Of a stretch of 64,000 nt of DNA, positions 1-64,000 are shown piece by piece. The notes under the pieces were generated by a model. That model was not told the origin of the DNA, searched no databases, and was given only the letters and a program-made list of their open reading frames with translations. Location of the stretch: assembly GCF_024502345.1 (NCBI RefSeq), contig NZ_JALDNN010000001.1, one strand, 5' to 3'. How positions within the stretch are numbered: position 1 is the first letter of the stretch; each line of letters opens with the position of its first letter. The stretch is from Escherichia coli. GTDB taxonomy: Bacteria; Pseudomonadota; Gammaproteobacteria; Enterobacterales; Enterobacteriaceae. The translations under genes and the position numbers were made by a program.

Positions 1-2110
1 AGGTTGCAAAATCAACCTGGTCGTCGATAACGGCAAAATCGTCCGGGCGGAGGCAGCGCAGGGGAAAACCAACCAGGGTACCCTGTGTCTGAAGGGTTAT
101 TATGGCTGGGATTTCATTAACGATACCCAGATCCTGACCCCGCGCCTGAAAACCCCCATGATCCGTCGCCAGCGTGGCGGCAAACTCGAACCTGTTTCCT
201 GGGATGAGGCACTGAATTACGTTGCCGAGCGCCTGAGCGCCATCAAAGAGAAGTACGGTCCGGATGCCATCCAGACGACCGGCTCCTCGCGTGGTACGGG
301 TAACGAAACCAACTATGTAATGCAAAAATTTGCGCGCGCCGTTATTGGTACCAATAACGTTGACTGCTGCGCTCGTGTCTGACACGGCCCATCGGTTGCA
401 GGTCTGCACCAATCGGTCGGTAATGGCGCAATGAGCAATGCTATTAACGAAATTGATAATACCGATTTAGTGTTCGTTTTCGGGTACAACCCGGCGGATT
501 CCCACCCAATCGTGGCGAATCACGTAATTAACGCTAAACGTAACGGGGCGAAAATTATCGTCTGCGATCCGCGCAAAATTGAAACCGCGCGCATTGCTGA
601 CATGCACATTGCACTGAAAAACGGCTCGAACATCGCGCTGTTGAATGCGATGGGCCATGTCATTATTGAAGAAAATCTGTATGACAAAGCGTTCGTCGCT
701 TCACGTACAGAAGGCTTTGAAGAGTATCGTAAAATCGTTGAAGGCTACACACCGGAGTCGGTTGAAGATATCACCGGCGTCAGCGCCAGTGAGATTCGTC
801 AGGCGGCACGGATGTATGCCCAGGCGAAAAGCGCCGCCATCCTGTGGGGCATGGGTGTAACCCAGTTCTACCAGGGCGTGGAAACCGTGCGTTCTCTGAC
901 CAGCCTCGCGATGCTGACCGGTAACCTCGGTAAGCCGTATGCGGGTGTAAACCCGGTTCGTGGTCAGAACAACGTGCAGGGTGCCTGCGATATGGGCGCG
1001 CTGCCGGATACGTATCCGGGATACCAGTACGTGAAAGATCCGGCTAACCGCGAGAAATTCGCCAAAGCCTGGGGCGTGGAAAGCCTGCCTGCTCATACCG
1101 GTTATCGCATCAGCGAGCTGCCGCACCGCGCAGCGCATGGCGAAGTGCGTGCCGCGTACATTATGGGCGAAGATCCGCTACAAACTGACGCGGAGCTGTC
1201 GGCAGTACGTAAAGCCTTTGAAGATCTGGAACTGGTCATCGTTCAGGACATCTTTATGACCAAAACCGCGTCGGCGGCGGATGTTATTTTACCGTCAACG
1301 TCGTGGGGCGAGCATGAAGGCGTGTTTACTGCGGCTGACCGTGGCTTCCAGCGTTTCTTCAAAGCAGTTGAACCGAAATGGGATCTGAAAACGGACTGGC
1401 AAATCATCAGTGAAATCGCCACCCGTATGGGTTATCCGATGCACTACAACAACACCCAGGAGATCTGGGATGAGTTGCGTCATCTGTGCCCGGATTTCTA
1501 CGGTGCGACTTACGAGAAAATGGGCGAACTGGGCTTCATTCAGTGGCCTTGCCGCGATACTTCAGATGCCGATCAGGGGACTTCTTATCTGTTTAAAGAG
1601 AAGTTTGATACCCCGAACGGTCTGGCGCAGTTCTTCACCTGCGACTGGGTAGCGCCAATCGACAAACTCACCGACGAGTACCCGATGGTACTGTCAACGG
1701 TGCGTGAAGTTGGTCACTACTCTTGCCGTTCGATGACCGGTAACTGTGCGGCACTGGCGGCGCTGGCTGATGAACCTGGCTACGCACAAATCAATACCGA
1801 AGACGCCAAACGTCTGGGTATTGAAGATGAGGCATTGGTTTGGGTGCACTCGCGTAAAGGCAAAATTATCACCCGTGCGCAGGTCAGCGATCGTCCGAAC
1901 AAAGGAGCGATTTACATGACCTACCAGTGGTGGATTGGTGCCTGTAACGAGCTGGTTACCGAAAACTTAAGCCCGATTACGAAAACGCCGGAATACAAAT
2001 ACTGCGCCGTGCGCGTCGAGCCGATCGCCGATCAGCGCGCCGCCGAGCAGTACGTGATTGACGAGTACAACAAGTTGAAAACTCGCCTGCGCGAAGCGGC
2101 ACTGGCGTAA
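1..2110 (+). CDS. fdhF: formate dehydrogenase H, selenocysteine-containing (5' end upstream of window; in-frame TGA at 380-382 read as Sec)
   Basis: ORFs 158-382 and 431-2110 share one frame and are separated only by a single TGA; translation ...NNVDCCARV-[TGA]-HGPSVAGLHQSVGNGAMSNAI... matches FdhF around the Sec codon; frame stays open to the window start. Confidence 0.95.
380..425 (+). promoter_or_regulatory. SECIS recoding hairpin immediately 3' of the fdhF UGA(Sec) codon
   Basis: Sequence tga cacggcccatcggttgcaggtctgcaccaatcggtcggtaatggc matches the fdhF selenocysteine insertion element as I recall it; position directly after the in-frame TGA. Confidence 0.85.
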
Positions 2111-2124
2111 TACAGTCCTTTCTA

Positions 2125-2151
2125 CAGCCTCCTTTCGGAGGCTGTTTTTTT
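2125..2151 (+). terminator. intrinsic terminator downstream of fdhF
   Basis: GC stem cagcctcc/ggaggctg with tttc loop followed by a T7 run, 15 nt after the fdhF stop. Confidence 0.7.
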
Positions 2152-2203
2152 ATCCATTCGAACTCTTTATACTGGTTACTCCCTACCCAATCGTATTATC
2201 AAA

Positions 2204-2893
2204 ATGAAAAAAATTATCGCATTGATGTTGTTTTTGACATTCTTTGCCCACTCCAACGACTCCGAGCCTGGCAGCCAGTATTTAAAGGCAGCAGAGGCCG
2301 GGGACCGACGCGCACAATATTTTCTTGCCGACAGCTGGTTTAGCTCCGGCGATTTGAGCAAAGCCGAATATTGGGCACAGAAAGCCGCCGACAGCGGTGA
2401 TGCTGATGCCTGCGCGCTGCTGGCGCAGATCAAAATCACCAATCCGGTCAGTCTGGACTATCCACAAGCAAAAGTTCTTGCAGAGAAAGCGGCGCAAGCG
2501 GGCAGTAAAGAAGGTGAAGTAACGCTGGCGCATATTCTGGTAAATACTCAAGCGGGTAAACCGGATTATCCAAAGGCAATTTCGCTGTTAGAAAACGCCT
2601 CGGAAGATCTGGAGAACGACTCTGCCGTCGATGCCCAAATGCTGCTTGGTTTGATTTACGCCAACGGCGTGGGCATTAAGGCCGACGATGACAAGGCAAC
2701 CTGGTATTTCAAACGCAGCTCTGCAATTTCCCGAACCGGTTATTCCGAGTACTGGGCGGGAATGATGTTCTTAAACGGTGAGGAAGGTTTTATCGAGAAG
2801 AACAAACAAAAGGCGCTGCACTGGTTGAACCTGAGCTGTATGGAAGGGTTTGATACCGGGTGTGAAGAGTTTGAAAAATTAACCAACGGTTAA
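2204..2893 (+). CDS. yjcO: Sel1-like repeat protein of unknown function
   Basis: 229-aa ORF with N-terminal signal-like segment and repeated A-x-YxLA/AxxWxxKAA motifs; position between fdhF and gltP as in K-12. Confidence 0.8.
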   Translation: MKKIIALMLFLTFFAHSNDSEPGSQYLKAAEAGDRRAQYFLADSWFSSGDLSKAEYWAQKAADSGDADACALLAQIKITNPVSLDYPQAKVLAEKAAQAGSKEGEVTLAHILVNTQAGKPDYPKAISLLENASEDLENDSAVDAQMLLGLIYANGVGIKADDDKATWYFKRSSAISRTGYSEYWAGMMFLNGEEGFIEKNKQKALHWLNLSCMEGFDTGCEEFEKLTNG

Positions 2894-2894
2894 G

Positions 2895-3165
2895 GTAGGC
2901 CTGATAAGACGCGTTAAGCGTCGCATCAGGCGTTGATGTCGGATGCGGCGTAAACGCCTTATCCGACCTACAAAATCACGCTAAATCAGGCTATTGCGCT
3001 GTCTGGCGTAGGCCTGATAAGACGCGGCAAGCGTCGCATCAGGCATTGATGTCGGATGCGGCGTAAACGCCTTATCCGACCTACAAAATCACGCTAAATC
3101 AGGCTATTGCGCTGTCTGACGTAGGCCTGATAAGACGCACCAGCGTCGCATCAGGCATCCACACA
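2895..3165. repeat. REP/BIME cluster organised as a 113-bp tandem repeat (two full units plus a partial third)
   Basis: The unit gtaggcctgataagacgcg...gcgtcgcatcaggc...gccttatccgacctac recurs starting at 2895, 3008 and 3121 with only a few substitutions. Confidence 0.85.
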
Positions 3166-3195
3166 TTGCCGGGGGATAACCCCGGCAATCTTCAA

Positions 3196-4509
3196 TTATT
3201 GATCCGCAGTTTTATCAAATTTGCCCAGCACTTCACGCTCATAAGCCAGCGCCTTTTTGCGGTCAAATTTGTGTTCCCACTTGGCAATCACCAGCACCGC
3301 CAGCGCATTACCCACCACGTTCAGCGCAGTACGCGCCATGTCGAGGATACGGTCAACACCAGCAATAAACGCCAGACCTTCCAGCGGAATACCTACGCTA
3401 CCCAGCGTTGCCAGCAACACCACAAACGACACGCCCGGCACGCCAGCAATCCCTTTCGAGGTCACCATCAGCGTCAGCACCAGAATGATTTCCTGCCAGA
3501 TGGACAGGTCAATGCCATACAGCTGAGCGATGAAAATAGCGGCAATACTTTGATACAGCGTCGAACCATCAAGGTTAAAAGAGTAACCGGTCGGCACCAC
3601 GAAGCTGGTGATCGACGCCGGTGCTCCGTAGGCTTCCATCTTCTCAATAATTCGCGGCAGTACGCTTTCAGAGCTGGCAGTGGAGTACGCCAGAATCAGC
3701 TCATCTTTCAGAATACGAATCAGGATCCAGACGCTTAACCCGCACAGGCGCGCCACAATTCCCAGCACTACCAGCGCGAAAAACAGAATGGCGAAATGCA
3801 CCAGCAGCACCAGTTTCGCCAGTGGCCACAGAGAAGAGAAACCAAAGTTAGCCACCGTCACCGCAATCAGCGCAAACACACCCACCGGTGCATAACGCAT
3901 CACCATGTGAGTCACTTTAAACATGGTTTCAGAGATGGAGCGGAACACGGTCACCAGCGGTTCACGATGCGTCGCGGGCAGGGAGGAAAGCCCCAGACCA
4001 AACAGCACCGAGAAGAAGATGATCGGCAGCATTTCGCCTTTCGCCATCGACGCCACAATGTTCGTCGGCACCAGCGACAAAATCGTGCCCATAATGCCGT
4101 GGGAACTGCTTTGTACCGCTTCCGTAGTGCTCTGATATTTCGAGATATCGACGGTCGCCAGCTGCGACATATCCACCCCGGCACCGGGCTGGAAGACGTT
4201 CGCCAGAGTGATCCCCAAAATGATGGCGACGGTGGTGATCACCTCGAAGTAAATAATGGTTTTCGCGCCAATACGCCCGAGCTGTTTGGCATCACCCACA
4301 CCCGCGATACCCACCACCAGCGTGGAGATCACAATCGGCACAACAATCATTTTAATCAGATGGATGAAGATATCACCCGCCGGAGAGAGCAAATTGACGA
4401 CCAGCCAGTCGCGGCTGTCGCTATGGTAGTGCAGGTAGCTTCCCAGGAGAATGCCCAGCACCATAGCAAACAGAATCTGCCAGGCCAGGCTGAATTTTAT
4501 ACTTTTCAT
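3196..4509 (-). CDS. gltP: glutamate/aspartate:proton symporter
   Basis: 437-aa polytopic membrane protein (MKSIKFSLAWQILFAMVLG...) of the dicarboxylate/amino acid:cation symporter type; position matches K-12. Confidence 0.93.
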   Translation of the reverse strand: MKSIKFSLAWQILFAMVLGILLGSYLHYHSDSRDWLVVNLLSPAGDIFIHLIKMIVVPIVISTLVVGIAGVGDAKQLGRIGAKTIIYFEVITTVAIILGITLANVFQPGAGVDMSQLATVDISKYQSTTEAVQSSSHGIMGTILSLVPTNIVASMAKGEMLPIIFFSVLFGLGLSSLPATHREPLVTVFRSISETMFKVTHMVMRYAPVGVFALIAVTVANFGFSSLWPLAKLVLLVHFAILFFALVVLGIVARLCGLSVWILIRILKDELILAYSTASSESVLPRIIEKMEAYGAPASITSFVVPTGYSFNLDGSTLYQSIAAIFIAQLYGIDLSIWQEIILVLTLMVTSKGIAGVPGVSFVVLLATLGSVGIPLEGLAFIAGVDRILDMARTALNVVGNALAVLVIAKWEHKFDRKKALAYEREVLGKFDKTADQ

Positions 4510-4850
4510 CAGAATAACTTCCTCAATGGAGCGCCGTTCCCCGTTCAGAAACGCGAGAACGTGACATACTGCCAGGGCATGAATTGTGTTGCGTTGGTTT
4601 GTAGATTTTTTTAACGCTTATGATCAGTATCATTTGCGCGGTATGTTGCGCAACCCTTTAACAACAGAGCTTTTCGCTGCATTAATGCATAATAACGCGA
4701 GTTTATGGCAGGATTAATGAATAACCATTTGTTATGGAAAGATTTTTATTTGTTTAATCTGCAATAATACTGATTAGTGATTATTTTTGGCATATGTTTA
4801 TTCGATTATTTTTTATGCAGCTCAATAACATAATCTTCATCACCAGATGA

Positions 4851-5447
4851 TTAATCCGATCTCCGCTGCAACAATTTCGCCATATTAATCGACTCGACCA
4901 GCTGTGTCCGGTTGATTCGGGGTGAGTTGAGATCCATCACTTTTTGCCATAGTTCGATGGCTTGCGCGTAATTCGCCTGCATAAACGCATCGGAAGCCAG
5001 CAGCATCAGAGCGGTGATTTCGTTAGAGTCCAGCGCGAGGGCTTTATCGATCATTGCGCGAGTCTGGGCGGTCATATGCTGGCTGGCCTGGTAATAAAGC
5101 ACCGTCGCCAGCGCCGCATACAGTTCAGCGTTCTCACCACGTAGTTGCAACGCCTGACGATACGCCAGCAGCGAATTGCTGTAATCGTTTTGCCACAGAT
5201 AATACTCGCCCAGTAACGCCCACTGTTCGCTGTTTTGTGGATTAGCGCGGATTTTATCCTGTAATGCCTGAAGCTGCGCTTCCGGGGTTTGCTTGCTGGC
5301 AAACTGATGTAGCGGATCGCGCTGACGCTGATACTCCGCACGTACCGCCTGCCATTTTGGGCTTAACAGATAACTGCCGACACAGAGAAATACCATCAAT
5401 ATCGTGAGTGTTGTCAGCATTTTCACCGGTATTTTGGGCTGTTTCAT
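4851..5447 (-). CDS. nrfG: TPR-repeat component of cytochrome c nitrite reductase heme lyase system
   Basis: Translation from [14 protein letters not shown]...; last gene of the nrf cluster; 198 aa from the internal Met of the 220-aa ORF. Confidence 0.88.
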
Positions 5448-5827
5448 CGCTTCGCCCTCACTCGCCAGAGGATCAGTGCCATCAGCAGTAACAACACCAC
5501 TGGCAGCGCCCACAACACCAGCGTCTGACCCGTTAACGGTGGGTTATAGCGAACAAAATCTCCGTAGCGTTCGGTCATCCAGCCAATGATTTCGACTTCG
5601 TTCTTCCCCTCCGCCACCATGCTGTAAACCTGATGGCGCATACTGACTGCCACCGGCGCGTTGGATTCCAGTAAGTTTTGATTCTGGCACTGCGGACAAC
5701 GTAACTGGCTGGCAATATTTAACGCCTGTTGCTGTTGTTGCGGATTGGCGAATTGCCAGGTGTCTACGACCTGAGCGCGCGCAAAACAGGTAAATAACAG
5801 CAGTAGCGTGAGAAGCCCTTTATTCAT
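5444..5827 (-). CDS. nrfF: CcmH-like thiol-disulfide component for NrfA heme attachment
   Basis: 127-aa ORF with signal peptide and CPQC motif (LRCPQCQNQ); overlaps nrfG start and nrfE stop. Confidence 0.88.
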
Positions 5828-7502
5828 CGCGCTTCTTCCCCCGCCATCCGCTTAACAATGCGCCCGCAATCATCAACAATCCTCCCCCCCAGATCCAGCG
5901 CACACCGCTTTGTACATACAAACGAAAAGCGTAACGATCCGCTCCGGTTTTTTCACCCATGACCGCATACCAGTCATGGATGCCGTTCCAGCGAATTGAC
6001 GGTTCCATCATTTGCTGACGACGTGCTTCGTAAAAACGCCGCTCCGGCATTAGTTCACCAATGCGTTGCTGATGGTCAAACAGTGCCACTATCGCTTTTT
6101 CGCTGGTGTAATTGCCTTTGGCTTGCAGATCGAGGCGCTCAAAACGGAAGGTGTATCCTGCCAGCGTCACCTGCTGACCCGGCTGTAAATTCAGGCTGAT
6201 CTCCTGACGGCTGACGCTGGAAACCACGATCCCCGCGGCAAATAACAGCACGCCCGCATGAGCTACCAGCGCCGGAAGCTGCACGCGTTTGCCAGAGACA
6301 AACGTCGCCAGCACAATCACCACCAGCATCAACAGGCCAAACGGTAACGTCGCGCGGTTAAAATACGGCGCGCCAACGGAGAGGCGTCCCCAGCCCAGCA
6401 GGCCGTAAATCATCGGATAAAGCGTTCCCACCAGCACGATCAGTAGCACTGCGCAAAACAGCAACAGCGTAGCGAGGATTAACATTTCCCGCGATAACCC
6501 CGAAAAACGCACCACCGCACCACCGTCCCGCGCTCGCCAGCCATACAGAGCCAGAGACGCAAGGCTAATCAGTGCAAACAGGCTGAACAACGGCACGGCG
6601 CGGACGTTATCCAGTGCGAACGCATGAACCGAAACCAGAATGCCAGAACGGACAATTAAGGTACCCAGTAGCGACAGCATCAGAGTTACTATCGCCAGCA
6701 ACAGCGACCAGTGGCGGAAAATCTCCCGCTGGCGTGTCAGGGACAAACTGTGCAGCAGCGCAGTGGCAGAAAGCCAGGGTAATAAAGAGGCGTTTTCCAC
6801 CGGATCCCAGAACCACCAGCCGCCCCAGCCCAGTTCGCAATAGGCCCACCAGGAACCGAGGATGATCCCCGCCGTTAATGCGCTCCAGCCAGGTAGTGCC
6901 CAGCGCCAACAAATTCTGGCGCAGGCACCATCAAACTCGCCGCGCAGTAAACTCGCCAGCGCCACGCTCGCCGCCACCATCAAACCGCCATAGCCAAGGT
7001 AAAGCAGCGGCGGATGAAAGATAAGACCGGGATGTTGCAGCATCGGATTGAGATCGCGGCCTTCGATTGCTGGTGGAAATATCCGCACGAAGGGATCGGA
7101 CCACAGCACCACAAACAGTAGCAGTGCGGCGAGCATGAGAGATAAAACGGCTAACGTCAGCGGAAATAGCGGATCGGTTTGCTGCCGATAATGCCAGGCA
7201 AACAGCGCGCTCCAGGCGGAAAGCAGCAGCACCCAAAGCAGCAGCGAACCTTCATGGCCGCCCCACACCGCTGCCAGCTTGAGTTCCCACGACAGCAGGC
7301 TATAGCTATGTTGCGCGACATAAATGACCGAGAAATCGCTGATGAGAAAACAATACGTCAGTACGCCAAAGGCGAGCAGCAGGAGCGCGAACTGCGCCAG
7401 AATGCCGATGCAAGTGAGTCGCATCATGGCAGGCCAGCGCAACCGCACTCCCGCAAAGGCCGTCAACGGGGTCAACACGTTGACCCCGAGACTTAACAAC
7501 AA
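5820..7502 (-). CDS. nrfE: CcmF-like heme lyase for NrfA (start codon uncertain)
   Basis: 560-aa polytopic membrane ORF with CcmF-like WGGxWFWD motif (GWGGWWFWDPVEN). Confidence 0.88.
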   Translation of the reverse strand: MLLSLGVNVLTPLTAFAGVRLRWPAMMRLTCIGILAQFALLLLAFGVLTYCFLISDFSVIYVAQHSYSLLSWELKLAAVWGGHEGSLLLWVLLLSAWSALFAWHYRQQTDPLFPLTLAVLSLMLAALLLFVVLWSDPFVRIFPPAIEGRDLNPMLQHPGLIFHPPLLYLGYGGLMVAASVALASLLRGEFDGACARICWRWALPGWSALTAGIILGSWWAYCELGWGGWWFWDPVENASLLPWLSATALLHSLSLTRQREIFRHWSLLLAIVTLMLSLLGTLIVRSGILVSVHAFALDNVRAVPLFSLFALISLASLALYGWRARDGGAVVRFSGLSREMLILATLLLFCAVLLIVLVGTLYPMIYGLLGWGRLSVGAPYFNRATLPFGLLMLVVIVLATFVSGKRVQLPALVAHAGVLLFAAGIVVSSVSRQEISLNLQPGQQVTLAGYTFRFERLDLQAKGNYTSEKAIVALFDHQQRIGELMPERRFYEARRQQMMEPSIRWNGIHDWYAVMGEKTGADRYAFRLYVQSGVRWIWGGGLLMIAGALLSGWRGKKRDE

Positions 7503-7557
7503 CGCCAGAAAACCGACTTCAGGAAGGAATACGTCCAGAAACCACCTCTTTTCTGGC

Positions 7558-8514
7558 TTACGCCACCGTCAACTGTCCGGCGTAGAGAATGAAAAAGCGC
7601 AGCATCAACACGCCGACCAGACTGGCCCCACACGCCGCCAGCACGGCAGGAATGCCGGAACTGCGATTGACCCACGGTTTGAGCAACATTGGCACAATCA
7701 GCCCCAGCCCGGCGACACCAAGCCAGAACCACCACGTCCAGAAACCGCCACCTAATGCCGCCACCAGCGCACGCACTTTACCGTCATCGCCCAGCGCCAG
7801 ACCGACAAAAAACGCCACCAGCAGGAAGATTTCACCCCATACCACGGGGATTTCCATACGGTGTACAAACTGCGCTTCCGTGGAATGCGGGTTACTGCGT
7901 TGGCGTATCGCCATGGCGATCAGCGCCACCGCCGCACCGGACGAGATGCCGGAGAAGAGGAACAGCACCGGCAGGATCGGGTTATTGAGGAACGGATACG
8001 ATTTCAGCGCCGACAGTAGAAAGCCGGTATAAGCCCCCAACAACACCGCCAACACCAGCATCAATGTTTCCAGTCCGCGATGAACGGGCGTCAGCAGGCT
8101 CAGAACCTTTTGCACGATCCCCAGCTTCGGCAACCAGCGTTGTTGCAGGGCAAGCAAATCATGTTCAAAGATTTTCGCCAGCCACAGCACCAGCACCACC
8201 ATGTAGAGCTGAAACAGCATCACCCCCATCGACATCACCGAGGTAAAACTGTAGTGGAACATCAGCTTCCAGAAGGTCCACGGTCTTGTCAGGTGGAAGA
8301 CGAGGATCAACAGACCGAGGATCACCGCGCCCGGCCCGACAATCAGCGTGGTGCGCAGCAACGTACTGTCTGCACCGCCCGCCTGCGGGTAGAAGCGACG
8401 TAACAGCACGGCCAGCGTCACCAGACCGGCAGAAATACCAATCAAAAACAGGTAGATGGCAATCGGCCAGTCCCACACCAGCGATTCAAAATGAAATGCG
8501 GAAGTCTGCGTCAT
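7558..8514 (-). CDS. nrfD: NrfD membrane quinol dehydrogenase subunit
   Basis: 318-aa polytopic membrane protein; 4-nt overlap with nrfC stop. Confidence 0.9.
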   Translation of the reverse strand: MTQTSAFHFESLVWDWPIAIYLFLIGISAGLVTLAVLLRRFYPQAGGADSTLLRTTLIVGPGAVILGLLILVFHLTRPWTFWKLMFHYSFTSVMSMGVMLFQLYMVVLVLWLAKIFEHDLLALQQRWLPKLGIVQKVLSLLTPVHRGLETLMLVLAVLLGAYTGFLLSALKSYPFLNNPILPVLFLFSGISSGAAVALIAMAIRQRSNPHSTEAQFVHRMEIPVVWGEIFLLVAFFVGLALGDDGKVRALVAALGGGFWTWWFWLGVAGLGLIVPMLLKPWVNRSSGIPAVLAACGASLVGVLMLRFFILYAGQLTVA

Positions 8515-9182
8515 TGGCTCACCTCCCCGTATTTAAACGGTACGCGGTACAGCTTCGGTTTGGTTCCCAGCGCCAGCTTGTAGCGGTAAGTAGGCTTCTG
8601 GCGCAGCAGTTGCGAAATCTCACTGTTAGGATCGTCCAGATTGCCAAACGTCAGCGCCTTCGTCGGGCAAGCCTCAACGCACGCGGGCAGCTTACCGGCC
8701 TGCAAATTGGTTTTACGGCAGAAATCGCATTTGTCCGCCGTCTTCGTGACCGGATGGATAAAGCGCACGCGGTACGGACAGGCGGCGATGCAGTACTGAC
8801 AACCGACGCAGAGATCAGGATTAACATCGACAATCCCGCTAGCGGCATCACGAAAAGACGCACCGGTCGGGCAGACGTCAACGCACGGCGCATGATCGCA
8901 GTGCTGGCAAGACTTACGGAAGAAGCGATATTTCACATCAGGAAATTCGCCCTGCGGCTCGCTACGAATAATCGTCAGGCGCGAGACGCCTTCCGGCACC
9001 TTGTTCACTTCCCGACAAGCATCCATACAGGCGGTACAGCCGATGCATAACGACTCGTCATGCACCATGCCGTAACGCACCCCATTGATATTCAACGTTT
9101 TCGCCACCACGCGCCCTGCGGTGCCGCTGACGGCTGCCAGCACGCCGACGCCGGTGAGAAACTGGCGACGAGACCAGGTCAT
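8511..9182 (-). CDS. nrfC: 4Fe-4S ferredoxin-type subunit of nitrite reductase complex
   Basis: 223-aa ORF with Tat-like signal ([14 protein letters not shown]) and multiple CxxCxxCxxxCP clusters. Confidence 0.92.
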
Positions 9183-9745
9183 GGCTGCTCCTTAAGCAAC
9201 GGAACAGACGCCGGGTTAAAGTTCGGATTGGTGCGCTGATCGCTGTGGCAATCGACGCAAATCTTAATCCGTCCTTTGTCACTTAACGTCTGCATCGTAT
9301 CTTGCTGTGGATGCAGGGAATGGCAGCTGGCGCACGCCACTTTGGTTACGTGGACATCGTGCGGCCAGAACGCTTTTTGCAACTGTTCCGGCAGATGACA
9401 GGACATACAGACGCTGTTCTGCTCTCCAACCTTGTACATCGGCTCGTTAAAGCGCATCACATCTTTCACCCCTTCGCGGTGTTGCGGTGATGGCTGGCCG
9501 TGACAGTTGGTGCAGGTGACCGGCAGTTTGTTATTCGGGTTGATAACGGAAGCATGTTTGCCATGCATACCTTCGGTATCTGGTTTATGACAGTCCAGAC
9601 AGGCGGCATCCGGGTTACGCTGCTGGGTAACTTCGTAGCGATCACCAGATGCCTGCGCCGCAGGGGTAGCGGTAATTCCGTTCAGGCTCCACAACAGGCC
9701 CGACGCCAGCACCCCAGCAGTTAATAACGAACGTAATACGCTCAT
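9179..9745 (-). CDS. nrfB: pentaheme cytochrome c NrfB
   Basis: 188 aa from MSVLRSLL...; five CxxCH motifs. Confidence 0.92.
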
Positions 9746-9789
9746 ATTCACTCCATTGTGTTTTCCGCCCCTTGCGAGGCGGAACGGGG

Positions 9790-11268
<1,479 letters not shown>

Positions 11269-11353
11269 TTATTGTTTTTCACGACAGTAACCGCACCTAC
11301 ACTGTCATGACATTGCTCGCCCCTATGTGTAACAAATAACCACACTGTGAATG

Positions 11354-11367
11354 TTGTCTTTAATCAA
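11354..11367 (-). promoter_or_regulatory. candidate FNR-type site (TTGAT-N4-GACAA) in nrfA promoter region
   Basis: Reverse strand reads ttgattaaagacaa, one good and one degenerate half-site, about 130 bp upstream of nrfA ATG; assignment from pattern only. Confidence 0.35.
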
Positions 11368-11618
11368 TTGTAAGTGCATGTAAAATACCACTTTAGAGTT
11401 AGTCAGTATCTTCCTCTTTTTCAACAGCATGCATAACTGCATGTTCCTCAAAGAATTAATCAACTTTTGTTGCTGACCTTCAAAAATTACCCTGCCGTTT
11501 ATTTGCACAATTCTACTTTTGCGTGATCTGTCGCCCAAATACTAAACAAAACTGCCAATACCCCTACATTTAACGCTTATGCCACATATTATTAACATCC
11601 TACAAGGAGAACAAAAGC

Positions 11619-24726: not shown

Positions 24727-25008
24727 ATGGCTACCCTCACCACTGGCGTGGTTCTTCTTCGCTGGCAACTTCTTAGTGCCGTAATGATGTTTCTGGCCAG
24801 CACACTCAACATCCGTTTTCGTCGGTCTGATTATGTCGGGCTTGCGGTGATCAGCAGCGGTCTGGGCGTTGTTTCCGCCTGTTGGTTCGCAATGGGGTTG
24901 CTTGGCATCACAATGGCGGACATCACCGCTATCTGGCACAACATCGAGTCGGTGATGATAGAAGAGATGAATCAGACACCGCCACAATGGCCAATGATTT
25001 TGACCTGA
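24727..25008 (+). CDS. yjcB: small inner-membrane protein of unknown function
   Basis: 93-aa reading from MATLTTGVVLLRWQLL... with two hydrophobic segments; position next to ssb. Confidence 0.75.
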   Translation: MATLTTGVVLLRWQLLSAVMMFLASTLNIRFRRSDYVGLAVISSGLGVVSACWFAMGLLGITMADITAIWHNIESVMIEEMNQTPPQWPMILT

Positions 25009-25014
25009 TACGTA

Positions 25015-25043
25015 GAAGCCTCCATAACGGAGGCTTCTTTTTT
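25015..25043 (+). terminator. intrinsic terminator downstream of yjcB
   Basis: gaagcctcc ataac ggaggcttc followed by T6. Confidence 0.75.
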
Positions 25044-25106
25044 ATGGCTGGCAGATGCTTTAATCATCCACCTTAAAACAATATAACCTATTGTTTTAAT
25101 GACAAA

Positions 25107-25643
25107 TCAGAACGGAATGTCATCATCAAAGTCCATCGGCGGCTCGTTAGACGGCGCTGCCGGAGCGGACTGCTGCGGGCGAGACTGCGCGCCGCCGCTG
25201 AACTGATTGCCACCCTGCAGCTGCTGAGGCTGACCCCAACCGCCCTGCGGCTGACCACCACCGATATTGCCACCTGCCGGAGCGCCACCACCCTGACGAC
25301 CACCCAGCATCTGCATGGTGCCGCCAACGTTCACCACGACTTCTGTGGTGTAGCGATCCTGACCGGATTGATCGGTCCATTTACGGGTACGCAGCTGACC
25401 TTCGATATAAACCTGAGAACCTTTACGCAGATATTCGCTCGCCACTTCTGCCAGTTTGCCGAACAGCACAACGCGGTGCCATTCAGTCTGTTCTTTCATC
25501 TCGCCGGTCGCTTTATCACGCCAGGATTCGGAAGTAGCCAGCGTAATGTTGGCAACTGCGCCACCATTTGGCATGTAGCGTACTTCCGGGTCCTGACCCA
25601 GATTACCAACGAGAATAACCTTGTTTACGCCTCTGCTGGCCAT
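25107..25643 (-). CDS. ssb: single-stranded DNA-binding protein
   Basis: 178 aa from [28 protein letters not shown]..., Gly/Gln-rich linker and acidic C-terminus DFDDDIPF. Confidence 0.97.
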
Positions 25644-25793
25644 GTTCGTGTCTCCTGAAAAAAATCGTTCTGAATAAGTGTAAACGCGCGATTGTACCAT
25701 TACCAATAGCGCTTTTACTATGTTGTGACCTCGGTTCCGGGAAACAAACCTGGCCAGACATTGTTACACAACACTCCGGGTAATGCATTCCAA

Positions 25794-25813
25794 TACTGTA
25801 TATTCATTCAGGT
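25794..25813. promoter_or_regulatory. LexA (SOS) box shared by divergent ssb and uvrA promoters
   Basis: tactgtatattcattcaggt fits CTGT-N8-ACAG-type SOS box; about 85 bp upstream of uvrA ATG. Confidence 0.85.
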
Positions 25814-25896
25814 CAATTTGTGTCATAATTAACCGTTTGTGATCGCCGGTAGCACCATGCCACCGGGCAAAAAAGCGTTTAATCCGGGAAAGGTGA

Positions 25897-28719
25897 ATGG
25901 ATAAGATCGAAGTTCGGGGCGCCCGCACCCATAATCTCAAAAACATCAACCTCGTTATCCCCCGCGACAAGCTCATTGTCGTGACCGGGCTTTCGGGTTC
26001 TGGCAAATCCTCGCTCGCTTTCGACACCTTATATGCCGAAGGGCAGCGCCGTTACGTTGAATCCCTTTCCGCCTACGCGCGGCAGTTTCTGTCACTGATG
26101 GAAAAGCCGGACGTCGATCATATTGAGGGGCTTTCTCCTGCCATCTCAATTGAGCAGAAATCGACGTCTCATAACCCGCGTTCTACGGTGGGGACAATCA
26201 CCGAAATCCACGACTATTTGCGTTTGTTGTTCGCCCGCGTCGGCGAACCGCGCTGTCCGGACCACGACGTCCCGCTGGCGGCGCAAACCGTCAGCCAGAT
26301 GGTGGATAACGTGCTGTCGCAGCCGGAAGGCAAGCGTCTGATGCTGCTCGCGCCAATCATTAAAGAGCGCAAAGGCGAACACACCAAAACGCTGGAGAAC
26401 CTGGCAAGCCAGGGTTACATCCGTGCTCGTATTGATGGCGAAGTCTGCGATCTTTCCGATCCGCCGAAACTGGAACTGCAAAAGAAACATACCATTGAAG
26501 TGGTGGTTGATCGCTTCAAGGTGCGTGACGATCTTACCCAACGTCTTGCGGAGTCGTTTGAAACCGCGCTGGAGCTTTCCGGTGGTACAGCGGTAGTGGC
26601 GGATATGGACGACCCGAAAGCGGAAGAGCTGCTGTTCTCCGCCAACTTCGCCTGCCCAATTTGCGGCTACAGTATGCGTGAACTGGAGCCGCGACTGTTT
26701 TCGTTTAACAACCCGGCAGGTGCCTGCCCAACCTGTGACGGCCTTGGCGTACAGCAATATTTCGATCCTGACCGCGTGATCCAAAACCCCGAGCTGTCAC
26801 TGGCTGGCGGTGCGATCCGTGGCTGGGATCGCCGCAACTTCTATTACTTCCAGATGCTGAAATCGCTGGCAGATCACTATAAGTTCGACGTCGAAGCGCC
26901 GTGGGGCAGCCTGAGCGCGAACGTGCATAAAGTGGTGTTGTACGGTTCTGGCAAAGAAAACATTGAATTCAAATACATGAACGATCGTGGCGATACCTCC
27001 ATCCGTCGTCATCCGTTCGAAGGCGTGCTGCACAATATGGAGCGCCGTTATAAAGAGACAGAATCCAGTGCGGTACGTGAAGAATTAGCCAAGTTTATCA
27101 GCAATCGCCCATGCGCCAGCTGCGAAGGGACGCGTCTGCGTCGGGAAGCGCGCCACGTTTATGTCGAGAATACGCCGCTGCCTGCTATCTCCGACATGAG
27201 CATCGGTCATGCGATGGAATTCTTCAACAATCTCAAACTAGCTGGTCAGCGGGCGAAGATTGCGGAAAAAATTCTTAAAGAGATCGGCGATCGCCTGAAA
27301 TTCCTCGTAAACGTCGGCCTGAATTACCTGACACTTTCCCGCTCGGCAGAAACACTTTCCGGCGGTGAAGCCCAGCGTATCCGTCTGGCGAGCCAGATTG
27401 GTGCGGGCCTGGTTGGCGTTATGTATGTACTGGACGAGCCGTCTATCGGCCTGCACCAGCGCGATAACGAGCGCCTGTTGGGTACGCTTATCCATCTGCG
27501 CGATCTCGGTAATACCGTGATTGTGGTGGAGCATGACGAAGACGCAATTCGCGCCGCTGACCATGTGATCGATATCGGTCCTGGTGCGGGTGTTCACGGC
27601 GGTGAAGTGGTCGCAGAAGGTCCGCTGGAAGCGATTATGGCGGTGCCTGAATCGTTGACCGGGCAGTACATGAGCGGTAAACGCAAGATTGAAGTGCCGA
27701 AGAAACGCGTTCCGGCGAATCCAGAAAAAGTGCTGAAGCTGACAGGTGCACGCGGCAACAACCTGAAGGACGTGACGCTCACGCTGCCAGTCGGTCTGTT
27801 TACCTGCATCACAGGGGTTTCAGGTTCCGGTAAATCGACGCTGATTAACGACACACTGTTCCCGATTGCCCAACGCCAGTTGAATGGTGCGACCATCGCC
27901 GAACCGGCACCGTATCGCGATATTCAGGGGCTGGAGCATTTCGATAAAGTGATCGATATCGACCAAAGCCCAATTGGTCGTACTCCACGTTCTAACCCGG
28001 CGACCTATACCGGCGTGTTTACACCTGTGCGCGAACTGTTTGCGGGCGTACCGGAATCCCGTGCGCGTGGTTATACGCCAGGACGTTTCAGCTTTAACGT
28101 CCGTGGCGGGCGCTGCGAAGCCTGTCAGGGCGACGGTGTGATCAAAGTGGAGATGCACTTCCTGCCGGATATCTACGTGCCGTGCGATCAGTGCAAAGGT
28201 AAACGCTATAACCGTGAAACGCTGGAAATTAAGTACAAAGGCAAAACCATCCACGAAGTGCTGGATATGACCATCGAAGAGGCGCGTGAGTTCTTTGATG
28301 CGGTGCCAGCTCTGGCGCGTAAGCTGCAAACGTTGATGGACGTTGGTCTGACGTACATTCGCCTGGGGCAGTCCGCAACCACACTTTCTGGTGGTGAAGC
28401 CCAGCGCGTGAAGCTGGCGCGTGAGCTGTCAAAACGCGGCACCGGGCAGACGCTGTATATTCTCGACGAGCCGACCACCGGTCTGCACTTCGCCGATATT
28501 CAGCAACTCCTCGACGTGCTGCATAAACTGCGCGATCAGGGCAATACCATTGTGGTGATTGAGCACAATCTCGACGTGATCAAAACCGCTGACTGGATTG
28601 TCGACCTGGGACCAGAAGGCGGCAGTGGCGGCGGCGAAATCCTCGTCACCGGTACGCCAGAAACCGTCGCGGAGTGCGAAGCTTCGCATACGGCACGCTT
28701 CCTCAAGCCGATGCTGTAA
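25897..28719 (+). CDS. uvrA: excinuclease ABC subunit A
   Basis: 940-aa [56 protein letters not shown]... with two ABC ATPase modules and zinc-finger cysteines. Confidence 0.98.
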
Positions 28720-28724
28720 TCGTT

Positions 28725-28755
28725 AAGGCCGCTTTCTGAGCGGCCTTTTCCTTTC
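28725..28755 (+). terminator. intrinsic terminator downstream of uvrA (abuts yjbR stop)
   Basis: aaggccgct ttctg agcggcctt followed by ttcctttc. Confidence 0.6.
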
Positions 28756-29110
28756 AGAGTTGTACCAGCAATTTACGCTTTTCTTCCGGTAGTAAATTCA
28801 CTGCCTGCTGATAAGACGCATCCACCAGATAATAGATTTGCGAATCCGGCAGCGAACCGTCGAGATACACGGTGCTCCAGTGCGCTTTATTCAGATGGCG
28901 GCTAGGACGCACATCGCTGTGCTGCTGACGTAGCAGCTCCGCCAGCTCCGGGCTGGTTTTCAGCGAAACAGCTGGGCGATTTTCTACTTCTTTCACCATC
29001 GCAAACAGTACATCTTCCACTTTGATCTGCGTCGCTTTCCAGTCGTTATGCACGCTCTGTTCTGCGCCTGGTTTTGCCATGCAATATTGTAGCAACTCCG
29101 AAATGGTCAT
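28754..29110 (-). CDS. yjbR: conserved protein of unknown function (MmcQ/YjbR-like)
   Basis: 118-aa ORF; position matches K-12. Confidence 0.75.
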   Translation of the reverse strand: MTISELLQYCMAKPGAEQSVHNDWKATQIKVEDVLFAMVKEVENRPAVSLKTSPELAELLRQQHSDVRPSRHLNKAHWSTVYLDGSLPDSQIYYLVDASYQQAVNLLPEEKRKLLVQL

Positions 29111-29113
29111 TTT

Positions 29114-29530
29114 TTACTCCCCTTGTAGTGTCGCGATGATGCGACGCGATCCGCCGTGGATGCGATGTTCCCCCAGCCAGATTCCTTGCCAGGTGCCGGT
29201 CTGAATACGCCCTTTATGTACCGGCAATACAAGCGATGTTCCCAGCATTGAGGATTTGATATGAGAAGGCATATCGTCTGCTCCCTCATAGTCATGCTCA
29301 TAATTTCCGTTGTCGGGAACGGTGCGGAGGAAAAAACGCTCCATGTCGTGGCGTACGGTGGGATCGCAGTTCTCATTAAGTGTCAGAGAGGCGGAGGTAT
29401 GTTGCAGCAACAGATGCAGTAAGCCGATGTTAACGCGCGGCATATCAGCCAGCTGATTCAGAATTTCATCCGTTACCAGATGAAACCCACGAGATTTGGC
29501 GCTAAGCGTGAGCGTCTTTTGATACCACAT
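29114..29530 (-). CDS. yjbQ: UPF0047-family protein (YjbQ)
   Basis: 138-aa [26 protein letters not shown]...; position matches K-12. Confidence 0.8.
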
Positions 29531-29640
29531 GTGCTGCTCCTTGATAAAACTCTCTTAATCAGTTTGCAGCAAGACAGCGAAAGGATAAAGGTGTGATTAA
29601 AAAAACAGCATTCGGGAGAGCATCACGCTCTCCCGCTCTG

Positions 29641-30633
<993 letters not shown>

Positions 30634-30716
30634 TTAATGAACTTAATGATACAGCATTACAAAAACAATCGAAGTTTATAAAGATGATTCCTGATTGACC
30701 AGAACCCTATCCTACA

Positions 30717-31259
30717 ATGGTGACTAATTTTATTACTCCCGATGGAGATGATGATATGAATATATCATATGTGAATAGCAACAAAACGACATCTTTACCT
30801 GTTGAGCTAGATGCACTAAATAATAAAGATATCTCTTATGCCAAAGATTTTTCTTATGCTAAAGATTTCTTTTTATACATAGAAACACAGTTAAAAATTG
30901 CAAAAGATTTTTGTAGACCTGGAGAAGAAGTATCAAGTTCTATTGCAAGTAAAGTTTTTCACGCATTTATTGATTTAGTTAACAAAATCAGGGGTAAGAA
31001 AGACTTTATGTATATTTGCACGCTTTGCTGTTTTGCCGAGGAGGTTAAAGGTGATTATTCTCATTACAGGACCTTTTTATTTGATATTGGTAATCAATAT
31101 AAGGTTAAACTTACACAAAGCGGAAAAAAAGAGCTCTCTTTAACTTTAGAATTTAACGATACTATAATTGAATCTCAGAAAGTCACAGGCAATAAGGCAA
31201 AGCATATTCTTGAGGATATAGAAAAATTCTATCGTAACAAACCCGATACTTATTATTAA
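30717..31259 (+). CDS. AT-rich orphan ORF of unknown function (180 aa; may start at internal Met near 30756)
   Basis: Uninterrupted ORF in a visibly AT-rich islet between aphA and tyrB; contains an 18-bp tandem duplication encoding SYAKDF-SYAKDF; no recognisable domain. Confidence 0.5.
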   Translation: MVTNFITPDGDDDMNISYVNSNKTTSLPVELDALNNKDISYAKDFSYAKDFFLYIETQLKIAKDFCRPGEEVSSSIASKVFHAFIDLVNKIRGKKDFMYICTLCCFAEEVKGDYSHYRTFLFDIGNQYKVKLTQSGKKELSLTLEFNDTIIESQKVTGNKAKHILEDIEKFYRNKPDTYY

Positions 31260-31480
31260 ATTTAATAATGGTTAGATGTGCAGAAATTATTACTCCACCC
31301 AAAAAAACAGGATAAGGAATTCCAGATAATTAGGATAAGCTTAACAATAAAAGAACTAATAACGTTTATTATCTCTCACGTAGAACGATGGCATCAAAAA
31401 AATCATCTATAAAGAAAGAGTGAAAGCGACGACAGTTTAATTTCACTGCAGGCTGGGTAGCTCCAGCCTGCTTTCCTGCA

Positions 31481-32674
31481 TTACATCACCGCAGCAAACG
31501 CCTTTGCCACACGTTGTACATTTGCCGTATTTAACCCGGCGACACACATGCGACCGCTGGCGATGAGATAGACACCAAATTCTTCACGTAGTCGGTCAAC
31601 CTGAGCGGCACTTAAACCGGTATAACTGAACATGCCGCGCTGATTAAGCAGATAATCGAAATTGCGTTCTGGCATCTCTGTGCTTAATACCTTCACCAGT
31701 TCCTGACGCATTGCCAGAATGCGAGTACGCATCTCTTCTACTTCCGCCAGCCAGCTGGCTTTCAATGCCTCGTCATTTAGCACTGCAGCCACCACCTGCG
31801 CACCAAAATTCGGCGGGCTGGAGTAGTTGCGGCGAACTGTTGCTTTCAATTGCCCCAGTACGCGGCCAGCGGCTTCGGCATCTTCACACATAACAGAAAG
31901 TCCGCCGACGCGCTCGCCGTAAAGGGAGAAAATTTTCGAGAACGAATTGCTCACCAGAGCGGGTAATCCAGCGCTGGCAATGGCGCGAATAGCGTAGGCA
32001 TCCTCTTCCATACCGGCACCAAATCCTTGATAGGCAATATCGAGGAATGGAATAAGCTCGCGGGCTTTGAGAATTTCAATCACCGCATCCCACTGGTCAT
32101 TAGTGAGATCGGCACCCGTTGGGTTGTGGCAACATGGATGCAGCAACACAATACTGCGGGCAGGTAATGTTTTCAGCGTCGCAAACAGGTCATTAAAGCG
32201 CACGCCGTTAGTCGCTTCGTCATACCAGGGGTAAGTACTCACTTCGAATCCAGCCCCGGCGAATATTGCTACGTGGTTTTCCCAGGTAGGATCGCTGACC
32301 CAGACGCCTGATTCCGGGAAGTAGCGTTTCAGGAAATCCGCGCCCACTTTCAATGCCCCGGAGCCGCCAAGGGTTTGAATGGTTGCTACGCGCTGTTGTT
32401 TCAGTACCGGATGGTCCGCACCAAACAGCAGCGGCGCAATGGCATGGCGATAGCTGTTAAGCCCTTCCATCGGTAAATAAAGCGAAGCGCCATGAGGCTG
32501 CGCATTCAGGCGCGCTTCCGCCTCCGCCACGGCTTTCAGTTGTGGAATAATTCCGTCTTCGTTGTAGTACAGACCGATACTTAAATTCACTTTGTCGCTG
32601 CGAGGGTCTTCTTTAAAACGCTCCATAAGCGTAAGAATCGGGTCGCCAGCGTAGGCGTCAACTTTTTGAAACAC
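31481..32674 (-). CDS. tyrB: aromatic amino acid aminotransferase (GTG start)
   Basis: 397 aa from (V)[36 protein letters not shown]...; PLP-lysine motif [16 protein letters not shown]. Confidence 0.95.
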
Positions 32675-32926
32675 GCGATGGTTCTCCAGGTTTACGGGCA
32701 GGTGGTTAAAACACAATAAACCGGAAGAAGGCGAAGATCGAGTGGATGTTCAGGAGCGAACGGCAATTAGCAACAGAGTGAGACTCATGACAAACGTACA
32801 TCCGCCAGAGGCACGACCTTTATAAGAGCATGAAAGAACATCAACTTATTGAATTTTTAGGATTTTATTGGCCGGATAAGGCATTCACGCCGCATCCGGC
32901 ACAGACAATCAAATATTACAGAACGA

Positions 32927-34006
32927 TTAATCCACGTATTTCATCGCGACCCTTGAAGTCAGGCGCGTAATAAGTTCGTAAGCGCTTACTTTCGTCATTT
33001 CAGCGATACGTTCTACGGGCAAACCTTCGCCCCATAAAATGACCGGATCCCCGGCTTTGTCCTGCGCCTGTGGACCTAAGTCTACGCAGATCATATCCAT
33101 CGCCACGCGCCCGACAATCGGTACTTCGCGACCGTTCACCAGCACTGGCGTACCGGACGGCGCGGCGCGCGGATAACCATCGCCATAGCCCATCGCGACT
33201 ACGCCAAGACGGGTATCACGTTCGCTTACCCAGGTTCCACCATAACCAACAGGTTCTCCGGCTTTATGCTCACGCACGGCAATCAGGCTGGAGGTTAGTG
33301 ACATCACTGGCTGACAGCCAAAATCGGCACCGGTGGAGCGATCTTCCAGCGGCGAGACGCCATAAAGAATGATGCCCGGGCGCACCCAGTCAAAATGCGA
33401 CTGTGGCCACAGCAGAATGCCACCCGATGCGGCAATGGAACGTTGACCAGGTTTGCCTTCGCAAAAGGTATTAAAGATAGCGAGTTGTTTCTCGGTTGCG
33501 CCACATTTTGGTTCATCCGCGCGCGCAAAATGGCTGACGATATTCACCGGCTGACGAACGTTTTTGCACTGGGTCAGGCGATGATAAAACGCCTCAGCCT
33601 GTTCCGGCCTTACGCCCAGACGGTGCATACCGGTATCGAGTTTCATCCAGACGGTAACCGGCTCGTCCAGGCTAGCCTCTTCCAGCGCAGCCAGCTGTTC
33701 TTCGTTATGCACGGCGGTATGAAAATGTTGCGCAGAAATCGTCGGCAGATCTCTGGCATCAAAAAAGCCTTCGAGTAACAGTACAGGTTTGGTGATTCCC
33801 CCCGCACGCAGTCGCAGAGCTTCTTCGAGACGGGCTACGCCAAAGGCGTCAGCATCGGGGAGCGTTCGCGCGGTCTCAAGAAGACCGTGACCATAAGCGT
33901 TCGCTTTCACCACCGCAACCATTTTACTGGCAGGTGCCAGTTCACGAAGACGTTGCAGGTTGTGTCGCAGAGCGCGGCGGTTAATCACAACAGTTGCCGC
34001 TTGCAT
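32927..34006 (-). CDS. alr: alanine racemase, biosynthetic
   Basis: 359-aa [44 protein letters not shown]... (PLP-Lys motif [10 protein letters not shown]). Confidence 0.95.
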
Positions 34007-34058
34007 TTGTGTTCCTTGATAAGTATTTGCTTTAATTACCTAATTCATAAAATAATTA

Positions 34059-35474
34059 TTATTCGTCGTCGTACTGCGGCCCCGCATAGTTGTCGAAGCG
34101 CGACCATTGACCGTTAAAGGTCAGGCGTACCGTCCCGATTGGGCCGTTACGTTGTTTACCGATAATAATTTCCGCGATGCCTTTTAAATCACTGTTTTCG
34201 TGATACACCTCATCACGATAGATAAACATGATCAAGTCCGCATCCTGCTCGATAGAGCCAGATTCACGCAGGTCGGAGTTGACCGGGCGTTTGTCGGCAC
34301 GTTGTTCCAGAGAACGGTTCAACTGGGACAGCGCCACCACCGGCACGTTCAGTTCTTTCGCCAGTGCTTTCAGCGAGCGGGAGATTTCTGCAATTTCCAG
34401 CGTACGGTTATCGGAAAGCGCCGGTACGCGCATCAGTTGCAGGTAGTCGATCATGATAAGCCCGATGCCGCCGTGTTCACGGGCAATACGGCGTGCGCGG
34501 GAACGCACTTCCGTTGGCGTCAGGCCGGAAGAGTCATCGATATAGATATTGCGTTTTTCGAGCAAAATACCCATGGTGCCGGAAATGCGCGCCCAGTCTT
34601 CATCATCGAGCTGCCCGGTACGGATTTTAGTCTGGTCAACGCGCGACAGCGACGCCAGAGAACGCATCATAATCTGTTCTGAAGGCATCTCCAGCGAGAA
34701 GATAAGTACCGGTTTATCCTGCAACATCGCCGCGTTTTCGACGAGGTTCATCGCAAATGTTGTTTTACCCATCGACGGACGCGCGGCGACGATGATCAAA
34801 TCCGACGGCTGCAAGCCAGCGGTTTTTTTGTTGAGATCGTCATAACCGGTGTTTACTCCGGTAACGCCATCGTGTGGCTGCTGAAACAACTGCTCAATAC
34901 GCGCCACGGTTGCGTCGAGCACATCGGCGATGTTCTTCGGCCCTTCGTCTTTGTTTGCACGACTTTCGGCAATTTTAAAGACGCGGGATTCAGCAAGGTC
35001 CAGCAGATCTTCGCTGGTACGCCCCTGCGGATCAAAACCGGCTTCAGCAATCTCATTCGCAACCGAGATCATCTCACGGACAACGGCACGTTCACGCACG
35101 ATGTCCGCATAGGCACTGATGTTCGCCGCACTTGGCGTATTTTTTGACAGCTCTGCCAGATAAGCAAAACCACCGACGCTATCGAGTTGCCCCTGGCGTT
35201 CCAGCGATTCCGCAAGGGTAATCAGATCGATAGGACTACCGCTTTCCTGCAAACGCGCCATTTCAGTAAAGATATGGCGGTGTGGGCGGGTGTAAAAATC
35301 GTCTGCCACCACACGCTCGGCTACATCGTCCCAGCGTTCGTTATCCAGCATTAAACCGCCCAACACCGACTGCTCCGCTTCGATCGAGTGCGGAGGCACT
35401 TTCAGCCCGGCAACTTGTGGATCGCGTTCGCGGGGTTCAGCCTGCTGTTTGTTGAAGGGTTTATTTCCTGCCAT
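34059..35474 (-). CDS. dnaB: replicative DNA helicase
   Basis: 471-aa ORF with Walker A (ARPSMGKTTF) and DnaB-family motifs. Confidence 0.97.
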   Translation of the reverse strand: MAGNKPFNKQQAEPRERDPQVAGLKVPPHSIEAEQSVLGGLMLDNERWDDVAERVVADDFYTRPHRHIFTEMARLQESGSPIDLITLAESLERQGQLDSVGGFAYLAELSKNTPSAANISAYADIVRERAVVREMISVANEIAEAGFDPQGRTSEDLLDLAESRVFKIAESRANKDEGPKNIADVLDATVARIEQLFQQPHDGVTGVNTGYDDLNKKTAGLQPSDLIIVAARPSMGKTTFAMNLVENAAMLQDKPVLIFSLEMPSEQIMMRSLASLSRVDQTKIRTGQLDDEDWARISGTMGILLEKRNIYIDDSSGLTPTEVRSRARRIAREHGGIGLIMIDYLQLMRVPALSDNRTLEIAEISRSLKALAKELNVPVVALSQLNRSLEQRADKRPVNSDLRESGSIEQDADLIMFIYRDEVYHENSDLKGIAEIIIGKQRNGPIGTVRLTFNGQWSRFDNYAGPQYDDE

Positions 35475-35556
35475 AGTGAATGGAGTTACCGAGATAAAGA
35501 ATGGGTCGAAACTTTACCATATGAAGCAGACCCTGACGATACGTTCTGGAGGACAC

Positions 35557-36540
35557 ATGGCAACACGAATTGAATTTCACAAGCACGGTGGCCCGGAAGT
35601 ACTTCAAGCCGTAGAGTTCACTCCTGCCGATCCGGCAGAGAATGAAATCCAGGTCGAAAATAAAGCCATCGGCATCAATTTTATCGACACGTATATCCGC
35701 AGCGGCCTTTACCCGCCGCCATCACTACCCAGCGGATTAGGTACCGAAGCGGCAGGCATCGTGAGTAAAGTCGGCAGTGGTGTAAAGCATATTAAGGCAG
35801 GCGATCGTGTAGTCTATGCGCAGTCGGCGTTAGGCGCTTACAGCTCTGTGCATAACATTAATGCGGATAAAGCGGCGATTCTGCCTGCGGCAATTTCTTT
35901 TGAACAAGCTGCAGCATCTTTCCTGAAAGGCTTAACGGTTTATTATCTGCTGCGCAAAACCTATGAAATTAAACCCGATGAACAGTTCCTGTTCCACGCA
36001 GCGGCTGGCGGCGTTGGCTTAATTGCCTGCCAGTGGGCAAAAGCCCTGGGCGCGAAACTTATCGGCACCGTAGGAACCGCGCAAAAAGCGCAGAGCGCGC
36101 TAAAAGCCGGCGCGTGGCAGGTTATTAACTATCGTGAAGAGAATCTGGTCGAGCGATTGAAAGAGATCACCGGCGGTAAGAAAGTGCGCGTAGTGTACGA
36201 TTCCGTGGGCAGAGACACCTGGGAACGGTCGCTGGATTGCCTGCAACGCCGCGGCTTAATGGTCAGTTTTGGCAACTCATCAGGTGCGGTTACCGGTGTG
36301 AACTTAGGCATTCTCAATCAAAAAGGCTCGTTGTATGTGACACGCCCTTCCCTGCAAGGCTATATCACCACGCGGGAGGAATTAACCGAGGCCAGTAATG
36401 AACTGTTCTCTTTGATTGCCAGCGGTGTGATTAAGGTCGATGTCGCCGAGCAGCAGAAATATCCGCTGAAGGATGCGCAGCGTGCGCATGAGATTCTGGA
36501 AAGCCGGGCGACGCAAGGTTCCAGCCTGCTGATTCCATAA
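35557..36540 (+). CDS. qor: NADPH:quinone oxidoreductase (zeta-crystallin-like MDR)
   Basis: 327 aa from MATRIEFHKHGGPEVLQAVEFTPADP...; nucleotide-binding motif AAAGGVGL. Confidence 0.93.
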   Translation: MATRIEFHKHGGPEVLQAVEFTPADPAENEIQVENKAIGINFIDTYIRSGLYPPPSLPSGLGTEAAGIVSKVGSGVKHIKAGDRVVYAQSALGAYSSVHNINADKAAILPAAISFEQAAASFLKGLTVYYLLRKTYEIKPDEQFLFHAAAGGVGLIACQWAKALGAKLIGTVGTAQKAQSALKAGAWQVINYREENLVERLKEITGGKKVRVVYDSVGRDTWERSLDCLQRRGLMVSFGNSSGAVTGVNLGILNQKGSLYVTRPSLQGYITTREELTEASNELFSLIASGVIKVDVAEQQKYPLKDAQRAHEILESRATQGSSLLIP

Positions 36541-36705
36541 AAGAAATAGGGCGTCCACCTGGGAAGCCCTTTCTTTTTATAGTTCGGCTGTATGTAGGGT
36601 ACAGCACGATGAATCTGTTAGAGGCGCAATAGTGACAGATTTGATTATCAATTCCTATTTTGTTCTAAGGATAAAACCTTAGGTTGTGATCATCCGCACA
36701 ATCCC

Positions 36706-36948
36706 TTAGTAACGCCAGCGGTCATAACGCTGATATTTCGGCACTTTTGGTGCTTTAATCGCCTTAATAACCCACACCACCGCAATCGCCAGTAGTAACC
36801 ACGGCAGCAACTTAATCATCAATGCCAGCATACCGCCGAGGAACATAATGGCCGTCGCCACAACCAGCGCGGCGATAATGCCCAGCAACGAAACGCCGGT
36901 GACCATCAGCATGACAAAAAAGCCAAACACAAAAAGTAGTTCCAGCAT
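36706..36948 (-). CDS. pspG: phage shock protein G
   Basis: 80 aa from MLELLFVFGFFVMLMVTGVSLLGIIAALVV... Confidence 0.85.
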   Translation of the reverse strand: MLELLFVFGFFVMLMVTGVSLLGIIAALVVATAIMFLGGMLALMIKLLPWLLLAIAVVWVIKAIKAPKVPKYQRYDRWRY

Positions 36949-37081
36949 GATGCTCTCCCAAATATGAAATCTCTTGCTGGCATTACAAGAATCATGCCAA
37001 AAATAATCTATTGATTTAACAGCAAAAAGCCCCGCGACGGTGCGCAGGGCGTGGTGAATTTGACTACTTTTTGGTGAAAAG

Positions 37082-38125
37082 TTAACGCTTATCCGCCACC
37101 AGTTTGAGCGCGTGTTCCAGCACATTAATGTCTGCACCCGCTTTATGGGCATTTTCACTTAAATAACGCCGCCACTGCCGCGCGCCAGGAATACCCTGGA
37201 ACAAGCCCAACATATGCCGGGTAATATGGCCGAGATACGTCCCCTGGCTGAGTTCACGCTCAATGTACGGATACATGGCGCGCACTACCGCCACTGGATC
37301 GGCATCGGTATCCGAGGAACCAAAGATCTCCCGGTCTACCGCCGCCAGAATACCCGGATTCTGATACGCCTCGCGCCCGACCATCACGCCATCCATATGT
37401 TGCAGGTGTGCTTTGGCCTCTTCCAGCGACTTGATACCACCGTTAATCGACATTGTCAGATGCGGAAAGTCACGCTTCAGTTGATACACACGCGGATAAT
37501 CGAGCGGCGGGATTTCACGGTTTTCTTTCGGGCTTAACCCCGAAAGCCAGGCTTTACGTGCGTGGATGATAAACATCTCACACTCGCCTTTGCCGGAAAC
37601 GGTGTTGATGAAATCGCAGAGAAATTCATAGCTGTCCTGGTCATCGATGCCAATACGCGTTTTCACCGTCACTGGAATCGACACCACATCGCGCATCGCT
37701 TTCACGCAGTCGGCAACCAGCTGCGCATTACCCATCAGACACGCACCAAACATGCCGTTCTGCACCCGGTCAGACGGGCAGCCGACATTCAGGTTGATCT
37801 CATCATATCCACGCGCTTCTGCCAGCTTCGCACACTGTGCCAGCGCCGCCGGATCGCTACCGCCGAGTTGCAACGCTACCGGATGTTCTTCTTCACTGTA
37901 CGCCATGTAATCACCTTTACCGTGAATAATCGCCCCTGTGGTCACCATTTCGGTATACAGCAACGTATTGCGGGAAAGCAGACGCAAGAAATAGCGGCAA
38001 TGTCTGTCCGTCCAGTCGAGCATTGGTGCAACGCTAAACCGACCACTCCAGTGAACGTCAGTTTTTTCAGGCATTGCGCTGGTTTGGTTGATTTTTTGCA
38101 TTTCAGAATTACCGTGCATTTTCAA
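37082..38125 (-). CDS. dusA: tRNA-dihydrouridine synthase A (start codon uncertain)
   Basis: Dus-family motifs ([16 protein letters not shown], flavin-binding TIM-barrel features). Confidence 0.92.

Positions 38126-64000: not shown

Follow-up and report, generated by a model that had tools for sequence, protein, structure and literature searches.

The in-frame UGA codon and SECIS element of fdhF in a strain of Escherichia coli

The fdhF gene and its surroundings

The first gene of the window is fdhF, which encodes formate dehydrogenase H, a catalytic Mo-bis-MGD selenoprotein. The window is the whole 64-kb stretch of DNA that we analysed (64,000 nucleotides of Escherichia coli contig NZ_JALDNN010000001.1, assembly GCF_024502345.1). 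fdhF occupies positions 2-2110 on the + strand (codons 14-715 and the TAA stop), and its 5' end is cut by the edge of the window. Frame 2 of this strand is open from position 2 through a TGA at 380-382 to the TAA at 2108-2110, with no further stop. When the TGA was translated as a residue, the product matched residues 14-715 of the FdhF chains in PDB entries 1aa6, 1fdi, 1fdo, 2iv2 and 7z0t with H326Y as the sole substitution, and the TGA aligned with X140 (selenocysteine) of 1aa6. Because the match starts at PDB residue 14, codons 1-13 are missing from the window, and so are the promoter and the start of the gene. The missing start (MKKVVTVCPYCAS) was supplied by a metagenome contig (L089) that shares 5 kb with the window without a single difference and also contains the codons for the N-terminal Cys8 and Cys11, likewise outside the window.

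The protein on both sides of the TGA belongs to a single family and, in part, to a single domain. The translation exceeded the cut-off of the NCBIfam equivalog TIGR01591 (1071 bits; cut-off 666.25) and contained, in order, the domains Molybdop_Fe4S4 (PF04879), Molybdopterin (PF00384) and Molydop_binding (PF01568), all above their cut-offs. The Molybdopterin domain covers residues 48-474 of the window translation and runs across the TGA. The motifs V-U-H-G-P at residues 139-143 and N-P-V-R-G at 330-334 are in register with 1aa6; they include Sec140, His141 and Arg333, the active-site triad in crystal structures of the enzyme. A preliminary description of this DNA, made from the sequence alone, had proposed that the apparent stop at 380-382 lies within one selenoprotein gene, and the in-frame TGA, the continuation of the same protein beyond it, the alignment with X140, the equivalog match and the domain that spans the codon all bear this out. 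Its count of 559 codons after the TGA needs correction. There are 575 sense codons (383-2107), and 559 is the length of the open reading frame that starts at the next in-frame ATG (Met157, positions 431-433; open reading frame 431-2110, + strand).

The fdhF allele in the window is close to those of other E. coli strains. The window is collinear with 4,236.6-4,299.3 kb of K-12 MG1655 in reverse orientation, and the gene order mdtP-fdhF-yjcO-gltP is the same in both. The coding sequence differs from that of K-12 fdhF (b4079) at 15 nucleotides, none of them in the UGA codon or the SECIS element, and only one difference is non-synonymous: H326Y, a change of CAT to TAT at 938-940 (codon 326) relative to K-12 and 1aa6, seven residues before the catalytic Arg333. 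Apart from this substitution, residues 14-715 are the same as in the K-12 and PDB proteins. The exact 559-amino-acid product with Y326 was present in 169 blocks of the public collection, indicating that H326Y is a circulating allele and not an error. Five synonymous differences and one non-synonymous difference separate the gene from the nearest E. coli allele, a ratio indicating that the protein is under purifying selection. The locus was found in 5419 of 5426 complete E. coli genomes, many of them with 99.7% DNA identity. A search of E. coli genomes with window 1-2400 (fdhF-yjcO) matched 6467 places in 5420 records, with at most four per genome and six on plasmids; some genomes have extra full or partial copies, or gave split matches.

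Several other elements were identified in the window. A hairpin followed by a T-run lies at 2124-2155 (+ strand), 14 nt after the fdhF stop; it has a 9-bp stem with six G-C pairs, a 4-nt loop and the run TTTTTTT, and by its match to the consensus it is a putative terminator. Five minus-strand naRNA4 repeats of the REP type (2898-2968, 3011-3081, 13615-13685, 50394-50464 and 55400-55470) and the small RNA sraL/ryjA (20925-21065, next to soxR) matched their Rfam families above the gathering scores; two of the repeats are in tandem between yjcO and gltP. An element of 768 bp, the size of IS1, is at 51341-52108, between the two copies of a 9-bp target duplication (ACCGAAGCC), at a site that belongs to lamB in K-12. 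lamB encodes maltoporin, the phage lambda receptor, and appears to be interrupted in this strain. A second 768-bp copy, 99% identical and in inverted orientation, is at 22879-23646 with its own 9-bp duplication (AACTGTCGC), inserted in the gene that is pdeC (c-di-GMP phosphodiesterase) in K-12. The 27.7 kb between the two copies are not inverted relative to K-12.

The hairpin at the UGA codon

The sequence around the TGA matches the Rfam model of the fdhF-type SECIS element over its entire length. Model SECIS_2 (RF01988) matched window 375-429 on the + strand at 87.1 bits (gathering score 70), covering model positions 1-55 of 55, with an E-value of 6.8e-19 for the 2.4 kb searched and 1.8e-17 for the whole window. 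This was the sole SECIS match in the 64-kb window at or above the gathering score of its family. The match comprises an outer helix (375-379 paired with 425-429), a lower stem (382-392 with 412-421) and an upper stem-loop (394-410), and the minimum free energy (MFE) fold of 375-429 is the SECIS_2 consensus structure. The model was probably trained on a set that included this very sequence, and support from Rfam is therefore partly circular. The related model SECIS_3 (RF01989) shares with SECIS_2 the start UGACAYGGNCC and a stem-loop whose apical loop contains GU. It matched 377-435 at 35.8 bits, well under its gathering score of 63 and with several non-canonical pairs, and on both score and pairs we rejected membership in that family and assign the element to SECIS_2.

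The element is identical to the one that has been characterised experimentally. The 55 nt around the TGA are the same as in K-12 MG1655, the sequence used in the published experiments, including the position of the codon, the 11-nt spacing, the GGUC loop and the bulged U. Kotini et al. described UGA140 followed by a SECIS that encodes residues 141-153 (PMC4513850), which corresponds to window 383-421. A review describes the element as a 40-nt hairpin in which U17, G23 and U24 are essential for binding of the elongation factor SelB; its upper part, 17 nt long and numbered 15-31 with the U of UGA as nt 1, is separated from the codon by 11 nt (PMC8659212). By this definition the SelB-binding apical minihelix (GGUUGCAGGUCUGCACC) occupies 394-410 (+ strand), and the 11-nt spacer that we counted between it and the UGA occupies 383-393 (+ strand), the 5' arm of the lower stem. 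Mapped onto the window, the bulged U17 is position 396, the GGUC loop is 401-404, and G23 and U24 are 402 and 403.

Folding energy did not distinguish the element from shuffled sequence. The MFE was -14.9 kcal/mol with z = -1.33 and -19.7 kcal/mol with z = -1.23, and 22 and 25 of 200 shuffles folded as well. With z near -1.3 there is no separation from the shuffles, and we did not count folding energy, which does not formally define the family, as support. Support for the SECIS element comes instead from the covariance model, the identity with the characterised element, constraint on synonymous sites and covariation. The preliminary description had placed a characteristic hairpin directly 3' of the UGA and had suggested RNA folding and alignment with the known fdhF SECIS as checks. 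The hairpin is present and its sequence is that of the known element. Folding gave the expected shape, with an energy within the range of chance, and the proposed extent of 380-425 contains the hairpin but is slightly too small (375-429 in Rfam, 383-421 for the published SECIS).

Conservation of the codon and the hairpin among relatives

The TGA is conserved in nearly all of the closest relatives. A scan of species-representative genomes yielded 80 Enterobacterales fdhF loci with 81-100% protein identity, and the homologous codon was TGA in 79 of them. The one exception, in a metagenome-assembled genome (MAG) of an uncultured Enterobacteriaceae (CALYPF010000061.1), had TGT (Cys) with the upper SECIS sequence intact, which suggests either a very recent switch from selenocysteine to cysteine or a base-call error in the MAG. 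Two copies of fdhF, about 86-95% identical to the query, were found in each of Raoultella ornithinolytica, Klebsiella oxytoca, K. michiganensis and one gut Enterobacteriaceae genome, and both members of each pair had the TGA and an intact SECIS. Among database proteins, singleton entries (P0001-P0016) for full-length (715-amino-acid) FdhF had a substitution at position 140 (W, G, R, L or C) or a deletion of 10 residues. Each sense codon at this position was one base from TGA and was found once, and these entries are probably sequencing errors or rare mutants.

Synonymous variation collapses just 3' of the TGA. We compared 79 gap-free coding sequences with a median nucleotide identity to the window of 84% and a minimum of 75%. 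Codons 144-149 (392-409) were identical in 79 of 79, synonymous sites included. The mean synonymous codon entropy across fdhF was 0.985 bit, and codons 144-149 had the lowest value of 685 six-codon windows. The longest invariant run in the gene was the 20 nt at 392-411, in marked contrast to the next longest of 8 nt. Of the ten degenerate codon columns in the gene that were strictly invariant, seven were in codons 141-153 (Fisher p = 1.7e-11), and a run of six invariant codons arose in 0 of 100,000 permutations. These results argue strongly for purifying selection at the level of the RNA, beyond coding constraint, just 3' of the TGA. We also considered constraint extending beyond the 17-nt helix and rejected it. 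The invariant run exceeds the helix only at 392-393 and 411, which are first and second codon positions fixed by the protein sequence, so that no extra signal is needed.

Covariation became apparent only when more divergent sequences were included. Among the 80 closest species loci it was not significant (100 of 500 shuffles reached the score); most of the variable pairs showed only C/U switches opposite G, and the sole double change was in the cysteine variant. To gain divergence we scanned metagenome DNA with a pattern anchored on the upstream peptide C-C-A-R-x-U-H-G-P, an anchor that leaves the hairpin unbiased. The scan gave 50 distinct 55-mers, from which 12 chance matches in non-fdhF contexts were dropped, leaving 38 in verified fdhF context down to 65% protein identity. 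The combined alignment, from which one sequence with an 8-nt deletion (L165) was omitted, contained 52 distinct orthologous sequences. The covariation score was 0.124, compared with 0.083 +/- 0.004 for shuffles, and was reached by 0 of 500. Standard pairs filled 92.7% of cells, compared with 22-47% when the partners were slid. Pair 20-36 (G15-C31) was G-C in 44 sequences, U-A in six and unpaired in two; pair 23-34 (U18-A29) was U-A in 45, A-U in seven and broken in none. Column 22 (U17) and the GGUC loop did not vary in the 52 sequences. The compensatory double changes were confined to a single clade (about 66% identity) and may go back to only one or two events; the covariation lends modest support to pairing in the upper stem.

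The alignment also bears on the position of the bulge and on the two outer helical segments. In the Rfam register, columns 22 and 34 are paired and the U at column 23 is bulged. We rejected this register: pair 22-34 was broken in seven sequences and the score was lower. Pair 23-34 was never broken, which places the bulge at column 22, window position 396, in agreement with the published U17. Two pairs of the lower stem, 8-47 and 17-39, were broken in 14 and 34 of the 52 sequences, in keeping with the published conclusion that the lower stem does no more than modulate efficiency (PMC8659212). The outer helix (375-379 with 425-429), which includes bases 5' of the UGA, was paired in 98% of cells in the 52 sequences.

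Some of the divergent sequences differ in and around the SelB-binding part. In the fdhF clades of L107, L181, L109 and L202 (about 74-75% identity) and L124 (67%), other codons follow the loop (CAG CGT, for example), and in the MFE upper stem either the bulged U of E. coli is paired or a G is bulged in its place; on these predicted folds, recognition by SelB may differ in these lineages. We also considered a speculative proposal, very unlikely in our judgement, that the outer helix might have a separate function, for example in hiding the UGA or in setting the pace of ribosomes ahead of the SECIS, and that, separately, fdhF clades of 67-75% identity might have a SelB with altered recognition. 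The omitted sequence L165 (metagenome contig JADHEE010001960.1) retains the TGA and has lost 8 nt of the SECIS apex (GGTCTGCA) between TGCA repeats. With the loss of these bases the SelB-binding loop is gone and the reading frame is shifted, and this fdhF is probably a pseudogene or an assembly error.

An explanation without a SECIS is exceedingly unlikely. In such an explanation, 392-411 is conserved through constraint on the protein or on codon usage, or on account of some other nucleic-acid signal, and the UGA is read by near-cognate suppression, with tryptophan or cysteine inserted. The non-significant MFE z-scores, the frequently broken lower-stem pairs and the rare entries in which residue 140 is W, C, R, G or L would be in keeping with it. 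However, protein constraint cannot fix six consecutive synonymous sites, the upper stem varies in a compensatory fashion while the loop and the bulged U never change, and the sense-codon variants are all one-base changes seen once each. In addition, published assays with the K-12 element, identical to this one, showed no read-through once the SECIS was deleted (PMC4513850).

Decoding of UGA140 and annotation of fdhF

Two explanations that deny a single continuous gene fare no better than near-cognate suppression. One is that there are two genes, encoding a 139-amino-acid N-terminal protein and a 559-amino-acid protein that starts at ATG 431. Automatic gene callers produce exactly this split, in eight of the eight contigs inspected and in most database entries among the matches listed. 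Nevertheless, the junction lies within one Pfam Molybdopterin domain, the crystallised protein is one chain of 715 residues, the 48 nt from the TGA to ATG 431 encode an in-frame peptide (HGPSVAGLHQSVGNGA) that is conserved in all orthologues, and RefSeq has one CDS; we give this explanation almost no credence. The other, that fdhF is a pseudogene here with a nonsense mutation at codon 140, has next to no chance of being right: a plain reading does stop after 126 in-window codons, and the IS1-type insertions in two other genes indicate that gene loss does happen in this strain, but the same TGA is in 79 of the 80 species loci, in K-12 and in the crystallised enzyme (as Sec140), the 575 downstream codons are open with five synonymous changes to one non-synonymous change from the nearest allele, and the constraint on synonymous sites directly after the TGA is extreme.

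Taking together the identity of the gene, the position of the codon, an RNA element identical to the characterised one, the RNA-level selection and the compensatory changes in the upper stem, we consider that window 2-2110 almost certainly encodes one polypeptide, FdhF, with the UGA at 380-382 read as Sec140 by way of a SelB-bound SECIS. Nothing that we found contradicts recoding. In the proposed mechanism, the mRNA directly 3' of the UGA would fold into the fdhF SECIS hairpin, and SelB carrying GTP and Sec-tRNA(Sec) would bind the apical minihelix at 394-410 with the winged-helix domains at its C-terminus. Contact with the SECIS has been reported for WH3/WH4, the last two such motifs in domain IV of SelB (bioRxiv 10.1101/2025.02.04.636165). 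Binding would depend on the bulged U396 and on G402 and U403 of the GGUC loop. Since the minihelix is 11 nt from the codon, tethered SelB could reach the ribosomal A site and would deliver Sec-tRNA(Sec) there in place of release factor 2. The UGA would thus be decoded as Sec140, a ligand of the molybdenum in the active site, and ribosomes that do not recode would terminate, leaving a 139-residue fragment. Recoding efficiency at fdhF UGA140 has been measured at 30-40% (PMC4513850). We infer SelB binding, insertion of selenocysteine and recoding of about 30-40% in this strain from the published work on the identical K-12 sequence.

The machinery for selenocysteine insertion is encoded elsewhere in the genome of E. 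coli. We found no sel homologues or tRNA genes in the 64-kb window. On the K-12 map, selAB is at 3.758-3.761 Mb, selC at 3.836 Mb and selD at 1.847 Mb. Among complete E. coli genomes, selAB was found in 5425 of 5426, selC in 5424 of 5426 and selD in 5425 of 5426, and because these genes are near-universal in the species they are very likely present in this strain. Cysteine-type formate dehydrogenase alpha subunits, which have the same fold and belong to the same family, need no recoding machinery; the fdhF in the window, in contrast, has a TGA with an intact SECIS.

The way in which fdhF is annotated depends on the pipeline. The preliminary description had warned that an automated pipeline would call two open reading frames or a pseudogene. 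This holds for generic gene callers, which gave separate 139- and 559-amino-acid products in all eight of the public contigs inspected, and does not hold for RefSeq/PGAP, which, like the K-12 record, has a single 2148-nt CDS, with no pseudogene flag. Most of the protein clusters among the matches listed are 559-amino-acid fragments, one of them with 11,377 members; these matches are saturated by relatives of at least 87% identity and are informative only on how the gene is called.

UGA140 of fdhF and its SECIS are the founding example of selenocysteine recoding in bacteria. The preliminary description had called the case established and not novel, and we agree: this is a textbook element, identical to that of K-12 and already known, and our analysis makes no addition to the biology. 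Its consequences are for annotation. Generic gene callers split fdhF almost always, which has inflated protein databases with fragments of 139 and 559 amino acids. The gene should be annotated as one selenoprotein CDS of 715 codons with a translation exception at 380-382, and not as a pseudogene or as two open reading frames. The local collapse of synonymous variation right after an in-frame TGA is a sign of such elements that is independent of annotation.

Follow-up and report, generated by a model that had tools for sequence, protein, structure and literature searches.

A BIME-2-type REP array of 113-bp units, variable in copy number, between yjcO and gltP of Escherichia coli

Introduction

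The convergent genes yjcO and gltP of Escherichia coli are separated by a tandem array of REP sequences, and the locus raises the question of what class of element this array belongs to, how its number of units comes to differ between strains, and whether that number is of any consequence to the cell. We address this question here for one 64,000-nucleotide stretch of E. coli DNA (referred to as the window) and for the same locus in other genomes. The locus is already known, it belongs to a long-described class, and it has been used experimentally before. The BIME-2 class reportedly goes back to Gilson (1991) and Bachellier (1994, 1997 and 1999), and its length polymorphism is said to have been known since 1997. 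The IHF-binding REP pairs named BIME-1, RIB or RIP are likewise said to go back to Boccard and Prentki (1993) and Oppenheim (1993).

In the published scheme, a BIME-1 is made of z1 and y, occurs once and has a long L linker in which an IHF site is often found, a BIME-2 repeats z2 and y several times in tandem, its S linker being short and its flanks termed s, l or r, and atypical BIMEs are chimeras of the two (PMC3333891). BIME-2 have also been described as "two to twelve Y and Z2" with high length polymorphism (PMC1187871). The present locus itself enters the literature as "B319, a partial BIME located at gltP-yjcO of MG1655", a substrate of TnpA_REP (Ton-Hoang et al. 2012, PMC3333891). This REP-associated Y1 transposase (RAYT) cuts B319 in vitro at four linker sites, and it has been proposed to create, diversify and amplify BIMEs, which it can also join (PMC3333891).

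Results

Geometry of the array

Tandem Repeats Finder reports the array between yjcO and gltP as by far the strongest tandem array of the 64-kb window, with a period of 113, 2.3 copies, 95% matches, no indels and a score of 479. In a repeat search we found two full 113-nt copies (2895-3007 and 3008-3120) that are 96% identical to each other, followed by a third, partial copy in which the first 18 nt of the unit recur at 3121 and a 17-nt block at 3142; the array is also seen when the window is compared with itself by BLAST. An earlier note on this DNA had placed a 113-bp periodic array here between yjcO and gltP, and its coordinates, period and flanking genes are right as judged by Tandem Repeats Finder, the ORFs and RefSeq annotation. 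The check that it proposed, a comparison of the interval with itself, returns the 113-bp period with Tandem Repeats Finder and in the repeat search. It had counted "two and a half" units; their near-identity holds, and the count is corrected to 2.3, that is, two units and one extra REP.

The gap between yjcO and gltP is 302 bp long and the array takes up most of it, lying wholly between the two stop codons and thus being extragenic (Table 1). The yjcO stop codon TAA occupies 2891-2893 and the first REP starts only 1 nt beyond it. Consensus scans of 2894-3195 revealed no promoter-like sites and, on both strands, no canonical intrinsic terminator, and the ORFs inside the array are chance ones of 20-31 aa.

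Table 1. Features of the yjcO-gltP region, in coordinates of the window.
Feature	Position	Strand	Evidence
yjcO CDS, Sel1-repeat protein	2204..2893	+	ORF and RefSeq annotation of matching genomes
Whole tandem array, five REPs, 2.3 x 113-bp units	2895..3158		Tandem Repeats Finder, repeat search, self-BLAST
z2-type REP no. 1, begins GTAG on + strand	2895..2931	-	pattern scan, fold
Short head-to-head linker GTTGAT, S type	2932..2937		direct reading
y-type REP no. 1, GTCGGAT...ATCCGACCTAC	2938..2971	+	pattern scan, fold
36-nt tail-to-tail linker no. 1	2972..3007	+	motif search, fold
z2-type REP no. 2	3008..3044	-	pattern scan
Short head-to-head linker ATTGAT	3045..3050		direct reading
y-type REP no. 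2	3051..3084	+	pattern scan
36-nt linker no. 2, one mismatch against no. 1	3085..3120	+	motif search
Terminal z2-type REP no. 3, closes the array	3121..3156	-	pattern scan
Rfam RF02564 (naRNA4) match, y-linker-z2 pair	2898..2968	-	75.2 bits, gathering score 59.5
Second Rfam RF02564 (naRNA4) match	3011..3081	-	79 bits, gathering score 59.5
gltP CDS, glutamate/aspartate:proton symporter	3196..4509	-	ORF and RefSeq annotation of matching genomes

Anatomy of the 113-bp unit

A pattern scan recovers five REPs in the array in the orientations -,+,-,+,-, each about 35 nt long, imperfectly palindromic, furnished with a GTAG/CTAC tail and able to fold into a hairpin, and the description of the locus as a higher-order tandem repeat with a pair of inverted REPs in each unit is therefore correct. 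Read on the + strand, the unit consists of a z2-type REP that starts with GTAG (GTAGGCCTGATAAGACGC-loop-GCGTCGCATCAGGC), a 6-nt head-to-head linker, a y-type REP (GTCGGATGCGGCGTAAACGCCTTATCCGACCTAC) and a 36-nt tail-to-tail linker (AAAATCACGCTAAATCAGGCTATTGCGCTGTCTGGC). As single-stranded DNA the z2 REP is predicted to form a hairpin of 7+5 bp (z = -6.5) and the y REP a hairpin as well (z = -4.0), and the 36-nt linker is predicted to be unstructured (z = 0.1). For RNA, the predicted fold has z = -9.8 when the + strand is read and -11.2 when the - strand is read, so that a transcript of either strand would be very strongly structured. Relative to the canonical y copies elsewhere in the window (GCCGGAT...ATCCGGC), the y REP of the array carries a paired change from C-G to T-A, and because the two changed positions pair with each other the stem is preserved. 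The 36-nt linker occurs twice in the window, both times in the array, with 0 occurrences expected from shuffled sequence. Past the array, 6 nt downstream of the gltP stop codon, there is in addition a 10-bp GC-rich hairpin (ATTGCCGGGG/CCCCGGCAAT, 3165-3189), which is kept in all alleles with a varying loop, and in which a terminator scan of either strand found no passing U-tract.

Within each linker we found a match to the IHF consensus: AATCAGGCTATTG at 2984-2996 in linker no. 1 is a perfect match to WATCARNNNNTTR, and the consensus recurs at 3097-3109 in linker no. 2. The window as a whole holds 15 such matches against 4.8 expected, two of them being those in the array.

Other REPs and elements of the window

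Sixteen of the 18 REP pattern hits in the window are true REPs. The remaining two, at 23130 and 51825, are false and fall inside the two copies of a 768-bp element (22879-23646 and 51341-52108) that we take to be IS1; these copies are 99.3% identical, inverted and about 28 kb apart, and recombination between them could invert the interval that they enclose. The further REP clusters listed in the earlier note all proved real, namely 13612-13688 (two REPs), 45758-45854 (two), 50343-50467 (three), 55348-55470 (three, the third degenerate) and 60372-60407 (one), and its list is extended by a single y-like REP on the - strand at 32867-32900. The cluster at 45758-45854 is BIME-1-like, its y/z1-type REP being joined through a 36-nt tail-to-tail linker (GATAATCTGCAAATTCAATAAATTGCGATCTGTTGT) to an inverted REP that is degenerate; this linker includes a near-consensus IHF site, equals the linker of the yjcO-gltP array in length and placement, and shares 19 of 36 positions with it in an ungapped alignment by eye.

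Two RNA elements were also picked up by Rfam elsewhere in the window. The SECIS_2 match at 375-429 (87 bits), just upstream of the ORF 431-2110, is the selenocysteine insertion element of fdhF (formate dehydrogenase H), which accounts for the late ORF start of this gene at 431. A match to sraL, an Hfq-binding sRNA, lies on the + strand at 20925-21065 (150.9 bits).

Relation to known classes of elements

The pattern scan and the anatomy of the unit support the identification of a REP/BIME array between yjcO and gltP, as the earlier note had it. Y and Z2 alternate in orientation, their arms are identical to the units named Y and Z2 in REP325 by Qian 2015 (PMC4550694), the head-to-head S linker is 6 nt long, and the array counts five PUs here and 11 in MG1655. 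Moreover, it is tandem, extragenic at the 3' ends of genes, and polymorphic in length at one conserved locus (0 to about 8 units between isolates). By composition and behaviour, as far as sequence can tell, the array is thus of the BIME-2 type. However, it departs from BIME-2 in that its tail-to-tail linker is long (36 nt), specific to the locus and furnished with a perfect IHF consensus, a trait usually ascribed to the L linker of BIME-1, and owing to this linker the array might be called an "atypical" BIME under Bachellier's scheme. A likeness to BIME-1 is seen in the two inverted REPs that surround a tail-to-tail linker of about 36 nt with an IHF consensus, but where BIME-1 combine z1 with y in a single copy, here y is paired with z2 in tandem repeats.

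We also compared the array with REP325. Both have the same z2 and y arms in the order z2-linker-y-linker, both are tandem (about six copies in REP325), and both exceed the gathering threshold of Rfam RF02564. REP325 differs, however, in its 100-bp unit and in its linkers of 13 and 17 nt, which are unrelated to the 6- and 36-nt linkers of the array, and it sits between yjdM and yjdN; we therefore rejected the identification of the array as REP325. The two RF02564 matches in the array span the full model and lie on the gltP-sense strand (Table 1), but three ordinary REP pairs of the window (at 13615, 50394 and 55400) are matched as well, so that the model in effect recognises any y-z2 pair. A CRISPR-like array was rejected in turn, since the "spacers" would be linkers that are identical to one another and the repeats are ordinary REPs.

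Copy number across E. coli genomes

A query made of the two 600-bp flanks alone (2294-2893 and 3159-3758) matched 5,421 of 5,426 complete E. coli genomes, and the distances between the flanks form an exact series with steps of 113 bp. In a spread sample of 59 genomes the commonest insert was 40 bp long and comprised the terminal REP without any full unit (23 genomes). One unit was present in three genomes with an insert of 153 bp and in three of O157:H7 with an insert of 140 bp, in which the unit has a 12-bp deletion; two units, as in the window, gave 266 bp (seven genomes), three units 379 bp (five), four units 492 bp (six) and six units 718 bp (a single genome). A second series has inserts of 110, 451, 562, 676 and 904 bp, corresponding to 1, 4, 5, 6 and 8 units in 1, 6, 1, 2 and 1 genomes, respectively. 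About 40% of this sample therefore has no full unit and the others have 1 to 8. The earlier note's expectation that copy number varies between strains is borne out, with 0 to about 8 units measured across complete genomes, it being understood that individual values in public assemblies may include errors of collapse or expansion.

Because allele lengths differ by whole units in both series, the array behaves as a VNTR. It shares with VNTRs or minisatellites of the kind used in MLVA a copy-number polymorphism that is in register and fast relative to point substitutions, and differs from the typical VNTR in that its unit is itself made of REPs that resemble mobile elements; no MLVA scheme that uses an E. 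coli unit of 113 bp came up in a search of the literature.

With a 52-nt probe that has the linker at its centre, matches were obtained in 2,590 of the 5,426 genomes, at 1-6 places per genome (median 2), which means that about half of the genomes are without a matching full unit. All loci fetched for its matches were gltP-yjcO, and the linker is therefore specific to this locus. REPs as such are highly repeated in the genome: with the 1.1-kb query, the median E. coli genome showed 11 matching places.

Sixteen alleles were dissected base by base. In series A, which includes the window, K-12, O157, O121, O43 and others, the structure is [z2-S-y-linker]n followed by a terminal z2; in series B, found in B2-type strains such as U13A and MCJCHV-1, the first z2 is degenerate and the array ends inside the last linker. 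In zero-unit alleles (e.g. O43 RM10042) the terminal z2 REP is all that remains of the array. Some of the propagated z2 units in U13A and MCJCHV-1 carry changes that break the stem. The units alternate between two subtypes and this alternation is itself repeated, from which we conclude that amplification has proceeded in steps of one or two units.

The linker's IHF-like core also differs between alleles. In O157:H7 F1273 the 12-bp deletion in the single full unit (AATCAGGCTATT) removes exactly the core of the IHF consensus, and the y REP of this strain has two further changes; in B2-type alleles the first base of the consensus is altered. Judged from these alleles, the IHF-like core of the linker is not conserved.

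Among the 5,426 complete genomes, the best match to the window reaches 99.7% over the 1.2-kb flanks and 99.5% over the 1.1-kb region. The strain from which the window comes is therefore not among them, and in combination with the two IS1-like copies this might indicate a lineage that is Shigella-like or has otherwise escaped sampling. The 60 genomes with the closest flanks are all 99.7% identical, and among them n is 0 in 52, 2 in one and 3 in seven; since n differs where the flanks are equally similar, the turnover of units outpaces the accumulation of point substitutions. In NZ_CP104613.1, a complete genome independent of the window, we found two units and a terminal REP as well, with identical unit variants. 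This agreement, together with the in-register series formed by thousands of genomes, argues that the array is not an artefact of assembly.

K-12 sublines and apparent mutations

In K-12 MG1655 (NC_000913.3) the gap between the genes is 641 bp and the array has 5.3 copies (2336-2934 in the fetched locus). Unit number differs even between K-12 sublines: MC1061 has n=2, W3110 and MG1655 CP009685 have n=4, and NC_000913.3 and MG1655 CP169634 have n=5, the extra unit of the n=5 allele being an exact duplicate of its neighbour. We also found that unit 1 of the MG1655 reference is only 111 nt long, with a CG missing from its y REP. This is the difference reported between lab stocks and the reference as "+CG/+GC gltP/yjcO intergenic (+586/+56), position 4,296,380" (PMC4330922, PMC8611074). 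The "yjcO-gltP insertion" reported in 34 of 35 isolates (PMC6120903) is probably the same +CG difference.

Further calls at this locus can be read in terms of differences between units. A "C->T at 4,296,060, frequency 0.33" has been reported (PMC4330922), and this position is the G/A site of the S linker that varies between units. Intergenic "mutations" at 10-33% in populations that were absent from clones (PMC12956098) are compatible with reads from paralogous units having been mis-assigned. Fractional "mutations" in resequencing and evolution studies would thus arise because reads from near-identical units map to the wrong unit, and recognising such mis-mapping at the array avoids over-reading mutation calls of this kind.

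The K-12 allele and TnpA_REP

B319, the K-12 allele, is orthologous to the array of the window, having the same locus, the same unit and the same cleavage site, and differs in that MG1655 has five units and a terminal REP with a first REP starting ATAG, where the window has two units, GTAG and other loop variants. The site B319(1), cut between GACC and TACA, is a weak TnpA_REP cleavage site (PMC3333891). This GACC/TACA is the tail of the y REP and is present in every unit of the window, as are the GTAG tetranucleotides, and on these motifs the array reads as a TnpA_REP substrate.

Outside E. coli, Escherichia sp. E1V33 has an array of five units at the same locus (7365-7930 of the fetched locus), which ends with a complete linker and no terminal z2; what it lacks relative to K-12 is exactly one 37-nt z2 flanked by GGC. 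In E. whittamii (5991-6218 of the fetched locus) the array starts with a y REP, and its unit is 117 bp long through a 4-nt insertion in the short linker. From their sequence, these boundary differences appear to be gains or losses of single REPs and not of whole units.

Discussion

Taken together, the anatomy of the unit and its behaviour across genomes suggest that the shared 3' region of yjcO and gltP holds a BIME-2-type array of z2 and y REPs, joined by 6-nt and 36-nt linkers and repeated in tandem, a reading to which we assign a probability of about 0.88. Changes of one unit (113 bp) or of two (about 226 bp) are the signature of unequal recombination or replication slippage, and units would then be gained and lost by such events between the 113-bp repeats. 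The boundary differences between species are at the level of single REPs, and cutting and joining by TnpA_REP could explain them.

What the array might do can be considered for RNA and for DNA. It lies 3' of both genes, neither of which has a canonical intrinsic terminator, and for this reason read-through RNA of yjcO and gltP is expected to fold into REP hairpins; from the predicted folds these would be very stable, would block 3' exonucleases and would attenuate read-through into the opposite gene. REP hairpins have been reported to stabilise upstream mRNA and to attenuate transcription (PMC3333891, PMC2817692). Additional effects may come through translation. Ribosomes are reported to stall where a REP lies no more than 15 nt from a stop codon (Liang 2015, in the form summarised in PMC12306157), and with only 1 nt between the yjcO stop and the first REP, this REP would by the same rule probably reduce the translation of YjcO. 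On the DNA, y REPs may recruit DNA gyrase and linkers may recruit IHF where convergent transcription builds positive supercoils. A subset of BIME-2 is known to be cut by gyrase, for the most part at y REPs and irrespective of transcription (PMC6379681); the text supplements of the gyrase Topo-seq study make no mention of gltP or yjcO. That arrays of this kind can act as gyrase or IHF sites or as mRNA stabilisers, as the earlier note remarked, is correct general knowledge of BIMEs (PMC3333891, PMC6379681, PMC2817692), and in the present array such putative roles are supported at the level of sequence, by the IHF consensus of the linker and by the strong predicted hairpins. Since a full unit is missing from some 40-50% of strains, the cell can dispense with the multi-copy state, which is probably close to neutral. 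It is very improbable, in our judgement, that unit number is non-neutral by virtue of each unit adding an HU-binding, naRNA4-like hairpin pair to gltP-sense read-through RNA together with an IHF or gyrase site; if this were true, local chromosome architecture or gltP/yjcO expression would be heritably variable, with n=2, 4 and 5 among K-12 stocks.

The IHF consensus invites the alternative that the array is an architectural, IHF-binding element of the RIB/RIP (BIME-1) kind, in which the number of units would set the number of IHF bends. Each linker does carry AATCAGGCTATTG, a perfect WATCARNNNNTTR, in a 36-nt, tail-to-tail and unstructured setting like that of the linker at 45758-45854, and the L linkers of BIME-1 frequently hold an IHF site (PMC3333891). 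However, BIME-1 pair z1 with y once, whereas the array pairs z2 with y in tandem, the core of the consensus is deleted in O157:H7 and altered in B2-type alleles, and the linker is absent from about 40-50% of genomes; we hold this alternative to be unlikely. The gltP-yjcO locus is unmentioned in the IHF GeF-seq paper. More improbable again is a cluster of genes for naRNA4-like nucleoid-associated ncRNAs that would interact with HU and link cruciforms to one another, as has been reported for REP325. Along the full length of RF02564 the two complete pairs reach 75-79 bits, the gathering score being 59.5, the architecture with z2-linker-y-linker in tandem resembles that of REP325, and in naRNA4 it is the secondary structure that matters and not the sequence (Qian 2015, PMC4550694). 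The model, though, in effect matches any y-z2 pair, including three ordinary pairs in the window, and the array has no promoter-like site, is absent from a large share of strains, and lies elsewhere than naRNA4 itself, which maps to yjdM-yjdN. An HU or nucleoid function has been demonstrated only for products of REP325 (Qian 2015, PMC4550694).

Rapid change in unit number, even among K-12 sublines, could also suggest a selected contingency locus, akin to phase variation, that tunes the expression of yjcO or gltP, and the first REP does adjoin the yjcO stop codon in a region where "mutations" recur in evolution studies (PMC12956098, PMC6120903). Yet within series A the REP next to the stop codon is unchanged at any n, the reported "mutations" are explained by the +CG reference difference and by differences between paralogous units, and there is no known association with a phenotype, which leaves the idea of a contingency locus barely credible. 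As for the repeat or its copy number being a product of assembly, short-read assembly easily collapses arrays of 113-bp units that are nearly identical, and MG1655 CP009685 (n=4) does disagree with the reference (n=5). But NZ_CP104613.1 shares the n=2 allele of the window down to its unit variants, the 113-bp series is exact over thousands of genomes, each K-12 state is found in several independent assemblies, and a stray K-12 contig (see below) contains the beta-beta junction specific to the n=5 allele. We give this explanation virtually no weight, and as to the existence of the repeat it is effectively refuted.

As a BIME-2-type array, the locus illustrates behaviour already known for this class and reveals no new principle. 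Among the REP arrays of E. coli it ranks with the larger and less stable ones, and it could serve as a cheap PCR length marker for the identity of strains and stocks. What we add is descriptive, namely the allele spectrum over 5,426 genomes, the two boundary series, the differences between K-12 sublines, and a locus-specific linker whose IHF consensus is not conserved.

One further observation concerns the public databases. A 240-bp contig with 0.53x coverage in an assembly of Pyxidicoccus caerfyrddinensis (NZ_JAAIYA010000177.1) consists wholly of K-12-type units of the array. Its units are the adjacent identical pair specific to the five-unit MG1655 allele, and the contig is almost certainly contamination from E. 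coli K-12.

Follow-up and report, generated by a model that had tools for sequence, protein, structure and literature searches.

To our knowledge, the uvrA-ssb region is listed in every catalogue of the Escherichia coli SOS regulon. A regulatory region common to the two genes was reportedly described by Brandsma et al. in 1983 (Nature 305:243) and 1985 (NAR 13:5095).

PMC9505508, which cites Brandsma 1983, 1985 and Fernandez de Henestrosa 2000, assigns the shared uvrA/ssb box a heterology index of 6.98, and by the literature cited there LexA binding is known for a K-12 sequence identical to the one analysed here. Published heterology indices of the box span 6.2-7.0, which places it among operators of medium strength. 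The LexA box overlaps the −35 region of uvrA, and ssb is transcribed from three promoters, of which only the most distal is LexA-repressible (PMC9505508). Upon treatment with azidothymidine (AZT), uvrA is induced 3.9-fold, with a 4.4-fold dependence on lexA (PMC11228462). SOS control of ssb is contested: in several microarray studies and in RNA-seq under AZT, ssb changed little or not at all in a LexA-dependent manner (PMC9505508, introduction; PMC11228462), and three microarray studies found no induction of the gene (PMC9505508). In Salmonella, uvrA and ssb likewise share a box, with a heterology index of 6.99, and both genes respond to nalidixic acid (PMC8072944). An ArcA site in the uvrA-ssb spacer was reported by Ogasawara 2005 and was not reproduced by ArcA ChIP (PMC3798270).

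Here we analyse the corresponding region in a 64,000-nt stretch of E. coli DNA (hereinafter the window). The divergent ssb and uvrA genes are separated by a spacer of 253 bp, within which the 20-mer tactgtatattcattcaggt lies in the context ccaaTACTGTATATTCATTCAGGTcaatttgtgtcataatt. From the box to the uvrA ATG the distance is 83 nt, and to the ssb ATG 150 nt; measured from the end farther from ssb, the latter becomes about 170 nt. A preliminary description of the window, made by eye, had named this 20-mer as a single LexA operator shared by the two genes; its coordinates are correct to the base, and the limits that it gave for the spacer are confirmed from the two ATGs. Since 1983 the region has been in the literature and its recovery has no discovery value, but it serves as a positive control, in that the operator was located to the base without tools. 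The coordinates of all features are collected in the table.

Table. Features of the uvrA-ssb control region and of its surroundings in the 64-kb window.
Feature	Coordinates	Strand	Basis or remark
LexA operator (SOS box) TACTGTATATTCATTCAGGT	25794..25813	.	weight matrix, conservation, K-12 identity
ssb-uvrA divergent control region, 253 bp	25644..25896	.	bounded by two ATGs
ssb coding sequence, 178 aa plus stop	25107..25643	-	translation; start codon reads cat (25641-25643) on the plus strand
ssb Shine-Dalgarno AGGAG (ctcct on the plus strand), 8 nt before the ATG	25652..25656	-	sequence; invariant block in the alignment
uvrA coding sequence, 940 aa	25897..28719	+	ATG at 25897; translation
Putative uvrA extended −10, TG-t-CATAAT (hexamer 25824-25829)	25821..25829	+	motif and conservation
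Putative weak uvrA −35, TATTCA, 17 nt upstream of the −10	25801..25806	+	inside the LexA box
Candidate distal ssb promoter P1: −35 TTGACC (25816-25811), 18-nt spacer filled by the box, −10 TGGAAT (25792-25787)	25787..25816	-	weak motifs
Putative middle ssb promoter-like extended −10, TG-t-AACAAT	25760..25768	-	presumed constitutive; moderate conservation
Putative proximal ssb promoter-like extended −10, TG-g-TACAAT	25691..25699	-	presumed constitutive; in conserved island 25668-25704
lexA-dinF operon (lexA 42065-42673, dinF 40667-42046)	40667..42673	-	encodes LexA, the repressor acting on the box
Two operators of lexA, 42680-42699 (18.6 bits) and 42701-42720 (19.1 bits)	42680..42720	.	weight matrix; just upstream of lexA
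IS1 in pdeC, 9-bp target duplication AACTGTCGC	22879..23646	.	incidental to the control region
IS1 in lamB, inverted orientation, 9-bp target duplication ACCGAAGCC	51341..52108	.	incidental to the control region

A simple pattern search was of no help in evaluating the site. The pattern CTGT-N8-ACAG, with one mismatch allowed, matched 17 times in the 64-kb window, against 17.4 matches expected from shuffled sequence. Because this pattern failed to discriminate, we adopted a symmetric LexA weight matrix built from 21 E. coli LexA boxes, from which the three boxes of the window itself (the uvrA/ssb box and the two at lexA) had been left out. The training boxes follow the tables published by Lewis 1994 and by Fernandez de Henestrosa 2000, and this training set is the soft spot of the matrix. 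A matrix scan was also the check proposed in the preliminary description, and it placed the uvrA/ssb box not below threshold but at the top of the window: at 19.96 bits the box ranks first among about 64,000 positions, well inside the range of the training set itself (13.6-27.4 bits). By the exact score distribution, 0.007 sites with at least 19.96 bits are expected by chance per 64 kb, and only 1 of 300 (0.3%) first-order Markov simulations of the window reached this score. Ranks two and three are held by the two lexA operators (19.1 bits at 42701 and 18.6 bits at 42680), after which the scores drop to 12.0 bits; the scan thus returns exactly the three LexA sites already known for this stretch, and no further site exceeds the chance level. 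The runner-up inside the spacer reaches 3.0 bits, so the spacer contains a single box, as had been claimed.

Three further matches, at 11270-11289, 58305-58324 and 48833-48852, were rejected as operators, their scores of 11-12 bits and their number being what chance provides (0.6-0.9 per window). As to the location of these sub-threshold LexA-like matches, the one at 58305 overlaps the start codon of xylE, and one other sits in the nrfA-acs spacer.

Compared with the palindrome TACTG(TA)5CAGTA, the consensus as given in PMC11228462, taCTGtatattcattCAGgt agrees at 15 of 20 positions, a value tied with that of lexA box 1 as the best in the window, and ranking sites by their mismatches to this consensus gives the same order as the weight matrix. 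The box has the invariant CTG-N10-CAG core within a 20-bp imperfect palindrome, and it shows every defining property of an E. coli-type LexA operator that is accessible in silico. The earlier wording, a 'canonical LexA operator', is therefore right about the operator, given its score and rank, and too strong in 'canonical', given the five deviating positions and the published heterology index. An Rfam scan of positions 25000-26500 found no RNA family in the spacer; its two sub-threshold matches, far under the gathering scores, lie downstream of ssb.

Many complete E. coli genomes, among them K-12 derivatives such as C600, match positions 25645-25896 with 100% identity. Of the 5426 complete E. 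coli genomes, 5425 contain this stretch, with a median of one copy per genome and at least 99% identity in 5280 records. For a sample across species, we searched a collection of species-representative genomes with a degenerate pattern spanning codons 1-14 of uvrA, which yielded 120 loci. At 69 of these, all from Enterobacterales, a divergent ssb directly precedes uvrA and the two genes are 225-562 nt apart; the genera include Escherichia, Citrobacter, Salmonella, Klebsiella, Enterobacter, Kluyvera, Cedecea and Buttiauxella as well as Pantoea, Erwinia, Tatumella, Pectobacterium, Brenneria, Rahnella, Hafnia and Proteus. Exactly one matrix match of at least 12 bits is present in the spacer at 68 of the 69 divergent loci (14.6-23.2 bits), and the median score over all 69 is 19.5 bits. 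The geometry is conserved together with the site: the median distances of the box are 84 nt to the uvrA ATG and 146 nt to the ssb ATG, and the latter distance is kept within 124-168 nt in most of the 69 loci.

The one divergent locus devoid of a box of at least 12 bits belongs to an Enterobacteriaceae metagenome-assembled genome (MAG) with an unusually long spacer of 562 nt, in which the best match, CCCTGTATACAGAATCAGTT, scores 11.0 bits. At twelve other loci, from Pectobacterium, Rahnella, Hafnia, Siccibacter, Shimwellia, Rouxiella, Pluralibacter, Chimaeribacter and an unclassified Enterobacterales MAG, 131-175 nt separate the box and the uvrA ATG, compared with the usual 84 nt or so, which indicates that roughly 50-90 nt have been inserted into the uvrA leader on the gene side of the promoter. 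Outside the divergent arrangement, 40 loci have no adjacent ssb; among them, a LexA box is present 41-77 nt upstream of uvrA in 11 Vibrio species and one Zobellella. The Vibrio boxes score 21-25 bits and the Zobellella box 15.2 bits, with ssb not within 1.5 kb in either case. By the same matrix, the Alteromonas, Shewanella, Idiomarina and Glaciecola loci have no E. coli-type box within 400 nt of uvrA.

A MAFFT alignment of the 67 distinct Enterobacterales spacers allows conservation to be followed along the region. The most conserved 20-nt window of the spacer is exactly 25794-25813, the box itself, with a mean identity to our window of 0.91 compared with 0.60 for the whole spacer, and its CTG, ATAT and CAG are invariant across the 67 spacers. 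A second conserved island, 25818-25837, holds the uvrA element TG-t-CATAAT, which is nearly invariant and in which the hexamer always starts after 10 nt from the end of the box. Further islands comprise the ribosome-binding site of ssb at 25652-25656 and a block at 25668-25704.

A simple scanner for sigma-70 promoters and terminators found nothing in the spacer. Since the promoters there have weak elements or an extended −10, we placed them by a relaxed scan combined with conservation. On the uvrA side the overlap with the operator is clear: the box, ending 10 nt before the CATAAT hexamer, covers about −42 to −23 relative to a putative uvrA start near 25836. On the ssb side, the distal promoter is placed by weak motifs and partial conservation. 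An A/T-rich −10-like element adjoins the left, ssb-side end of the box in most genera; the TTGACC proposed as the −35 of candidate P1 is conserved, among the aligned Enterobacterales spacers, in Escherichia and Klebsiella only. The ssb strand thus offers three −10-like elements, in agreement with the number of ssb promoters published, although the exact hexamers proposed for each are putative.

With its operator at the top of the window and unique in the spacer, its identity to K-12, a conserved site and fixed geometry across Enterobacterales, and the cognate lexA gene in the same window, the region is almost certainly the classical control region of E. coli in which a single LexA operator lies between the divergent uvrA and ssb genes. 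It is already known, intact and ordinary, and its anatomy has nothing unusual. For the working of the region we rely on the literature for the control by LexA, for the three promoters of ssb and for the induction ratios, and fit these to the positions found here. In an undamaged cell, the LexA dimer, encoded 16 kb away in the window, would bind TACTGTATATTCATTCAGGT. At uvrA, the box would cover the weak −35 and the upstream spacer of the extended −10 promoter TGtCATAAT, so that RNA polymerase would be excluded and uvrA would stay at its basal level. At ssb, it would lie within only the most distal of three promoters, and the two promoters nearer the gene would be beyond the reach of LexA and keep the essential ssb expressed. 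Upon DNA damage, RecA on single-stranded DNA would bring about self-cleavage of LexA and the operator would be vacated; uvrA would then rise about 4-fold, and ssb modestly and only on strong induction. The about 4-fold inducibility of uvrA and the weak response of ssb would thus follow from the placement of the box, which overlaps the −35 of uvrA and only the most distal ssb promoter.

The same asymmetry admits a stronger reading, namely that the box is functionally an operator of uvrA only, with ssb in effect constitutive and the sharing nominal. Its position gives this reading some ground, the box being nearer to the uvrA ATG than to the ssb ATG, with two conserved promoter-like elements between it and ssb; yet most of the 69 loci keep it at 124-168 nt from the ssb ATG, with the A/T-rich −10-like element adjoining it on the ssb side. 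The Vibrio species, which retain a LexA box upstream of uvrA where ssb is not adjacent, are consistent with an operator that serves uvrA. The expression data are divided in a similar manner. Under AZT, ssb is induced 1.5-fold with a lexA dependence of 1.0 (PMC11228462), and the basal ssb level in normal growth is equal in the wild type and in lexA3, in line with the three microarray studies mentioned above (PMC9505508). However, induction of ssb by UV and gamma rays is LexA-dependent by RT-qPCR and the gene is overexpressed in a constitutive-SOS mutant (PMC9505508), and Salmonella ssb is induced 9.6-fold by nalidixic acid (PMC8072944, Table 1). We consider an operator for uvrA alone unlikely and retain an operator that would act on both genes unequally. 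The term 'shared' in the preliminary description fits insofar as one box lies between the divergent genes, and misses the asymmetry of its overlap with the uvrA −35 on one side and with only the most distal of three ssb promoters on the other.

The fixed distance from the box to the uvrA −10, the constrained distance from the box to the ssb start (about 125-170 nt) and the −10-like element beside the box would also be compatible with a bolder proposal, that the distal ssb promoter is under purifying selection across the order and that SOS control of ssb is functionally important. We put this forward tentatively, as a possibility that at present seems to us more doubtful than probable. If true, SOS control of ssb might provide, for example, a reserve supply of SSB under heavy damage. 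The physiological weight of SOS control of ssb is the sole live question at this locus and is under experimental study (PMC9505508, PMC11228462); the window contributes nothing of its own to it.

The genes on either side of the spacer are close to the common E. coli alleles. The ssb counterpart in E. coli NZ_AP021890.1, in the same neighbourhood with uvrA, is annotated as ssb1. The encoded SSB is the common E. coli protein except for P142L (codon 142, 25218-25220, minus strand), a change that sits in the disordered Gly/Gln/Pro-rich linker. Only 11 of 5425 E. coli records contain the 90 bp around this codon without a mismatch, which makes it a rare allele there; P142L probably marks a lineage and is neutral. 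In UvrA, a single residue, S918T (codon 918, 28648-28650), departs from the common E. coli protein WP_000357740.1.

The surrounding gene order (soxR, soxS, pdeC, yjcB, ssb, uvrA, yjbR, yjbQ, aphA, tyrB, alr, dnaB, qorA, pspG, dusA, zur, yjbJ, dinF, lexA, dgkA, plsB, ubiA, ubiC, malM, lamB, malK, malE) is that of the standard E. coli map. The lexA-dinF operon, earlier put at 14 kb from the box, has its near end at 14.85 kb, and the lexA operators are at 16.9 kb. Two 768-nt IS1 copies, 99% complementary and inverted, flank this part of the window. The left copy interrupts pdeC, the gene of a c-di-GMP phosphodiesterase, and the right copy interrupts lamB, which codes for maltoporin (the receptor of phage lambda) and is thus reduced to a pseudogene here. 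The pdeC::IS1 junction was found as one piece in 0 of 5426 complete E. coli genomes, which suggests an IS1-rich lineage, such as Shigella, outside that set of genomes.

The interval between the two copies, given as 27.7 kb in the preliminary description, measures 27,694 nt. It was called dense in SOS-regulated and replication genes; ssb, uvrA, dnaB, lexA and dinF are indeed present, but they make up the ordinary E. coli map and not a unit. Clustering of these five genes is a long-known arrangement at about 92 min of the E. coli map. One could still read the IS1-bounded segment as a mobile or rearranged 'SOS/replication island', that is, a composite transposon or the product of an IS1-mediated inversion, since a closely matching IS1 pair brackets all five genes and the two LexA-operator regions in 27.7 kb mildly exceed the approximately 0.24 expected by random placement (P of about 0.02 for at least two, a post hoc figure). 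This reading is refuted by the separate target duplications and by collinearity and is very improbable. The duplications differ between the left (AACTGTCGC) and the right (ACCGAAGCC) copy, which hence did not arrive as the two termini of a single transposed segment and show no recombination between them; pdeC and lamB, though split, each have both halves still contiguous and collinear; and the gene order is the same as in E. coli strains without these IS1 insertions. Because each copy has its own matching 9-bp target duplication, different from that of the other, we regard the two as independent simple insertions.

That the 20-mer resembles a LexA box merely by chance, for which only the undiscriminating CTGT-N8-ACAG count might be quoted, is barely conceivable and is refuted by the matrix expectation, by the invariance of CTG, ATAT and CAG over 67 distinct spacers and by identity to the experimentally studied K-12 site (PMC9505508).

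Set beside the described systems, the locus is closest to the uvrA-ssb region of E. coli K-12, with which it shares the spacer sequence, the genes, their divergent orientation, the single box and the distances. The control regions show no difference; the strain analysed here departs from K-12 in SSB P142L and UvrA S918T, and in its two IS1 insertions, the one in pdeC lying 2 kb to the left of the control region and the one in lamB 25 kb to its right. The uvrA/ssb region of Salmonella enterica is alike in its divergent genes, its one shared box and the same conserved extended −10 after the box. It differs in the right half-site, which is TACTGTATATTCAAACAGGT in Salmonella compared with ...CATTCAGGT here, and by a matrix with uniform background the Salmonella box scores above that of the window (21.8 versus 19.6 bits). 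The autoregulatory operators of lexA are bound by the same repressor, through the same CTG-N10-CAG motif and with similar scores (18.6-19.1 bits). There, however, two adjacent boxes precede one unidirectional operon, whereas the uvrA/ssb region has one box between divergent genes. Vibrio uvrA resembles the locus in having a strong LexA box (21-25 bits) 63-77 nt upstream of the gene, but has no ssb within 1.5 kb upstream, so that its box is not shared.
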